64,000 nt of DNA from an uncultured virus (IMG/VR IMGVR_UViG_3300010262_000280) (lineage: Duplodnaviria > Heunggongvirae > Uroviricota > Caudoviricetes): IMG/VR virus record IMGVR_UViG_3300010262_000280. One strand, written 5' to 3'. The notes under the pieces were generated by a model. That model saw nothing but the letters and a program-made list of their open reading frames with translations, was not told where the DNA came from and searched no databases. The position numbers were made by a program, and so were the translations under genes. Below are positions 1 to 64,000 of the stretch, one piece after another (position 1 is the stretch's first letter; each line of letters starts with the position of its first letter).

Positions 1-243
1 TCATTCGCCCGGGGCCTTTTCTTTTTCCTCAACATCAATGATGATCTGCTGACCGTCTGGCATAATAAACGCCAGTTTGCAGCCGCAGAATTCCGCAGCC
101 TTTGCGAGATCGTTGGCAGACCAACTCCCGCGATTCATCTTGTTTCCCATCGTTTGCTTGCTCATTCCGAAGCTTGCAGCCATGTCGACCTGCTTCTTGC
201 CGCAGAGAGCCAGCAGCCCCTTTACCTTGTCCGATACCGACAC
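1..243 (-). CDS. HTH (XRE-like) transcriptional regulator
   Basis: KKQVDMAASFGMSKQTMGNKMNRGSW HTH pattern; AAGGAG RBS; own promoter at 272-300. Start could be 243 or 252. Confidence 0.75.
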   Translation of the reverse strand: MSVSDKVKGLLALCGKKQVDMAASFGMSKQTMGNKMNRGSWSANDLAKAAEFCGCKLAFIMPDGQQIIIDVEEKEKAPGE

Positions 244-271
244 AATATGCACTCTCCTTTCTGTACTTCAC

Positions 272-300
272 ATAGTACATCAAAAGAGTGGACTTGTCAA
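272..300 (-). promoter_or_regulatory. Sigma-A type promoter for HTH gene
   Basis: TTGACA(300-295)-17 nt-TACTAT(277-272). Confidence 0.75.
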
Positions 301-343
301 CTAAAAAAGTTTGAAAATAAATCAAAAAAGTTTATCAAAACCA

Positions 344-372
344 TTGACAAGTAAATCAAAATGGTGTACTAT
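344..372 (+). promoter_or_regulatory. Sigma-A type promoter for small-gene island
   Basis: TTGACA(344-349)-17 nt-TACTAT(367-372). Confidence 0.8.
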
Positions 373-430
373 ATACTCGTAAGGCAGAGGTCGAAAGCCT
401 CTTACGAAAGGAAGTGAGGACTTGGACGAG

Positions 431-547
431 ATGACAACCGCCGAGCTCAATCAGTTCTTAGAGAACATCGCAAAGCTGATTGAAGCAACCGCCGACGACC
501 CGGCTACCGCCGCAAAGATCGTGCGAGATAGCAAGGTCAAGGCATAA
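431..547 (+). CDS. Small hypothetical protein, 38 aa (MTTAELNQFLENIAKLIEA...), not in ORF track
   Basis: Read by hand; upstream GAAAGGAAGTGAGG RBS; TTG at 422 is an in-frame alternative start. Confidence 0.6.
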   Translation: MTTAELNQFLENIAKLIEATADDPATAAKIVRDSKVKA

Positions 548-656
548 AAAGAGTAGCGACCCCCGCTAAAGCGCCGCTACTCAAACACCCCGAAAGGCGA
601 GCGGGAAGCCTTACTCCCGCCGCCTTGATTATAACCGAGTAAGGCAGAAAAATCAA
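545..656 (-). ncRNA. Putative antisense sRNA unit (promoter plus intrinsic terminator)
   Basis: TTGATT(656-651)-17-TATAAT(633-628); hairpin GAGTAGCG 582-575 / CGCTACTC 558-551 followed by TTTTT on the - strand. Confidence 0.5.
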
Positions 657-669
657 GGAGGAACGCAAG

Positions 670-1089
670 ATGAAGGTCAATATCACCGAAGAAATCCGGC
701 AGGAGATTTTGGATACACTCAACAGAGATACCGCAAAGGAATACTTTGAAAAGCTCCGCGACACGGAGAAGAACCCCACTCGCGGACAGGTTTACGCATA
801 CCGGAGCTGGGAGCAGAGCACGGAAGACCGAGCCGATATGTTTGAGGTCAGAGCGCTTCCATGGGGCAGTCAGATTAAGGACGGCGTGATGAAAGAATTC
901 GTTGCTGCATTAACCGCAGCTGATATTGACGAGATTATCGTCACAGATCAGTCAACCGCGCTCATGGAAAGTGTCCACGCCTTGGTAGCCGAGGGCGCGT
1001 ATCTGGAGGGTGTCGGAACTGTTACCCGCGATCCACTGCACGATCCATCAGGCCGCCGCGAGGTCAAAGGGCTGGTATTCAGATTTTGA
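670..1089 (+). CDS. Hypothetical phage protein (139 aa)
   Basis: AAGGAGG RBS; operon context. Confidence 0.7.
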   Translation: MKVNITEEIRQEILDTLNRDTAKEYFEKLRDTEKNPTRGQVYAYRSWEQSTEDRADMFEVRALPWGSQIKDGVMKEFVAALTAADIDEIIVTDQSTALMESVHALVAEGAYLEGVGTVTRDPLHDPSGRREVKGLVFRF

Positions 1090-1105
1090 GAAAGGAGCGC
1101 CGACA

Positions 1106-1306
1106 ATGAAAAAGCTGATTTGTTCTACTTTCCGCGAAGGTTACGGCATCGACCAGATCCGCAGAACGATGACGGCCGGCGAGCTGATTAACTTCCTCGC
1201 CCAGTACGATGAAGATACGCCGGTCTATCTGAGTTTTGACAACGGCTACACCTACGGCGGCATTACCGAGGGCCGCTTTGAAGAAGACTATGGGGAGGAG
1301 GACTAA
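1106..1306 (+). CDS. Small acidic hypothetical protein (66 aa)
   Basis: AAAGGAG RBS before ATG 1106. Confidence 0.7.
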   Translation: MKKLICSTFREGYGIDQIRRTMTAGELINFLAQYDEDTPVYLSFDNGYTYGGITEGRFEEDYGEED

Positions 1307-1308
1307 CC

Positions 1309-1539
1309 ATGAACAAGATCCGCCGCAAAAATTTGCAAAGCATCATCGACCAGCTGGAGGAGCTGAAGGGCAGTCTCGAAGATCTCCAGGCCGAGGAGGA
1401 AGAGTACCGCGACAATATCCCTGAGAATATGCAGGAGAGCGAACGCTATGAAAAGGCAGACGAGGCCTGCGACAACCTCTCCGCAGCCGTAGATAACCTG
1501 GAGGAAGTCATCAGCAGTATCGAAGCTGCCATTGAGTGA
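1309..1539 (+). CDS. Small highly acidic helical protein (76 aa)
   Basis: GGAGG RBS; E/D-rich. Confidence 0.75.
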   Translation: MNKIRRKNLQSIIDQLEELKGSLEDLQAEEEEYRDNIPENMQESERYEKADEACDNLSAAVDNLEEVISSIEAAIE

Positions 1540-1550
1540 GAGGAGCGAGC

Positions 1551-1706
1551 ATGGACGATAAAATCATCATCGACCGCATGGACGCGGAAGAATTTCTTTC
1601 GATGCTCATGGACGCTGCCAAGCAGGACAACCCGACCCGTTACTACAGCGCCGCCCAGGTCATCGAAAATATTGCCAATGACTTCAAAGACCTCTGCAAA
1701 CTGTAA
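1551..1706 (+). CDS. Small hypothetical protein, 51 aa (MDDKIIIDRMDAEEFLSML...), not in ORF track
   Basis: GAGGAG RBS; read by hand. Confidence 0.6.
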   Translation: MDDKIIIDRMDAEEFLSMLMDAAKQDNPTRYYSAAQVIENIANDFKDLCKL

Positions 1707-1750
1707 ATCAAGGCTGGCCTATCGGCGTGACGGGGAGAAAGAGTATCGCA

Positions 1751-2008
1751 ATGGAAAAGAAAGATTTGACCTTTACATTTGACCCCAATGATTTCGACGG
1801 TATGTGTGAGCTGATGGACAAGTATGGCGAAAGCGACACGATGTTCATGGGCGTCAATACTGAATTTGAGGAAACGGAAATTTCCATCTTTCCCGATAAA
1901 ATCGTCTATGCGACTTACCAGCACAACGGCTGGAAGCGTGAGAATGTCTACTGGCGCGACGGTACTCGCGAAGAAACATTCAAGGGCCGTTGGAAGTCCA
2001 GAAATTAA
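1751..2008 (+). CDS. Hypothetical protein (85 aa)
   Basis: Operon context; acidic. Confidence 0.65.
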   Translation: MEKKDLTFTFDPNDFDGMCELMDKYGESDTMFMGVNTEFEETEISIFPDKIVYATYQHNGWKRENVYWRDGTREETFKGRWKSRN

Positions 2009-2024
2009 CATGAGGAGGTACGCC

Positions 2025-2468
2025 ATGGAGAACAGGTTTTGGACGGTCACCTATCGCAATCGTGACAACGACCAGCGGATCACCGCCGCCGTATTCGCGG
2101 CAGATCAGCGGCAGGCGCAGGAAAAGGCTCAAGCCGATGGCCGGATCGACGACCGCGAGGTGTGGGAAATCGAGAGCGTCGAGCCACACGAGAAAACGCT
2201 GGCGCGGATTCTCGTTGCTGAATTCAGCAAGAAGCAGCAGGGCGGGCATTTTGCCTGCCCCCGCTGTGGGAAGATGACGATGGACGCGGAGAGTGTCACG
2301 CGCAACGCTCTAAGCCGAAGGGTATCGGTCTATATCTGTGATGCCTGCGGAATGCAGGAGGCCTTGGAGGACATGATGGACAGCATAACTCCGCTGACCG
2401 CATGGGCTCTCGTCGCCGCACCAGAAAACTGGCGCATGGGGGAAGGAGGCAGTGAGCGTGAAGCGTGA
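2025..2468 (+). CDS. Hypothetical protein with Zn-ribbon (CPRC...CDAC)
   Basis: GAGGAGG RBS before ATG 2025; two CxxC motifs. Confidence 0.7.
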   Translation: MENRFWTVTYRNRDNDQRITAAVFAADQRQAQEKAQADGRIDDREVWEIESVEPHEKTLARILVAEFSKKQQGGHFACPRCGKMTMDAESVTRNALSRRVSVYICDACGMQEALEDMMDSITPLTAWALVAAPENWRMGEGGSEREA

Positions 2469-2616
2469 TGACGAGCTGATGTTCTACACAGAGTGCTGGC
2501 GGGAACTGCGAAGCTTTCTATCAGAGGTCGTGCGGGACAACACAGGCGAATATCCCTTCGCACAGGATGTCTTGAATCTGATGCGCAGCATCGAACGAAA
2601 ATACGAGGGGTGCTGA
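2458..2616 (+). CDS. Small hypothetical protein (VKRDDELMFYTECWREL...), not in ORF track
   Basis: AAGGAGG RBS; fills the gap between neighbours; GTG start at 2452 or 2458. Confidence 0.55.
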   Translation: MKRDDELMFYTECWRELRSFLSEVVRDNTGEYPFAQDVLNLMRSIERKYEGC

Positions 2617-2617
2617 T

Positions 2618-2926
2618 ATGAGTAAATCTTGGACGCCCGAGGAGCTGGCCGCTGCCAGTGCCGCAATGAAAGCGGAGGGCCACATGAGCTACGAGGAGTT
2701 CTGCGCCGCGCCGGTGCTGCGGTTAGAGTACCGTGGCCGCGACAGCTGGGATCGCCCCGTCTACGAGTGCGATGGTCGGCTCTATGTCGATGTCGACCCG
2801 CGCCGGAGCAGACCGGCAGACATCTGCACGAAGCAGGGCAACGCCTTTGACGGTGAGCCCTGCGACCCTGTTCCGGAGGGAACGATCATTGAGTTCGTTC
2901 CGGAGCGGGATACATGGGATTTTTGA
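2618..2926 (+). CDS. Hypothetical protein (102 aa)
   Basis: Starts right after the upstream stop; GRDSWDRPVY motif. Confidence 0.65.
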   Translation: MSKSWTPEELAAASAAMKAEGHMSYEEFCAAPVLRLEYRGRDSWDRPVYECDGRLYVDVDPRRSRPADICTKQGNAFDGEPCDPVPEGTIIEFVPERDTWDF

Positions 2927-3076
2927 AAGGAAAGCGCAGCGGCCACGCGCAAGCACCTCTCTCGCCGCCGTAGGCGAGTTGCAACACCACCTTTGCGGCG
3001 TGGGAGGGTAGACGCCCACCCAAATGTGAAAAACGCTCCTGCGCCCCCGTAAACGCGAAAGCGCCAGAAAACAGAA

Positions 3077-3119
3077 AAAGCCCCCTCGACAGGACGGTAA
3101 AATCCTGCGAGGGGGCTTT
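3077..3119. terminator. Intrinsic terminator between convergent operons
   Basis: AAAGCCCCCTCG 3077-3088 / CGAGGGGGCTTT 3108-3119. Confidence 0.75.
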
Positions 3120-3136
3120 CATTGTGTGGGCGGTAT

Positions 3137-3469
3137 TCAGATGGCGGGGCTGTCGATACTGCCGTCGTCCTCCGTGTCGGTCCGGAAGTTGTTTGCCTTG
3201 GCTGCCTCAAAGGTGATCCCGCCGCGCTTGTGGTCGGACTTCGCAAGCGAGAGGTAGCCATTTGCTCCGGCGATGATGATTGCCTCGCCAACGCCGGTGG
3301 CGGCAGTAAGCCATGCAGCGGCGGCGGTGTAGCCGCTTTTGATGCACAGATACATGAGGAACAGGCATTCCTGAACGATCAGCAGACCGGCCAGCATCGC
3401 CAGCAGGCACACGACCTTGCTCCATTCGACCTTGCGCTTCTTCGCGGCTCTGCGCTTGCGCCTTGCCAT
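3137..3469 (-). CDS. Membrane protein of lysis module
   Basis: Two hydrophobic segments; TGATG overlap with the endolysin stop. Confidence 0.65.
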   Translation of the reverse strand: MARRKRRAAKKRKVEWSKVVCLLAMLAGLLIVQECLFLMYLCIKSGYTAAAAWLTAATGVGEAIIIAGANGYLSLAKSDHKRGGITFEAAKANNFRTDTEDDGSIDSPAI

Positions 3470-4254
3470 CAGTTCAGCCCAAACTTCTGGGCGAAGCGGT
3501 AGAGGACGGTCACCAGCTGCTCGCGGGTCATCATGTCCTCCCACATTCCATTGAACTCATCGGAGTTGCCGCCGCGAATGATGCCGTTATCCACGGCCCA
3601 TTTACGCGCTTCCTCCGAGTAGGCGGAAGCATCGTTGTCCTGAAGCTCCTTGCGCATCTCACGCCAAAGCTCCTTGAATTTGTTGATATCCATATCGTCA
3701 TCCTCCTCGTCCATGCCTGCGGAAAGCCGGGCTGTCACCTTTTCGGCGAGGTCGCCCATGCGGGCGTACATCCAGTTCCCGGGGCAGCTTTTGTTGGCAA
3801 ACCAGCGGTGTACGGTCAGCACCATCTCGTCCGGTGCAGGGGTGTAGGCGAGCGTCTTGTCCTTATCCTCCAGCCAGAGCAGCTTGGTCTTGCCGTTGCG
3901 CTTACAGATGTCGACGCAAAGCGTAATGAGGGACTGATAGACCACATCGCGGAATGCGTACGGCTCTGCGCCATCGGACGCACATTCGATAGTCACCGCC
4001 CGCTGGTCGTTTGCATTGCTGGAGGAACACCAGGATCGGTTTTTCTCCTCGACATACATACCGACGCGGCCGTCCGCGCCGATCCCGTAATTGCAGCTCG
4101 CCTCTCTGGAGGCAGGGAGGAAGATATCTCCCAACCGCTCCACGCTGCACTGGCCCACTACGCAGTGTGGCGTAATGCGGTCGATCTTACGGGTCCTCTG
4201 CCCGGAGTGATTCGGGCTGAGCTTTGTGTAGCTGACAAGAGGGCTATTGCTCAT
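3469..4254 (-). CDS. Endolysin, N-acetylmuramoyl-L-alanine amidase (Amidase_2) with SLH-like C-terminus
   Basis: ITPHCVVG, ASCNYGIG, VTIEC, HRWFANKSCPG motifs; AVDNGII...MTREQLVTVLYR. Confidence 0.9.
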   Translation of the reverse strand: MSNSPLVSYTKLSPNHSGQRTRKIDRITPHCVVGQCSVERLGDIFLPASREASCNYGIGADGRVGMYVEEKNRSWCSSSNANDQRAVTIECASDGAEPYAFRDVVYQSLITLCVDICKRNGKTKLLWLEDKDKTLAYTPAPDEMVLTVHRWFANKSCPGNWMYARMGDLAEKVTARLSAGMDEEDDDMDINKFKELWREMRKELQDNDASAYSEEARKWAVDNGIIRGGNSDEFNGMWEDMMTREQLVTVLYRFAQKFGLN

Positions 4255-4257
4255 AGG

Positions 4258-4668
4258 TCATTCCTCCTCGGGGGCGGTATGGTCTTCCTTGCTCTTACCG
4301 GCAGGCAGCGCAGCAGGCGCCGCGTCCGCCCCGGGTGTCGCGGTAGAGAGCATATCTTTCAGCTTTTTCAGTACATCAACGGCATAAGCGGTAAAGGCTG
4401 CCAGCATAGCCAGCGATACCGCTGTCATCAGGTTTACGGTCTGCCCATCGACCTCCACCACCATCAGATCGGGGTTAAGGTATCCGGCGAAGTAGACCGC
4501 GACCAGCGCCGCTGCCACAACTGCACTCTTGATGCAGCCGTTGCGGAACTTCGTCTGGTCCCATTCTCCATCAATGATGGCATTGATGGAGCCGAGGGCA
4601 ATGTTCGCGGCAATCAGCAGCACAAGCCCTGCGGCCAGGCGGATGATCGTCATATCCAGCACGTTCAT
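4258..4668 (-). CDS. Holin-like membrane protein
   Basis: Three TM segments directly upstream of the endolysin. Confidence 0.7.
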   Translation of the reverse strand: MNVLDMTIIRLAAGLVLLIAANIALGSINAIIDGEWDQTKFRNGCIKSAVVAAALVAVYFAGYLNPDLMVVEVDGQTVNLMTAVSLAMLAAFTAYAVDVLKKLKDMLSTATPGADAAPAALPAGKSKEDHTAPEEE

Positions 4669-4680
4669 TGTGAGTCCTCC

Positions 4681-5106
4681 TTACTGCAAAAAGTCGTTGC
4701 TGTCCAAGCACCGGCGATATATTGTCTTGATTCGGTCGCTGGTCAGCTCTGTTACATTGTTTTCAAACTCCGGGTGATCCTCGCAGTATCGTTCGTAGGC
4801 GGCGATGTCCCGGAGCGTTTGGTCGAAATGATCTTTGGTGTGGCGCTCGCCGTGGAGACATTCATCGCCGAAGCGTAGAATGCGCGCCCGGCAGTTGACG
4901 GCCTTTTCCTCGGCCATGCCAGACCGAACGCACTGCAGCTCGCTTTCGAGCTTTCCGACCTTCTCCAAGACCTCGCTGTTGATAGCGCGCCCGAAAGCCT
5001 TTGCTATTGCAGACCACGGATTGATTTTGATGGGGGCGAGCTGGAGCAGCGTCAGCAGCACAAACAGCGCACTTCCCCCACCAAACAAAATCTCCTTGAG
5101 CGTCAT
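4681..5106 (-). CDS. Conserved lysis-region protein (N-terminal TM + coiled coil)
   Basis: IKINPWS motif; position. Confidence 0.65.
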   Translation of the reverse strand: MTLKEILFGGGSALFVLLTLLQLAPIKINPWSAIAKAFGRAINSEVLEKVGKLESELQCVRSGMAEEKAVNCRARILRFGDECLHGERHTKDHFDQTLRDIAAYERYCEDHPEFENNVTELTSDRIKTIYRRCLDSNDFLQ

Positions 5107-5135
5107 CTCTCAATCCTCCTCTGCGCGTGATAAGA

Positions 5136-5163
5136 AGGGCAGCCCCCGCAAAGGAGCTGCCCT
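5136..5163 (-). terminator. Hairpin/terminator after tail module
   Basis: AGGGCAGCTCC-TTTGCG-GGGGCTGCCCT then TCTT on the - strand. Confidence 0.5.
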
Positions 5164-5180
5164 CCGTATCAATGCCGTGG

Positions 5181-5297
5181 TCAGACGGTGACTTCGAGAT
5201 CTGCCAGGATCTCCTCGACCTGCTTCCGAATCAGGCTCGGAACCTGGTCGATGGTCTTCTTGCCCTTAACGATCAGGGTCGCGTAGACAACTGCCAT
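5181..5297 (-). CDS. CD1375/XkdX-like small tail-associated protein (38 aa), not in ORF track
   Basis: MAVVYATLIVKGKKTIDQVPSLIRKQVEEIL; AAGGAGG RBS. Confidence 0.75.
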   Translation of the reverse strand: MAVVYATLIVKGKKTIDQVPSLIRKQVEEILADLEVTV

Positions 5298-5350
5298 AAC
5301 TGCTACCTCCTTTCCCATCAGAATGTATAAAAGAAGGAGCCGAAGGCTTT

Positions 5351-5491
5351 TCATAAGCCCTCAGCTCCATTCTTGCTATTTTCGAGGATTTCCCGGACGG
5401 CTGCTTGCAGCGGATCGGGAACTTCCTCAATCGTCTTTTTCCCTTTGCGGATCAGGTCTGCGTAGACCTTCACCATGTAATTGCTCGCCAT
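5351..5491 (-). CDS. Second CD1375/XkdX-like small protein (46 aa), not in ORF track
   Basis: MASNYMVKVYADLIRKGKKTIEEVPDPLQAAVREIL; GGAGG RBS. Confidence 0.75.
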   Translation of the reverse strand: MASNYMVKVYADLIRKGKKTIEEVPDPLQAAVREILENSKNGAEGL

Positions 5492-5494
5492 CGG

Positions 5495-5917
5495 TTACTC
5501 GCCTCCTGTTGTAGATGTCACGGCGACGATCTGTTCGTAGACATCGCATAGCGCCATCTGCGTATCGGTGACCTGCCCCTCAAGGCTCGTCACCTTTTCC
5601 GTCAATGCCGCCTTGTCGGTCTCCAGGTCGGCTACCTGCTGCTGCAGGGAGGGGATCGTCTTGCCCTCCGCCTCGTGCAGCTTGGCTTGCGCCAGATAAC
5701 CGGCATAGTTGCCGAGGATGTCTTCACTCAGGCCGTCGTACATATTCAGCTCCAGGTGATATTCGTCGTACACCCACCCGCTGATGGTCAGCTCGTCCCG
5801 TTTTTCCTCAAACGGCTCGGCGTTCTCATAGAAGCGTACCAGGGCTACCCCCGGCTTATTAGGCTGCTCCTCCAGCGAGAATGCGTTGCTGGGCGCGTTG
5901 TCGCCTCTTACTCTCAT
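5495..5917 (-). CDS. Tail-fibre-associated coiled-coil protein (XkdW-like position)
   Basis: C-terminal coiled coil ending TQMALCDVYE, followed by XkdX-like genes; overlaps the RT 3' end by 59 nt. Confidence 0.65.
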   Translation of the reverse strand: MRVRGDNAPSNAFSLEEQPNKPGVALVRFYENAEPFEEKRDELTISGWVYDEYHLELNMYDGLSEDILGNYAGYLAQAKLHEAEGKTIPSLQQQVADLETDKAALTEKVTSLEGQVTDTQMALCDVYEQIVAVTSTTGGE

Positions 5918-6956
5918 TTCGCACGACCTCCTTCAGATGTTTTACTCCAATCGGGTCAATGTACTTCACCCGAATTGTATGACTATTGCAGTGTTTCAGT
6001 TGCCCGGCGCGGCTCAGCAGCCCGGAGGCCTGGGCGAACATGATAGGCTTTCCGGCATCAAGCCGCTTTTTGACGCGGCGGCATTGCCGGGTGAAGCGCA
6101 GGAAATTCCGCTTGCGCAGAATAACATGAGTGCGGGAAAAGCGATAGCCGACCGCGCTCACCATGCGCTTTGCCGTGGGATAGATCTGCCAGTTCGCTTT
6201 CATGGACAGGCCGAGCCGCTGCTGCATGAACGCGGCGATCAACTTCCGCGCCTTGTGCAGCTGCTTCTTATTCGGCCCGAGCAGGGTGATGTTGTCCATG
6301 TAGCGGGTCATATACTTCACGCCCGGCAGCGTCATGATGTACTGGTCCAGAGGCTCCAGGTAGAAGTTCGCCAGCCATTGGCAGATGTAATACCCGATAG
6401 CCAGCCCGCCGCCGCAGGATTCGATGATGGAATAGACCGTCCGCAGAAAGCGCTTGTCCTTGATCTTCCGCGCCAGCGCCCAGATCAGCCGCTTGCCGGA
6501 GATGCTGGGGTAATACTGTGCGACGTCCAGCTCAGCGGCGTACTTCGTCCCCTTCGGGTCGTTGCGGAGCGCGCCGCGGATCTTCTTGTGGATTCGCTTT
6601 CCACCACGTCCGGGAATCGACGCGCAGGACCACGGGTGCATCCCGCGCATAAGCACCGGCTTCATGGCCGTCACCAGCATCCACTGGATCACGCCGTCCG
6701 GCCAGAACGGGACCATCTTGATCTTTCGGAACTTCTCGCTGCTCTCGTCGTAGATCTCACGCACTTTCGGCGCGGATGGCACAAAGCTCTCCGTTGCAAC
6801 AAGCTCGTAGGTCTTTTCGACGTATCCGTCAAGGTCCGCCAGTACGCGGGCGATGTCTCGCCTGTTCCGACGTCCCTTAGCCGCCTCCTGTATGACGCTG
6901 CGGATAAAGTCCCGGTCAACCATCTTGTCGTAGAGATAGCCGATTCGTTTCGGCAT
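5859..6956 (-). CDS. DGR reverse transcriptase (atypical YMDN motif)
   Basis: MPKRIGYLY N-terminus, ASIPGRG, ELDVAQYYPSI, LAIGYYICQWLANFYL, RYMDN, VGYRF; adjacent TR/VR pair. Confidence 0.93.
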   Translation of the reverse strand: MPKRIGYLYDKMVDRDFIRSVIQEAAKGRRNRRDIARVLADLDGYVEKTYELVATESFVPSAPKVREIYDESSEKFRKIKMVPFWPDGVIQWMLVTAMKPVLMRGMHPWSCASIPGRGGKRIHKKIRGALRNDPKGTKYAAELDVAQYYPSISGKRLIWALARKIKDKRFLRTVYSIIESCGGGLAIGYYICQWLANFYLEPLDQYIMTLPGVKYMTRYMDNITLLGPNKKQLHKARKLIAAFMQQRLGLSMKANWQIYPTAKRMVSAVGYRFSRTHVILRKRNFLRFTRQCRRVKKRLDAGKPIMFAQASGLLSRAGQLKHCNSHTIRVKYIDPIGVKHLKEVVRNESKRRQRAQQRILAGGAA

Positions 6957-7082
6957 AGGATTTTCCCTCCGTCCTTGTTTGCCTGCGAGATCGTTCGAGC
7001 CGAAGCCTACTAAACCCCGTCCTATGCGGCAATATTTTCACCAAGCGGTGAGGGAAAGCCCGCGCCAGTCAAAAAGAAAAAC
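6957..7082 (-). ncRNA. DGR spacer (3' part of the TR RNA) between TR and RT
   Basis: Non-coding segment in the position of the DGR Sp region; contains CTCACCGCTTGGTGA hairpin. Confidence 0.55.
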
Positions 7083-7221
7083 AAGTAGTCGCGCGCCGAC
7101 GTTGGAGTTCGTGTCGGAAGACGAGTTGTTCGCGTTGAAGTAGAAAAGGCCGGCATTGCCGCCGTTGTTCCAGTTGCCACCGACGTGGAGGACACGCCAG
7201 CCAGAGTTGTAGTTGGCGTAG
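7083..7221 (-). repeat. DGR template repeat (TR), 139 nt
   Basis: Aligns ungapped to 7455-7593 (offset 372); 11 AAY codons and 30 adenines on the coding strand. Confidence 0.97.
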
Positions 7222-7340
7222 AAATCAAGCCCTCGGCGCATGGCGCAGACAGTCCCGGAGATAATTATACCTCCGGCCTGCCACGCATACGGAAAAACGG
7301 GAGAAAATAACAGAATACGTTATTTTCAAAAATCGTGTCG

Positions 7341-7357
7341 ACGGGGCTTCGCCCCGT
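7341..7357 (-). promoter_or_regulatory. DGR hairpin 2 (7-bp stem, GAA loop)
   Basis: ACGGGGC-GAA-GCCCCGT on the - strand. Confidence 0.65.
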
Positions 7358-7415
7358 ACCCCATTCAGCTTTTGGGCTTGCGCTCATGCCGCCAGATAGT
7401 GCAGGCGGGAAAGCT

Positions 7416-7435
7416 CCGGGGGCTGCGGCCCCCGG
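7416..7435 (-). promoter_or_regulatory. DGR target-recognition hairpin 1 (8-bp GC stem, 4-nt loop)
   Basis: CCGGGGGC-CGCA-GCCCCCGG immediately downstream of the VR/stop codon. Confidence 0.8.
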
Positions 7436-7442
7436 TCCCCCA

Positions 7443-10151
7443 TTAGGGGTGGAAAAGGAGTCGCGCGCCGACGTTGGAGCTCGTGTCGGAAGACGAGTAG
7501 CCCGCGCCGAAGAAGAAAAGGCCGGCATAGCCGCCGTAGCTCCAGTCGCCACCGACGCGGAGGACACGCCAGCCAGAGCCGTAGTAGGCGTAGTCCGGAA
7601 TATAGGTCGTCTCGCTGCCGCCGACCGCCGTGGGATAGAACGCCCAGGGCATGGCAGCCGCTACGCCGATGGCGCTAATGTAGCCGTTGTTTTGGATTTT
7701 AGTGCCAATGTTCGTGTAATTGTTTGCGGTGTCATCTGCATAGCTCGCAGGGTTCAGGCAGACATAAACGGTACCATCAGAGAAGTTGATGCCGTCGATC
7801 CACTCGAAGACATTGCCGTAGGGATTCTCGATGTGCCGGTACTGCACGGCGGTTTTTCCATCCGTCCCAGCTGCGCGTCCGGTGTGGTAGGTCATGCTGT
7901 CTGTGCCGCCGGAAGAAATGGCAGAGTTGTTGCTGTCCACATAGCCGCGCCCGATTTTGCTCTGGCTGTCCCAGTCGGAAAACTCCACCAAATAGAGCAG
8001 CCAGACCGCGCACCAAGACGCGAAGTCATACTCGCTCCACTTACTACCCTTTCCTCTGGCACCGGAACGAGCCGATGCGCGGGTCAGGTTGACCAGCGGC
8101 GCAGCGCCGGTCTTGGAATAATGGCCGGAGATCGTGTTGTAGCGGCCGACATACTTGCCGGAGCCGGGGTGCTTGGTGAATCCGCTCTTGGCCTTATCCG
8201 CGATGTAGAAGTACCGTTTCTTGTTGGCGGCATCGTCGATAATACGGAAGTAATACTCGGGGATAAAGACGACGGTATCGTAGCTGCTTCGGGAGAAGCC
8301 GCTCTGCCCCTTCTTGTAGCTTACGGCATTGTTGATGATGTTGTACTCGTCCATGCCGCTCCACGGGAGATAGTTGTCGAAGGGGGAGCTGCCGGCGCCG
8401 GTACCGACCGCAGGCGCGGGATTCGTGGTGATGTCGACATTGACCAGTCCGTTCGGATCGGTGGCCTTCTTCAGCCGTGTCAGAGCCGTCGACTGCGCAC
8501 TGTAATTCCAGCAGACACCGAAGACCTTGACATAGGACAGCTCCAGCGTATAGCCGGTGTAGGAGCTGCAAGCTACGCTGCCGGTGGCCGTCTCGCCGTT
8601 CTTGGTGGCAGTGACGCTCCACGTGCCGGTGTTCGGCAGGTAGAACTTTGCCGTTCCGCTGCTGGTGGCCGTGAGCGTGGTGGAGCCGTTGACCGCCTTG
8701 ACCGTAGAGCCGCTGTCGATGGTGACGGTGAGGGTGCAGAACTTCACCGTTGCGGTGTAACTGCCGCCGGAGGTCGTCACCGACGCGGACGCCGTGGACG
8801 AGGATACCCCGCTCTTGGTGGCCGTCACGGAATAGGTGCCGGCATAGTTGACGGTCAGCGCACACTTGCCGTTGCTGCCGCAGGTGCCGGTATACTGCTT
8901 CGTGCCAAGCGTGGCGGTCACGACAGCGCCGGATTCCGCCGTTACGGTCAGCGTAGCCGCGAAGTAGCTCAGTGTCACCGCGTACTGCTTGACCTGATCC
9001 ACGACCACGGTCTCGGTGGCGGTGGTCTGCCCGTTCAGCGTGGCATACAGCGACCATGTACCGTAGCCGGGGAGGTCAAAAACGCATTTACCGCCGACGC
9101 TGGTGCCGGTCAGAGTAGTCTCGCCGTTCGTACAGGTGATAGCCGATCCGGTGGCAACAGAAACCTCCAACTGCGGAGCCACGCCGCCGCCCTTGGGTTT
9201 CTCCCATGTATATACGCCGGTCTGATCGTTGGCTGCCGTGCAGTAGAAGGTCTGCATGGTGTCTGTGTTCAGATACGACTGGCCGACCGAGCCCTTCGTG
9301 CTGGAGGTCGGATCGGTCGTGCCGGTGAGCGGCTTACTTCCGTCCAGCCCCTTTGAGAGCGTGTCGAGGTCGCCGGAAACGCTGTCAAGGAAGGTGTCGA
9401 GCGATTCACCGTTATAGGTCAGGTCGGCCGCGTCGCTGGCGCCGGACAGCTTCCACTGATACTTGCCGCTGCTGTCCTTGCCGTTGCAGACGTATTCCTT
9501 GCCCGTAGCGCTGTCATAGTAGTGCTGCCCTGCGGTACCCTCGGTCGTGTCTGTCGGCGCTCCTGAGCCTGTTGCAAGTGGATAACCGTAGTCCTTTCCG
9601 GCGACTGCCGCAGAGATATTCCCGCTGCCGTCGCCCATCAGCAGACCCTTGACCATGATCTTGTCCTGCTTGGTCTTTACCGCCTCGGTGATGGCGGCGG
9701 ACATATCGCTCTGTGTGACGCAGGCGCTGGTGTCGACCGTCACCGTCCATGTGCCGGTATTCGAGCAGGAGATCAGCGCGTAAAAGGTGTAGACGAAATC
9801 CGGCGATTCTGTCTTGCTGGGGATGGGAACTCCCTGCTCCAGCTGGAACAGGGCGATCATGGCGGACGCTCCTCCGTCCACGCTGGCAGATACGCGGAAC
9901 TGATTCAGCGTATAGGCCGTATTCGGCGCAGCGATGCGGAGCTTCAGGCGAATGCCGGAAGATACCCTCTCGCCGCCCAGCAGGCTTGCGGTCTGCTTTT
10001 CATTGACGAGGGCGGTCTGTGCCATCATTGCCGCCGCCGCGACGGTGCCCTGCCCCGCAGCTGCGCTGTCGAAGTTCAGGGTCTTTTCATTCACCCACTC
10101 ATTGAGCAGGCTGTTGCCGGCGTTGGTGATGACGCCGTTCCATGTTGCCAT
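7443..10151 (-). CDS. Tail fibre / receptor-binding protein, DGR target (Ig-like repeats + C-terminal CLec-type domain)
   Basis: Follows baseplate genes; three ~75-aa beta-sandwich repeats; IENPYGNVFEWIDG ... RVGGDW ... VGARL C-terminus containing the VR. Confidence 0.9.
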   Translation of the reverse strand: MATWNGVITNAGNSLLNEWVNEKTLNFDSAAAGQGTVAAAAMMAQTALVNEKQTASLLGGERVSSGIRLKLRIAAPNTAYTLNQFRVSASVDGGASAMIALFQLEQGVPIPSKTESPDFVYTFYALISCSNTGTWTVTVDTSACVTQSDMSAAITEAVKTKQDKIMVKGLLMGDGSGNISAAVAGKDYGYPLATGSGAPTDTTEGTAGQHYYDSATGKEYVCNGKDSSGKYQWKLSGASDAADLTYNGESLDTFLDSVSGDLDTLSKGLDGSKPLTGTTDPTSSTKGSVGQSYLNTDTMQTFYCTAANDQTGVYTWEKPKGGGVAPQLEVSVATGSAITCTNGETTLTGTSVGGKCVFDLPGYGTWSLYATLNGQTTATETVVVDQVKQYAVTLSYFAATLTVTAESGAVVTATLGTKQYTGTCGSNGKCALTVNYAGTYSVTATKSGVSSSTASASVTTSGGSYTATVKFCTLTVTIDSGSTVKAVNGSTTLTATSSGTAKFYLPNTGTWSVTATKNGETATGSVACSSYTGYTLELSYVKVFGVCWNYSAQSTALTRLKKATDPNGLVNVDITTNPAPAVGTGAGSSPFDNYLPWSGMDEYNIINNAVSYKKGQSGFSRSSYDTVVFIPEYYFRIIDDAANKKRYFYIADKAKSGFTKHPGSGKYVGRYNTISGHYSKTGAAPLVNLTRASARSGARGKGSKWSEYDFASWCAVWLLYLVEFSDWDSQSKIGRGYVDSNNSAISSGGTDSMTYHTGRAAGTDGKTAVQYRHIENPYGNVFEWIDGINFSDGTVYVCLNPASYADDTANNYTNIGTKIQNNGYISAIGVAAAMPWAFYPTAVGGSETTYIPDYAYYGSGWRVLRVGGDWSYGGYAGLFFFGAGYSSSDTSSNVGARLLFHP
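7455..7593 (-). repeat. DGR variable repeat (VR) at the 3' end of the tail fibre gene
   Basis: 16 mismatches to TR, all at TR adenines (10 A>G, 5 A>T, 1 A>C). Confidence 0.97.
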
Positions 10152-10168
10152 AGTAAAACACCTCCGTG

Positions 10169-10756
10169 TCAGTATCGAATGGCGGCCGCGCTGTCGACCA
10201 GCTCGCAGCCGATACAGGCCGCGCCGAAATACTCTGTTGCCAGTCCTCCGGCGTCGTAGTATTCTACCTCGTCCAGCACCGAGCGCAGATTCTTGTAAAA
10301 GTCAACGCGGTCGATCACGCGCTGATGTCTGACGGGGTCGACATCCTCATAGGTGGCGTCGATCAGTAGCTTGAAGTGGTACGGCTTGCCACCGTATTCC
10401 CACCATTCGCTGACCTGCGTATCAGGGTAGATGGCGGAGATTGCCAGCACGACCGCCGCCTTGGTGCCGAGCCTGCGGTGAACATTCCATGAGTCTTTCA
10501 GCGTCCGGCGCTTTTCCTCCAGGGTGTAGTTGGCGTCCCACCAGTCAACCTTGAAGTCGTTCGCCAGAATGTCCAGCAGCTCGTTCGGGAGCCGGTCGAT
10601 CTGTGAGTAGATCGACACACGCTCGATCTCGCCTACGCGGGCAGCCAGCACCTCGGCAACGGCAGCGGCAAGTGCCGCCATATTGTCGTCATTGGCAAGG
10701 ACTGCCGGCAAGGAGGCCAGCAGGTTTTCCTTCGTGATGCCGTGCGCCTTATTCAT
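10169..10756 (-). CDS. Phage tail protein I (P2 gpI-like)
   Basis: LLDILANDFKVDWWD, HRRLGTKAAV, EWWEYGGKPYHF. Confidence 0.85.
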   Translation of the reverse strand: MNKAHGITKENLLASLPAVLANDDNMAALAAAVAEVLAARVGEIERVSIYSQIDRLPNELLDILANDFKVDWWDANYTLEEKRRTLKDSWNVHRRLGTKAAVVLAISAIYPDTQVSEWWEYGGKPYHFKLLIDATYEDVDPVRHQRVIDRVDFYKNLRSVLDEVEYYDAGGLATEYFGAACIGCELVDSAAAIRY

Positions 10757-11888
10757 CCTCGTAGCCCCCATTCGTGGCCGTGATGGTCCCGACCGACGCA
10801 ACCTGCGGCGTCGTGTCGTCGGAGCCGTCCCGCAGCGTGGTAAAGACCGGGCTGGTCAGCGCCACGCGCTTGATGCCGGTCTGCATGAGCTTTCCAATCA
10901 GCACGGAGGGGTTGATGTCGCGCCCCAGCTTCCCGCACTGCCACGCGACGAACTCAGCCACGGCCTTGTCGACCGCAGCCTTGATCTCTGTGGAGCTGAG
11001 GGAACTGTCCTTCGGCACATAGTAGGTGAAGGTGATATTGTAGCTCACCTTCTGCGGGTCCTTGACAGAGACCTTGTCCGTCAGCGGCCGCACCGTGTCA
11101 TCGTTGCAGGCGGCAAGGACGGCATTCTTGATCTCCGTGGTAGCGATGGTGCCGCCGTCCATGAGGACATAGAGGTCCACCGCTCCGTCGCTGGGGCTGT
11201 TCGCCACCACGTCGGCGATCTTGGTGCTGACCTGCTTGGCGAAGTAGATATACCCGCCCTTGGCTCCGGCGCAGCTGTAAGCGTCCTGACTGGCGCGCAT
11301 CAGCTCATAGAACTCGTCGTCAGTGGCCTGGTCTGCGCCGTCATCGCTGGCGGTAAGGTTTTCGCAGCGCTCACAGTAGTCGAACAGGTCAACGAAGGTG
11401 TTGATCTGTCCCACCGCGTAGCCGTTGCCGACCGCACCAACAGTCTGGCAGCGGATCTGCACATCGGCATAGGTCTCGCCGATGGACACATAGGCATCCG
11501 CGACCGTCTCCCATGTCAGCGTACCGCTGGCGTCGGTGACGCGCGTACCGGAAGGAATGAGGATCGCCGTGGTCTGTGCCTCGGAGATATGAAAGCGCTC
11601 GGTGCAGACCGCGGCCTGCGCCGCCGGGCGCTGCGTGACATAGAACAGCTCGGCCAGCGCGTCCAGGTTTTCCCCTTCCGCGCGGCTTGGGATATTCTGA
11701 TTGCCTGTGTAATTGTTCAGCCCGCGCTCCTGGATCACCACGGCGGCCACGAACTGGATAAACAGTTTTTCGGGGCTGGCAGGCTTCACGCTGACGCCGG
11801 TGATTTTTTCGTAAATGGAGATCAGCAGCGATTCCACCGCTTCGGTGTCGGTAGAAACAAACTGATATCCCGTATTTCTCTCACTCAT
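10749..11888 (-). CDS. Baseplate J-like wedge protein
   Basis: AEGENLDALA, GADQATDDEF, VRPLTDKV. Confidence 0.9.
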   Translation of the reverse strand: MSERNTGYQFVSTDTEAVESLLISIYEKITGVSVKPASPEKLFIQFVAAVVIQERGLNNYTGNQNIPSRAEGENLDALAELFYVTQRPAAQAAVCTERFHISEAQTTAILIPSGTRVTDASGTLTWETVADAYVSIGETYADVQIRCQTVGAVGNGYAVGQINTFVDLFDYCERCENLTASDDGADQATDDEFYELMRASQDAYSCAGAKGGYIYFAKQVSTKIADVVANSPSDGAVDLYVLMDGGTIATTEIKNAVLAACNDDTVRPLTDKVSVKDPQKVSYNITFTYYVPKDSSLSSTEIKAAVDKAVAEFVAWQCGKLGRDINPSVLIGKLMQTGIKRVALTSPVFTTLRDGSDDTTPQVASVGTITATNGGYEDE

Positions 11889-12201
11889 TGATGATGTTCA
11901 CCTCCACGGTAGGGATCAGCCTGCCCGGGGCGTTTCTGTCGGCCGCAAAGGTCACATTCACCACCTCGGCGCGGGGCTCATATTCTTCCACTGCCTCTTT
12001 GACCTCGGAATACATCATAGGCATAGCTACCGGCAGAGGCTTATCCACGAACTTCTGAGGAAGACCGAAGCCGCGATACAACGGGCAGGTCCCCTGCCGC
12101 GTGGAAAGGATAATGGCGATATTCTGCAAGACAGAGCGGACGGTGTCAGTCTCGTTGAGCTGCACCGCGCCGATGTCAGATGCGGTCACCTTGTAGCTCA
12201 T
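11881..12201 (-). CDS. Baseplate gpW/gp25-like protein
   Basis: ILSTRQGTCPLYRGFG, YEPRAEV. Confidence 0.85.
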   Translation of the reverse strand: MSYKVTASDIGAVQLNETDTVRSVLQNIAIILSTRQGTCPLYRGFGLPQKFVDKPLPVAMPMMYSEVKEAVEEYEPRAEVVNVTFAADRNAPGRLIPTVEVNIINE

Positions 12202-12208
12202 GGCAGCT

Positions 12209-12616
12209 TTACCCCCTCAGATACTCTTGCAGGCTGACGGACACGGTGGCGCTGGTGACGTTGCCGCGTCCGTCATAGGTTTTCATCTTCATCTTGTGAT
12301 CAAGCACGGACCAGCGATATTTCCCGTAGCCCTTGTTGCCGATCACCAGCGGGACGGCAATGCCGCCGCGCTCATAGTTCCACAGCTTCACGACCTCAGC
12401 GATAGGATCAACGCCAAGGTAAGCGGAGAGAACGATGTCGAAGGTCATCTTGTCGGGGTCAAGGCCGGTGAACTCCGTAAGGGCGTGTGTGCCGTGCCGC
12501 TGATGGGTCGCGTACCGGGCCGACCCAGACCAGGTGACATTATTGATCGTTTCGATCGTGCGGTCAGACACCGTAAAAACGATGTCGCCCAGACAGCCGA
12601 CCATTCCCATACTCAA
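12209..12616 (-). CDS. P2 gpU-like tail protein
   Basis: GCLGDIVF, EFTGLDPD, VSLQEY. Confidence 0.8.
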   Translation of the reverse strand: MSMGMVGCLGDIVFTVSDRTIETINNVTWSGSARYATHQRHGTHALTEFTGLDPDKMTFDIVLSAYLGVDPIAEVVKLWNYERGGIAVPLVIGNKGYGKYRWSVLDHKMKMKTYDGRGNVTSATVSVSLQEYLRG

Positions 12617-12963
12617 AAACCTCCTAACACAAAACCGTCCCCGTTGAATACCGGAAGGTATAGGCAGAGGACGCGGTCATTCACCTTCGGCATCCAGTAG
12701 GTCAGATGCGAGCCGGGCAGGTGGTCGTGGTCGGGGAATTCGCTGGCTGTGCCGCCGCCGGTGAAGGTGTCCGTGATCTCATGCGTGTGCTTTGCGTCCG
12801 GCTTTATGTAGAAATTCGCTCCGTAGTGCTGGAGCACATAGAGCCAGTCCGAAATGATGCCTGTGTCCTTAAACTTGACACGAGCCCTGCGCTTTGCGCT
12901 GTCGACGGCCGTTACCGTGCCGGTCTGAACGAGCCTCGAAAGGATATTCTGCAGTTCGTCCAT
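12613..12963 (-). CDS. Baseplate spike gpV-like protein
   Basis: GTVTAVD...ARVKF...SDWL...WMPKVNDRVLCLY...GFVLG. Confidence 0.8.
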   Translation of the reverse strand: MDELQNILSRLVQTGTVTAVDSAKRRARVKFKDTGIISDWLYVLQHYGANFYIKPDAKHTHEITDTFTGGGTASEFPDHDHLPGSHLTYWMPKVNDRVLCLYLPVFNGDGFVLGGF

Positions 12964-14312
12964 CAATATCCCTCCAATGTCTTGCGCAGCTTGACCTGCG
13001 TGGTATAGCCGGACGAGCCGACCGAGTGCGCAGCCTGCTCCACAATGTATTTCCCGTCCCACGCACCCCAGCCGGTGAGCTTGGCTGTGACGCCTGCCAC
13101 GATATCCGGATTGCCGGGCAGCGTAAAGGTCGCGGTCTTTGCGTACTTGTTGTGCAGCCGGAGATATTTTTCGGCCTTGGTCTTGGCCTCGGCCACGCTT
13201 GCCACCTTCGCGGTGATCTCCAGCTGCTGGTTGTTCTTGGCCTTGTCGTTGTAGTCCTCTACCTTGACGGTGGCCTCGATGCACTTTCCTGTGCCGGGGT
13301 CTGTGTAGCTGACGCGGCAGGAAGCGTACTGCGTTCCGGCCGTTCCCGCGTTCAGCTTGTGCTTGGTGTAGCTGCCGCTGCCGCGGACGATGGTCAGCAC
13401 GGGGGATTTCTTCTCGTAATCCTCCTGGTCGAAAAGTACGATCAGGTTATTGGTGGCTTTCAAAGAGATGCCCGCCTCGTGGCACAGCTTGGAGAGAAAG
13501 GCGATGTCGCTCTGCTTGTACTGCTCCACGCGGCCATAGGACGGGTCGCTGTTGGCGAGGAACATACAGGTCATTCCGTTGGCAGCGGCCATCTCGTTTG
13601 CGATGCCGGAAAGCGTGTAGGCCTCCCATGCCTTGGATTTCTCCGTCTGACGGATCTGTGCGCTGTACGGAAGAGCCGTCGCCTTGATGGTGATGGTGTT
13701 CGGCGGGCCGGAGGCGTCAACGCTGTCCAGCTCAAACTGTCCGCAGTCCAGCACCTTATCCCTGCCGCCGCCCGTCCAGTTCTCCCGAACGAACACGGCG
13801 CTGATCTTGAAGCCGGCGCCGGAAGCAGAGGCAGGAGCGGCGGCAGAAGCATCGCCGCCCCCGCCGCCGGATTCCTTGATGTACGATGCGCTGACATAGG
13901 CGGTTTTGCCGTTATAGCTGACCTTCGCCCAGCCGTTTTCGATGCCCTCGACCTGCAGCTCCGCGCCGCAGACCAGAGCACCGTATTTACCGTAGCTGGT
14001 GCTGGGGCCAGAGCGGACATTCAAGCCGCTTTTGGCGGTGACCTTGTAGGACTTTGCCGCACCATCGGTCTTGGCCTTGGAGGACGAGGACAGGCTCCCT
14101 GCGGAGGCTGCTGCGTCGATGGCATCGGCCAGCCACTTTTTGAGCCATATATCATCGCGGTCCTGAAGCTTCAGCTGCAGATCGTCAGTGCCGTCCGCCT
14201 CCTTGTCGGTGTAGGTGGCCGACAGGAAATAGGGGCGCATACTGCCGGTGATGTCCGCGCCCTGGAAAAATATCTGCGCCGTGACGCGGCGCGCCTGATT
14301 CGGGCTGCTCAT
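12963..14312 (-). CDS. Baseplate hub / late control D-like protein with inserted SH3b domain
   Basis: LDCGQFELD, QYKQSDIAFL, GNPDIVAG; SH3b LNVRSGPSTSY...GWAKVSYNGKTAYVS. Confidence 0.85.
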   Translation of the reverse strand: MSSPNQARRVTAQIFFQGADITGSMRPYFLSATYTDKEADGTDDLQLKLQDRDDIWLKKWLADAIDAAASAGSLSSSSKAKTDGAAKSYKVTAKSGLNVRSGPSTSYGKYGALVCGAELQVEGIENGWAKVSYNGKTAYVSASYIKESGGGGGDASAAAPASASGAGFKISAVFVRENWTGGGRDKVLDCGQFELDSVDASGPPNTITIKATALPYSAQIRQTEKSKAWEAYTLSGIANEMAAANGMTCMFLANSDPSYGRVEQYKQSDIAFLSKLCHEAGISLKATNNLIVLFDQEDYEKKSPVLTIVRGSGSYTKHKLNAGTAGTQYASCRVSYTDPGTGKCIEATVKVEDYNDKAKNNQQLEITAKVASVAEAKTKAEKYLRLHNKYAKTATFTLPGNPDIVAGVTAKLTGWGAWDGKYIVEQAAHSVGSSGYTTQVKLRKTLEGY

Positions 14313-14521
14313 CCGACCACCTGCTTCCACGGGGGCAGGGCGTCGCCGACATCCTCGGCAGGGTCGGGCAGCTTCAGCACGATCCCGGCCGGAAAGGTGT
14401 AGTACCCGAGATACTGCGGATTGAGATTCATCAGCCGGTCGGTGTACGCTTCGCTCCCCAGCTGGGAGAAGGCGATGCTGTCCCACATATCGCCCTGAAT
14501 GGTGGTGTAGGTCTTACTCAT
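14309..14521 (-). CDS. P2 gpX-like tail protein (LysM-like)
   Basis: YTTIQGDMWDSIA...LPPWK. Confidence 0.85.
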   Translation of the reverse strand: MSKTYTTIQGDMWDSIAFSQLGSEAYTDRLMNLNPQYLGYYTFPAGIVLKLPDPAEDVGDALPPWKQVVG

Positions 14522-17500
14522 TTGTAGGCCCTCCTTGCGGTGTCGATGCCGGCTTCCTCCATGACTTCAAGGACGCGCTCGGCGAACTCGTCTCCGTACT
14601 CGCGCAGAGCTTCCACCGTCTCGGGCGATGCGCCGCCGTTGATCTGAAACACGATCTGCAGCTCCACCGATCCGGCGCCGGAGCCTGCGCCCGGCTCTGC
14701 CGAAAGCGCGCCGTCGCCATGGATGGCGTGCAGTGCCTCCAGCAGCTGCGGGGCGAAGGTGATGGCCTGGATCTCCATGCTCTCGCGCATAGCGGCGGTC
14801 TCCTCGGCGGTCATGACCTGCTCGCCGCCGTTGAAGTAGACCAGCTCCGGGCCGTTTTCGCCGACGAGGGCAAAGCCGGGTGCGGCGGACTGCGTACCAA
14901 CTGCGTAGCCGGGAATGCTGCCGGCCGTTCCGGTACCGGACGCGGACAGTGCGGCTCTGGCTGCGGCGGCGACGCGGTTGTAGGCGGCGGTCACCTGGGG
15001 CAGCATACCGACAGCTCCGTCAATAAATCCCTGAATGGTGGCCTGCGCGCTTGCCTTGGCCTCGTCGCCAAGGTCCATCGCTTCGATGTCCTCAGCAAGC
15101 GCCGTCTGCAGCTCGTCCATGGTGGCCGTGAAGTCGGTCTTGAGGTCGGCTACGCTCCCCGCTGCGTTCTGCTGCTCCTGCTGCAGAGTCTTCCAGTTGG
15201 CTACCATCGTGGCCAGCTGCTCGTCGGTGGCGCCTGCCATACCGGCGATCGCGTTCACGCTGTCGGAGCTGCCGTCAGCAAAGGAGGCGATCATGTCGCT
15301 CAGCCCCTCGATGTCGGCGCTGCGGTCAGTCAGGGATTGCAGGTTGGCGTTGTAGTCCTGCCAGTAGGTGATCTGGCTCTCCAGCGCGGAATTGATGCTG
15401 CCTGCGCTGGTTGCAACGACCTTTGCGGCCTCGTCCCAAAGCTGATACTGTCCGGATATGCTTTCGTATGCCGCGCTGTACGCCTCGTTGTAGGACTCCA
15501 CAAGGGCATTGATCTTTTCCTGCACGCCGGAGATGGCAGCCTGGAACTCGCTGGCCTGTGCAGCAGCCTCCTCGGACGCGCCAGTGCCTTCGTTCATGGA
15601 GGCGGTCAGATTCTTGACCGCCTCTTCCGCGAGGGCGATCTCCGCCTCAGCCTCGGAAACGGCGTCTGCGTCCTCCTCCATCGCCTTGTTGTAATTCTTG
15701 ATGGACTTCTCAGCCGCCCATATCTCGTTGTTGGTATCGTAGATGGAGTTTTGCAGGTCGTAGTATTCCTGCGAGAGAAAAGCGGTCGCATCGGTGTAAT
15801 AGCCGTACTGGTCGTAATAGGCATCCGCCTGCTTCTGCGCGTCTGCCCACAGCGCATCCATCTGCGCGTAGGTATCAGACAGCTTCTGCTGGGCGGCCTC
15901 CAGACTGTACTGCGCCTTAGTGAGTCCGATGCTGTTTTCTTCTGCCTCGATCAGCACGGCGGAATACTGGGAGTACAGCTCGGTGAGCTGATCCTGATAG
16001 GCCTGCTGCATGGCATTCTGCTTCCACGCCTCGGTGTTGGCGCGGAGTGCTTCGGTGCCGCCGTTGATGGTGTCGGTTTCGAGGTCGATATAATCGGCCA
16101 GCTCCGGTACCACCTGGCAGAGCAGAGCCAGGGTGTTGTGGTACTGCCTGTGCTGCTCGTCGGTATTGAGCCCCGCCGCCTCCATCTCCTCCAGCTTGCC
16201 GATGTAGGTGTCTGCGACGCCTGCAGCGGCCATGGTGGAGGTAACGGTATCGTCATAGGTGGCCTTGGCCTCGTCCATCGCCTCCCGCATTCCGCGGGCG
16301 GCTTCGGTCAGCTCCTTCACACTGGGTACGGCGTCATTCGCCGCAGCGGTGGCCAGAGCAACGATGCCCGCCGTGATTGCGGCCACGGCAGCGGTAACGC
16401 CCATGATGACATTGACGCCGGGGATCGCCGCTGTGAGAATGGCACTGGCGGCTGCGGCTATCTTTGCAGCGACCGCATAGGCAGCCAGCGCGGCGACGAC
16501 CGCGCCGATCACGCCTACAAAGGCGGTGATGGCATTGACCAACGCCGGGTTCTTCTGAATGAACGCCGTAATGCTGTTGAGGACCTTCGTGCCGACGCCG
16601 TAAGCCTCGCTGAGCGCGGGAGTATAGGCGTCGCCGATGGCTACCTTGAGGTTGTTGTAGGCGTTCTGCATCATGGTCAACCGGCTCTGCGCGGTGGCGT
16701 AGCGCTTGTTGGCCTCGTTGGTGAGGGCGGTATTCTGCTGCCAGGCGGTATTTGCAGTGTTCACCGCGCCGGTCATCTGGTCTGCGGCAAGACCCAGGGC
16801 TTTGAGCATATTGCTCTGCCGGATGCCGGTCAGACCCAGATCTTCCAGTACGAGGACAGTGCTCTCGCCCTGCTCGTCCAGCTTGCCGAGCCCGCCGATG
16901 AAGGAAGTCAGGGCGCTCATGGCGTCGTTCTTCCACGCAGAAGAAAATTCTTCGGAGGACATACCCGCGATACGGGCGAACTCCGCGAGGTCGTCCCCAC
17001 CCTTTGCAACGGCCTTTTCAATGGCGTTGAGCGTCTGGGTCATGGCGGTACCGCCCGCCTCGGCTTCGATGCCGACAGAGGACATCGCCGCCGCCAGAGC
17101 CATGATCTCCGGTTCGGTCAGTCCGGCCAGCTTACCCGCCGACGCCAGGCGCGTACCCATCGCCACGATCTCGGATTCCGTCGTGGCGAAGTTGTTGCCA
17201 AGGTCAACGATGACAGAGCCGAGCCGTCCGTAATTGTCCGTTGCCATGCCGGTAATGTTGGCGAAGCGCGCAAGGGCGGTTGCTGCCTCGTCAGCCGTCA
17301 TGTTGGTGGCAGTGCCGAGCATGGTCATGATCTCGGTAAAGTCCAGCAGGGCGTCCTTTTGGATGCCGAGCTGTCCTGCGGCTTCGGCTACCGCCGCGAT
17401 CTCCTCTGTGGTGGCGGGGATCTCCGTGGACAGCGCCTTGATGGAATCCGACATTGCCGCCAGTTCCTCGTCTGTGAGGTCTGTGGTCTTGGCGACGCCG

Positions 17501-18117
17501 GTAATGGCGCTCTCAAAGTCCATCGACGCCTGCGCGCAGCTGGCGAAGTATTCGTAGATCTCTTTCAGAGCGACGGCGATGCCTGCGGCCACGATGGCCT
17601 CGTGTACCTGATTAAAGGCCTGCCCCGCCTTGTCGCCGAAGGTCATAGCTTTATCGGCGGCCTCGCCCTGCTCCTTTTTCAGCGTGTCGATCTTGCCGGC
17701 AAGCTGCTCGGAGCTGTGGGAGAGGTCGTCGGTATTGACGCCCGCCTCTTCCAAAGCCCCGCTCAGCTCGTTCAGCTTTGCCGTCTGCTTCTCCAGCGAG
17801 GCGGAGGTCTTGTCGATCTGAAGCTGCTTTGCCAGCAGCTTGTTCTTCATGTCGGCGGACTCGTTGCCGGTCTCCTCCATCTCCCGCTGGATATTGTCAT
17901 ATTGCTGCCGCAGCATTTCCAGCCGCTTCCGTGTCGCTTCCACAGCTGCCTGCTGCTTTTGGAATGCGGAAATATCCGCCTGTGTCTTGGAGAGGGCCTG
18001 GATTTCCTTCTGCATGGACACAATTTCCTGCTGAGCGGCCTTAAAGGTCTTGCTGTAACTGCCTCCAAGCTGCGCGTTCAACTGGAATAGCATCTCATAC
18101 TCTTTGCGGCCTGCCAT
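14518..18117 (-). CDS. Tail tape measure protein
   Basis: 1199 aa, Ala-rich helical; FESAITGVAKT, GYAVGT...LVGENGPEL. Confidence 0.92.
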   Translation of the reverse strand: MAGRKEYEMLFQLNAQLGGSYSKTFKAAQQEIVSMQKEIQALSKTQADISAFQKQQAAVEATRKRLEMLRQQYDNIQREMEETGNESADMKNKLLAKQLQIDKTSASLEKQTAKLNELSGALEEAGVNTDDLSHSSEQLAGKIDTLKKEQGEAADKAMTFGDKAGQAFNQVHEAIVAAGIAVALKEIYEYFASCAQASMDFESAITGVAKTTDLTDEELAAMSDSIKALSTEIPATTEEIAAVAEAAGQLGIQKDALLDFTEIMTMLGTATNMTADEAATALARFANITGMATDNYGRLGSVIVDLGNNFATTESEIVAMGTRLASAGKLAGLTEPEIMALAAAMSSVGIEAEAGGTAMTQTLNAIEKAVAKGGDDLAEFARIAGMSSEEFSSAWKNDAMSALTSFIGGLGKLDEQGESTVLVLEDLGLTGIRQSNMLKALGLAADQMTGAVNTANTAWQQNTALTNEANKRYATAQSRLTMMQNAYNNLKVAIGDAYTPALSEAYGVGTKVLNSITAFIQKNPALVNAITAFVGVIGAVVAALAAYAVAAKIAAAASAILTAAIPGVNVIMGVTAAVAAITAGIVALATAAANDAVPSVKELTEAARGMREAMDEAKATYDDTVTSTMAAAGVADTYIGKLEEMEAAGLNTDEQHRQYHNTLALLCQVVPELADYIDLETDTINGGTEALRANTEAWKQNAMQQAYQDQLTELYSQYSAVLIEAEENSIGLTKAQYSLEAAQQKLSDTYAQMDALWADAQKQADAYYDQYGYYTDATAFLSQEYYDLQNSIYDTNNEIWAAEKSIKNYNKAMEEDADAVSEAEAEIALAEEAVKNLTASMNEGTGASEEAAAQASEFQAAISGVQEKINALVESYNEAYSAAYESISGQYQLWDEAAKVVATSAGSINSALESQITYWQDYNANLQSLTDRSADIEGLSDMIASFADGSSDSVNAIAGMAGATDEQLATMVANWKTLQQEQQNAAGSVADLKTDFTATMDELQTALAEDIEAMDLGDEAKASAQATIQGFIDGAVGMLPQVTAAYNRVAAAARAALSASGTGTAGSIPGYAVGTQSAAPGFALVGENGPELVYFNGGEQVMTAEETAAMRESMEIQAITFAPQLLEALHAIHGDGALSAEPGAGSGAGSVELQIVFQINGGASPETVEALREYGDEFAERVLEVMEEAGIDTARRAYK

Positions 18118-18137
18118 AGACGGCCCTCCTTTCAGAT

Positions 18138-18329
18138 TTATTTATTCTTGCGTCGCTCCCGCGCCTCCTTCACAAGCTGGTTGCTGACTTTGATCCACTT
18201 GCATAGGGACGGCAGGGGCAACGACAGCCAGTAGGAAACGGGGGTCTGATTGTTTTTCGCCATCGTAAGACATTGCCTGCGGAGCCAGACGCCGCCGTCG
18301 CCGGTTACAGCTCCGATGCCAGCAAAAAA
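18138..18329 (-). CDS. -1 frameshift extension of tail assembly chaperone (P2 E+E'-like)
   Basis: Slippery TTTTTTG at 18329-18323; the -1 frame is open to TAA 18140-18138 (...TPVSYWLSLPLPSLCKWI...). Confidence 0.7.
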   Translation of the reverse strand, partial: FFAGIGAVTGDGGVWLRRQCLTMAKNNQTPVSYWLSLPLPSLCKWIKVSNQLVKEARERRKNK

Positions 18330-18730
18330 GAGCGGGCCTTGCCTCTGACGCGGTTGAACTCGAAGATGGGCAGGGCGCGCAGGGCGTCGTCGCCGATACG
18401 GCGGGGACGGCCGCTGGCGTCAATGATGGTGTTGGTGCAGGCTCGCGCCGCCATGCGCACCAGGAACTGGCCGGAGAAGGTAGGCGAGATGGTGGGCTTG
18501 CCGATGGCCTGAAGCTCGTCCTCAATGGCAAGAGCGTCATCGCCGGTCAGCCCCTCAAAGTCGAAGTTCAGCTCGTCAAAGGTCTGCCCCTCGTAGGTGA
18601 AGGGCTTTTTCAGCTTGAGGGTGTAGTTGCCTACGCTCTCCTTGGCCTGCGCCTCGGCGGCGGCGTACTCGTCGTGATCGACGGTGGAGAAAGCGTCGGC
18701 GGGAACAACGGTCTTGTTGATATCAGCCAT
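18305..18730 (-). CDS. Tail assembly chaperone
   Basis: Between tube and tape measure; LKKPFTYEG...FDFEGLTG. Confidence 0.8.
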   Translation of the reverse strand: MADINKTVVPADAFSTVDHDEYAAAEAQAKESVGNYTLKLKKPFTYEGQTFDELNFDFEGLTGDDALAIEDELQAIGKPTISPTFSGQFLVRMAARACTNTIIDASGRPRRIGDDALRALPIFEFNRVRGKARSFLLASEL

Positions 18731-18802
18731 GGTGATAACTCCTTTCAAATCTCAAAAAGATGCCCGGAGCGGATGTTCCGCCCCGGGCTTTTGTCAGGTC
18801 TC

Positions 18803-19312
18803 TTACATGCCGAGCGCCTTGCGGACGTCGGCCAGGTAGTCGGTGCCGTTGACATAGCAGATGAAGTTGAGCTGGTCGACCTCACGCACCTTCTTGCCGT
18901 CAATGTAGGTCGCCCAGTAGCGGACGGCGTACTCGCCGGAGCCGTTGGAGGGCGCGGCGGGGGCGACGGAGCCGCCCTTGTCACTCTTGGGAATGACCAC
19001 AAGAATGTGCTTGACGGCGCGGACGACCACCTTGCCTGCCACGACATCTTCGTCCTGCTGCGCAACGCGCAGGTCGATGGTGTGACGGCGAGGCTCGGAG
19101 AGCTTCACGCTCTGATCGGTGACGGTGCGGAAGTTAAGGCCCAGCGTCATCGCGTCGAAGTGGCCGAGAATGACCGACTCCACATTGCCTGCGATGCCGG
19201 CGCCAGAGATGGACTGCGTCAGCGCGGTCAGGTCAGGCAGGGTCGCCTGTGCCATACCGACATATTCAACAGAGTCCTCGTAGACCTTGAAGTTGATAAT
19301 GCTCTGATCCAT
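18803..19312 (-). CDS. Major tail tube protein (P2 FII-like)
   Basis: ATLPDL...ISGAGIAG...VNGTDYLADVRKALG. Confidence 0.88.
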   Translation of the reverse strand: MDQSIINFKVYEDSVEYVGMAQATLPDLTALTQSISGAGIAGNVESVILGHFDAMTLGLNFRTVTDQSVKLSEPRRHTIDLRVAQQDEDVVAGKVVVRAVKHILVVIPKSDKGGSVAPAAPSNGSGEYAVRYWATYIDGKKVREVDQLNFICYVNGTDYLADVRKALGM

Positions 19313-19327
19313 GATTCAAACCTCCTT

Positions 19328-20749
19328 TTAGCCCTGCAGGGCGCTGGTGACATAGCTGGCGTCATACTCCAGCACGAAGTCGATCTCCTGAGCAGGAGAG
19401 GGCGGCGTCATGTAGACATGGAGCTTGATGATGCCGGCCATGAGGTTGGTCAGCGGGTTCTCGTTCTCCAGCATCTCCACGCGAGCGCCCAGAAGGTAGC
19501 CCATACCCACCAGACCGTTGAGCCAGATGTTGGCGGAATCGAGAACGGTGTCGATCAGGCGGCGGGTCATAGGCTTGTCCAGCTTGCTCCAGAAGGTCTT
19601 GACGAGGGAGTTGCCGACCCAGCCGAACATACGGCTGACCGGGATAAAGTAATCCTTGACATCGGTGTTGGAGGGATAGCAGGCGGTGTAGTTGCCCCAC
19701 GCCACCCAGCCGCTCATGAAGTTCAGCGCAGTATCCACGCCGATGCCGTTGAGGTAGTTGGCCTGCGCAAGCGTCAGGTTGACCTCGGTGCCGTCCTCCA
19801 GGCAGAGGCCGTCGCACTGCAGCCCCTTATTGGAGGGAGACTCGTAGGGGCAGCCGCCGTTGCCGGTGTCGATCTGCGCCATCAGCCCCGCCATCTGGGT
19901 AGACAGGTGGAACTTATAATCGCCCAGCTTCGCCATCGGCCAGAAGGCGATCTCGTCCTCGTCGGCGATGTTGGCGGCGTTCTTCTTGGTGAGAACATCG
20001 GAATAGGCACGCGCGCCGGAAGCGCCGCAGTCGATGTCGATCAGCGCCTTGGCGCGGAACAGGCCGTTGATGTTGCCTGCCTTGGCGGTCATTGCAGCGG
20101 CCACGGTAGACTGCTGAGAATAGCCGGGGGCGCACAGCAGATCGGGGACGATGCCCAGCAGGGTCAGGCACAGCTCCACATTCTCCATCGCGGAGGCGAT
20201 GTCAGATGCGGTGACGGTGGATGCCTTGACCTTGTTGTAGGCGATGTTTACCTGCTCGGCGTCATAGGCGCTGCCGGTAGACAGCAGCTCCACTACCAGA
20301 TGCTCGCCGCTGTAATAGGCGTTATAGTCGGTGCCGGACACATAGGCAGAGCCGGTACCGCCGGCAGGCTTGATGACCAGCGCGGAATCGTTGATGGCCG
20401 CGATGGGAAGCTTCACCTTGTGCTCCGTCACCGCAACATCAGCCGCGGCAGACGCCTCCTTTGCGGTGGCGATATCCAGAACATTGCAGAAAATGACAGG
20501 CTGGCAGGCGAACAGCTTGAAGTGCGAATACATGAATTCGCAGAGCGTGTAGGTTGCCCAGTCGTCGGAGTAGCCCAGCTTCTCCACCGCCTCAGACCAG
20601 CTGGTGCAGAGAACAGGGGTGCCGGGGGCAGCAGGCTTATCCGCCGCCTGAACAGGAGCCAGACCGACCACGAAGGGGACGCCGGACTCCGCCACGACAG
20701 GGGTGCTGACGCTGGTAGCCTGCTGAGAGACATATACGCCGTGGTTCAT
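19328..20749 (-). CDS. Tail sheath protein
   Basis: HGVYV, PYESPSNK, QANYLNGIG, PPSPAQEIDF. Confidence 0.92.
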   Translation of the reverse strand: MNHGVYVSQQATSVSTPVVAESGVPFVVGLAPVQAADKPAAPGTPVLCTSWSEAVEKLGYSDDWATYTLCEFMYSHFKLFACQPVIFCNVLDIATAKEASAAADVAVTEHKVKLPIAAINDSALVIKPAGGTGSAYVSGTDYNAYYSGEHLVVELLSTGSAYDAEQVNIAYNKVKASTVTASDIASAMENVELCLTLLGIVPDLLCAPGYSQQSTVAAAMTAKAGNINGLFRAKALIDIDCGASGARAYSDVLTKKNAANIADEDEIAFWPMAKLGDYKFHLSTQMAGLMAQIDTGNGGCPYESPSNKGLQCDGLCLEDGTEVNLTLAQANYLNGIGVDTALNFMSGWVAWGNYTACYPSNTDVKDYFIPVSRMFGWVGNSLVKTFWSKLDKPMTRRLIDTVLDSANIWLNGLVGMGYLLGARVEMLENENPLTNLMAGIIKLHVYMTPPSPAQEIDFVLEYDASYVTSALQG

Positions 20750-20762
20750 TGAAATTTCCTCC

Positions 20763-21092
20763 TTACTTCATGCCCTTGGCCAGCTTGTGATAATTCACAT
20801 ACAGCAGGTTCCCAGGCGTTTTGACTTTGATGCGGTCGGCGGGGAGCGTTTCGTCGCTCACCACCAGCGACGCGATCAGCGGGTGCTGCTCGATCACCGG
20901 GGCAAGGGAGTCAAGGACTTCCTTCCGGCCGCCGCGATAGATGGTGCCGCGCTGGATTACGCCCATCATGGTCGGACCAAGATAGACGCAGAAGCCGCTG
21001 GTGTCGGCGACCTTCTTCGGCGCGGCAGGCTTTTTCTTTGCCGTCTTTGGCGCGGCGGTCTGAGCCGCCGTGTCGATGATTTTTTCGCTCAT
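20763..21092 (-). CDS. Hypothetical structural-region protein
   Basis: VYLGPT motif; operon position. Confidence 0.65.
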   Translation of the reverse strand: MSEKIIDTAAQTAAPKTAKKKPAAPKKVADTSGFCVYLGPTMMGVIQRGTIYRGGRKEVLDSLAPVIEQHPLIASLVVSDETLPADRIKVKTPGNLLYVNYHKLAKGMK

Positions 21093-21574
21093 AGGTTAAC
21101 CTCTCTTTCCACAGGGGGAAGCATCCATGTGGAGATCATTTCCCCTACGAAATAGGGGGCGGTGTCATCGGGATAGACCAGCGTTTCAAGCCCCGCCTCC
21201 AGGTCAAGGGTAAACTGCCCCCCGATCACGACCTGCCTGAGCATCGCAATGCGCAGCCGTTCCATGAGATTCAGCAGCATCAGCCCGCCCTCCTGCTCGT
21301 CATCGTTATAGACACAGCAGATAGACCGGACCTTGGCGCTGGAGGTCACGCGCTGTCCCTGCGGCTGTTGATCCATGCCGGTAATGACCTGGTGCAGCAC
21401 ATAGGGAGCCTTCTTGGTGGCAGAAGTGCCGTCCGGCAGGCGCGTCAGGTAGACCTTTGCAGGGCGAAAGCTCTGCTCCGTGTCGCCCTTCTGCAAACGG
21501 GTCGGCATGATCAGGTCGGCGGTGACCTCCTCGGTAAAGGCCCGCAGGCGTTCCAGCAGAATGATCCTTGTCAT
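21089..21574 (-). CDS. Putative tail completion/terminator protein
   Basis: Position and size. Confidence 0.6.
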   Translation of the reverse strand: MTRIILLERLRAFTEEVTADLIMPTRLQKGDTEQSFRPAKVYLTRLPDGTSATKKAPYVLHQVITGMDQQPQGQRVTSSAKVRSICCVYNDDEQEGGLMLLNLMERLRIAMLRQVVIGGQFTLDLEAGLETLVYPDDTAPYFVGEMISTWMLPPVEREVNL

Positions 21575-21577
21575 AAA

Positions 21578-22150
21578 TCAGCCTCCCCATCCGTTCAGCA
21601 CGCGCAGGATTTCATGCTCAACGCGCTTTTCGTAGGTGTCGCGGATCGTTTCGTCCATCTTCTCGATGACTTCTTCGTTCCGCATCATGTGTCCGATAGA
21701 CGGACCAAACTTCTGCTCCACAGGAAAGCGCGGAGAGCCGACGCGCTCGAAAACGGCAGTCGGGCCGAAAATGCGGGCCACGAATGCGTGTTGAAGTGTC
21801 GCAGCTCCGCCGTTGCGCTTTACCTGTGTCTGCACGGTGCCGTCCCGGCTGTATGTGGTGTTGAAGGTCAGCAGCGGGAGCACGGTACCGGAGAAACTGA
21901 TGCTCATACCCATCACGCCTCCCGCACCGCCTGTGATATGGGTCTTGGAGTGAACTCTCCGCATGAATTCACCCTTGTTGATGGTGTACTCGGCGGCTGC
22001 GAACTGTCCGGCGCGGGTCTTGGCTGTATCTCCGGCGCGCCTCAACGCGGAGAACGCCGCTTTGTAAACGCCGCCGGGGATATTGTGCAGAAGCTTGTTC
22101 ACGCGCTCCAGGCTGTCGCCGCCGACCTCGTTGACGCGGATAAAGCTCAT
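21578..22150 (-). CDS. Minor tail protein (lambda gpZ-like)
   Basis: HAFVARI...VFERVG...FGPSIGHM. Confidence 0.7.
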   Translation of the reverse strand: MSFIRVNEVGGDSLERVNKLLHNIPGGVYKAAFSALRRAGDTAKTRAGQFAAAEYTINKGEFMRRVHSKTHITGGAGGVMGMSISFSGTVLPLLTFNTTYSRDGTVQTQVKRNGGAATLQHAFVARIFGPTAVFERVGSPRFPVEQKFGPSIGHMMRNEEVIEKMDETIRDTYEKRVEHEILRVLNGWGG

Positions 22151-22515
22151 TCGTCCACCGCCTCCAATTCCACGCGTAGCATACCCATCTCACAGACTGA
22201 GGACGCGACATAGAACTCTCGGAAGAAGCCTCCGCCGCCCTCCTGGTCGTTGATCCTGATACGCTGCCCCCGCTCCGGCTGCACCCCGCCGAGATCGGAC
22301 AGGGCGCAGTGGAGAACGGAGGAAACGATGTAAAGCCCCTGGGCATGGTCGCTCATCAGCTGGCGGCGGTCCTTCTCCTTCAGGCCGGAGAGGACGATGG
22401 GAATATCCTCGTAGGTCGCCCCGTCGTACTTGACGGTGCGCTTTTCCGCGAACTCGTCGCAGTTGAGGAACACGCCGAAGTTGTCGCGGGCGACCATATC
22501 CTTGAAGCCGCTCAT
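22147..22515 (-). CDS. Head-tail joining protein
   Basis: FKDMVARD...FLNCDEFAE; position. Confidence 0.65.
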   Translation of the reverse strand: MSGFKDMVARDNFGVFLNCDEFAEKRTVKYDGATYEDIPIVLSGLKEKDRRQLMSDHAQGLYIVSSVLHCALSDLGGVQPERGQRIRINDQEGGGGFFREFYVASSVCEMGMLRVELEAVDE

Positions 22516-22985
22516 ACCACAGGCGCCTCCGGCGTCAGCACAGGGGGCGCTTCGCCGTCGTCCACGCCGTCGTCGTCCTCGGCGATCGCGTCCTCCAGCG
22601 GAACATCCGTAATGGCGGCGATCAGCTGCGCCTTGGTCTTGAGCTTAGCGGTGTCGATACCCATCTCCTTGGCCAGCTCCGTGAGTTTGGCGTTGGTCAG
22701 CGTTTTGAGCTGCTCGGGGTCAAGATGGGCGCTTTCCGCGCCCTCTGCGCCCTCGTCGCTGTTAGATGGGTCAGCGCCAGCCCCGCCGCCGTCCTCGCCC
22801 GCAGGGGGCGTTGCAACGGCGGGAGCGGGCGTTTCCTCGGCGGGGCGGGCGACACACAGGGCAAAAAGGCGCTGCGCCTCCTCTTCGGAGACCTCACAGA
22901 TACCGCCGCGGTCGATGGGAATGGGGTGCTTCGAGCCATCCGGTCTGTAGCCGTATGTGCCGCAGATGATCTCAATTTTCGTCAT
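22512..22985 (-). CDS. Hypothetical capsid-adjacent protein with HeH/Rho-N-like motif
   Basis: LTNAKLTELAKEMGIDTAKLKTKAQLIAAI. Confidence 0.65.
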   Translation of the reverse strand: MTKIEIICGTYGYRPDGSKHPIPIDRGGICEVSEEEAQRLFALCVARPAEETPAPAVATPPAGEDGGGAGADPSNSDEGAEGAESAHLDPEQLKTLTNAKLTELAKEMGIDTAKLKTKAQLIAAITDVPLEDAIAEDDDGVDDGEAPPVLTPEAPVV

Positions 22986-23008
22986 AGCAGTCTCCTTTCC
23001 GTGCCGGG

Positions 23009-24082
23009 TCAGGACACCACTTCGGCCGCGTAGATGTACGGGCAGTAGTTGTGGGGAGCAGCCAGCGGACGCGCGCCCAGACGCAGCTTGCGGATGTCCG
23101 CCTCCTGGTTCAGAGAGAACTTCGGAACGCGGATCGCCGCATGGGACGCGAACTCGGTGGAGCCGTAGTCGATCTGGGTGATCTGGCCATACATCAGATG
23201 GCCGCAGCCGGGGGCGGTGACCATGGCGGAGGTGGCGGGGAAATACTTCTGCTCCGCGCCGCTGCCGTCGATGTAGGTTTCGTCTACGGAGATCAGGTTC
23301 AGCTTGAAGCCGCCAAAGTTCAGCGTACCCATATAGACCACGCCATCGTAGCGGCTGAGTTCCTGGTCGATGGTACCGATGATGATGCCGCTGTTGCGGT
23401 CGAGCAGCTTCTGCACCTTCTCCATGTCGAGGATCGCGTCGGCTGCGTCAGAGCCGAGCACCAGGTCAACCGCGCGCAGGCCGCGCTTGGACAGCTTGCG
23501 GCACATGGCCTTCACATCGCCGAAGAAGTCGCCGCCCGTGGCGTTCCACTTGGTGGCCACGGTATAGGTGTGGTCGCTGGCGTCATCGAAGAACTTGACA
23601 TACAGCTTCTCACCCTCGGTCTTGTCGTCGATGTAGGTCTGCATGGTGCAGGCGTTGTTGATCATGGTCTGCGCGCACATCCACTCCTCGCGGCGCACGA
23701 TGCGGCGGTCCATGTCGGTCAGGTCACCCAGCTGCAGACGGGCCGCGCGCTGGGCGGGGGTGCTGTTGGCGTAGATGGCCTCGCCGAAGCCGCGCTTGCG
23801 CAGCTCGTCCAGCGTCAGCAGGCGGGACGGAGCGATGAAAGCGGGCTGATACTCGTGGATCTCGTAGCCGCGGCGATCCATGGGGATATCGCCGGCGCGG
23901 GCGGAGACGAACGCGGCCATCTTGCGGTCGCCCTTGCGGTACTCAGTCAGCACCTTGTCGCAGGCGAAGATGTCGCCCTCCCCGGTGGGGAAGTAGCGGT
24001 CCTTGAAAAAGGTCTGCTGGGGAACGATCTCCTCGGTGATCGCCATCAGCACATAGGTGTCAAAGAAATTCAGTTCAGCCAT
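23009..24082 (-). CDS. Major capsid protein (lambda gpE family)
   Basis: FFKDRYFP, RKMAAFVS, IVRREEWMCAQ, ARPLAAP. Confidence 0.92.
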   Translation of the reverse strand: MAELNFFDTYVLMAITEEIVPQQTFFKDRYFPTGEGDIFACDKVLTEYRKGDRKMAAFVSARAGDIPMDRRGYEIHEYQPAFIAPSRLLTLDELRKRGFGEAIYANSTPAQRAARLQLGDLTDMDRRIVRREEWMCAQTMINNACTMQTYIDDKTEGEKLYVKFFDDASDHTYTVATKWNATGGDFFGDVKAMCRKLSKRGLRAVDLVLGSDAADAILDMEKVQKLLDRNSGIIIGTIDQELSRYDGVVYMGTLNFGGFKLNLISVDETYIDGSGAEQKYFPATSAMVTAPGCGHLMYGQITQIDYGSTEFASHAAIRVPKFSLNQEADIRKLRLGARPLAAPHNYCPYIYAAEVVS

Positions 24083-24096
24083 TGTTGATTCCCTCC

Positions 24097-24501
24097 TTAG
24101 TTGGCAGCGGCGGCGGCCTTGAAGACGATGCCGCGCATACGCAGGTTGTCCTTATCGCCCTCGGTGATGGTGTAGCTGGCCGAGACCGTCACCTTGCCGA
24201 TGTCGAAGCAGCCGGCGGTGTAGACAGCTACCTTCTCGTCGGCAGCGGTGCCGACCTCGATGTCATCACACAGGATGCAATCGGGGGTCAGCGTTTCGTT
24301 GCTGACAGCCGCAGTACCCAGCACCACCAGCTTGCCGTCGCCGGCCGTGCCGGAGGACTTGGCGAGGATGGTGCCGCGCTTGAGCGTGGCCGCAGCGGAC
24401 AGCTTGCGGATAACACCGCCGCGCACTTCGGGCGCGGGCTTGATGTCGGTGATCAGACCGTCAAAGGTCATCTCGCCGAGCTTTTCACTCAGATTGATCA
24501 T
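24097..24501 (-). CDS. Head decoration protein (lambda gpD-like)
   Basis: LKRGTILA...CILCDD...YTAGCF...LRMRGI. Confidence 0.85.
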   Translation of the reverse strand: MINLSEKLGEMTFDGLITDIKPAPEVRGGVIRKLSAAATLKRGTILAKSSGTAGDGKLVVLGTAAVSNETLTPDCILCDDIEVGTAADEKVAVYTAGCFDIGKVTVSASYTITEGDKDNLRMRGIVFKAAAAAN

Positions 24502-24505
24502 GTTC

Positions 24506-25765
24506 TTAGCCCTCCTTCTTCTTGCCCAGCAGGTCAGCGACCATGCTCCGGGCGTTGGTCATGCGCGCCTCGGGGGTGTCATTCTTCTCGCCGTCTTCGC
24601 CCTCGGGCGTTTCGACTGCGGGGGCAGGAGCGGCAGGAACGCCCTCGGCGCCGGATTCCTCGCTGTCGTCCTTCAGATCGGTCAGAAACTTCTTGCCCTG
24701 CTTGGCGGCGTTCTTGGCCGCTGCCATCAGCAGGTCGGCAGCAGAGCAGGGCTTGTCGCCGTACTTGGCCTGCTGCACGTCCGTCGCGTCGAGCAGACCG
24801 GAGATCTCGTCGATCTCCTGCATACGTGCACGCTCGGCCTGGATTGCGGTGTTGACCGCCTCAGTGTGATCGACGGAAGCGCGGGCGTCGGCCTCCACCT
24901 GGGCGATCTCGTCCGGGTACTTCGCCCGGAGCTCTTCCTTAGTCATGGAAATTCCTCCTTCATCGCCGGTGACTTCCGGCTTGTTTTTATCTGTCTCAAC
25001 CGGGGCGGAGGCCTCGGGTGTGACTGTGGGAATGTTGTCCGGCGCGAACATGCCGGGGGCAAGGTGCATCTGCCGCCCGTTCACGAACAGGCTGCGCCCG
25101 TCCGCGCTGGCGGCGATGCTGGTCGGCTCCGCGTCCTCGATCAGCTCGTCCGCAAAGCCCTTGTCGATGGCCTCGCGGCCTGTCATATAGGTCGTGTCCG
25201 CCATCATGTGGGAGATCACCGTGGCCGACAGCCCGGTCTTGCGCGTGTAGACCTCCATCTGCATCTTGTCCCACGCCTCCTGCTGGGTGGCCTGTTCCCG
25301 CAGCTCGTCGGCGTTGTAGCCGCCCCACAGGAAGGTCCAGCATTTGTGGATCATGACGAGGCTGGATGGATTGACCTTGACCGTATCGCATGCGCACATG
25401 ATAAGACTGCCGCCGCTCATGGCAACGCCGTCCACGATGCAGGTGAGCTTCGTGCCGTTCCGCGCCAGCTCCCGCAGGCGGTTGTGGATCATATTGGACG
25501 CGCCGGCGTCGCCGCCGTAGCTGTTCATGCGGATAGTGATGGACGTGCAGCCGGAGATCTGCTTGAGGTCCTCCAAAAACTCGGAGAGCAGGATGTACTG
25601 CCCCTCGACGGGCTCGCCCCACCAGTTCGTGGGCTGCTCCTCGTAGATGTCTCCGTACATGGTGATCTCGGCATCACTGCCGTCCACCGTGGCCATCGTA
25701 TAGACCTTTTTCGAGATGCTGACGGCGGGAGACTTTCGCCCAGCTCTCTTTGCCGGAATACTCAT
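24506..25765 (-). CDS. ClpP-like head maturation protease with scaffold extension
   Basis: RMNSYGGD, DGVAMSGGS, VMIHK, TYMTGREAIDKGFAD. Confidence 0.9.
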   Translation of the reverse strand: MSIPAKRAGRKSPAVSISKKVYTMATVDGSDAEITMYGDIYEEQPTNWWGEPVEGQYILLSEFLEDLKQISGCTSITIRMNSYGGDAGASNMIHNRLRELARNGTKLTCIVDGVAMSGGSLIMCACDTVKVNPSSLVMIHKCWTFLWGGYNADELREQATQQEAWDKMQMEVYTRKTGLSATVISHMMADTTYMTGREAIDKGFADELIEDAEPTSIAASADGRSLFVNGRQMHLAPGMFAPDNIPTVTPEASAPVETDKNKPEVTGDEGGISMTKEELRAKYPDEIAQVEADARASVDHTEAVNTAIQAERARMQEIDEISGLLDATDVQQAKYGDKPCSAADLLMAAAKNAAKQGKKFLTDLKDDSEESGAEGVPAAPAPAVETPEGEDGEKNDTPEARMTNARSMVADLLGKKKEG

Positions 25766-25770
25766 GCGCA

Positions 25771-25971
25771 TTACCTCTTTTCTTTCCAGATATCGCTTGA
25801 CGGAATGTAGGGACTGTTCAGCCACTCGCGGATTCCCGCGCGGCAGTTCTCGTTGCAGCGGCGCTCCATGTTCTTCGGGCAATAGGCGCAGTAGTCGCTT
25901 GCATAGTTCCAGATGGCGAGCGCCATGCTCCGCACATTCAGGCTCTGCAGATGCTCGAAGTTAGTCTTCAT
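25771..25971 (-). CDS. Small Cys-rich protein (66 aa) between portal and protease
   Basis: CAYC...C...C; overlaps the portal stop; GAAGGTGA RBS. Confidence 0.55.
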   Translation of the reverse strand: MKTNFEHLQSLNVRSMALAIWNYASDYCAYCPKNMERRCNENCRAGIREWLNSPYIPSSDIWKEKR

Positions 25972-27586
25972 CGCCGTCACCTTCTTTCGGCGATGCCGAT
26001 ACAACGGTGACCTTGTTGCCTCCTGCCTGTGTCAGCAGCTCGTTTTCACGCTGCAGCTGCTCCACGTTCTCCTCCCAGTCGCCGCCGCTCATTTCGCGGC
26101 TGACCTGCTCGTGGGTCTTGATGGCGTTGTCGATCAGCATGAGGGCGGCTTCCGCCTCCTTCTTGGGGTCAAGGCTGCCCTGCACGGGGCCGATCCAGCG
26201 CGCGCCGCACCATGCCTCCCGCACAAGGGGGTCCGTGAAGAAGCCGGGGGCGTTGATGCGCCCCAGAGCGACCGCTTCGGCCAGGAACATCTCATAGACC
26301 GGCTGGCAGAAGTCGTCCACAAACCACTTCCGGCGCATTTTGAATGCTTCCCACGCCTCCAGCAGCGCGCCTCGGCTTGCGGAATAGGAGCTGTTGAACT
26401 CCTTGATCAGCACGTCGTAAGGCAGCTCTAAAGCTGCGCCGACCAGCTTACACAGCGTCTTGACAAAGGTCTCAAAGCCAGCGGTGGGGATGTTCGGATT
26501 GCCGAAGTTGACCTTTTCCCCGGGGGCGAGGTGCGTCACCGTACCCGGTCCCATCTCGTACTCGTTGTCATCATCGGAGATGTTGTTCGCCATCGGTCCG
26601 CCGTCCGCGTTGACCTCGGCGGGGACGCCGGCAATATCTCCTGCGCCGACCTCGTTGAAGGGTGTATCGGAGGGGTCGGTCTCCGTTTCGATCCATGCAG
26701 TGAAGAAGCTCTGCACCAGCGCCGCCATCAGCTCGGACTCCGTATAGCGCCGAAGCTGGAGCAGCGGCTCGATGACCTGCGCCAGATAAGGAACGCCGCG
26801 GTACTGGTCCGGGCGCTCACTGTCCATGATGTGGAGAATGTTCGGCAGGCCGGTCTTGGCGCCGTAGGCCTCCACGCGCTGCCACCTCTGCGGCTCTCCG
26901 GTGATCTGGTGCGGGTAGGTGTTGCTGATGTGATAGGCGACCACGCGGCCGTTGCTGTCCACCTCCACGCCGTCGTAGACCTTGTGGCCCGCGCCAGGCT
27001 TTCCCTCTGGGATCTTGCCCTCCACGAAGCCGCCGATGGTGACACCGCCGCCATATTCGCTTGGCGTGCAGGCGCGGTCCGCCTCCACGATGTGGAGCCG
27101 CAGGGTATAGGGGTTTAGCGGTGTCGCCGGGTATCGCTTGACCAGTGCGAACACGTCGCCGCTGAGCAGCCACGACTTCAAGGCGAGCTGCTGCAAACTC
27201 TCAAAATTGTTCAGGCCCAGCGCGTCGCAGTTCTGCTTTTTCCCCGCCCACAGCCGGAATTCCATCTCCGCCGCGTGCTGCCACTTCTTCGCCGCCTCCG
27301 GGGAGATGCCCAGCACCTCGCGGTCCACGGACGCTTTGAGCGTCAGCCCCGTCCCGATGACCTTGGTGCGGTTGGTATTGATCGCCGCCGTAGCCACCGG
27401 CGCGGCCATGTAGAGCATTCGCGCCCTCTGCCGCAGGGTGGCGTTGTTGCGGTTGATGTCCTCATTGGGAGCGCCGCTGTCCGGAACAAATCCCTTGAGC
27501 GCCCGCCGCGTCAAGCTGGCCCCGGCTTCGCTGTACCCCTTCGCCTGCGGCGCGGCTGCGCGGCGGCGGTCTTTCTTATTGCTCAA
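25961..27586 (-). CDS. Portal protein, lambda family
   Basis: ERPDQYRGVP, SYSASRGALL, LDPKKEA. Confidence 0.93.
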   Translation of the reverse strand: MSNKKDRRRAAAPQAKGYSEAGASLTRRALKGFVPDSGAPNEDINRNNATLRQRARMLYMAAPVATAAINTNRTKVIGTGLTLKASVDREVLGISPEAAKKWQHAAEMEFRLWAGKKQNCDALGLNNFESLQQLALKSWLLSGDVFALVKRYPATPLNPYTLRLHIVEADRACTPSEYGGGVTIGGFVEGKIPEGKPGAGHKVYDGVEVDSNGRVVAYHISNTYPHQITGEPQRWQRVEAYGAKTGLPNILHIMDSERPDQYRGVPYLAQVIEPLLQLRRYTESELMAALVQSFFTAWIETETDPSDTPFNEVGAGDIAGVPAEVNADGGPMANNISDDDNEYEMGPGTVTHLAPGEKVNFGNPNIPTAGFETFVKTLCKLVGAALELPYDVLIKEFNSSYSASRGALLEAWEAFKMRRKWFVDDFCQPVYEMFLAEAVALGRINAPGFFTDPLVREAWCGARWIGPVQGSLDPKKEAEAALMLIDNAIKTHEQVSREMSGGDWEENVEQLQRENELLTQAGGNKVTVVSASPKEGDGDED

Positions 27587-27612
27587 TGCTTATCGCCTCC
27601 CGTTTTCGGAAT

Positions 27613-27664
27613 AAAAAACAGGCCGTCCGGCGGCGAAAGGAGCATACTCCGCCGGACTGCCTGT
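27613..27664 (-). terminator. Terminator-like hairpin upstream of portal
   Basis: ACAGGCAGTCCGGCGG...CCGCCGGACGGCCTGT followed by TTTTT. Confidence 0.6.
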
Positions 27665-27763
27665 GGTAAAGCCCTTTCGGGCGAATACCCTTGTTGCAGA
27701 AAATGCAACAACCACTTTGCCGGGGTCGGCAAAATGGTCATTTTCGTGGCCTCACGAAAAAGG

Positions 27764-28018
27764 TCACCAATCGCGGGGGACGATGCCGAAAGCCTTTCTC
27801 GGCTTGCGGCCGTTCAGCTCCGCCGTCAGCTCGTCGACCTTCTTCTCCGCGTCTTCGATCTCGTCCTTCAGGTCGGGCAGGTCGAAGCGCGTCAGCTCGC
27901 GGTCGTCGATGACATAGCTTTTTACGCCGCCGTCCACAAGGGCCAGATATGCGGCGCGCAGCTTTGAGAGGGCGCTCTGCCAGAAGTCCAGCCGCGCCCG
28001 CAGTTCAACTTTATCCAT
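27764..28018 (-). CDS. Head-to-tail joining protein (lambda gpW-like)
   Basis: GVKSYVIDDRELTRFDL; between terL and portal. Confidence 0.8.
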   Translation of the reverse strand: MDKVELRARLDFWQSALSKLRAAYLALVDGGVKSYVIDDRELTRFDLPDLKDEIEDAEKKVDELTAELNGRKPRKAFGIVPRDW

Positions 28019-28028
28019 ATCGGACACC

Positions 28029-29951
28029 TCACCAATCGTCGTAGTATTTCTTCCTGCTTCTGCGCTTCGGCCTCTGCTTGGCGGCGGGAGGCGGCATGAC
28101 AGGCGTTGCAACAGGGGCAGGAGCGCGTTCGCCGCCCGCCTCCTTTAGCCGCCTGTCTATCTCGTCCAGGTTCTTGGGAAGCGCCTTGAACGCCGCCAGC
28201 GCGTAGTTGCGGCAGTCCAGCGCCTCATTGCGCTCGTGGCCAGGGATCTTCTTCCACTGCCACGGCTGCTTTTTGTTGGGGTCGTAGACCTTGACCTCGG
28301 AGAGCAGCCCCGTGAAGTAGCCGGAGCCGTAGTCGTCCCGCTTGGGGAAGTGACAATATTTCGCACCCGGCGTCTGTACGCGCAGGTTGTCCATGATGAC
28401 CTCCTTGCCGGAGTCAACGCCGATCTGGTACTGCCAGCAGGTGCCGACCGCCGTCTGCTTGATGATGATCTTCTGCTTTTTCGGCGGCGCGGTGTAGGGC
28501 TTATCGCTGCCGGGCATACCCTTGATGCAGAACACCTTTTTGCCCAGCCGCGCCCGGCACTGCATACGGACCTCCTGCGTGAAGTGTCCGCCCTCGTCCA
28601 CAAAGGACATTGACATTTTCAGCCCCACGCCGTTCTCAAAGCGCAGAACGCGGTCAAATACCAGCTCGTCCAGCTGCGCCCATACGGCATCGTCGTCGGG
28701 CCGTCCCATGATGATGCCTTTCTCAATGCCCCAGGTCTCACCAAAGTGGCCGTGGCCGACGATCTCGTATTCCATGCGGTCGTCCTGTGTATCGACACCG
28801 GCCGTCAGAACAAGCACGCCCTCCGGCAGCTCGGCGGGGTATTCCTCCCGGCGCGCCATCAGACTGTCCTCGTCCTCCAGGTCGCCGCGATCCTCCCACA
28901 GCTCGCCGAAGCAGGTGTTATAGACGACCTGCATCTTGCGGGTACTGCCGATGGCGTTCAGGTATTTCAGAATGATGGATTCCCAGCTCGCCCACTGGCT
29001 GACAAAGGCGTTCAGCCAGAACGAGCGCGTGCCCTGCTCATAGGCGGCGGGGTTGTCCGCCTCCCATCTTGCCGGGGCGCGCTTCATTTCCGCCTCGGTG
29101 GAGATGCAGCCGCAGCCGGGGCAGGCATAGCAGACGCTGCGGATCTTGTAGGTCTTTTTCCCCGCGACGATGATCTCGTCGTGCTCAAAGCGGATGTCCG
29201 CCCATTGTATCTCGTGATACTCGCCGCAATGAGGGCAGCGGGATTTCCACCGCTCCATCGTGCCGGTCGCGTAGGCGGCTTCAATGGCGCTGGCGTTTTT
29301 GACGGTGGGCGTGGACACCTCAGCGCTTTTCGCGTTGTAGAATGTCGTCTGCCGCGCCATCGCCAGATCCCACGGGTCGCCCTCGTTACCGGCGGACAGC
29401 GCCCAGCGGTCGCGCTCGTCGCCCAGCACATAGCGGATAGGCTTTGACGCCAGAGCGTGGGCCTCGGTGGAGCCGCACATCGTGAGGATGCCTCCGGGGT
29501 AGGTCTTTTGCAGAATGGTATTGCCGCTGTCACGGCTCTTGGGGTCGCTGACCTTCTTTCGCAGCGTGGGGCAGTCGCGGATCATCGGCGCGATGCGGAG
29601 CTTGGAATACTCCTTTGCGTCAATGGTGGTAGGGTGGATAAACAGGATCGAGCCGGGGTCCTGGTCGATCACATAGCCGATGCAGTTATTGAGAAATTCA
29701 GACTTGCCGACCTGGGACGCGGCCACCATGACGATGTGCCGTATCTTTGGGTCGGTCCATGCATTCATCGGCTCGCGGAGATAGGGGGTGCGTTCGGTGC
29801 GCCACGGTCCGGGCTCTGCGGCGCTCTCGGCAGACAGGCGGCGATTCTGCTCCGCCCATTCGGTCACGGTCAGGTCGTCCGGCGGGAGCATACCGGCCAT
29901 CGCCTTGGCGATGACCTTGTTCAGCCGGACGGCGGCGAGCCTACTCGTCAT
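28029..29951 (-). CDS. terL: Terminase large subunit (gpA family)
   Basis: PGPWRTERTPYL, ASQVGKSE, LTAGVDTQDDR, RNEALDC. Confidence 0.95.
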   Translation of the reverse strand: MTSRLAAVRLNKVIAKAMAGMLPPDDLTVTEWAEQNRRLSAESAAEPGPWRTERTPYLREPMNAWTDPKIRHIVMVAASQVGKSEFLNNCIGYVIDQDPGSILFIHPTTIDAKEYSKLRIAPMIRDCPTLRKKVSDPKSRDSGNTILQKTYPGGILTMCGSTEAHALASKPIRYVLGDERDRWALSAGNEGDPWDLAMARQTTFYNAKSAEVSTPTVKNASAIEAAYATGTMERWKSRCPHCGEYHEIQWADIRFEHDEIIVAGKKTYKIRSVCYACPGCGCISTEAEMKRAPARWEADNPAAYEQGTRSFWLNAFVSQWASWESIILKYLNAIGSTRKMQVVYNTCFGELWEDRGDLEDEDSLMARREEYPAELPEGVLVLTAGVDTQDDRMEYEIVGHGHFGETWGIEKGIIMGRPDDDAVWAQLDELVFDRVLRFENGVGLKMSMSFVDEGGHFTQEVRMQCRARLGKKVFCIKGMPGSDKPYTAPPKKQKIIIKQTAVGTCWQYQIGVDSGKEVIMDNLRVQTPGAKYCHFPKRDDYGSGYFTGLLSEVKVYDPNKKQPWQWKKIPGHERNEALDCRNYALAAFKALPKNLDEIDRRLKEAGGERAPAPVATPVMPPPAAKQRPKRRSRKKYYDDW

Positions 29952-30501
29952 CGCTGTCACGCTCCGACCAGTCGCGCCGTTCTCTCACGCGCTCCTCGTA
30001 TTTCTTGGGGTCGTAGTGATACCCGGCCAGCTCCCGCATGACCTTGCTGACCTCTTTGCGGATAACCTCGGACGCCTCGGCGGGCGTGGACACAGCCGCT
30101 ACATCGACGGCCAGCCGCCCCGGTAGCGCATTGAGCGCGCCGCGAATGGTGTAGACCAGATCCTCCGTCAGCGCGGCGACGTCCTCCGCACGGTGCATGG
30201 TGCCTTTCAGCTCATCGGCCTCCAGCTTGGCGATGGTGGCCTTGGACGCCTTCATCGTCGTCTCCGCCACGCGGCGGGCCTTCTCCAGCTTCTTATCCTC
30301 TTCGTCCATCGGACCGTCGGACAGGAACTTAACATACCGCTGGACGGAATCGGCAAGGAGGAAGCGCCCCTTGCTGACCTTTTGCAGCTGACCGTCCTCC
30401 GCCATCTGGCGAATGCGCCGTCCTGTGATGCCCAGGACGCAGGCCAGCTCTGTCGTGCTTACCTCCGTTTCCTCGGTAATGACATCAATAGCTTCAGACA
30501 T
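29941..30501 (-). CDS. terS: Terminase small subunit (Nu1-like wHTH)
   Basis: ELACVLGITGRRIRQM wHTH; directly upstream of terL. Confidence 0.85.
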   Translation of the reverse strand: MSEAIDVITEETEVSTTELACVLGITGRRIRQMAEDGQLQKVSKGRFLLADSVQRYVKFLSDGPMDEEDKKLEKARRVAETTMKASKATIAKLEADELKGTMHRAEDVAALTEDLVYTIRGALNALPGRLAVDVAAVSTPAEASEVIRKEVSKVMRELAGYHYDPKKYEERVRERRDWSERDSDDE

Positions 30502-30534
30502 GGCGCCCCTCCTTCCTTGCGCAGTTCAGTCGGC

Positions 30535-30633
30535 TTGACTGTCTGCGTAAATTGTGATATGGTATCGATATCGTAGATTCCATATCGCCTAAGGGCGCAA
30601 GACCTGACTGTTGCAGCAGTCGGGTCTTTTTTT
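30535..30633 (+). ncRNA. Putative antisense sRNA unit upstream of terS
   Basis: TTGACT(30535-40)-17-TATGGT(30558-63) with extended TG; hairpin 30599-30628 (loop GTTGCAGC) + T run. Confidence 0.45.
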
Positions 30634-31078
30634 ATGTCCGAATGCGGGACTCACCAGAATTGCACTGGAGCACACAGGCTGGTACCAGCAGCTCTGTGCG
30701 AGACCCTTATCCCGCGTGTGGTCTTATATTTCATAGGAGGCCTTTATCTGGACTTCCTCCACATTCCCGCGGAGAAAGACGGATAAAGCGATGGGGGATT
30801 GCGGCAGGTACCGCCACAGGTGCCGCGCTTGGCACCAAAAGCAATGCCAAAGCGGAACGGAAATGCCAAAATTTTGCCTTGGTAACTACGCTTTTTTCGG
30901 GGTCGGCGAGCCCGCGGCGTGTGGGGCGGGGGTCGTCACAGTACCTTTTGCCGTCGTCGCCTGTTGCAACGCATTTCCCCGCCCTCAGCGCGACGATGCC
31001 GAGAGGGGGAGGGAGCAACACAGCCAGACGCAGATACGCCGCTCTCGTGCGATGTATGCGCCTGGCTGTGGTATTGTG

Positions 31079-31603
31079 TTATAACTTCGTCAGCAATTCC
31101 GCATGGCTATACCCCTTAACGCCCTTGGTCATCATACCGAGGAAGTCATCACGCGAGAAATCAGAGAGCCGGAATACTTCTTCGGGTTTCATTCCGAGCT
31201 GTTTGCTGATCTCCTGAACGGACTTGCCCTCGTCCAGCAGCCGCTTTACGATGGCTTTCATCGGCTCAAGCAGGTGTGTACCACGAGCGCGGTTGTGTGT
31301 GACGGTGCCGTAAATATCTTCGGTCGCGTCATCATGCCGCACGATTACCACCGGCACCTTGCCTTTGAGCATGGTGTGCAGCGGCTCCTCTCCGGCCACG
31401 GTCCAGCGGTGAAAGCCGTCGATGATGGTGTAGTCGGGACGCACGACGATGGGAAGCGTCCAGCCATTGGTCATGATCGATTGCACCAGCAGTTTCAGAT
31501 TTTCGCGGTTGACCTTGTTGGGGTTGTAGTCATTGGGCTTGAGCTGCTCCCGCTCTACCCATTGCAGGGAGGATAACGGGGCGAACAGATCCGCGTCAGC
31601 CAT
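31079..31603 (-). CDS. ParB/Srx-like nuclease-fold protein (IbrB-like)
   Basis: PNDYNPNKV, IIDGFHRW, THNRARGTH. Confidence 0.85.
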   Translation of the reverse strand: MADADLFAPLSSLQWVEREQLKPNDYNPNKVNRENLKLLVQSIMTNGWTLPIVVRPDYTIIDGFHRWTVAGEEPLHTMLKGKVPVVIVRHDDATEDIYGTVTHNRARGTHLLEPMKAIVKRLLDEGKSVQEISKQLGMKPEEVFRLSDFSRDDFLGMMTKGVKGYSHAELLTKL

Positions 31604-32750
31604 TTGCCTCACCTCCCTTCCGGAAGCGCTTGGCGTAATCGGCGTAGGCGCAGGATATGTCCTGATAGATGGCGCGCAGGGTGCGGAGCTTGGGATCTCC
31701 AGCAGTCAGACCGCCGTACATTTTCTTGTAGTCGCGCGGCCGCGCCATTCCGTCCATCTGAATGAACATCTTGCGGTACTGCTTAGCGATCTTGCGCTTA
31801 TGCTCCGTGTTGAAGAAGTCTCCCGGACGGACAAACAGCATCTCCTTCAGGAGCGCACGGTAGTCCTTGGTGTCCTCGCCCTCCAGCTCCCGGCGCTTCC
31901 TTGTGGTGCGGTGGAACATTTCGCTGTCCCAGTACAGCATGGCAAGGTAGGCGTTCGGCTCGCGCCGAAGGACGCGCTCCATGAGAGATGGGTCGTATTC
32001 GCCCAGGTGTACCAGCACGGGTACGGTATCAACAGAGAAGAACTGCGACACGCGCAGCTGATTCCGATTGACGCCGACCTGATACATCTGCAGGTAGACC
32101 TCGGGGACTTCGATGCGCTGGTCTCGCAGGTACAGCCAGACGTCCGCCGTCTTCCAGTCGTAGATGGGATAGATGGTGTTCGTGCCGGTGATGCCCTTTG
32201 CGCCCATATTCAGTGCCGCCATGTATTGGAGCCGCTGAATGGACTCTGCCGCGCGGACGCCGGTGATCATGATGCCGTCCATCGTCACGCGGGGCAGGAA
32301 GGATTGATAGTTGTCGATCCTTGGCCGGAGCTGCGGGTGATTGCGGATGGCAAAGGGCGGCGGCTGCCGCACCCAGACATCGCGCTTGCGTCGATCCCAG
32401 CAGACGAAGGTTTCATCGCTGGACAGCTCATTGAGACAGCTGAAATGCTTGACCTCGATGCACCACCATTGAAACTTGGCGCCGGCAAGCAGGAACTTCT
32501 TCCGCCACGCCTTGGTCGTTGCTTCAATGGAATCGAAGATTGCCTCCTCGTCCACGAAAAGGACGGTCAACTGCGAGGGATTGATCTCTCCAGCCTGGAT
32601 CAGCTTATAGGTCAGGTCGGCGAGAACGATGCTGTCCTTGCCGCCGGAAAACGAGAGGTATACGGGGACGCCGTTGGAAAATACATTCTTGATCCGCTGG
32701 CGCGCCGCAGTCACAACGTCGATGTCTGAGCTGATGCGCTTTACAGCCAT
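31596..32750 (-). CDS. PP-loop / PAPS-reductase-family protein (IbrA-like)
   Basis: LSFSGGKDS, GVRAAESIQR, YPIYDWKTADVW. Confidence 0.88.
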   Translation of the reverse strand: MAVKRISSDIDVVTAARQRIKNVFSNGVPVYLSFSGGKDSIVLADLTYKLIQAGEINPSQLTVLFVDEEAIFDSIEATTKAWRKKFLLAGAKFQWWCIEVKHFSCLNELSSDETFVCWDRRKRDVWVRQPPPFAIRNHPQLRPRIDNYQSFLPRVTMDGIMITGVRAAESIQRLQYMAALNMGAKGITGTNTIYPIYDWKTADVWLYLRDQRIEVPEVYLQMYQVGVNRNQLRVSQFFSVDTVPVLVHLGEYDPSLMERVLRREPNAYLAMLYWDSEMFHRTTRKRRELEGEDTKDYRALLKEMLFVRPGDFFNTEHKRKIAKQYRKMFIQMDGMARPRDYKKMYGGLTAGDPKLRTLRAIYQDISCAYADYAKRFRKGGEANG

Positions 32751-33346
32751 ATCCGCTCACCACATTTCGGGCAGAGGATAAACCTCTTAGCGGGCTCGGC
32801 GGAAGACGCCGTGCCGCTCTGTGCGGGTGCGACTTCCTCAGCCTGCGCCGCAGCAGCTTCTTCCCGGGCGGCGTATTTCTCGCGCGTCTCGGTGATGGCC
32901 GCAGCCTGCTCCGGCTCAATGGTGCCGTACTCAAGCAGGGCGTCGCTGGCTTCGTCAGCCTCCATCACCATCGCACGGAGAAGATCCTCTTCGTAGCCGG
33001 GAATGTCCAGGTCGTCTTTCAGGTCGAGGATAAAAGCGTCCAGTGCGGCCAAATCGTCAACGCCCAGGTCAAAGACGCGGTTATCGGCCAGCATGAGCTT
33101 TTTCTTCTCCGCCTCAGTCAGCCCGGACACAACATAGCAGTCCGCTTCTGTGCGGCCGAGGGAGAGCAGCGTTTCGTATAAGCCGTTGCCGGCGAGAATA
33201 ACGCCGTCCTCATCGACCACGATGGGGCGGATCTGACCGAACATTTCGACAGAGCGGCGGAACTCCTTCAGCTGCTTGTCGGTGTGCATTCGGACATTCC
33301 GATCCGGTCGCCGCAGCTCGGTCAGAGGCTTCTTTATGACCTTCAT
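32741..33346 (-). CDS. ParB/Srx N-terminal domain protein with C-terminal CPKC Zn ribbon
   Basis: NVRMH...FGQIRPIVVDEDGVILAGNG, LADNR, CPKCG. Confidence 0.85.
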   Translation of the reverse strand: MKVIKKPLTELRRPDRNVRMHTDKQLKEFRRSVEMFGQIRPIVVDEDGVILAGNGLYETLLSLGRTEADCYVVSGLTEAEKKKLMLADNRVFDLGVDDLAALDAFILDLKDDLDIPGYEEDLLRAMVMEADEASDALLEYGTIEPEQAAAITETREKYAAREEAAAAQAEEVAPAQSGTASSAEPAKRFILCPKCGERIWL

Positions 33347-34125
33347 GCCTGCACCCCCTTCAAGAAGGCGCGAGCGCTGTCGATCTTTTCAGCCGCCGCA
33401 AGGACGATGCTGGGGTCGATATCGTAGACCTCACTCCAGCCGTTCTCGATGCTGCCCGTCCATTGGCGGGCGGGCCACGGGTGAGTGCCGCACAGATATC
33501 CGTTCTTCCAGCCGTAGATCGGCGGAAGCGGGAGCTGATGGTAGTGAATATAGGCAAGGATGTGCTCATGCTTCCACGCAGCGAGCGGGCTGAATCGCGT
33601 AACACCTTTGCCATCGGTATAGATATTGCTGTTGCGACCGACATAATTGCCGTCCGCACGGCGGCGGCCGAGAATGATGACGTCCAGCTCGTGCGCCTTG
33701 AAGTATTCACGCTGCGCTCGGTGCTGCACGATAGAAAACCATCGTCCGGCCGCGGCGGAGTCCTTGGGGAAAAGCATCTCTTGATGCTTCACCAGCCAGT
33801 CGATATCCTGATGCGTGTTGATGACTTCGCAGCCTGCCGGCTTATGCTCCTCGATCCACGCGGCAAAGGCGGGGTATTCCAGGTCGCACACGCCGATCAT
33901 ACTATCGGTGACGCCGGCCGCTTCACAAAGTTTGCCAAGGACAATACTGTCCTTACCAGCGCTCCATGCGTAGGCAGCGCACTTCCCGGCCGTCACGGCC
34001 TTGATGTCTGCCACGGTCGCGGCAGTAAGTTCGTCCAGCTCTGCGCGGGAAACGGCTTCTTCGATAGTTGCAACGGCTTCCAGCCATGCGCTGTTGTCGA
34101 TCCTCTGCTTCCTTCCGAGGCTCAT
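33343..34125 (-). CDS. Second PP-loop / PAPS-reductase-like protein
   Basis: YAWSAGKDS, ILGRRRADGN, SPLAAWKHEHILAYI. Confidence 0.8.
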   Translation of the reverse strand: MSLGRKQRIDNSAWLEAVATIEEAVSRAELDELTAATVADIKAVTAGKCAAYAWSAGKDSIVLGKLCEAAGVTDSMIGVCDLEYPAFAAWIEEHKPAGCEVINTHQDIDWLVKHQEMLFPKDSAAAGRWFSIVQHRAQREYFKAHELDVIILGRRRADGNYVGRNSNIYTDGKGVTRFSPLAAWKHEHILAYIHYHQLPLPPIYGWKNGYLCGTHPWPARQWTGSIENGWSEVYDIDPSIVLAAAEKIDSARAFLKGVQA

Positions 34126-35504
34126 GCTCTCACCGCCTTTCTCGAGGCGATAACGGCGACAAGGCCGCTGGACAGGACGGTCGTCAGACTGCCTGCCGCT
34201 TTCACAGCCGGAATGCCGGCGAGATTGCCGTAGGCGAAGATCGGAAGCCCGACACACAGCGCGGTCAGCACACCGGCAAAAACGCCCTTGCCCGTCAGCT
34301 TCTTACCGAGCAGCGTCATGACCGTCGGCAGCAGCGTCGAAGCGCGGAGCGTTCCGTAGAACAGGAACAGGTGTGTCACCGTCAGGCCGGGAATGTTGGC
34401 GATGGCGATAGCCACGATCAGCAGGCAAAGCATGGTGCGGCGCGAAGTCTGCACCGTGTCCTTCCCAATGCCGAGCCAGTCTGTCGTGAGCGACGCTGCC
34501 GCGCAAAGGTTGCTATCCACCGTGGAGAGCAGGCCGGAGATAATCATAAACAAGAACGGGACCAGCACCCATGTCGGAAGCAGCGAGGAAACGAATTCAA
34601 AGTTGACCATGCCGGTGTCGCTGGCCGCAAAGCCGGAGCCTGCGGCAAGGAAGCCCACCGTTCCCATGCAGATCGGAACGAGCGCAAACAAAAGCGCACC
34701 GGCAAAAAACGATCTGCCGATGCGGTCGCGCCTGATTGCGAAAGCTCGCTGCCAGAAGCACTGATCCCCGAACGGGCCGGAGATCAGACCGACAGCCATC
34801 GGCAGACCGTAGCCCAGCAAGACTTCAATGCCCGTGGAGGAGGTGAGCGAGGTATATTCTCCGGAGACAGCACCGAGTCCTGCCCGTACCGTGTCAAAGC
34901 CGCCGGTCATGCGAAGGCTCAGAACGACCAGCAGAGCGCCACCTATGAGAATAATGCCCAGCTGGACAACATCGGTGATGATGGAGGCTTTCAGCCCGGA
35001 GAAGCGGGAGTAGGAATATGCGATAGCTGCCAGGGCGAGCGTCATGCTCCAGAATGGCAGCCCCGTAATGAGGGCCAGCGTCTTTCCCCCGGCGAGCAGC
35101 TGCACTGCCGTTGACAGAACGGCCAGCGCGCCGAGCTGGAAGGAGTAGACGCCCTTGACCTTGCCGGAGTGATAGCGCTCCGCCATGTAGCCGGTCAAGG
35201 TGATGCCCTCCGGGTACTGCGCCCGGATCCTTTTTGCAAAGGGGATAAACAGGATCAGGCACAGCACATTCGGTACCGTAAACCAGAACATCCCCGGGAT
35301 GCCGCGCGTATAGGCCATCTCCGAGGAAGTGAACAGTGAGGGAGCCCAAATCCAAGTGGCGGCGATGCTCATGGCGGCAATCACCGAGCCGATGCGCCGG
35401 TCCGCCACATGGAAGCCCTCTGCGTCGGTCGTCTTTCGGGTGAACATCAGCGTGACGCCGATCATCAGCACCGCATAGACGGCCAGAATGACAATTCCGA
35501 ACAT
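34122..35504 (-). CDS. Sodium:solute symporter (SSS) family transporter
   Basis: Many TM helices; SIAATWIWA, GLKASIITDVVQ, FGDQCFWQRAFA, LSTVDSNLCA. Confidence 0.9.
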   Translation of the reverse strand: MFGIVILAVYAVLMIGVTLMFTRKTTDAEGFHVADRRIGSVIAAMSIAATWIWAPSLFTSSEMAYTRGIPGMFWFTVPNVLCLILFIPFAKRIRAQYPEGITLTGYMAERYHSGKVKGVYSFQLGALAVLSTAVQLLAGGKTLALITGLPFWSMTLALAAIAYSYSRFSGLKASIITDVVQLGIILIGGALLVVLSLRMTGGFDTVRAGLGAVSGEYTSLTSSTGIEVLLGYGLPMAVGLISGPFGDQCFWQRAFAIRRDRIGRSFFAGALLFALVPICMGTVGFLAAGSGFAASDTGMVNFEFVSSLLPTWVLVPFLFMIISGLLSTVDSNLCAAASLTTDWLGIGKDTVQTSRRTMLCLLIVAIAIANIPGLTVTHLFLFYGTLRASTLLPTVMTLLGKKLTGKGVFAGVLTALCVGLPIFAYGNLAGIPAVKAAGSLTTVLSSGLVAVIASRKAVRA

Positions 35505-35734
35505 TTTGGAAATCTCCTTTTGTGATGTCACCGCTGCCCTCTGCTGGCGAACATCGGACCCGGCGCATGACCGGCGCGCAAGGAGTAACGCGCAGGCCTC
35601 AACCTCCTTCCCAAACGAATGACGGCCACCCCGCGAGGGATGGCCGCCTGGCTTATGTAGGATTTTACGAGTCTAATCCTAATACATGGTGCGGGGAATA
35701 TCAAGAAACGAGTTGCAACAGCGAAGAACAGCTT

Positions 35735-36127
35735 TTAACTACCGAGGTAGCGGTAACACACCATCTTTACCGAATCTTCCGAATTGCGGCCTCCTATGAC
35801 CGCTGCGACCTCTTTCCATGCGAGCCCTCTCAGGAAGCGCAGCCGGAAGATCAGGCGCGTCTGGTCATCGTCGATGCCTTGAATGAACGGCATGATCTGC
35901 CCCTCGCTGGCCTTGACCTCTTCCTCCAGAAAGCCGACACGCGCATCCATATCCACAATCTCAGCTGCGAGGTCGCCGACCTTATCCTTTATGCCGGGAG
36001 TATGCGGCATACCTGTGAGGGCAGCCGCGCCGGGGCAAGCCGCGTCACGCAAGGACTGTAGCATCTCCCTTGCCCTTGCCAGTTTCTCTATCAGCTCAAA
36101 ATGCTGATTCAATTCCGAAAGCGTCGT
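35735..36127 (-). CDS. Late transcriptional activator (RinA/ArpU/sigma-r4-like)
   Basis: IDDDQTRLIFRLRFLRGLAWKEVA; last early gene. Start ambiguous (ACG 36127 or TTG 36112). Confidence 0.75.
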   Translation of the reverse strand, partial: TTLSELNQHFELIEKLARAREMLQSLRDAACPGAAALTGMPHTPGIKDKVGDLAAEIVDMDARVGFLEEEVKASEGQIMPFIQGIDDDQTRLIFRLRFLRGLAWKEVAAVIGGRNSEDSVKMVCYRYLGS

Positions 36128-36149
36128 AATAGCTCACCCCAATCTGTTC

Positions 36150-36338
36150 TTACTTCCTCTTGCCGCCCTGCTGGCTGACAGTCTCTCCAATCTGCATTTG
36201 CCGGTATGTTGGCTGCACTACCTCTACCGACACCACACGGGTATCTCCGTATCGCTCCAAATCCTGAGCAATCTGCTCCTTTATGCCAATGGCCTGCCCT
36301 GCCGGAGCGTTCACATGAACGGTGATAATGAGCATCAT
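36150..36338 (-). CDS. Hypothetical protein (62 aa)
   Basis: Coupled to neighbours. Confidence 0.6.
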   Translation of the reverse strand: MMLIITVHVNAPAGQAIGIKEQIAQDLERYGDTRVVSVEVVQPTYRQMQIGETVSQQGGKRK

Positions 36339-37036
36339 CGCACCGTCTGATAGGCGCGAGCTTTCTTGTTATAGACCAGATCGACCGGCGCGCCGCAGGA
36401 AAGGCAGTTGTAGGTGATACTGTCCTCTTCGATGTTCGTTCGGTACTTGAAGATCTTCCCGCACTTACAGCGGATGTGCGCCGACGTGAGATCGTGCAGC
36501 GGCGTTTCTCCACCGCAGGCCGCACACCGATAAGACGAGATAGGCTTTTTGACACAGAAGCCTCGCAAATCTCCGCACTGTGCGCACCGAATAAGCAGAA
36601 ACCCCTTGTATGTCTTCGGCGTGGTCTCCTCGACTTCTGCTCTATCAGGGATAGCCCATGTCTCTTTCGGCCCGAACATAGTCTCCGCACGGCCGGGCTT
36701 TGCACGAAACGAAGTCGGCTCTGCTTTGTGCATCTCCGGCAGAGATGCCTTCGTTGCAGCCCCGCGCCACACAGGGCGGCAGTCTATGCCATTCCCGAGG
36801 CGGCAATGCCATCTGTTCGCGCCGCTGAATTCCTCTTTCTCTCCATGCTCGCAGTATTCGCAGTTGCCGTTCAGCCACAGCAAGGCAGCAATATCGGTCG
36901 CGGCGGCGTTGATTGCCTCCTCCGCTCCCGCAAACTCCTGCACCAAGTCAAAAAGACGGCTGTAATCGTCGTACTGAATACGCCCGGTTTCGTTCAGCTC
37001 ATTGACAAAATCGAGCAGGTTTTCAAATCGTTCCAT
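36335..37036 (-). CDS. Multi-CxxC zinc-binding protein
   Basis: CEYC, CAQC, CAAC, CKC, CLSC motifs. Confidence 0.7.
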   Translation of the reverse strand: MERFENLLDFVNELNETGRIQYDDYSRLFDLVQEFAGAEEAINAAATDIAALLWLNGNCEYCEHGEKEEFSGANRWHCRLGNGIDCRPVWRGAATKASLPEMHKAEPTSFRAKPGRAETMFGPKETWAIPDRAEVEETTPKTYKGFLLIRCAQCGDLRGFCVKKPISSYRCAACGGETPLHDLTSAHIRCKCGKIFKYRTNIEEDSITYNCLSCGAPVDLVYNKKARAYQTVR

Positions 37037-37147
37037 AGAAACTCCTTTTCATTTCGGCACCACGCAACCGCAGGCCGTGCATTGGCCGTGAAAGTGTCCG
37101 TTGCTGCACGCCCAGGCGCTGGCTTTTTTAGTGCCATGGGGCAAATT

Positions 37148-37708
37148 TCAAGCATGATAATCCTCCAGCACATAGCACCAGCTCTGGGGCGGGCGCTTAA
37201 TGTCACCGCTCAATTTTTTGCAGCCTGTGCATTCCCATGTGTATTCTGCATGGCAAGAATCGCACGGGTCAGTTGCGCGCTGGAACTCGCCCAGATCGCG
37301 TGGCATATCATAAATGCGCAGGCCGGAGATGTGCCAGCCGTAAAGCGGTGTTCCGTGTCCATAATCCCATAGTGCCCCATTTTCAAGACAAGTCTGGAAT
37401 ACATAATCATCGTCAATGTCATAGATGCCATACGGATCGTTTGCTGGGGCAAGTCTATCTATGCGGTCGCAGGTAAATTCCCCGATGACTTTGCCATTAC
37501 ACCGACAAACGGTATTTGTGCGATAGTTGAGCTTGTCCAGTTCCCCGCAGGACACAGAAATGTAAGGGTGATCCATAGTGCAATAGATATAGCACTTGAA
37601 CGGTGTTTGCAGCTTCGGTCGCGTTTTTCGTACCTCGATGGTTTTCTCACCATTGACGATTTTCTCGCACCACTTCGGGCGGATGCTAATAAGCACACTT
37701 TTATCCAT
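37148..37708 (-). CDS. ASCH domain protein
   Basis: LISIRPKWCEKIVNGEKTIEVRK, GKVIGEF, RPPQSWCY. Confidence 0.85.
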   Translation of the reverse strand: MDKSVLISIRPKWCEKIVNGEKTIEVRKTRPKLQTPFKCYIYCTMDHPYISVSCGELDKLNYRTNTVCRCNGKVIGEFTCDRIDRLAPANDPYGIYDIDDDYVFQTCLENGALWDYGHGTPLYGWHISGLRIYDMPRDLGEFQRATDPCDSCHAEYTWECTGCKKLSGDIKRPPQSWCYVLEDYHA

Positions 37709-38120
37709 TTGCGCCCTCCAGCATGAGCTGCCCTGTCGCATACGCCTGATAGAGCGTCCTGCCGTTTCCGTCGGTGAGATACGGGAAGAACACTTCATCG
37801 ACGGCTACATCACAGGATTCCACAAGGGCAAGCTGCGCCAGCACCCAGTCGCGGATATTCCTCCATGCTGTCCTTTCAGCCTGTGCGCGGTCAGCTTTGA
37901 TCTTCTGCGCCGCGAACACTCGCAATGTCCCATCCACGGCCGCAGGGAGCCGAAAGCCCCTCGTACCGGCTACGGTCTCGATGGCGAACGTGACCGCTGT
38001 CGGCTTGCCGGATTCATAGTCCACCATGATTTTTGTCGCGCCAGCGCGGGCAAGCGCGCCCTGAATCTCGCCGAGGCTCGTGTAGATGTCCACGCCGCTG
38101 GTATAATTCTTAATTGCCAT
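37701..38120 (-). CDS. Conserved phage hypothetical protein
   Basis: QAERTAWRNIRDWV, FFPYL. Confidence 0.75.
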   Translation of the reverse strand: MAIKNYTSGVDIYTSLGEIQGALARAGATKIMVDYESGKPTAVTFAIETVAGTRGFRLPAAVDGTLRVFAAQKIKADRAQAERTAWRNIRDWVLAQLALVESCDVAVDEVFFPYLTDGNGRTLYQAYATGQLMLEGANG

Positions 38121-38126
38121 TTTGCT

Positions 38127-38378
38127 TTACCTCTTGAAATTGCCCGCCGCCCGGCAGCTCCCCCAGTGGGGAGCGAAGCCGGTGCCGGTGGCCTTGTGAG
38201 GATCTTCCGTATACTCACAGGAAATGACCTCGCCGTTAGGCGTGACGATCTTTTTACTGCCGGATCGGGGCTTTTCGATGTAATAGCGCGGGGTGGCGTC
38301 ACACGGCATGGACTTCCCTCCGGGTGTTCTGATCCAAACGATAGCCGCGCCGCAGCCTTTGCAGGTAGATGCTCTCAT
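38127..38378 (-). CDS. Small Zn-binding protein (CKGC...HWGSC)
   Basis: Motifs; translational coupling. Confidence 0.7.
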   Translation of the reverse strand: MRASTCKGCGAAIVWIRTPGGKSMPCDATPRYYIEKPRSGSKKIVTPNGEVISCEYTEDPHKATGTGFAPHWGSCRAAGNFKR

Positions 38379-39748
38379 TCGTCGGTCGCCTCCCCGAAAA
38401 GCTCATGTGTTCCGTCCTGGAGCGCCTTTTCATCGTCGGACATCTCGTAGCCCAGCTTGACGAGCAACGCATAGATGCGGTCCAACTTCTCGTTTTCCTC
38501 ATGCTTCATGGTGTAGCTGTTCCAGTAGCTGCGGAAATAGCCCTCGGACTTTCCGTCACCCAGGCGCGCATAGATCATTCGCAGGAGCGTCTTTTCAGGT
38601 GTCTTGCCGATCGCGTCGGTCACGGCCTGGAGCGTAAATGCAGCATCGCCCTCGCCGTCCTCGTTATCTTCGGCAAGGGTCTCGGCGCCGGTAGCCTGCG
38701 CGATTTCCTCTTCGGTGAGCCAACTGGTATCGTCCCAGTATTCGGCGTAGGCCCACAGCGCTACGATGTCCACAAGGCGCTTTTTGATGGCGGCTGTGGA
38801 AACGGTAGCCACGAAGTCGGCGCGAAGCTCGTAGGCGCGGGCGGTTGCTTCGGACAGCGCCTTTTCTGCGGCGTCCTTTCGCTCCTGCTTCAGCTGCTCC
38901 TCGCGCTCTTTCGCTTCTTCCTCTGGGGTAAGGGCGGTAGGCTCATCCTTGACCATCAGCACAATATAACCCCATGTTTCGACGAAGAAGAAATACTCAA
39001 TGGTATCGGCATCCTCCGGGCGATCCACTTTGACTTCTCCGTTGGTGTAGAAGCTATTGACTCTCTTATAGCCGGTCTTGTCGGTGATCTGCGTCGCAAA
39101 GGTACTCAGCTGCTCTACCCATAGGGCTTTGCGCGCCTCTGCAGCTTCATCATTGATGGCTTGTTTCAGCTTGTACTTGAAGTTCTCGGTGCCGATGTAA
39201 TCAAGCATTTCATTCTTGCGCTCCGGGCTTTTCAGCTTGTCCAGCTCCATGTACTCGAAAAGGCTGACGCCGCGCTCCTCGGACTTCTTGAATTTGTCCT
39301 TATCCAGCTCCAGGAGCTTCACACGGCGCCGGACAGTGGTGGCGGAAAAGCCGGACTTTTCCGCGATGTCCTCGACGGTATCTCCCATGTCAAGCATCAT
39401 CTGGAAGCCCTGCGCCTGCTCATAGACCGTCAGATCGGACCGCTGCATATTCTCCGTGAGCATCGTACTCAGCTGCTCCCGCTCCGACATCTCGACCACG
39501 ACGCAGGGAAGCTCCTCCAGGCCGGCCAGCTTTGCGGCCGCAAGACGGCGGTGGCCGATGATAACGCGGTAGCTTTCTCCGTCCCACTTCTTCGTGATTT
39601 CCCCGATCAGCGGAACAACGGTGAGGTTTTGGAGTACGCCGTTGACCTTGATGCTCTCGGCCAGCTCGGTCACATCGCCCAGGTCCTTACGGGGGTTATC
39701 GGGATGCCCCCACAGTTTACTGACCGGAATGTACTTGATTTCTGCCAT
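38375..39748 (-). CDS. ParB/RepB/Spo0J family protein
   Basis: HPDNPRKD, IIGHRRLAAA, ENMQRSDL, HTH. Confidence 0.88.
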   Translation of the reverse strand: MAEIKYIPVSKLWGHPDNPRKDLGDVTELAESIKVNGVLQNLTVVPLIGEITKKWDGESYRVIIGHRRLAAAKLAGLEELPCVVVEMSEREQLSTMLTENMQRSDLTVYEQAQGFQMMLDMGDTVEDIAEKSGFSATTVRRRVKLLELDKDKFKKSEERGVSLFEYMELDKLKSPERKNEMLDYIGTENFKYKLKQAINDEAAEARKALWVEQLSTFATQITDKTGYKRVNSFYTNGEVKVDRPEDADTIEYFFFVETWGYIVLMVKDEPTALTPEEEAKEREEQLKQERKDAAEKALSEATARAYELRADFVATVSTAAIKKRLVDIVALWAYAEYWDDTSWLTEEEIAQATGAETLAEDNEDGEGDAAFTLQAVTDAIGKTPEKTLLRMIYARLGDGKSEGYFRSYWNSYTMKHEENEKLDRIYALLVKLGYEMSDDEKALQDGTHELFGEATDE

Positions 39749-39798
39749 AAAACGCTCCTTTCTTACGCCGAGCTTTGCCCCTCGGCTGGGACGGTTTA

Positions 39799-40983
39799 TT
39801 ATTTTCGGCTCATGCCGTTCACGCGGCACCAGTGCCGCTGGGCCTGCTTCTTCCTCGCGGTGCGGCAGGCTGCACAGAAGCGGTTTTCCTTGCGCTCGTA
39901 GAAGGTGCCGCCGCACCGTGCGCAATACTGAGGCTGAATACGCCGGAATGCTGTGCAGCTGTCGCAATCCGTACACCCTGCGGAGCATCCGCCAATGTCG
40001 TCCCAATTCATGCACATAAACCGCTGCCAGTAAGGATCATAGCCGAGATCGTTCATGCGCTTGCGAAGGACCGTTGCCAGCGCGGATAGATCGCGCCTGA
40101 CCTGATGGCGGGTGCGGGAGATATAGAAGCCATGACGGACATCCATTTCCGGCGCACCGTGTCCCCACGAGCCATCACCGAGCATTTCCCGCACCTTGTC
40201 GGCGTTCTCGGTCAGATAATCGTTGTAGACCTTGGAGCGGACGCACTTTTCGGAACGGCCGACCGCCTTGCCTATGGCAGCGTAGCTGTCGCCGTGGCGG
40301 ATGCCGTCTGCCAGTATTTCAAAATCCTCGCTGGTCCATGTGCCACGCTTGCCGGTCAGCTCCATCGAAACGGGGCGATCCTTGATGCCGAGGTCACGGC
40401 AACGGCGCGCGATCGCACCGTGAGAACGATGCATCATCTCGGAAATTTCCGCCCATGAGTACCTGTGCTTACTGAGTAGCATCTTCAGCCGAGAGTCCTC
40501 GTCCTCTCCCCACGGGTCTTTCCTCTGAATGGCGTATGCCTCAAAGTCTTTCTTGCGCTGCTCGGCTACCCAGCCCGGCTCCTCACCGAGCGCCAACGGC
40601 TCCATCTTGGAAAAGTCGATGAAGCTGCGGTATCGCTCGGCCCACTCCCAGAACTCTTCAATGTAGACCACCCGAAAGCTGCAGCGGTTGACCTTTTTTG
40701 TGTGGACGGGCAAGCCGCGATTTTCGACCCAGCTTTTCATTTTGTAGCCGTAGGAGCTGCTTCCTCCGTTCACCGCCAGCAGGAGTTGATTTAGAGTGAC
40801 ATACTCGCCAGCCATCAATACCGCGCCTAAACCCAGACGCTGAGCTCTGACCTTGACGGCGTTTGTGGTACGATTGAGTTTCTTTGCGATGGACGGAACA
40901 GAAATCTGCCCCCACTTTTCCATCAAATAATCTTCTTCCTCGGGCTTCCATGTCCGGCTCCCGAGCGGCGGCGGCTGCCGCAT
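39799..40983 (-). CDS. Repeated HTH (Myb/SANT-like W-x-x-E-E/D) DNA-binding protein with C-terminal Cys clusters
   Basis: TWKPEEEDYL, PWGEDEDSRL, TWTSEDFEIL repeats. Confidence 0.7.
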   Translation of the reverse strand: MRQPPPLGSRTWKPEEEDYLMEKWGQISVPSIAKKLNRTTNAVKVRAQRLGLGAVLMAGEYVTLNQLLLAVNGGSSSYGYKMKSWVENRGLPVHTKKVNRCSFRVVYIEEFWEWAERYRSFIDFSKMEPLALGEEPGWVAEQRKKDFEAYAIQRKDPWGEDEDSRLKMLLSKHRYSWAEISEMMHRSHGAIARRCRDLGIKDRPVSMELTGKRGTWTSEDFEILADGIRHGDSYAAIGKAVGRSEKCVRSKVYNDYLTENADKVREMLGDGSWGHGAPEMDVRHGFYISRTRHQVRRDLSALATVLRKRMNDLGYDPYWQRFMCMNWDDIGGCSAGCTDCDSCTAFRRIQPQYCARCGGTFYERKENRFCAACRTARKKQAQRHWCRVNGMSRK

Positions 40984-40997
40984 TCCGTTCCCTCCCA

Positions 40998-41855
40998 TCA
41001 AAATAGAGTGAGCTGGCCGGTTTTCGTTTCCGCCAGCGGTTGAGATTGTTCCGGCGGCGCGGCAGGCGCCGGCGGCTCTGCCGGTACCTGCTCTGCCGCG
41101 TTCCGAAACAGGAGATCCATTTGCGCCCCGATGCGGCGGTAGTGCCAGACATCGCGGAAATACATCGGTGTGTACCAGACCTGCGGGCCGTCCTTTGGCA
41201 GCAGACCGCGGGCGTCGTAGCTGACGGACGGGCGCAGGAGAGAGTCGTCAATGACAACATAGCCGGGGCAGCCGAGCAAGCTCAGTTGGATGTAGCACAT
41301 ACACCCGGCGAGGAAATCTATGTCCTGCGCCACGAACAGCACCGAGGTCTGATAGTTGATATGCTGTCTCCGGCACTCATTGGCGAATGCGAGCAGCAGC
41401 GCACCGGCTCCGCAGGCAGGGTCGTTCACGGACACCCAGCCCTGCTTTTCTACCCGCGCCGTCATATCAGGCGCATAGGTCATCGCGGACATCGCCCTGC
41501 AGACACTGTACGGAGTAAAGAACTGTCCTTTCCATTCGTTTCCGAGGCCGAGCGCCATAAAAAGCTCACCGAGGAAGTCCTGCTCGGGATCGCGCTCCAA
41601 TTCGGCTACGACCTCAAGCAACATATCTGCAAAGACTTCCAGCTCCTTAGCGGAATACTTCTCTGCGCGGCTGCGGTACATTTCTTCCCTGGCCTTGGCC
41701 TGCGGGCCTCCCATCGTGTTGGCGATTGCGATGGCCGACATGATGATGAAGTCCTGCCAGATGTCCCAGCGGGAATACTTCCCACTCAGCCCTTCTATGA
41801 AGCGGACGATATTCTTCTGACTTTCCCCTCTGACGTGCCGCAGGGCGTTTCCCAT
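40998..41855 (-). CDS. N6-adenine DNA methyltransferase-like protein (short, N-6 DNA methylase family)
   Basis: GQFFTPY, VNDPACGAGALL; motif IV appears only as WYTPMY. Confidence 0.75.
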   Translation of the reverse strand: MGNALRHVRGESQKNIVRFIEGLSGKYSRWDIWQDFIIMSAIAIANTMGGPQAKAREEMYRSRAEKYSAKELEVFADMLLEVVAELERDPEQDFLGELFMALGLGNEWKGQFFTPYSVCRAMSAMTYAPDMTARVEKQGWVSVNDPACGAGALLLAFANECRRQHINYQTSVLFVAQDIDFLAGCMCYIQLSLLGCPGYVVIDDSLLRPSVSYDARGLLPKDGPQVWYTPMYFRDVWHYRRIGAQMDLLFRNAAEQVPAEPPAPAAPPEQSQPLAETKTGQLTLF

Positions 41856-41858
41856 GAC

Positions 41859-42092
41859 TTAGCCCTCCTTGTCCGCTGCTTTCAGTTCTGCGGCTTCGCG
41901 CAGCTGCGGAGCGACTGACTTAACGGCGGCTTGATACCCGGCGTCATACCCGCGTTTCCACACGCGGCTGAGGTAGGCCGCAAGCGTCGCCTTGTCCATG
42001 TGTTTGATTGTCTTGTAATCCTCGCGGCGCATCTGACCGGCAAGCTGCAGGTCGTGCGCGGTATGCTTATTGGCATTTACAGTCGGCATCAA
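41859..42092 (-). CDS. Hypothetical protein (77 aa)
   Basis: Translational coupling. Confidence 0.65.
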   Translation of the reverse strand: MMPTVNANKHTAHDLQLAGQMRREDYKTIKHMDKATLAAYLSRVWKRGYDAGYQAAVKSVAPQLREAAELKAADKEG

Positions 42093-42772
42093 TCTTCACC
42101 GCCTTCCGTGTCGTCAGGCTCGTCGGTAGGGAGGACCTCGCGGCCATCGGAGCCGTTATACGGACCGACGACACCCAGCTCCTCCAGTGCGTCAATCAGA
42201 CGCGCAGCCTTTGCGTAGCCAACGCTCATGCGGCGTTGCAACAGCCCCACAGTCGCTTTATTCTCTGCCCGAACAATGGTAATGGCCTGCTGAATGTCGG
42301 GGTCGTCCAGGTCAACCTCGGGGCCATCCTCGCCCTGCATATCCCCCTCGTCCTCCGGCTCCTCGTCGGTATCGCCAGCCTCGTCCTCGTCAATGACCGG
42401 CATGAGGCCGCTGCGCAATGCGTTCTTTTCCAGCACATCGCGGAAGAAATACTGCTGCCAGTAGGTAATCATCTTCACCAGAATGGACTCGATCTTGGTG
42501 CGGAGCGTCTTGCTGATGGTAAAGGTGCCGCCCGTTACCTTCGTGTCCAGACCGCCGTCCTCGAAGATCCAGGACATGGAGGCGTCGGGGCTGCGGTAGC
42601 CGACCTCCTCGACATTCTCCAGCATGGAAATCTGCGCGTCCATGCCCTGTACGGGCTTGATAGTAAAGATGATGGGGTATCTGTCTTTTTCAAAGCGATA
42701 GACGAGATCATGCTCATCGCACAGGCCCTGCATCTTCTTCTTTTGGGCTTCATACATGGAAATTTCGCTCAT
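42089..42772 (-). CDS. Protein with C-terminal FtsK-gamma winged helix, no motor domain
   Basis: ATVGLLQRRMSVGYAKAARLIDALEELGVVGPYNGSDGREVL. Confidence 0.8.
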   Translation of the reverse strand: MSEISMYEAQKKKMQGLCDEHDLVYRFEKDRYPIIFTIKPVQGMDAQISMLENVEEVGYRSPDASMSWIFEDGGLDTKVTGGTFTISKTLRTKIESILVKMITYWQQYFFRDVLEKNALRSGLMPVIDEDEAGDTDEEPEDEGDMQGEDGPEVDLDDPDIQQAITIVRAENKATVGLLQRRMSVGYAKAARLIDALEELGVVGPYNGSDGREVLPTDEPDDTEGGED

Positions 42773-42791
42773 GGTGGTAACTCCTTTCAAT

Positions 42792-43304
42792 TCAGTTGAG
42801 CAGAAGCAGCGTGCCATTCCACGCCGTCTGCACTTGATATTTCTCCAAGTCGGCCTCCGTCACATACTTGCGGCCGAAGTGGTCTTTCATGGTCTTCCAG
42901 ATGTCCCAGGGGACGCAATAGACCATGCCGGAGCTGAAACCGGCGATGACAAAGCAGCGAGCGCCGAGCGCCTGATGCCTGTCCATATAGTCCTGCTGGC
43001 TCTGGAGGACGCGGCTCTGCTCCATTCGGTCGGCGGCGGTGAATTTCGCCTCGAACATGACCGTCCTGCCGCCCTTGATGGTGCCTTTATAGTCCGGCTG
43101 TGCCTGCTTTTCGTAGTAGGCGATGAACTTGCCATTGCCGAGATTTTTCGTGGGGTGCATCGGCTCCGGCGTCTTTTCGATGATCGCAAAGCCTTTCTGC
43201 GCGTAGTAGGCAAAGGAATCGTCGATGCGGCTCTCAAACTGCTTACCGCGGGCTTTTGCGATCTTGCCGAGCAGCTGGCGCTTCGGGTCTTTCTTCACAG
43301 TCAT
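42792..43304 (-). CDS. Holliday junction resolvase RecU-like
   Basis: GKQFE, EKTPEP, PDYKG, FEAK. Confidence 0.85.
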   Translation of the reverse strand: MTVKKDPKRQLLGKIAKARGKQFESRIDDSFAYYAQKGFAIIEKTPEPMHPTKNLGNGKFIAYYEKQAQPDYKGTIKGGRTVMFEAKFTAADRMEQSRVLQSQQDYMDRHQALGARCFVIAGFSSGMVYCVPWDIWKTMKDHFGRKYVTEADLEKYQVQTAWNGTLLLLN

Positions 43305-43483
43305 GAGAGATACCCTCCCAGCCATAGCCCGCCGGCGAGCATTCCAAGCCCGATGCAACCTTGCCGGAGTATCTGGCTCATGGGGATAAGGTCGCAATCG
43401 CTGGCACCGGCAGTTCCGAGGACCAGGAGGAAGCCGAGCGCGGCGATGATGCCACAGGCTTGCCGAAATCTCTTTCGCGTCAT
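43301..43483 (-). CDS. Small membrane protein
   Basis: Two hydrophobic stretches; GGAGG RBS. Confidence 0.6.
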   Translation of the reverse strand: MTRKRFRQACGIIAALGFLLVLGTAGASDCDLIPMSQILRQGCIGLGMLAGGLWLGGYLS

Positions 43484-43488
43484 GCTCG

Positions 43489-44106
43489 TTACCTCCAGAT
43501 GTATTCGCGGCAGAAGATGTGATCTCCGATCTGCCCCCATACGCGATCGTTCTCTCCATTGCGGGAGAAGAAAACCACGTCGGCGTCAAGGATCGTATCT
43601 CCATACAGAGCGCCGTTGATAGCGTCATACTGCGCTTGCGTCGGCGTCGCGGTGCTGACCGCGTAGATGGTGGAGAACTGGGGAACATCGCCGTCTTCTC
43701 CTTGGTGCAGCACATCGTGTACTGAGTCCGGGAAAGCGGAGTGCAGCACGCGGTTGAAAACGACTTCGACAACGGCCTGCTGCCCCTCGGCGCTCTGATT
43801 GCCGGCTTCGAGGAATACGACCGCAGCCAGTTCTGCCAGCTCCTCGTCAGTCATTTCGATGTTGACATACCGAGCTGCACGGGCGGGGCGATCTTCGGCC
43901 CAGGTAACTTGCTCAGCCTCGGTCATTTCTGCTTCTAAAAGCCGGACAGGTGCTGTCGTTGCTGGGTTTTCTAACTTGCCGGTCATTTGTGCCGACGCTG
44001 CGGTTTCCTCGCTGACACTGATGCGGAGAGCCACGATGCAGGCCAAAACTGCGAGCAGGCAGATAAGCGGCGCCGGCGAAGCCCTCCTTTTTCTTCTTCG
44101 TTTCAT
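43489..44106 (-). CDS. Cell wall hydrolase (SleB/Hydrolase_2) with N-terminal anchor
   Basis: LAAVVFLEAGNQSAEGQQAVVEVVFNRV, QFS, IGDHIF. Confidence 0.85.
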   Translation of the reverse strand: MKRRRKRRASPAPLICLLAVLACIVALRISVSEETAASAQMTGKLENPATTAPVRLLEAEMTEAEQVTWAEDRPARAARYVNIEMTDEELAELAAVVFLEAGNQSAEGQQAVVEVVFNRVLHSAFPDSVHDVLHQGEDGDVPQFSTIYAVSTATPTQAQYDAINGALYGDTILDADVVFFSRNGENDRVWGQIGDHIFCREYIWR

Positions 44107-44657
44107 GTTTTCCCTCCTATCTGCTTCATGCCCGGCCCGACCGCTTTGCGCGGCCCACTGTTGAGCGCGCTTGTCTGCCGGATGATCGTTTCATATGCGG
44201 ACTTGAAACCGTCGTAGTTGTAATACTCGTATGTCTTTACGGTGCCGTCGCCAAAGGTGCGCTCTCCTATTGCAATCAACCGAGAGGGGCCACCCATAGC
44301 CTCAATGACGCGCCTGATATCCGTTCCATCCGGCAATCTTGCCACAGCCTCCTCTGGCGTTTTCCCAAGGTCCATATCGAGCTTGAGGTAATTCCACGCC
44401 TGGTCAATCCGCGCCCTCACTTCGGCCTGCACCTTTTCGGCTTTTTCCTTGAATTCTGCGATAGTCGGCGGGAATTTGCACTCGCGCACCAACTTTACAA
44501 CAGCCTGCTGTCCCGTCCAGAAGTCGATCTCCGGCAAGCAGGTCACCCACAGATTGATGGTAGGGCCGAGCTTTGCAATGCCGCCCTTGAAAACCTCTGC
44601 ATTCGGATAGGCAAGGAGCATTACAGCGAATATCTCGCTCATTTCCTTGTGCGTCAT
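44103..44657 (-). CDS. Replicative helicase loader/inhibitor (G39P-like)
   Basis: LAYPN, KFPPTIAEF; follows the initiator. Confidence 0.75.
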   Translation of the reverse strand: MTHKEMSEIFAVMLLAYPNAEVFKGGIAKLGPTINLWVTCLPEIDFWTGQQAVVKLVRECKFPPTIAEFKEKAEKVQAEVRARIDQAWNYLKLDMDLGKTPEEAVARLPDGTDIRRVIEAMGGPSRLIAIGERTFGDGTVKTYEYYNYDGFKSAYETIIRQTSALNSGPRKAVGPGMKQIGGKT

Positions 44658-45385
44658 AGGCTTTCCTCGCTGGCGTACATCTGGTGGAGCTGCTGCAGGT
44701 CGTCCATAGCGCTCCCGCTGGCGCTCGGTCGGCTGCCGTTGCCGCCACGGATGCCCCAGCGTTCACGGCTGCACTTCCGAATGACAAGATTCCAGTCGCG
44801 CCACTTGTTCTTGTTGCCGTGCATTTGAGCGGACTCGTCTATGTAGTCGATGCAGCGAGTCAACTCTTCTTCGCCGAGGTCGTCGATCAGCCGGGCGTAT
44901 TCCTCTTCGGTGAGCCGCACCCATCCATGCGCGCCGTGCTTATGGCGGGGGACCTCGGGGCGGTCATCTTCTGCAGCGTTATACTGCGCCGTTACGGTAG
45001 AGCGCTCGTTGTAGCGCGCTGCCAGGTACTCGCGGAAACGATCGTTCTTGACCTTGCGAATCTCGCCCAGCAGCGGCTTGTTGAGCTTTTCGGACGTCGA
45101 CCAGTTGTATCGACCCCAGTTGAGGATCAGCAGTTCCTTGGTCTGCGCGCTGTACCGAATGACATTGTGCGCGCTATCCAGGCGTTTCAGCAGGCGTTCC
45201 ACGGAATCGTTGTTGTACCCTGTCTCGTTGGCAATTTGCTTGATGCTGACCTCGTAACAGCCGCAGAGATTGGTGTGCGGATTGGTCATGCAGTAGAGAT
45301 AGATGTACCGATCCTCGGGCGTGAAGTCATCGACGACCTTGCTGTCCGTCCAAAAGTCCATGCTGATATTCCGATAGCTCGCCAT
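44654..45385 (-). CDS. Phage replication initiator / replisome organizer
   Basis: YRNISMDFWTD...LYCMTNPHTNLCGCYE...NWGRYNW N-domain; VRLTEEEY C-domain. Confidence 0.8.
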   Translation of the reverse strand: MASYRNISMDFWTDSKVVDDFTPEDRYIYLYCMTNPHTNLCGCYEVSIKQIANETGYNNDSVERLLKRLDSAHNVIRYSAQTKELLILNWGRYNWSTSEKLNKPLLGEIRKVKNDRFREYLAARYNERSTVTAQYNAAEDDRPEVPRHKHGAHGWVRLTEEEYARLIDDLGEEELTRCIDYIDESAQMHGNKNKWRDWNLVIRKCSRERWGIRGGNGSRPSASGSAMDDLQQLHQMYASEESL

Positions 45386-45435
45386 AGTGTTCACCTCCTT
45401 CGGTGGGCTGTCGCCCGGTTTCCCGGGCGACCATA

Positions 45436-45942
45436 TCAGAACGGAAGCTCGCCGTCGTCCTCACTGACTTCCGCAAAGTCACCGCCGTAATCCGACGCAG
45501 GATAGCCTCCGGAGGCCGCGCCATAGGAGGAGCCGCCCGGCGCACCGTAGCTCGGCCCCTGCTGGGGGTAACCTCCCTGCGGAGCATAACCACCTTGCGG
45601 ATAACCGCTGCCGTCACCGTCGCGTTTGGAATCCCCGAAGTAAACATTGTCGGCTACAATCTCGGCGGACCGACGCTTGTTGCCATTGTTGTCCTGCCAG
45701 TCGCGGATCTGCAGCCGCCCCTCGACGACCGCCATGCGTCCCTTGCTGAAATATTTGCAGACGAATTCAGCGGTCTGGCGCCAGGCAACGATGTCGATGA
45801 AATCTGTTTCCTTTTCCCCGGACTGGCTTTTGAAATCGCGGTCGCAGGCGACGGAGAAGCTGGTCACAGAAAGACCGGACTGCGTACGGCGCAGTTCCGG
45901 GTCACGGGTCAGTCGGCCCATGACAACAATCTTATTCAGCAT
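45436..45942 (-). CDS. ssb: Single-stranded DNA-binding protein
   Basis: GRLTRDPELR, VEGRLQ, acidic DDGELPF tail. Confidence 0.95.
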   Translation of the reverse strand: MLNKIVVMGRLTRDPELRRTQSGLSVTSFSVACDRDFKSQSGEKETDFIDIVAWRQTAEFVCKYFSKGRMAVVEGRLQIRDWQDNNGNKRRSAEIVADNVYFGDSKRDGDGSGYPQGGYAPQGGYPQQGPSYGAPGGSSYGAASGGYPASDYGGDFAEVSEDDGELPF

Positions 45943-46204
45943 CGTTTCCCGCCTCCGGTGCTCCCTCGGCATTGAGGGCAGCCGCCGACACTTTCTGCCA
46001 TGCCGCTTTTCTTGCCTCCTGAATGGCGGCGAGAACTCTGTCGACATTGTAGCTGTTCTCTCCCTTGATGGTCGCTTCCAGCACATCACGCTCCGTTTCG
46101 GCGCGGATCAGCTCCTCGTAGCGATCCTGCGGAACGAGGACAAAGCCGGGGTCAAGCATCAGGTCAGCGACCAGCTCAGCGGGGGTCTTTTTGGTATCTT
46201 CCAT
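45932..46204 (-). CDS. Hypothetical protein
   Basis: AAAGGAG RBS. Confidence 0.6.
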   Translation of the reverse strand: MEDTKKTPAELVADLMLDPGFVLVPQDRYEELIRAETERDVLEATIKGENSYNVDRVLAAIQEARKAAWQKVSAAALNAEGAPEAGNDAE

Positions 46205-46586
46205 AACGGTCTCCTTTCGTTTCTTTCTCAATGATTTCGATGGCCTTGCGGCACTGGCCGACATCAAACATTCCGATGTGGGTCTTCTCCACGGGCAAGC
46301 CCATCTTCTGGGCAAGCCACGCATAGGCCGCGTTGCGATGGCCGCGAAAGCGGCCATACTTCCACAGAGGGTCAAATACGGCGTGTGCAGCCTTTTTCCA
46401 ATTCCGCAGTTCCGCATTGGCAAGGCGGCCGAGGGGCTTATCCGTCCCCTTATGCACACCGACGTATGCCATGCAGTTCCGGCAGAGATAGATTTTGCCG
46501 TAGCTCTTGCCGTAGATGACCTTGCTGTCGACATACTCAGTCTCTCGACCGCAGTAGTCGCAATAAACTTTCCTCACGGATGCCAT
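46176..46586 (-). CDS. Zinc-finger protein (DUF3268-like)
   Basis: CDYCG...CRNCMAYVGVH...PLGRLA...FDPLW...HIGMF. Confidence 0.8.
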   Translation of the reverse strand: MASVRKVYCDYCGRETEYVDSKVIYGKSYGKIYLCRNCMAYVGVHKGTDKPLGRLANAELRNWKKAAHAVFDPLWKYGRFRGHRNAAYAWLAQKMGLPVEKTHIGMFDVGQCRKAIEIIEKETKGDRYGRYQKDPR

Positions 46587-47113
46587 GCCTCCTTGTATCT
46601 GGCGATCTGCTCGGGGGTGTCGGTTTCGATGCCGACCTCCTGGCACTCGGAAATGATGCCGTCCAGAAAGACGCTCATTTCTTTCGTGGAATATTCGCTG
46701 GTGCCTTTGATCGCCCGGTAATGAATGAACTTCTTCCCCTCGACATAACCGACGCCGGTTTCGGCATAGTGGCGCGCCACCAGCGCGGGCGGTACGCCCT
46801 CCCGCAGGGAGAACAACACCTTGCACTCGTTTCCGGCCTCGTCGGTGTATGTCTCGCCGGTGCCGTAGCGCCGGAGCATTTCCTCGTAAACGGAGTCCTT
46901 GTCCGACTTCACAGCGACGGCCAGTTTCTCAATCAGCGACCATGCGTAGTTGTTCGCGTTGAGGCTTCGGGGGATGACGCGCCTTTTGATGGAGAATGTA
47001 ATCTCCTGATCGCCGAGCGCGTCCCACAGCTTCTTGCAGCTCTCTCTGGTCGTGATGGTCAGCACGCTTTCTCCGGTACGGGAGAACGACCAGTCTTTCA
47101 GCTTGCCGTTCAT
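46574..47113 (-). CDS. NinB-like recombination protein
   Basis: RSLNANNYAW, GTSEYSTKEM. Confidence 0.7.
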   Translation of the reverse strand: MNGKLKDWSFSRTGESVLTITTRESCKKLWDALGDQEITFSIKRRVIPRSLNANNYAWSLIEKLAVAVKSDKDSVYEEMLRRYGTGETYTDEAGNECKVLFSLREGVPPALVARHYAETGVGYVEGKKFIHYRAIKGTSEYSTKEMSVFLDGIISECQEVGIETDTPEQIARYKEAWHP

Positions 47114-47721
47114 AGCGTCGCCCACTTCTCCTGGTATACCTGCATCAGATCGGTCGCGCGCAGCCAGTCGAGGAAATCGGAAATGACAGGAAAAATACTG
47201 GGCGCTTCCTCACGGCGGTACGTTTCCGGCCATACCGCACTCCCGTTGCTGGCAAGATAGGTGAACTGCCGTGCTTCAGGAATCAGCTCGAAGTAGGTGG
47301 GGTGCTGTGTGCTGGAAAAGAACTTTCCGGTGTCGTAGCTCTTGGTAAATTTGATGTCGATGATCTCCCCAGCTTTCAGACAGTCCAGACGGCCATACAG
47401 AAGCAGGCTCACGCCGCCGACCTCGATGGTCTTTTTGACCTTGTATTGGAGGACGCCTCCGGCGCAGCGCCGGGCGACCTTTTCTGCGGCGGCATACCAC
47501 GGATCGTTGGGGTCGGCGCGGCCGTCGATGATGTCTGTCACCATATCCTCGAACTTGATGCCGTTCTGCATGGCCTCCGTGGTCGGCGTCGGCTCACGGC
47601 GCAGCGTCTGCATGAATTCGCCCATCGGATCGCGCTCTGTCGTCATGTCCTCGTAGGGGTTTTCCTTCATGGTGTAGAGCCAGGACGCCAACAGGGAATG
47701 GGTCATCAGGTAGCGTCCCAT
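47110..47721 (-). CDS. PD-(D/E)XK exonuclease-like protein
   Basis: YGRLDCL...IIDIKF...QHPTY; next to Sak4-like gene. Confidence 0.7.
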   Translation of the reverse strand: MGRYLMTHSLLASWLYTMKENPYEDMTTERDPMGEFMQTLRREPTPTTEAMQNGIKFEDMVTDIIDGRADPNDPWYAAAEKVARRCAGGVLQYKVKKTIEVGGVSLLLYGRLDCLKAGEIIDIKFTKSYDTGKFFSSTQHPTYFELIPEARQFTYLASNGSAVWPETYRREEAPSIFPVISDFLDWLRATDLMQVYQEKWATL

Positions 47722-48678
47722 TTACTCCGCCTCCTTTGCCTCCTCGGGCGCGGGCGTGTATTTCTTCAAAACCTTGTCGAAGAACAGGCCGCGTTCCTTG
47801 ATCTTTTTGTTCCAGAGAACGCCCAGCTCCTTGTTGGAGGTCAGCGCGTGCTTGAGGGCCTGATACTTCGGCATAGCAGCGTTGGCAGTGTCGGCGTCGA
47901 CAATGCTGGCGATGATGGCCGTACCCTCAACCATCGCGGCCTCGTATACCGCCTGATCAACAGCGTTCTGCTCGACCTCGGCAGTGGCCTTGGCGTTGTA
48001 CTCGGCGAACAACTTCGTCAGAAAATCGTTCGGGCTGGTCGGGCCGAGCGCGGGGATCTTGCGAATGCCGGAGATACCGCGCGTACCCTTGGCAAAGTAA
48101 CGCTCGCAGTTGGAGAAGCCGATGGTGCGGTCGTTGCCGTAGATCTCCACGAAACCGCCCAGGTCCATAGGCTCCCAAACGTTGTTCTTGGTCTGGCCCT
48201 CGACCTTGATGCGGAGGCGGGTATTGTCGCCGTCCTTTTCCTCGGTGGCGTGGAACACGATGACAATGTTCTTCTGAAGCTCATAGAAGCAGTAGTCCAT
48301 CAGCCGGACAAATTCCTTGCCGACGAAACCGTAGCCCTTGAGGGAGAGGCTGCCGTCGCGCTGGCCATACTTCGGGTCTTTCTTGATGGCCCACAGGGAC
48401 ATGAGGGAGATCAGCTTGCCGCCGGTATCGAAAACCAGCGTGTCGAAGTCCTGAAGATTGATAGGGGTGAGATCGCCGAGGATCTCGTCGTAGCTCTGGG
48501 GCTGGATGTACGGCTTGCGGTAGCGCGGCTCGATGCGGTCGATACCGAAGTCAACGTCGATGTGCAGGGGATTGGGGGCAGACAGCGCCAGAGTGGATTT
48601 TCCGATGCCGGGATAACCGGCGATCAGCATACGGATTTTCTTCGCGCCCTCCTGGATGTCGTTCGGGTTTCTGATCAT
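47722..48678 (-). CDS. AAA_24 NTP-binding protein (Sak4-like annealase)
   Basis: AGYPGIGKST Walker A, LVFDT, FHATE. Confidence 0.85.
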   Translation of the reverse strand: MIRNPNDIQEGAKKIRMLIAGYPGIGKSTLALSAPNPLHIDVDFGIDRIEPRYRKPYIQPQSYDEILGDLTPINLQDFDTLVFDTGGKLISLMSLWAIKKDPKYGQRDGSLSLKGYGFVGKEFVRLMDYCFYELQKNIVIVFHATEEKDGDNTRLRIKVEGQTKNNVWEPMDLGGFVEIYGNDRTIGFSNCERYFAKGTRGISGIRKIPALGPTSPNDFLTKLFAEYNAKATAEVEQNAVDQAVYEAAMVEGTAIIASIVDADTANAAMPKYQALKHALTSNKELGVLWNKKIKERGLFFDKVLKKYTPAPEEAKEAE

Positions 48679-48692
48679 GGTGATAGCTCCTT

Positions 48693-48950
48693 TCAGTTGG
48701 TAGCGGCTTCGCGCCGCAGAGTGATGATTTCGTGGCACCGGAAGCCGAAATTGCTTTCCCGGTACATTTCGGTCAGCTTGAACTTCTCCTCGTCATAGAT
48801 GCTGGAGCAATTCACTAAGCCCTCTGTCTTATCTGGGTGATAGGCACGGAACGCCGCGCAGGCCGCGTGAGCGTCCGGTGCTTCGACCTCAGTCCAGCCG
48901 CCGAAAAACGGCTGACCGTCCGTGCCGTAGGTAAAATAGAACTTTGCCAT
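48693..48950 (-). CDS. Hypothetical protein
   Basis: FYFTYG motif; coupling. Confidence 0.65.
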   Translation of the reverse strand: MAKFYFTYGTDGQPFFGGWTEVEAPDAHAACAAFRAYHPDKTEGLVNCSSIYDEEKFKLTEMYRESNFGFRCHEIITLRREAATN

Positions 48951-49330
48951 TATCGCGCCTCGCTTTCCCACTTGATGCCGCCGCCGCTCAGACTGACGGC
49001 CATTGCGCCGAGGAATTTGACGTCGTCCTCGTCCAGCCCGATAAAGTCTCTCTCGCCAGGCGTGGTGAAGCCTTCTTTGAGAATCACGATGTTTCCGACA
49101 ATGGGATTTCCGTGGCGCACGGTATCGTAGAGAATGCAGCCGAATAAATTGAGCGGCAGACCGTGCAGCAGTCCTTCCTCGTTGACGACCATGCAGAACG
49201 GATCGGGTAGGCCCTTCGGGTGTACGACCTCGATCCATCCGCCGACAGCCTTTCCGATGGTCTCATAGGCAGGCTCGCCGAACTCCCTGACCTGCATCTT
49301 GTTTTCGGTAGTGATAACCAGTCCTTTCAT
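48950..49330 (-). CDS. DUF3846-like protein
   Basis: AVGGWIEVV, VNEEGLL..LPLN, IVGNIV. Confidence 0.75.
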   Translation of the reverse strand: MKGLVITTENKMQVREFGEPAYETIGKAVGGWIEVVHPKGLPDPFCMVVNEEGLLHGLPLNLFGCILYDTVRHGNPIVGNIVILKEGFTTPGERDFIGLDEDDVKFLGAMAVSLSGGGIKWESEAR

Positions 49331-49548
49331 CAATGCTCCTTTCCGGGGAAGCACTCCGGCTCCTCCCATGCGTCGGACTGCTTGATGCAGATATCGCAGC
49401 CGACGATATTCAAATCTTTGTCTCTGAAAATTTCCTCGCACTCTTCACCACAGACGGGGCAAATCGGGAAGGTCGGCTCCTTGCCGTCCGGGTAGCCGGT
49501 GCGCTCCATGTTTTGGATAACGGGGTGGTCAGGCAGATCGTAGTTCAT
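49330..49548 (-). CDS. Small Zn-ribbon protein
   Basis: CPVCGEEC...GCDIC. Confidence 0.7.
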   Translation of the reverse strand: MNYDLPDHPVIQNMERTGYPDGKEPTFPICPVCGEECEEIFRDKDLNIVGCDICIKQSDAWEEPECFPGKEH

Positions 49549-49922
49549 TCGGTTTCACCTGCCTCTGCGATGTAGCGGCGGACGGTGGCGGTCAGCCAGT
49601 CCTGTGTGGTGGCGTAGCCCTCAGCCTCTATCAGCCGTTGCAACGCCTCGTAGTCGGCGGTTTCGAGCCTTGCCGAGATACGACAGGTCAGCCGGTGCGC
49701 GTCCTTTTTGACCGCTTTGCGGCCCTCTGCCAGCTCCGGCGCGAAGTGCGCGTAGAGCGCCGCCATCGCGTCTGGCCGCAGGCTCACGCCGTAGGCGTCT
49801 CCGTTCTCGCACTTGCTTTGAACGGTCTTGTCGTACTTTGGGTAGATGGCTTGTACCACCGCGACCATATCCTTGGCCGGTATCTGCTTGGAAAGCCGGA
49901 GCTCTCTCAGCTCTTCAGCCAC
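49545..49922 (-). CDS. HTH-like DNA-binding protein
   Basis: AAGGAGG RBS before GTG 49922. Confidence 0.65.
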   Translation of the reverse strand: MAEELRELRLSKQIPAKDMVAVVQAIYPKYDKTVQSKCENGDAYGVSLRPDAMAALYAHFAPELAEGRKAVKKDAHRLTCRISARLETADYEALQRLIEAEGYATTQDWLTATVRRYIAEAGETE

Positions 49923-50107
49923 GGTCGCACCTCCTTTGTTCTTGACGCGGCTCGACCCGGCTGGTAAACTGTGTACGGGTATCCATTTGCCTGAGTCCGT
50001 TCCCGTTGCGCCGGGGCGGACTCTTTTTTCGTTTCCGCGCGGCAATCACAGGCCTCGCCGGGGTCGTTATTACTGCCGCAGTAAGGGCAAGTCCGGTAAT
50101 ATGCCAT
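49907..50107 (-). CDS. Small Zn-binding protein (CPYCGSNNDPGEACDC)
   Basis: Motif; AAAGGAG RBS. Confidence 0.6.
   Translation of the reverse strand: MAYYRTCPYCGSNNDPGEACDCRAETKKESAPAQRERTQANGYPYTVYQPGRAASRTKEVRPWLKS
49942..50029 (+). ncRNA. Putative antisense sRNA unit in early operon of prophage 1
   Basis: TTGACG(49942-47)-17-TAAACT(49965-70) with extended TG; hairpin 49993-50023 + T6. Confidence 0.5.
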
Positions 50108-50112
50108 CTTCA

Positions 50113-50352
50113 TCACTCCTTTCGAATTGCTGCAGCCTCGGCCGCTTTCATTGTGGCAACCTGTTCGTCCAGCCATTCCGCATTGCCGGGAACAGCTAAA
50201 AATGCTTTGAAACACTCCAGCGTCTTTGCTGCAAGGTGCATACGGACGTGCTCGGGGATCAGCGATGTGTCGATTTTGATTTCATCGGTCAGCTCGCCTT
50301 CGAGGGATATTCGGCGGTCATCCTGGCTGGCGCTTCCGGGCAAAGTGCTCAC
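50113..50352 (-). CDS. Hypothetical early protein
   Basis: AAGGAGG upstream; start uncertain. Confidence 0.55.
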   Translation of the reverse strand: MSTLPGSASQDDRRISLEGELTDEIKIDTSLIPEHVRMHLAAKTLECFKAFLAVPGNAEWLDEQVATMKAAEAAAIRKE

Positions 50353-50364
50353 CTCCTTACATAC

Positions 50365-50736
50365 TGTTTAGCCGATTAAACACCCTTGGTAAAAAAAATA
50401 CGGTCTACGGTGGTATCGAGCGCCTGCGCAAGTTTGACCAGCGTCTTCGAGGTTGTCGTTCGGTCGATGCCATTTTCAAGGGCAGAAATAGTCCCACGGC
50501 TTACTCCGCTCTTCTCTGCCAGCTCTTCCTGCGTCATTTTCATGGCTTCGCGCAGTTCCTTAATCTTGTAGCCCATGCCGTTTCCTCCTTTCTTGGTTGA
50601 CGGAAGTGTTCAACCGATTACACAGACATACTACACTATGCACAAGAGCGTGTCAAGTGGGTTGCACAAAAAATGTTCAATAAATTTCACAGCCGCATTG
50701 ACACCGGCCGCACCTCAATGTATAATGTATTAAACA
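50365..50736. promoter_or_regulatory. Immunity switch of prophage 1: two divergent promoters and five 18-bp TGT-N12-ACA operators
   Basis: Operators at 50365-82, 50607-24, 50651-68, 50674-91, 50719-36; + TTGACA(50698)-17-TATAAT(50721); - TTGACA(50656-51)-17-TAGTAT(50633-28). Confidence 0.8.
50376..50576 (-). CDS. Cro-like HTH repressor
   Basis: TQEELAEKSGVSRGTISALENG; divergent from CI. Confidence 0.88.
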   Translation of the reverse strand: MGYKIKELREAMKMTQEELAEKSGVSRGTISALENGIDRTTTSKTLVKLAQALDTTVDRIFFTKGV

Positions 50737-50755
50737 AATTTAGGGGGACATTCTC

Positions 50756-51166
50756 ATGACGCTCAGTGATTTCGTGAAGGAATATCGCAAAGAACACGAC
50801 TTGTCGCAGCGCCAGTTTGCGGCTATCTGCGGTCTGTCAAACGGCTATATTTCCATGCTGGAGAGAAACTTGAACCCTAAGACCGGACTTCCGCTAACGC
50901 CATCTCTGCCGGCTCTCAAAAAGATTTCCACAGCTATGGGGATGTCTCTGGGAGATCTTCTCACGGCCGTGGACGATATGCCCATCGATCTGCTGTCGGA
51001 TATTTCCGAGGACTGCGCAAATGAATTGTCCGCCCTCACGAAAGAGGGCGGACCTATGGACGATATGGATATTGCGCTTACGACGCTTATTCTCCAACTT
51101 TCTCCCGAGAAGAAAGCGGAGGCTCTTCACTATCTTCAGTACCTCGCCAACCGGCAAGAAGGCTGA
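50756..51166 (+). CDS. CI-like HTH repressor (no S24 domain)
   Basis: LSQRQFAAICGLSNGYISMLE. Confidence 0.85.
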   Translation: MTLSDFVKEYRKEHDLSQRQFAAICGLSNGYISMLERNLNPKTGLPLTPSLPALKKISTAMGMSLGDLLTAVDDMPIDLLSDISEDCANELSALTKEGGPMDDMDIALTTLILQLSPEKKAEALHYLQYLANRQEG

Positions 51167-51390
51167 TTGCCTCTCTCTTTCTGTCCTGGGCCAGTTTTTC
51201 CACAATCCGAAGTATTGCGGCTGCTTCTTTGCTCGAAGGCATCTAATCAACTCCAATCGTATATTCTTGCCGGTGGTGTATGTAAGGATTGTAACAGAAA
51301 TACACACGCTTTTGATCGAAAAGAAATAAAATCACTTTTGACAAACAACGACATTTTGTTGCTGTATGATGGGAAATTGGAGGTAATTTT

Positions 51391-51648
51391 ATGATCATCA
51401 CGACCACACTATCTGTCGAAGGACGCACGGTCTCCGAATATCTCGGCATCGTATCGGCGGCGCAAGTCATGGTCATGCCCGGCGGGAACAAGGGTGTGCA
51501 GCGCGGCTGGCAGGCTGGTGTCGATGGAGCGACGGAAATCCTGTTGCAACAAGCGGCATCTCTTGGCGCGGATGCCGTTGTCGGGGTAAGCTACACACCT
51601 TTCGGTATGAATATCTGCGCGACCGGGACAGCTGTCCGCTTAATTTAA
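51391..51648 (+). CDS. YbjQ/UPF0145-like protein
   Basis: MIITTT..VEG...EYLGIV...LGADAVVGV...ATGTAV. Confidence 0.8.
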   Translation: MIITTTLSVEGRTVSEYLGIVSAAQVMVMPGGNKGVQRGWQAGVDGATEILLQQAASLGADAVVGVSYTPFGMNICATGTAVRLI

Positions 51649-51654
51649 GTCCAT

Positions 51655-51820
51655 ATTCCGATACCCTATGGATAGGGTATCTATACCGTATCCATACCGT
51701 ACCGATACCTCGCGTGCGCGCGTGCGTGTGCGCGCGATCGTGCGCGCACTGTCTCTGTACCTGTATCTGTATCTGAGACTGTATCTGTAATCTGTTTCTG
51801 ATTCTGAATATCTACTACTG
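51655..51820. repeat. Iteron-like/low-complexity block, candidate replication origin
   Basis: Inverted repeat GATACCCTAT-GG-ATAGGGTATC (51660-81), ATACC(C/G)TA repeats, alternating purine-pyrimidine run 51711-36, (CTGTAT)-like hexamers. Confidence 0.55.
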
Positions 51821-51841
51821 CAAATCTATCGTTAGAAGGGG

Positions 51842-53605
51842 GTGGCGCTGTTGCCGAGAAAACCTGCAAAGCACCCGGCGAAGCCGAAGCGGGGCAAGAA
51901 GCTGGAAGTCGAAGAGCCGGGCGTTCTCTACGGTCGGTACAGCAGTCACAACCAGAAGGATATTTCCGTAGAGCAGCAGTTTGAAAAGGGCTACGAGCTG
52001 GCGGCGGAGTATGGCATCAGGATCATTGACACCTATGCCGACCGCGCCGTTTCCGGCCGCACCGACAAGCGCCGTGACTTCCAGCGCATGATGACTGACG
52101 CCGCAAAAGGGAAGTTCCGCTATGTAATCGCGTGGAAGTCTAACCGCATGGGGCGCAATATGCTGGAGGCTCTGATCAACGAAGCTCGGCTTCAGGATCT
52201 GGGCGTTCGCGTTCTCTATGTGGAGGAGGATTTCGACGATACTGCGGCTGGACGCTTCGCCGCCCGCTCGATGATGAATGTCAACCAGTTCTATTCCGAG
52301 AACATGGCCGAGGACATCAAGCGCGGCCTGTATGACAACGCCGCGAATTGCATGGTGGCGAACGGCCATCTGCCCTACGGCTATAAAGCGGACGAAACGC
52401 TGCACTATGCCATCGACGAGCCGAAGGCTGCGGTTATCCGGGAGATATTCACTCGCGTTTCCTGCGGTGAGGCTTTCGTTGATATCATGGCCAGCCTGAA
52501 TGCCCGGGGAATCAAGACCTCGTACGGTCGCCCGTGGGGGCGGTCGAGCTTTCAGAGGATACTTTCCAATGAGAGATACCGCGGCATTTATATTTACGGC
52601 GATGTCCGCAAAGAGGGCGGAATACCGAGAATCGTCAGTGACGAGCTTTACTTCAAGGTCCAGGAGGTGATCACCACGAAGAAGAATCCGCAAGGGCGTC
52701 ACCGCGTCAATGGTGACTATCTGCTTACCGGCAAGCTGTTCTGCGGACACTGCAAAAGTCCAATGACCGGCATCTCCGGCACCAGTCGCTCTGGCAACCT
52801 GCATTACTACTACGTCTGCCAGAAGCGTCGCACGGAAAAAACCTGCGAGAAGAAAAACCTGCGACGGGACGACATCGAGCTTCAGGTAGCAAAGGCGATC
52901 AAACGCCGCACACTGGATGATGATACGATCAACTGGATTGCCGACAGCGTGGTCGAGTATAGCCAGCATCAGGAAAGCGCAAGCGGGATCGGGCTTTTGG
53001 AGGACCAGCTGAAGGACACGCAGCGCAGTATCAAAAATCTCATGGCGGCGATAGAGCAGGGCATCATCACGCCTACCACAAAAGCCCGTCTCATGGAGTT
53101 GGAAAAGGAACAGTCGGACATTGATCGGAAAATCACAATGGCAAAAGCTGACGTCATTCCTGTCAACAGAGATCAGCTTGTAGGGTGGCTGAAAAAGTTG
53201 CAGGCCGGAGATGTCCACGATAAGAAATACCAAGCGGAGTTATTCGACACTTTCTTGATTGCAGTCTATGTCTACGACAACCCGGACGGTCAGGACTACA
53301 TGAAGGTCGTATTCAACTACGCAGGAAGTAAAAACACGGTTGAGATCCCGCTGGATCCATCGGTTATCGACAATGTAGAAAATATCGAAACGGGCGCTGT
53401 TCGTTTAAGCTCTGCCCAGGTCCACCAAAAATCCCAGTCTCGAAAAGAGACTGGGATTTCTTGCTTTACGGGAAAACAACTGCACTGCAAGGGATTGCTC
53501 TGGCGGCTTCCCCCTTTCTCTTTGCTCATATACTACAACACTGTACAGAGAAAATCAAGAAAATATCACACGAAAGAAGGAAATGCAACACGAAATATCA
53601 CATAG
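51842..53605 (+). CDS. Large serine recombinase (integrase of prophage 1); C-terminus probably reads through attR
   Basis: YGRYSS catalytic motif, PYGY, YLLTGKLFCGHC...YYVC Zn ribbon, coiled coil. Confidence 0.93.
   Translation: MALLPRKPAKHPAKPKRGKKLEVEEPGVLYGRYSSHNQKDISVEQQFEKGYELAAEYGIRIIDTYADRAVSGRTDKRRDFQRMMTDAAKGKFRYVIAWKSNRMGRNMLEALINEARLQDLGVRVLYVEEDFDDTAAGRFAARSMMNVNQFYSENMAEDIKRGLYDNAANCMVANGHLPYGYKADETLHYAIDEPKAAVIREIFTRVSCGEAFVDIMASLNARGIKTSYGRPWGRSSFQRILSNERYRGIYIYGDVRKEGGIPRIVSDELYFKVQEVITTKKNPQGRHRVNGDYLLTGKLFCGHCKSPMTGISGTSRSGNLHYYYVCQKRRTEKTCEKKNLRRDDIELQVAKAIKRRTLDDDTINWIADSVVEYSQHQESASGIGLLEDQLKDTQRSIKNLMAAIEQGIITPTTKARLMELEKEQSDIDRKITMAKADVIPVNRDQLVGWLKKLQAGDVHDKKYQAELFDTFLIAVYVYDNPDGQDYMKVVFNYAGSKNTVEIPLDPSVIDNVENIETGAVRLSSAQVHQKSQSRKETGISCFTGKQLHCKGLLWRLPPFSLLIYYNTVQRKSRKYHTKEGNATRNIT
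53415..53427 (+). other. tRNA/tmRNA-like 3' end, candidate att core
   Basis: CCCAGGTCCACCA directly followed by a strong terminator, between two integrases. Confidence 0.5.
53429..53459. terminator. Intrinsic terminator (13-bp stem)
   Basis: AAATCCCAGTCTC-GAAAA-GAGACTGGGATTT. Confidence 0.75.
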
Positions 53606-54704
53606 TTGGCGGAGTCTCCTCCGCCTCATTTTTTTCGATCAGATTATAAAAATAATTGTCAATGGCCATATCTACCGCTGACTGCTGGGACTGCATGGTG
53701 TGCTGATAGACGGTTTTCATGGTGTGGTTCGTTGCCCATCCGCCCCTGGCCTGGGCGTATTTGTCCGGTATGTTCAGCGTCAGCATCACGGAGGCCGCTG
53801 TGTGGCGCAGGTCGTGAAAACGGATGTCTGGCAGATCGTGCTTGCGCAGAATGGTTTTTAGGCGCTTATACATGCTCTCGCTGGAGAGTGGGACGACCCG
53901 GTCACCTTCGCTGGAGGTCTCTTTGGCGGCTGCAAGCTTCTCCATGATGTAATCCGGCACGCTGAGAGTTCGGGTAGAGCTGGTGGTCTTGGTTCCCTTT
54001 TCTACCCATTGGTTGTCCTTGTCACGAACCAGCGCACGCTTGATGGTGATGGTCTTGCGCCTGAAATCCACACAGCCCCAGGTCAGACCGGAGATCTCAG
54101 AGGCCCGCATACAGAGCCATAGGCCCATCAGCACCGGCAGCTCCATCACGTTTCCCTCTACCGCGCGCAGCAGCGCGGCCATTTGCTCGGGCTCCAGGAT
54201 GCGCTGCTCCTTGGCCTCCTTTTGGGGCAGACGGGTGCGCAGGGTCAGCGACGGGTGGTATTCCGCCAGAACCGCGGAGAGCAGGCCGTGGATATTGCGC
54301 AGGGACTTGGCCGAGCGGACGCGCTGCCTGCCCCGTATATCCGTGTACGGTTTGGCCTCCTGATTCATGGCCTCCTGCACCATGGGCTGGGTGATCCGGT
54401 TCAGAGCGAGGGGCATGAGGCCCTTCAGGTTGTTGCGCCGGATGTTCTCATAACCCCGGATAGTGGAAGGGGAGAGGATGCCGTCCTTGCTGGAGATGTA
54501 TTTCTTCATGGCCTCATCCAGCGTCATGCTGGTGGGGTCCCGGTTGACCTCTTTGTAGTGCAACTGGTATTGCAGGGCCTGATACTCCGCCTCCTTTTTC
54601 GTGTTGGCGGTGAAGGACAGGTAACGGCGCTTGCCGTCCGGCGTCTTGCCGGCGTAGAGCTGGACGCGCCAGCTCCCGGAGGGCAATTTTTTTGCTGTTG
54701 CCAT
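53598..54704 (-). CDS. Tyrosine integrase of prophage 2
   Basis: CMRASEI, RFHDLRHT, GGW, TVYQH catalytic residues. Confidence 0.93.
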   Translation of the reverse strand: MATAKKLPSGSWRVQLYAGKTPDGKRRYLSFTANTKKEAEYQALQYQLHYKEVNRDPTSMTLDEAMKKYISSKDGILSPSTIRGYENIRRNNLKGLMPLALNRITQPMVQEAMNQEAKPYTDIRGRQRVRSAKSLRNIHGLLSAVLAEYHPSLTLRTRLPQKEAKEQRILEPEQMAALLRAVEGNVMELPVLMGLWLCMRASEISGLTWGCVDFRRKTITIKRALVRDKDNQWVEKGTKTTSSTRTLSVPDYIMEKLAAAKETSSEGDRVVPLSSESMYKRLKTILRKHDLPDIRFHDLRHTAASVMLTLNIPDKYAQARGGWATNHTMKTVYQHTMQSQQSAVDMAIDNYFYNLIEKNEAEETPPTM

Positions 54705-54706
54705 GC

Positions 54707-54816
54707 TTGATTACCTCCCATGAGTATGATAATATGAGAGGGTGATAATGGCCGCCAAACCTTATCACCCCTATATGAGCCGCTCTCGGTGTTCCAGCGC
54801 CGGGGGCGGCATTTTT
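54707..54816 (+). ncRNA. Putative sRNA antisense to the integrase leader
   Basis: TTGATT(54707-12)-17-TAATAT with extended TG; hairpin 54779-54810 (loop GTTCCAGC) + ATTTTT. Confidence 0.45.
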
Positions 54817-54822
54817 ATTGCC

Positions 54823-55437
54823 TCAAAATCCTACTACTTTTCTAATGTTTAGAGACGACTGCGGAATCGCAGAAAACTGATAGGCCAGATTCGATGTGAT
54901 TTCGGACTTGTACTTGGTGAATATGTCGTGCCGAGCCTCCGCGCAGGGCAGAGAAATTCCGCAAAGCCTGGACAGGTGCTCTGGCTTCAAGACCTTGTCA
55001 TAGGAATAAAAGAATTTAGGCGGGCACACGAGGAATCCGGCCCCCAGGCGGGCCTCTTCATCATATTGGGCATATTTCTCGTTTGAATAGTCCTGACGGA
55101 AAAGACTAAAGGCTGGGTCGTTCACATGACCGTACACAATATGGGCAATTTCCTCGCTTATGGTAAACCGGATGCGTCCGCTTGGCTGGTTATCGTTATA
55201 GGCGATGCGATATCGGTTTTGATAGCAGTTTACAGCTCCGTCTGTGTTGCCCCAAATTGAAAATACGGCGTTCTCTGGCAAGCCCGTCCCGCGGACAATT
55301 TCAGATAAAGGTACGAGCTCGATACCTGCACTGGCGCATACTTCACCAAGCTGCACGGGAACCGTAATTACCTTGTGGCACTTCATGAAATGAAACATTT
55401 TGCTATACAAAACCTGGCGTCGTTCAGGTGTTGTCAT
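54823..55437 (-). CDS. ImmA/IrrE-family protein (HExxH replaced by EExxH)
   Basis: IAYND...RIRFTISEEIAHIVYGH...DEEAR; between repressor and integrase. Confidence 0.75.
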   Translation of the reverse strand: MTTPERRQVLYSKMFHFMKCHKVITVPVQLGEVCASAGIELVPLSEIVRGTGLPENAVFSIWGNTDGAVNCYQNRYRIAYNDNQPSGRIRFTISEEIAHIVYGHVNDPAFSLFRQDYSNEKYAQYDEEARLGAGFLVCPPKFFYSYDKVLKPEHLSRLCGISLPCAEARHDIFTKYKSEITSNLAYQFSAIPQSSLNIRKVVGF

Positions 55438-55954
55438 CCTTAAAAGCCTCCGGGAACATAAATTCAGCGTATTTCCGTAGGTTCTTCGCCTGATCCGGGG
55501 TCATTTTGCACCCGGCGCGGGCGATCATTCGAATATCAGGATTCTCAATCTTGGGCTCACCCTCTTGGGTAGTCTTTGGGGGAATCAGAGGGTGGTCAGC
55601 CTGAGCCGCATGTAGGGCATCATCTTGCATGAGCAGCCAATCATGCCATACGGCAGATGGGTCATTATGATTCTTTTCCATCAGCGCTTCAAATTGCGCA
55701 ATAGGAATCTCACATAGGCGCCCGTCTTCATCTTTATCGTAATCATACCAGTCGTTGATCCATCCGATAAGATAGGCTGGGGTAGTGTGTAATACTTCGG
55801 CTATTGGGCTCAATTTATCAATACCCATCTTCTCGATAGCTCCGTTTTCATAACGGTATACAGTGGATGGGGATATATTGAGTTCCCCCGCAACTTGTTC
55901 CGCACTAAGCCCCAAGTCTTTGCGGCGGTTTTTTATGCGCTCCCCTACGGTCAT
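55424..55954 (-). CDS. CI/ImmR-like HTH repressor
   Basis: IKNRRKDLGLSAEQVA...TVYRYENG...PAYLIGW. Confidence 0.88.
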   Translation of the reverse strand: MTVGERIKNRRKDLGLSAEQVAGELNISPSTVYRYENGAIEKMGIDKLSPIAEVLHTTPAYLIGWINDWYDYDKDEDGRLCEIPIAQFEALMEKNHNDPSAVWHDWLLMQDDALHAAQADHPLIPPKTTQEGEPKIENPDIRMIARAGCKMTPDQAKNLRKYAEFMFPEAFKDDNT

Positions 55955-55998
55955 TGTAGACCCTCCTTCAGCTAAGGTGCCCTTATTTTATACCTATA

Positions 55999-56387
55999 CT
56001 TGCAAAAATGCAATAGCACGAGTGTGAATTGCTCGCTTTTATGCAAGAAAACCAAAATGCGCGATGTCACTTTGGTGTTTTTTACGACTTGATAACTTGC
56101 ATAAAAGCGAGTAATATATGCCTATAACTCGCGGATATGCAAGAATGGAGGTGAATCTTATGCCTATCGACACCGAACTCCTGAAACAGCGCATGCAGGA
56201 GCGTGGCAAGACCGGTGCACAGATCGCAAAGGCCCTTGGTATCAATGAGAGTACTTATTATCGTAAGATGGCCAATAAGGGCCAGACTTTTACAGTCTTG
56301 CAAGTCCAGACATTGACCAAGCTGTTGGGTCTGTCTGTGGTGGACGCGCGTCAAATTTTTTTCCCTTAAAACTCGCGTATCCGCAAG
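55999..56387. promoter_or_regulatory. Five 16-bp operators CTYGC-N6-GCRA(G/T) of prophage 2 switch
   Basis: 55999-56014, 56032-47, 56096-111 (exact reverse complement of the previous), 56128-43, 56372-87. Confidence 0.75.
56160..56369 (+). CDS. Cro-like HTH protein
   Basis: IAKALGINESTYYRKM; GGAGG RBS. Confidence 0.8.
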   Translation: MPIDTELLKQRMQERGKTGAQIAKALGINESTYYRKMANKGQTFTVLQVQTLTKLLGLSVVDARQIFFP

Positions 56388-56426
56388 AAAACGAGATAAA
56401 AGGGATTATTTAGAAAGGAGTGCAAA

Positions 56427-57278
56427 ATGGAAAACGAACTCGAAATCAAGCGTGTGCCCTTCATGGGGGCGGAACTCATGGCGGCCCGTGATACCGACGG
56501 CCAGATTTGGGCTGGTGTGCGGTGGATGTGTGATGGAATTGGACTGTCAAAAGGTCAGATGCAAAATGAGAGAACCAGAATCCATAACGACAAGGTGCTT
56601 TCCCAGGGGGAACGAAATTTAGTTCTCCCTACTCGTGGTGGTAATCAGGAGACCCTTTGTCTCAAACTGGACTTCGTTCCGCTCTGGCTGGCGAAGATCT
56701 CCATCACCCCGAGTATGGAGGCTGAGACACCAGAGCTGGCCGACCGGCTGGAGCAGTACCAGCTCCGTGCAAAGGATACGCTGGCGGAAGCGTTTCTCCC
56801 GGCAGCAGCCAATCCCAATTTTACATCGCTTTCACCGGAATTGCAGATGTTCAAAGCCATCTTTGATAGCGTAGCTAAGACCGAGCTGAAGCAGAAGGAG
56901 CAGGACAAGGCGATCGAGGCGGTGAACCAGAAGGTCGATGGTATCCGCGATGTAGTGGTGCTCAATCCCAACTCCTGGCGAGAGGAGTGCCGGCGGCTAC
57001 TGGCGAAGGTAGCACAGGCCAGGGGCGGCGGCGGAGCCTATCAGGAGGTCAACGCTGAGGTGTTCCAGCTCGTGGATGAACGGGCGCGCGTCTCACTGGA
57101 AACAAGGCTGACCAACAAGCGCCGCCGGATGGCGGATGAGGGTGTATGCAAGTCCAAGCGGGACAAGCTCAACAAGGTGGACGTGATCGCCGATGACGCG
57201 AAGCTGATTGAGATTTACATCGCTATCGTCAAGGAAATGGCCGTGAAGTACGGGGTGACCATTGGTAAGGAGGTCTGA
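56427..57278 (+). CDS. Phage antirepressor (P22 Ant N-terminal-like)
   Basis: VPFMGAEL...CDGIGL...LPTRGGNQE..CL...PLWLAKI. Confidence 0.8.
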   Translation: MENELEIKRVPFMGAELMAARDTDGQIWAGVRWMCDGIGLSKGQMQNERTRIHNDKVLSQGERNLVLPTRGGNQETLCLKLDFVPLWLAKISITPSMEAETPELADRLEQYQLRAKDTLAEAFLPAAANPNFTSLSPELQMFKAIFDSVAKTELKQKEQDKAIEAVNQKVDGIRDVVVLNPNSWREECRRLLAKVAQARGGGGAYQEVNAEVFQLVDERARVSLETRLTNKRRRMADEGVCKSKRDKLNKVDVIADDAKLIEIYIAIVKEMAVKYGVTIGKEV

Positions 57279-57281
57279 CCC

Positions 57282-57566
57282 ATGCCGAAACTTCGAGACA
57301 CCCCAAAAACCCGCATGGACAGGGCCTTCATGGCCGCCCTGCGGTATGGGCAGGCCATGCGCGGGGAGACCGACAAGGACACCATGCGGCTGATGCCCAA
57401 ATCTACTGCCACTTATTACAAGCGCTTGCACAATCTGGACGGCTTTACCCGGGAGGAGCTGCGCATCCTCATCCCCCGGTACTTCAACGACCGCCAGCTC
57501 TGCGATGCCTTTGGCGTCGAGTACCACGGGGGCACGCCGGAGCTGAAAGGAGGGGGCGCAGGATGA
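57282..57566 (+). CDS. Hypothetical HTH-like protein
   Basis: AAGGAGG RBS; STATYYKRL...FTREEL. Confidence 0.65.
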   Translation: MPKLRDTPKTRMDRAFMAALRYGQAMRGETDKDTMRLMPKSTATYYKRLHNLDGFTREELRILIPRYFNDRQLCDAFGVEYHGGTPELKGGGAG

Positions 57567-57682
57567 GCAAGACCCGCAATGAGCGCCGCCTGCGGCGTAG
57601 CCGGGCTATCGGCTCGGCGGTGTTCACCGTCTGCATCCTGCTGGCCCTGTTCGCAGACAGCTGGGTGGCGATTATCCTATGA
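57563..57682 (+). CDS. Small basic membrane peptide (39 aa), not in ORF track
   Basis: MSKTRNERRLRRSRAIGSAVFTVCILLALFADSWVAIIL; ATGA coupling. Confidence 0.55.
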   Translation: MSKTRNERRLRRSRAIGSAVFTVCILLALFADSWVAIIL

Positions 57683-57718
57683 CCCCCACCAAATTGCCAA
57701 GCGCTTGTGAATTTGCGC

Positions 57719-57812
57719 AAAAAAGAGAGGCCGTCGGTGCTGCGAACACCAAGCGGCCCAAAGAAAAAAGTTGATCCGCCCTTATTGTAGAGGGCTCAAA
57801 GGAGATTGTCAA
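57719..57812 (-). ncRNA. Putative antisense sRNA unit in early operon of prophage 2
   Basis: TTGACA(57812-07)-17-TACAAT(57789-84); hairpin 57758-57729 (loop GTTCGCAGC) then TCTCTTTTTT. Confidence 0.5.
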
Positions 57813-57814
57813 GT

Positions 57815-58114
57815 ATGAAATGTCCTATCGACGTAGAAAAAAAGGTCGCTGAAATGCGACAAGAACTGCATCCAGACGATTTGGTGGAGGATGCTTATCG
57901 TGCGATCTTGAGCGCGATGAATGGAGCATATCGTGATGGGCTGCAGGGAAAGGGATACCCCGAAGACTTGGCGGAGGCAATCGCTGACGCCGAGTCCAGC
58001 CTCGGTGAGTATTCCGACTTAGTGCAGGGGCGTATCGAGAAGATCGTGCTTTTGAGACATCAGGCTTATGAGCAAGGACGTCGAGACTCGGTGAGACTGG
58101 GGGTGATGGTATGA
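57815..58114 (+). CDS. Hypothetical protein
   Basis: AAAGGAG RBS. Confidence 0.65.
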   Translation: MKCPIDVEKKVAEMRQELHPDDLVEDAYRAILSAMNGAYRDGLQGKGYPEDLAEAIADAESSLGEYSDLVQGRIEKIVLLRHQAYEQGRRDSVRLGVMV

Positions 58115-58650
58115 CTACATATTGTGTTCCTGATTCCATTACGCCGCGGCCCATAAAGCCCAAATTGATCATGGTGGAGACCGTCGAGGCGATTATGGAC
58201 GACGCTGGGCCGTGTGCCATTCTCCCGGTCGTTGGTGACTGTTTGGAGGGCGTGGACGTAGTAGGTGGCGGATGGGTGGCGGTAGATTTCACCCGGCGGC
58301 CTGCGCCCCCCAGGTATAGGAGCAAGGGCGGCGACGGAAGCTCCGATCTCTGCCTCTGCTATGCCACGTTCCCCGGAGCGCCTGGCCCTATGGTCATGTA
58401 TAAGGAGTATCAGGGCGTATGGGGTCCCTGGCAGATGGTGGGCACTCGATATAAGTCAATGTGGGAAGGCGGCAAGCTGCGCCTGAACTGCGGCATGGTG
58501 GCAAAGCGTATCTTCGGCGTAATTGTGGCCTCCTACGACCAGGATGGGCGGCTCCTGTGGCAGAGGAACCCCGAGGAGTTTCCCGAGGAGCTGGGCACAG
58601 CGCCAACCATTCACGGTGATGTAGGGCCGTACCAGGGGGTGAGAGCATGA
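58111..58650 (+). CDS. Hypothetical protein, possible S24/S26 peptidase-like fold
   Basis: VVGDCLE...WVAVDF...YKEY...IFGVIV spacing resembles VxGDSM...VD...K...GxV. Confidence 0.5.
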   Translation: MTTYCVPDSITPRPIKPKLIMVETVEAIMDDAGPCAILPVVGDCLEGVDVVGGGWVAVDFTRRPAPPRYRSKGGDGSSDLCLCYATFPGAPGPMVMYKEYQGVWGPWQMVGTRYKSMWEGGKLRLNCGMVAKRIFGVIVASYDQDGRLLWQRNPEEFPEELGTAPTIHGDVGPYQGVRA

Positions 58651-58922
58651 ACCACCCTTTGAACAAGGAGCAGGTCAAGGGCCTGTTTGAGCAGGAGGCC
58701 GTACTGATGGGGACGGAAAACTGCGTACCAGCTTTCCGGGCCGCGGCGCTGTTTGGTAGAGACGCCGTAGAGCACGCCCGCAGGATGGGTACCAGCAGGC
58801 CCGGATTCTTCTTCAATGGGTACGGTGTTGGAGACTACACGATGGGGGCCCTGACACTGCGAGGCTTCCAAGCCGCTGCCAGTTTCTACAATGTTCAACT
58901 GCTGAGAAAGGAAGCATCATGA
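58647..58922 (+). CDS. Hypothetical protein
   Basis: ATGA coupling. Confidence 0.6.
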   Translation: MNHPLNKEQVKGLFEQEAVLMGTENCVPAFRAAALFGRDAVEHARRMGTSRPGFFFNGYGVGDYTMGALTLRGFQAAASFYNVQLLRKEAS

Positions 58923-60202
58923 ATCCTGTAACAGAACCAGTCAAAATCACCAGCTTGGAGCTGGAGAATGTGAAGCGCATCCGGGCATGCGCTATCACCC
59001 CCACACAGAACGGGCTTACGGTGATCGGCGGCCGGAACAACCAGGGGAAGACCTCTGTCCTGGACGCGATCGCCTGGGCGCTGGGCGGGGACCGCCACCG
59101 CCCATCCCGGGCGGTACGGGAAGGCTCAGCCATTCCGCCCCGTCTTTGCGTCAAGCTATCCAACGGTCTTGTCGTGGAGCGCACAGGGAAGAACAGCGAC
59201 CTAAAGGTCACGGACACGGAAGGGCGGCGTGCCGGCCAGCAGCTGCTCAATGAATTTGTGGAACAGCTCGCGCTCGATCTGCCTAAATTCATGCAGGCAA
59301 GTGCGAAGGAAAAGGCCGGAATCTTGCTGGAAGTTATCGGTGTAGAGGATCAGCTCACAGAGTTGGACCGGAAAGAGAACTCCCTTTACAACGACCGTCT
59401 GGCGATTGGCCGGATTGCCGACCAAAAAGCCAAGCACGCCAAAGAGATCACCGGATACCCGGAGGCCCCAATGGAGCCGGTTTCCGCCTATGACCTGATT
59501 CAACGGCAGCAGGACATCCTTGCCAGGAACGGCGAGAACCAGCGGAAGCGGCAGCGGGCCGCGCAGATGGAGGCTCAGAGAGACAGCCTGCGCCGGCAGC
59601 TGGATGACCTGCAGGCGAAGTATGAAGCCGTTTGTGGCGACTGTGAAATTGCGCGCCGTGATGCTCTGGATCTTCTGGATGAATCTACGGAGGAGCTGGA
59701 GGCCGATATCCGCAATGTGGAGGCAATCAACATCAAGGTCCGCGCCAACCAGGAAAAGGCCCGCGCTGAAGAGGAAGCCAGAGACTACCAAAACCAGTAT
59801 GATACCCTGACTTCCGAAATTGAGGACATCCGCCAGAAGAAGCGCGACCTTCTTCTGGGGGCAAACCTCCCCCTTCCCGGGCTGAGCGTGGAGGACGGGG
59901 AGCTTGTCTACATGGGCAAGCCCTGGGACTGCATGAGCGGCAGCGACCAGCTGAAGGTATCCGCCGCCATCGTGCGGGCCATCAAGCCACAGTGCGGCTT
60001 CGTCCTCCTGGACAAGCTGGAACAGATGGACCCTGATACCCTTCGGGAGTTCGGGGCCTGGATGGAGGCAGAGGGCCTGCAGGGGATTGCCACGAGAGTC
60101 TCCACGGATGGGACGTGCAGCATCCTCATCGAGGATGGATATGCGAAGGAGGGGGATGGGCCAGCCCCAGCCCCCGCGGCATGGAAAGCGGGTGAGTTCT
60201 AA
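58919..60202 (+). CDS. SMC/RecF-like AAA ATPase
   Basis: LELENVKRI, GRNNQGKTS, coiled coil, MSGSDQL, VLLDKLE. Confidence 0.85.
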   Translation: MNPVTEPVKITSLELENVKRIRACAITPTQNGLTVIGGRNNQGKTSVLDAIAWALGGDRHRPSRAVREGSAIPPRLCVKLSNGLVVERTGKNSDLKVTDTEGRRAGQQLLNEFVEQLALDLPKFMQASAKEKAGILLEVIGVEDQLTELDRKENSLYNDRLAIGRIADQKAKHAKEITGYPEAPMEPVSAYDLIQRQQDILARNGENQRKRQRAAQMEAQRDSLRRQLDDLQAKYEAVCGDCEIARRDALDLLDESTEELEADIRNVEAINIKVRANQEKARAEEEARDYQNQYDTLTSEIEDIRQKKRDLLLGANLPLPGLSVEDGELVYMGKPWDCMSGSDQLKVSAAIVRAIKPQCGFVLLDKLEQMDPDTLREFGAWMEAEGLQGIATRVSTDGTCSILIEDGYAKEGDGPAPAPAAWKAGEF

Positions 60203-61279
60203 ATGAGGCAGTTAAAGATTATACCGGGTAAGCTGGGCGGAGCCATGAAGGTTGTGATTTACGGCCCGGAAGGGATCGGGAAATCTACCCTTGCCGCCAA
60301 GTTCCCCCGGCCCCTGTTCATCGACACGGAGGGAAGCACCCGGCACATGGACGTGCAGAGGACAGAGCGCCCCACCAGCTGGGCCATGCTCCTGGAGCTG
60401 GTCCGCTGCATCAAAGCAGACCCTGGCTTGTGCTCCACACTGGTAATTGATACGGCGGACTGGGCGGAGCAGCTGTGCATCACCAGTATCTGTGACAGCA
60501 AGCGCATCTCCGGGATTGAAGACATGGGATACGGCAAGGGCTACGTCTATGTGGCCGAGGAGTTCGGGCGGCTCCTGAACCTCCTGGAGGAGGCCGTGGA
60601 CAACGGCATCCACGTGGTGCTGACGGCCCACGCTATGATGCGGAAATTTGAACAGCCGGACGAGATGGGTGCGTATGACCGGTGGGAGCTGAAGCTGCAA
60701 AAGAAGACGGCCGCCCTGGTCAAGGAGTGGGCCGACCTGCTCCTGTTCGCCAACTATAAGACGCTGTCCGTAGCGGTCGACGACAAGGGGAAGAAGTTCA
60801 AGCCCCAGGGCGGCCGGCGCGTCATGTTCACAACCCATCATCCCTGCTGGGACGCAAAGAACCGGCTGGGCCTTCCAGAGGAGCTGCCTTTGGAGTTTGC
60901 TCCATTGGCTCCATATTTTGACGCGGCCGCTGTCTCCGCCCCCACCACTGCCCCGGCTCCCGCACCCGCTCCGCCTGCGGAAGCTGCGCCCAACCCCGCG
61001 GACACCTCTCCCACGGCACCGGAACAGCCAGCGCCCCAAACGGACAACGCACAGGAGCTCAAGGCGAAAACGTCAACCCTGAAAGCCTTACAGGATTTGA
61101 TGGAACAGGGAGGTGTATTGGACTATGAGGTCAAGGCCGCGGTCGCCGCGAAGGGGTATTTCCCCGAGGATATGCCCATAGAGGATTATCCCGATGGTTT
61201 TATCAAAGGGGTGCTGATCGGGGCCTGGGGGCAGGTCTACGAATGGATCGAAAAGAACCGGGCGCCCCTGCCGTTTTAA
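60203..61279 (+). CDS. AAA_24 NTP-binding protein (Sak4-like)
   Basis: YGPEGIGKST, LVIDTADW, WDAKNR. Confidence 0.85.
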   Translation: MRQLKIIPGKLGGAMKVVIYGPEGIGKSTLAAKFPRPLFIDTEGSTRHMDVQRTERPTSWAMLLELVRCIKADPGLCSTLVIDTADWAEQLCITSICDSKRISGIEDMGYGKGYVYVAEEFGRLLNLLEEAVDNGIHVVLTAHAMMRKFEQPDEMGAYDRWELKLQKKTAALVKEWADLLLFANYKTLSVAVDDKGKKFKPQGGRRVMFTTHHPCWDAKNRLGLPEELPLEFAPLAPYFDAAAVSAPTTAPAPAPAPPAEAAPNPADTSPTAPEQPAPQTDNAQELKAKTSTLKALQDLMEQGGVLDYEVKAAVAAKGYFPEDMPIEDYPDGFIKGVLIGAWGQVYEWIEKNRAPLPF

Positions 61280-61351
61280 CTTCACATTGCAGGGGGAGTG
61301 CCGGAGCCGGCATTTCCCCTTACTTATCAAATCTAAAAGGAGCTTGAGAAA

Positions 61352-61873
61352 ATGAGCGAATATGACTCTTCTTTCCGTGAATTTGGCTGGGATGACGAAA
61401 TCCAAAATGACAGCACCCCATTTGAGGTCTTGCCGGAGGGTGACTACCGCTTCCGTGTGGAGAAATTTGAGCGGGGCCGGCATAGCGGCAGTGAAAAGAT
61501 CCCGCCCTGCAACAAGGCGATCCTGACGCTCTCAGTGAATGACGGCGCTCACAGCGGAACCGTCCAAACGAACCTGTTCCTGTTCAGCCGCTTCGAGTGG
61601 AAGCTGTGCCAGTTCTTCACCGCGATTGGCCAGCGCCGCCACGGTGAGGCGATCCGGATGAACTGGAGCCTTGTGCCGGGTGCCATCGGCACCTGCCATG
61701 TGGGGACACGCAAATGGATGGGCAACGACGGCAAGGAACATGAAGGGAATGAGATCACAGAATTTTATGACCCGGAGGAGGCCCCGGACATCTCGGAAAA
61801 GCAGGTGGACAGCCAGCCGGCGCCTGGGCAGGGCGCGGGGGCGGCCGCCTCCTGGGATGCCGGTAGGTTCTGA
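61352..61873 (+). CDS. DUF669-like phage ssDNA-binding protein
   Basis: LPEGDY, WKLCQFF; position between Sak4 and helicase. Confidence 0.7.
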   Translation: MSEYDSSFREFGWDDEIQNDSTPFEVLPEGDYRFRVEKFERGRHSGSEKIPPCNKAILTLSVNDGAHSGTVQTNLFLFSRFEWKLCQFFTAIGQRRHGEAIRMNWSLVPGAIGTCHVGTRKWMGNDGKEHEGNEITEFYDPEEAPDISEKQVDSQPAPGQGAGAAASWDAGRF

Positions 61874-63468
61874 TGGAACTCCGGCCATACCAACAGGAGG
61901 CCAGGGCGGCAGTCGAGCAGGACTGGTCGGATGGCTTTCATAAAACGCTCCTGGTTCTGCCCACCGGGTGCGGGAAGACAATCGTGTTCTGTAAGATTGT
62001 GGAGGACATGGTGCGCCAGGGCGGGCGGTGCCTGATCCTGGCCCACCGGGGCGAACTGCTGGAACAGGCGGCAGACAAGCTGCTGACCGCCACAGGGCTG
62101 CGCTGCGCGGTAGAAAAGGCGGAGGAGTCCTGCCTGGACAGCTGGTACCGGGTGACCGTCGGATCCGTGCAGACTCTCATGCGGGAGAAGCGCCTCCAGC
62201 AGTTCCCCACCGATTTTTTCAACGTGATAGTGGTGGATGAAGCCCACCATGTCCTGGCTGACAGCTACCAGAGGGTTCTGGAACATTTCCCCGCGGCAAA
62301 GGTCCTGGGGGTAACCGCAACCCCTGACCGTGGGGATATGCGTAATCTGGGCCAGTATTTTGAGCATCTGGCTTATGAATACTCCCTGCCGCGCGCCATC
62401 AAAGAGGGCTATTTGAGCCCCATCAAGGCGGTAACTATCCCGCTGAAGCTGGATCTGACCGGCGTGGGAATTCAGGCAGGGGACTTCAAAAACAGCGACC
62501 TTGACACCGCGCTCGACCCCTATCTCCACCAGATCGCCAGGGAAATGCGTACCTATTGCGCCCAGCGCAAGACCGTGGTGTTCCTCCCCCTGGTGCGGAC
62601 TTCTAAAAAGTTCCGGGACATCCTGGAGCAGGAGGGGTTCCGGGCCGCCGAGGTCAACGGCAGCAGTGAAGACCGTGCGGAAGTCCTTCGGGACTTCAAC
62701 GACGGGAAGTACAACGTGCTCTGCAACTCCATGCTGCTGACAGAGGGATGGGACTGCCCTTCGGTTGACTGTGTGGTTGTCCTGCGGCCTACCAAAATAC
62801 GCTCCCTGTACTGCCAGATGGTGGGGCGGGGGACCAGGATAGCCCCGGGGAAGGACCACCTGCTCCTGCTGGATTTCCTGTGGCACACGGAGCGCCATGA
62901 GCTGTGCCACCCGGCGAGCCTGATCTGCGAGAGCCCGGAGGTCGCACAGCGGATGACGGAGGCCCTGGAGGACGCCGCCGGCTGCCCCGTAGACATTGAG
63001 GAGGCCGAGGAGAGGGCCGAGTCCGACGTGGTAGCCCAGCAGGAAGAGGCCCTTGCGAAGCAGCTGGCGGAGATGAGGAGCCGCAAGCGGAAGCTGGTGG
63101 ATCCCCTGCAATTTGAGATGAGTATCCAGGCCGAAGACCTCGCCGGATATGTCCCGTCGTTTGGATGGGAGATGTCCCCGCCGTCTGATAAGCAGGTGCA
63201 GAGCCTGGAAAAGTGGGGGATCCGTCCGGACGAAATCGAGTGCGCCGGGAAAGCGTCCCTGCTCCTGGACCGCCTGGCGAAACGGCGCTCGGAGGGGCTT
63301 ACCACCCCGAAACAGATCCGGTTCCTGGAGGGCAAGGGGTTTCAGCATGTGGGACAATGGCAGTTTGAGGAGGCCAGGAACATGATTGACCGCATCGCGT
63401 CCCAGGGGTGGAAGATCCCAGCCGGCGTAACCCCGTCGGCCTATGTCCCGGTGAGCATGGGAGGATAG
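61873..63468 (+). CDS. SF2 DEAD/DEAH helicase
   Basis: LPTGCGKT, DEAHH, TATP, QMVGRG. Confidence 0.92.
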   Translation: MELRPYQQEARAAVEQDWSDGFHKTLLVLPTGCGKTIVFCKIVEDMVRQGGRCLILAHRGELLEQAADKLLTATGLRCAVEKAEESCLDSWYRVTVGSVQTLMREKRLQQFPTDFFNVIVVDEAHHVLADSYQRVLEHFPAAKVLGVTATPDRGDMRNLGQYFEHLAYEYSLPRAIKEGYLSPIKAVTIPLKLDLTGVGIQAGDFKNSDLDTALDPYLHQIAREMRTYCAQRKTVVFLPLVRTSKKFRDILEQEGFRAAEVNGSSEDRAEVLRDFNDGKYNVLCNSMLLTEGWDCPSVDCVVVLRPTKIRSLYCQMVGRGTRIAPGKDHLLLLDFLWHTERHELCHPASLICESPEVAQRMTEALEDAAGCPVDIEEAEERAESDVVAQQEEALAKQLAEMRSRKRKLVDPLQFEMSIQAEDLAGYVPSFGWEMSPPSDKQVQSLEKWGIRPDEIECAGKASLLLDRLAKRRSEGLTTPKQIRFLEGKGFQHVGQWQFEEARNMIDRIASQGWKIPAGVTPSAYVPVSMGG

Positions 63469-63469
63469 T

Positions 63470-64000
63470 ATGGATAGTATCGGCAAGGGGCTGGATCCCC
63501 TGGAGGCATTGGAACATATTGACCCGGCCGGCCTGAATTACCAGGAGTGGCTGACTGTGGGTATGGGGCTGAAGGAGGCGGGGTGTCCCGCCTCCTTCTG
63601 GGAAGATTGGAGCCGCCGCGACCCGGCGCGCTATCATGCGGGCGAGTGCCTGCGGAAGTGGGAAACCTTTCACGGCGCGTCCGGCGGTACACCTGTGGCC
63701 GCCGGCACGGTATTCAAGATGGCCCTGGACCACGGCTGGCGGCCCACTCAGGAGAGCGCCCCCGGCCACATGTTGGATTGGGAGGACACCATCAACACCA
63801 GGGACGGCGGCGGCACCATCGTGGACCGCGCATGGCTGGAGGGCAAAGAGGTCCAGGAGCCCACAGACTGGCATCCCGCGAAAGACCTCATTACTTATTT
63901 GACGGTTCTCTTTGACCCATCCGAATACGTCGGGTATGTGACTGAGACCTTCAAAGGGGAAGACGGACGGCAGGTGCCATCCAAGGGAAATTATGACCGG
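63470..64000 (+). CDS. Primase/helicase with PriCT-2-like N-terminus (truncated by window end)
   Basis: MDSIGKGLDPLEALEHIDPAGLNYQEWLTVGMGLK...WEDWSRRD..RY...EC.RKWETF; no stop before 64000. Confidence 0.8.
   Translation, partial: MDSIGKGLDPLEALEHIDPAGLNYQEWLTVGMGLKEAGCPASFWEDWSRRDPARYHAGECLRKWETFHGASGGTPVAAGTVFKMALDHGWRPTQESAPGHMLDWEDTINTRDGGGTIVDRAWLEGKEVQEPTDWHPAKDLITYLTVLFDPSEYVGYVTETFKGEDGRQVPSKGNYDR

What the first reader, a model, noticed from the sequence alone, without database searches (positions are those of the whole stretch)
6291..6410. DGR reverse transcriptase with non-canonical active site: YMDN and IGYYICQ
Seen: the codons TAC ATG GAC AAC (6302-6291) give YMDN where RTs have YxDD, and the DGR hallmark [LIV]GxxxSQ reads IGYYICQ. 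The ORF is otherwise intact and the VR shows heavy A-specific mutagenesis. Established: the YxDD aspartates are catalytic carboxylates, and the SQ motif has been linked to DGR-type RTs. Inference: either this is an RT lineage that works with a D-to-N active site, possibly with a different error spectrum (A>G dominates here), or a recent GAC>AAC change has frozen the fibre in one variant.
Basis: partly seen in the sequence, partly recalled or inferred. Interest (0 to 1): 0.8.

Follow-up and report, generated by a model that had tools for sequence, protein, structure and literature searches.

The report
Active DGR reverse transcriptases with YMDN site
A gut-phage diversity-generating retroelement uses a reverse transcriptase in which one of the three "catalytic" aspartates is naturally an asparagine, and this is a large, conserved and evidently working lineage rather than a broken gene.

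Summary
The 365-aa RT (5859-6956, minus strand) reads YMDN where Bordetella bRT reads YMDD, and IGYYICQ where bRT reads IGSLTSQ. It is not a null allele. [YHN]MDN occurs in 116 of 121 close homologues (60-99% identity) and in a second, deeply diverged family. RT dN/dS is 0.03-0.17, and the Asn codon varies synonymously (AAC/AAT). Every related locus that reaches far enough upstream has a TR/VR pair with adenine-specific mismatches: 291 of 304 in 21 loci. Phages with identical TRs carry different VRs, and all of those differences lie at TR adenines. So the "frozen fibre" reading is refuted.

The A>G bias is not special to this form; DD-type relatives show it too.

New here: D222N is one part of a concerted switch. 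DD enzymes carry K142/D222/V224/D267/F268. DN enzymes carry E142/N222/T224/[STA]267/A268. Glu142 never occurs with DD (0 of 227) and always occurs with Asn (239 of 239).

The element is an Avd-less, RT-18-RNA-type DGR that diversifies a prophage tail protein in Oscillospiraceae. A 2012 survey reported both aspartates as 100% conserved in DGR RTs, and my searches found no report of the DN form. It is a new variant of a known kind.

The parts
7443..10151 (-). DGR target gene, 902-aa phage tail protein whose last ~46 codons are the VR
   Evidence: ORF. PHROG tail protein phrog_5302 E 1.4e-76 and tail fibre phrog_27381. Baseplate and tail genes lie upstream, holin-like and endolysin genes downstream.
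7455..7593 (-). Variable region (VR)
   Evidence: 139-nt repeat of the TR. 16 of 16 mismatches lie at TR adenines. It differs between phages with an identical TR, only at TR-A positions.
7416..7435 (-). GC-rich hairpin (8-bp stem, 4-nt loop) just downstream of the VR and stop codon
   Evidence: DNA fold of 7385-7455(-), z -3.4. That this position resembles the BPP-1 target-recognition hairpin is inferred from recall.
7083..7221 (-). Template repeat (TR), 30 adenines
   Evidence: Identical over 139/139 nt in L003 and L004.
6971..7050 (-). RT-18 RNA (RF03021) in the TR-to-RT spacer
   Evidence: 68.2 bits against a gathering score of 41.3, E 5.1e-11, full-length model match. Also present in DN and near-DD relatives.
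5859..6956 (-). DGR reverse transcriptase, 365 aa (P0001)
   Evidence: Pfam RVT_1. PHROG reverse transcriptase E 8.7e-91. AF2 model pLDDT 96.6, best PDB match bRT 8ub7_A with TM 0.90 and rmsd 2.4 A. dN/dS 0.03-0.17.
6291..6302 (-). Motif C, Y219-M220-D221-N222 (YMDN)
   Evidence: xMDN in 116 of 121 homologues.
6378..6398 (-). Motif 4, I187-Q193 (IGYYICQ)
6525..6533 (-). Motif A, E142-L143-D144. E142 is the residue that covaries most strongly with N222.
6285..6287 (-). T224, two residues after N222. Thr in DN enzymes, Val/Ile/Leu in DD enzymes.
6153..6158 (-). S267-A268 in motif E (xxVGY). DD enzymes have D-F here.

Best explanation
This is a working diversity-generating retroelement of a temperate tailed phage of gut Oscillospiraceae. 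Its order is target tail gene with C-terminal VR, hairpin, TR, RT-18 RNA, RT, with no Avd gene. The RT belongs to a large natural lineage of DGR RTs in which the second aspartate of motif C is asparagine. The enzyme keeps D144 (motif A) and D221 (first Asp of motif C). In the solved bRT complex these are the two residues that hold the observed Mg2+. It still makes adenine-mutagenised cDNA that replaces the VR. The D-to-N change is not isolated. It comes with K-to-E (sometimes Q) two residues before the motif A aspartate, V-to-T two residues after the Asn, and DF-to-[S/T/A]A in motif E. I read this as an interacting cluster beside the catalytic pair that exists in two states: a K/D/D salt-bridged form and an E/N/S hydrogen-bonded form. 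Shown: the motifs, the clade-wide conservation, the purifying selection, the repeated adenine-specific VR turnover, and the covariation. Inferred: that the RT itself is the polymerase, that two carboxylates suffice, and that the covarying residues touch each other.
For: Motif identity.

Conservation: xMDN in 116 of 121 aligned sequences (the query plus the 120 homologues listed), 60-99% identity. 20 of 127 nearest 50%-identity cluster representatives are DN. A second DN family (about 38% identical) holds clusters of up to 3,944 member sequences.

Selection: pairwise dN/dS 0.026-0.167 with dS up to about 1.2. The N222 codon is AAC in most loci and AAT in L017, L018, L019 and L026. The E142 codon is GAG, and GAA in L029.

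Activity: 22 of 34 DN-family loci had a TR/VR pair. The other 12 have 520 nt or less upstream of the RT, too little to hold any of the VR. Over 21 non-duplicate loci, 291 of 304 mismatches lie at TR adenines and 45% of TR adenines are changed. Seven DN loci from genome contigs, five of them from cultured Oscillospiraceae isolates, give 104 of 107, each with a different VR. The window and L003 differ at 17 of 139 VR positions, all at TR adenines, against 0 of 139 in the TR and 1.6% in the 1 kb upstream.

Second DN family: 25 of 33 loci with enough upstream DNA have clean pairs, 355 of 385 mismatches at A.

No other DGR-type RT: the nearest complete genome has only this RT plus two roughly 600-aa RVT_1 genes, and the virus record has one RT.

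Fold: pLDDT 96.6, TM 0.90 to active-state bRT.

bRT preprint 10.1101/2023.10.23.563531 (passages read): the Mg2+ lies 2.2 and 2.3 A from D138 and D215, and no distance to D216 is given.

Covariation over 480 sequences: E+N 239, K+D 197, Q+D 20, Q+N 10, E+D 0. The columns most informative about residue 222 are 142, 268, 224 and 267. The haplotypes are KDVDF (146) against ENT[STANC]A (214). The DD sister clade at 60-64% identity carries the full KDVDF set.
Against: No biochemistry exists for any DN RT. All evidence of activity is comparative.

The covariation rests on few independent events. There are at least 10 DN changes on a 327-tip tree and 7 independent pairs on supported branches. E goes the same way in 4-5 of these and never the opposite way, sign test p about 0.06-0.125, not significant.

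In the second DN family, 8 of 33 loci gave no clean A-biased pair. One of them (L074) has a pair with mixed mismatches.

Only assembled contigs, not raw reads, could be laid on the locus, so variation within one sample was not shown.

No model coordinates were available, so contact between residues 142, 222, 224, 267 and 268 was not measured.
Confidence: 0.85

Rival explanations
1. Null allele: a recent GAC>AAC mutation inactivated the RT and froze the tail fibre in one variant.
For: D-to-N changes at both motif C aspartates together are used to inactivate HIV-1 RT (passages in PMC5498913 and PMC10415136). These are double mutants only.
Against: Asn is present in 116 of 121 homologues down to 60% identity, with synonymous AAC/AAT variation and dN/dS 0.03-0.17. 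Phages with an identical TR carry different VRs.
Confidence: 0.02
2. Sequencing or assembly error at one base of the Asn codon.
For: None found.
Against: The same codon is seen in 29 independent IMG/VR loci and 11 genome-contig loci. The contigs of four public runs list no difference at 6291-6293, although 95 rows of that table were not shown.
Confidence: 0.01
3. The DN protein is not the polymerase. It only binds the RNA, and another RT in the cell makes the cDNA in trans.
For: The nearest complete genome does carry two other RVT_1 genes of about 600 aa.
Against: Those two match RVT_1 strongly and the DGR RT only at E about 1e-4, so they are not DGR-type. Adenine mutagenesis is a property of DGR RTs (bRT-Avd suffices in vitro, passages in PMC6182149). 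The same cassette sits in at least five genera, so a fixed trans partner is unlikely. D144, D221, G188 and the fingers K75 and R77 are invariant across 141 aligned RTs.
Confidence: 0.04
4. Carboxylate relocation: Glu142 takes over the metal-binding role of the lost aspartate, so the enzyme still has a three-carboxylate site with one ligand moved from motif C to motif A.
For: E142 is the column most informative about N222 (MI 0.89). E occurs only with N (239 of 239) and never with DD (0 of 227). Group II intron RT GsI-IIC has an acidic residue at the same position in the HMMER alignment (VVDMD against AAELD), so an acid there is compatible with RT catalysis.
Against: 10 of 253 DN RTs have Gln, 2 Ser and 2 Val at 142. 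At least two Q142/N222 loci (L100, L103) still show adenine-specific VR mismatches, 14 of 14 and 9 of 10. The three other covarying positions (224, 267, 268) point to a packing or hydrogen-bond network rather than a single ligand swap.
Confidence: 0.25

Closest known systems
Bordetella phage BPP-1 DGR reverse transcriptase bRT (PDB 8ub7)
   Same: Best sequence and fold match in the PDB (E 5.4e-19, TM 0.90). Same motif order. Same adenine-specific TR-to-VR transfer, with about 45% of TR adenines changed here against about 50% reported for bRT (PMC6182149, passages).
   Different: bRT has K136/D216 with YMDD and SQ, and needs Avd. This RT has E142/N222 with YMDN and CQ, no avd gene nearby, and an RT-18 RNA in the spacer.
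Avd-less DGRs of Firmicutes phages with RT-18 RNA (Rfam RF03021)
   Same: Target-TR-RT order. RT-18 at 68.2 bits between TR and RT. Phage tail target.
   Different: RT-18 elements include both DD and DN RTs. The DN active site is a subset feature that I found described nowhere.
Nematode Bel/Pao (belpaovirus) LTR-retroelement RTs with YVDN
   Same: Natural Asp-to-Asn at the second motif C position in an otherwise intact retroelement RT lineage (bioRxiv 10.1101/2021.11.23.469668, passages).
   Different: A eukaryotic LTR element with no relationship to DGRs. Whether it has partner changes like K-to-E is unknown to me.
Mononegavirales L polymerase, motif C GDNQ
   Same: A right-hand palm polymerase family whose motif C reads D-N instead of D-D (title and listing of PMC5648267 only; the rest is recalled).
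   Different: An RNA-dependent RNA polymerase. This is an analogy only.

Membership tests
Diversity-generating retroelement (DGR) | TR/VR repeat pair whose mismatches fall almost only at TR adenines | tested here: met
   16 of 16 in the window. 291 of 304 over 21 related loci.
Diversity-generating retroelement (DGR) | VR at the 3' end of a protein-coding target gene | tested here: met
   The VR at 7455-7593 ends 12 nt before the stop of the 902-aa tail protein ORF.
Diversity-generating retroelement (DGR) | RT of the DGR clade | tested here: met
   Best PDB hits by sequence and by fold are bRT. It clusters with RTs that all sit beside TR/VR pairs.
Diversity-generating retroelement (DGR) | Signature motif [LIV]GxxxSQ in RT motif 4 | tested here: not met
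   Reads IGYYICQ: the I-G and Q are kept, and Ser is replaced by Cys. Other SQ variants (NQ, SP, SH, AQ, VQ, PA) are reported as compatible with DGRs in PMC3521204 (passages). CQ is not in that list.
Diversity-generating retroelement (DGR) | Accessory protein Avd (or HRDC) | tested here: not met
   No Avd-like hit among neighbouring ORFs in PHROGs or Pfam. An RT-18 RNA sits in the spacer instead. Avd-less DGR lineages are known, according to earlier finding e1-2126045.
Diversity-generating retroelement (DGR) | C-type lectin / FGE-like fold of the variable domain | tested here: inconclusive
   No Pfam or PDB sequence hit for the last 285 aa. The AF2 model was too poor to use (pLDDT 49.9).
Canonical reverse transcriptase active site (motif A Asp plus YxDD) | Motif A aspartate and first motif C aspartate | tested here: met
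   D144 and D221 are invariant in 141 aligned RTs.
Canonical reverse transcriptase active site (motif A Asp plus YxDD) | Second motif C aspartate | tested here: not met
   N222, conserved as Asn across the clade.
Canonical reverse transcriptase active site (motif A Asp plus YxDD) | RNA-templated DNA polymerase activity | not testable with these tools
   Inferred only from VR turnover and purifying selection.

The most novel reading that the evidence does not exclude
DGR reverse transcriptases exist in two discrete active-site architectures, K-D-V-D-F and E-N-T-S-A at residues 142/222/224/267/268. These have interconverted several times, possibly through a Gln142 intermediate. The DN form is a true two-aspartate RT whose metal-A and primer-terminus side is rebuilt, with Glu142 or water replacing the lost carboxylate. 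That would give it different metal dependence or kinetics. By motif register (recalled, not measured), the five positions correspond to the residues lining the NNRTI pocket of HIV-1 RT. The switch would then remodel the pocket under the catalytic hairpin.
Probability: 0.3. Interest if true: 0.8.

Novelty: new variant of a known kind. Interest (0 to 1): 0.66.

Why it matters
The three-aspartate site is treated as a defining and essential feature of reverse transcriptases. The only DGR survey I found that comments on it states that both motif C aspartates are 100% conserved (155 elements; PMC3521204, passages).

Here a large and abundant lineage of gut-phage DGR RTs lacks the second aspartate, yet shows every comparative sign of ongoing mutagenic retrohoming. 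Clusters of 2,769 and 3,944 member sequences belong to it, and 20 of 127 nearest cluster representatives are DN.

Three consequences follow:

- DGR- or RT-finding pipelines and annotators that require YxDD or SQ would miss these enzymes or call them dead.
- The lineage offers a natural, paired (DD sister against DN) system for asking what the second aspartate does in an RT. The partner residues to swap are already defined.
- It widens the set of compact, Avd-less RTs available for DGR-based targeted mutagenesis tools.

Prophages with this cassette sit in cultured isolates, so the tests are practical.

Tried and rejected
**Within-sample VR variation.** The only runs offered were Logan contigs. 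Contigs break at the VR and TR in all four runs, and one run has two contigs over part of the VR. This cannot separate true heterogeneity from repeat-induced breaks, so I drew no conclusion.

**Own assembly.** It is not held, so I used the nearest genome and virus record instead.

**Phylogenetic test of E142/N222 coupling.** The direction is consistent but the test is not significant. On 194 tips there were 4 supported pairs, p 0.125-0.5. On 327 tips with the trait columns masked there were 7 pairs, p 0.06-0.125.

**Different error spectrum.** DN against DD gave chi-square p 0.03. The loci are not independent and selection is confounded. The near-DD sisters have 10 A>C of 71 A-site mismatches (summed) against 35 of 291 in DN loci, so I rejected this as a DN-specific effect.

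**Target C-terminal fold.** There was no Pfam or PDB sequence hit, and the AF2 model had pLDDT 49.9, too poor to search with.

**Geometry of the covarying residues.** Model coordinates are not exposed, so no distances were measured.

**Literature on single D186N in HIV-1 RT.** I found only D185N/D186N double mutants.

**Wu et al. 2018 (PMC5758913).** A term search found no discussion of the catalytic motif.

**Register artefact.** The L004 "downstream" mismatch figure (75%) comes from a register shift and is not used.

**Earlier findings.** Look-ups by place and by words returned nothing.

Full report
**What is there**

On the minus strand the window carries a complete DGR. A 902-aa ORF (7443-10151) is a phage tail protein (PHROG phrog_5302, E 1.4e-76). 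It lies between baseplate and tail genes upstream and holin-like and endolysin genes downstream. Its last 139 nt (7455-7593) are a direct repeat of 7083-7221.

The two copies differ at 16 positions, and all 16 are adenines in the 7083-7221 copy: 10 A>G, 5 A>T, 1 A>C. That makes 7083-7221 the TR and 7455-7593 the VR. No further VR copy exists in the window.

A GC-rich hairpin (8-bp stem, 4-nt loop, 7416-7435) follows the stop codon. Between the TR and the RT gene lies a full-length match to the Rfam RT-18 RNA (6971-7050, 68.2 bits against a gathering score of 41.3). No Avd-like gene was found.

The RT ORF (5859-6956, 365 aa) is intact.

**The observation**

Y219-M220-D221-N222 are encoded at 6302-6291 and I187-Q193 (IGYYICQ) at 6398-6378. 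The best PDB hit by sequence is the Bordetella DGR RT (8ub7, E 5.4e-19). The alignment puts RYMDN on RYMDD and IGYYICQ on IGSLTSQ.

An AlphaFold2 model built on 141 aligned RTs has mean pLDDT 96.6. Its best structural match is active-state bRT (TM 0.90, rmsd 2.4 A). The Asn therefore sits at the position of bRT D216, one of the three residues the bRT authors call catalytic (preprint 10.1101/2023.10.23.563531, passages read).

**Is it a dead allele? No.**

Four lines of evidence agree.

- Conservation. The 121 aligned sequences are the query plus the 120 best homologues listed of 629 found (60-99% identity). 116 have [Y/H]MDN. The 5 with YMDD are the most distant ones, at 60-64%.
- Codon usage. 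The Asn codon is AAC in most related loci and AAT in four (L017, L018, L019, L026). The Glu142 codon is GAG, and GAA in L029.
- Purifying selection. Pairwise dN/dS between the window RT and eight relatives is 0.026-0.167, with dS up to about 1.2.
- No substitute enzyme. The nearest complete genome holds this RT plus two roughly 600-aa RVT_1 genes that are not DGR-type. The nearest virus record has only this RT.

**Is the DGR still working?**

I took 46 IMG/VR loci found with the RT, two loci from the nearest genome and virus record, and the window itself. I searched each for a repeat pair with at least 75% of mismatches at one base of one copy.

Of the 34 DN-type loci, 22 had such a pair. The other 12 have 520 nt or less upstream of the RT, and the VR begins about 636 nt upstream, so they cannot contain any of it.

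L047 is the same record as L009 and was dropped. The remaining 21 loci have 291 of 304 mismatches at TR adenines, and 45% of TR adenines are changed.

Seven DN loci from genome contigs add 104 of 107, each with a different VR. Five of them come from cultured isolates of Hominicoprocola, Yanshouia, Agathobaculum and Dysosmobacter and so on. These may overlap with the nearest held genome.

The sharpest test uses the window, L003 and L004, which share an identical TR (139 of 139). Their VRs differ pairwise at 17, 20 and 11 positions, and every one of these lies at a TR adenine. For the window against L003, the 1 kb upstream differs by 1.6% and the VR-TR spacer by 0.4%. VR turnover has therefore happened repeatedly within a phage population whose RT is YMDN throughout.

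Contigs of four public gut runs break at the VR and TR and list differences in the VR. Contigs cannot show variation within one sample, so I do not count this.

**How wide is the DN form?**

Of the 127 nearest 50%-identity cluster representatives with motif C aligned, 20 are DN.

A second DN family is about 38% identical to the window RT and keeps SQ. It was reached with two further searches and includes clusters of 3,944 and 2,445 member sequences. Of its IMG/VR loci with at least 640 nt upstream, 25 of 33 have clean pairs, with 355 of 385 mismatches at A. Eight of 33 do not. One of those (L074) has a pair at the expected place with mixed mismatches.

**Error spectrum**

| Group | A>G | A>T | A>C | Source |
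|---|---|---|---|---|
| DN loci of the window's family | 57% | 31% | 12% | |
| 11 DD relatives | 51% | 27% | 22% | |

The near-DD sisters have 10 A>C of 71 A-site mismatches (summed). A>G dominance is therefore a trait of this whole group of phage DGRs, not of the Asn. These counts are post-selection snapshots.

**A concerted switch**

Across 480 aligned RTs, the residue two before the motif A aspartate pairs with residue 222 as follows:

| Residue 142 | Residue 222 | Count |
|---|---|---|
| E | N | 239 |
| K | D | 197 |
| Q | D | 20 |
| Q | N | 10 |
| E | D | 0 |

The remaining 14 sequences have other residues at 142.

A scan of all columns for information about residue 222 ranks 142 first (E against K). 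Next come 268 (A against F), 224 (T against V/I/L) and 267 (S/T/N/A against D). As five-letter states the data fall into KDVDF-like and ENT[STANC]A-like groups. The DD sister clade of the window's RT (P0116, P0118-P0121) carries the complete KDVDF set.

On FastTree trees the DN state needs at least 7 changes (194 tips) or 10 changes (327 tips, trait columns masked). In independent pairs on supported branches, E follows N in 3-4 of 4 and in 4-5 of 7, and never the opposite way. The sign test does not reach significance (p 0.06-0.5).

All five residues lie in or beside palm strands of the model: 139-145, 222-227 and 266-268. By counting from the invariant D144, N222 and G270, they correspond to HIV-1 RT V108, D186, Y188, L228 and W229. 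V108, Y188 and W229 line the NNRTI pocket. That mapping is recalled, not measured.

**Mechanism**

The simplest reading is that D144 and D221 do the metal chemistry. In bRT the modelled Mg2+ is 2.2 and 2.3 A from D138 and D215. The second motif C position would then belong to a neighbouring polar cluster that can be built either as K/D/D or as E/N/S.

Glu142 as a replacement metal ligand remains possible. It is weakened because Q142/N222 elements (L100, L103) still have adenine-specific VR changes.

**Comparison with what is known**

The element is a member of the Avd-less, RT-18-type phage DGRs. RT-18 accompanies both DN and near-DD RTs, while more distant DD relatives have RT-4.

[quoted passage not shown] It lists the SQ variants SP, SH, NQ, PA, AQ and VQ, but not CQ (PMC3521204, passages).

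Full-text searches found no description of a DN DGR RT. I searched for YMDN with DGR, for YMDN/YVDN/YxDN/YADN, for DGR with YxDD, for DGR with YMDD, and for other YxDD variants. Subscription papers and bioRxiv supplements were not searchable.

Natural precedents elsewhere are the YVDN of nematode belpaovirus RTs and the GDNQ of Mononegavirales polymerases (listing only).

**Verdict**

This is a new variant of a known kind, with a defined and testable set of partner residues.

Noticed in passing
window 6971-7050 (-): Full-length RT-18 RNA (RF03021) lies between the TR and the RT start. The same motif accompanies both DN and near-DD RTs, whereas more distant DD relatives carry RT-4 (RF03025).
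   Followed up: partly
L052, L053, L054, L057, L058 (genome contigs): RTs 95-97% identical to the window's sit in cultured isolates of five Oscillospiraceae genera (Hominicoprocola, Faecousia, Yanshouia, Agathobaculum, Dysosmobacter). Each isolate whose VR could be read (four of the five; none in L053) has its own VR. Either the phage has a broad host range or the cassette moves between phages.
   Followed up: no
window 6300-6302 (Y219) and homologues: The first residue of motif C also varies in this lineage. HMDN occurs in 38 of 121 close homologues, and NMDN or NMDD in some relatives, so even the Tyr of YxDD is not fixed.
   Followed up: no
L068-L110 (second DN family): A>C substitutions are almost absent (2 of 355 adenine mismatches). 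This compares with 12% in the window's family and 22% in DD relatives. It could reflect a lineage-specific misincorporation bias or selection on the target.
   Followed up: no
L005:2412-2545: This VR copy has a 5-nt gap relative to its TR and the target reading frame runs on past the usual stop. This may be a broken target gene or an assembly error.
   Followed up: no
L074:2382-2524 vs 2683-2825: A TR/VR pair sits at the expected place, but only 6 of 19 mismatches are at adenines. The contig may be chimeric or the VR recombined.
   Followed up: no
window 5495-5917 (-): A 140-aa ORF with a coiled-coil C-terminus overlaps the RT's 3' end by 59 nt. It has only a weak PHROG hit of unknown function, and it is not Avd-like by sequence.
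   Followed up: partly
window 7176-7207 and 7417-7460: In all four public gut runs laid on the locus, assembled contigs end at the borders of the TR and the VR. One run has two different contigs over 7549-7755.
   Followed up: partly
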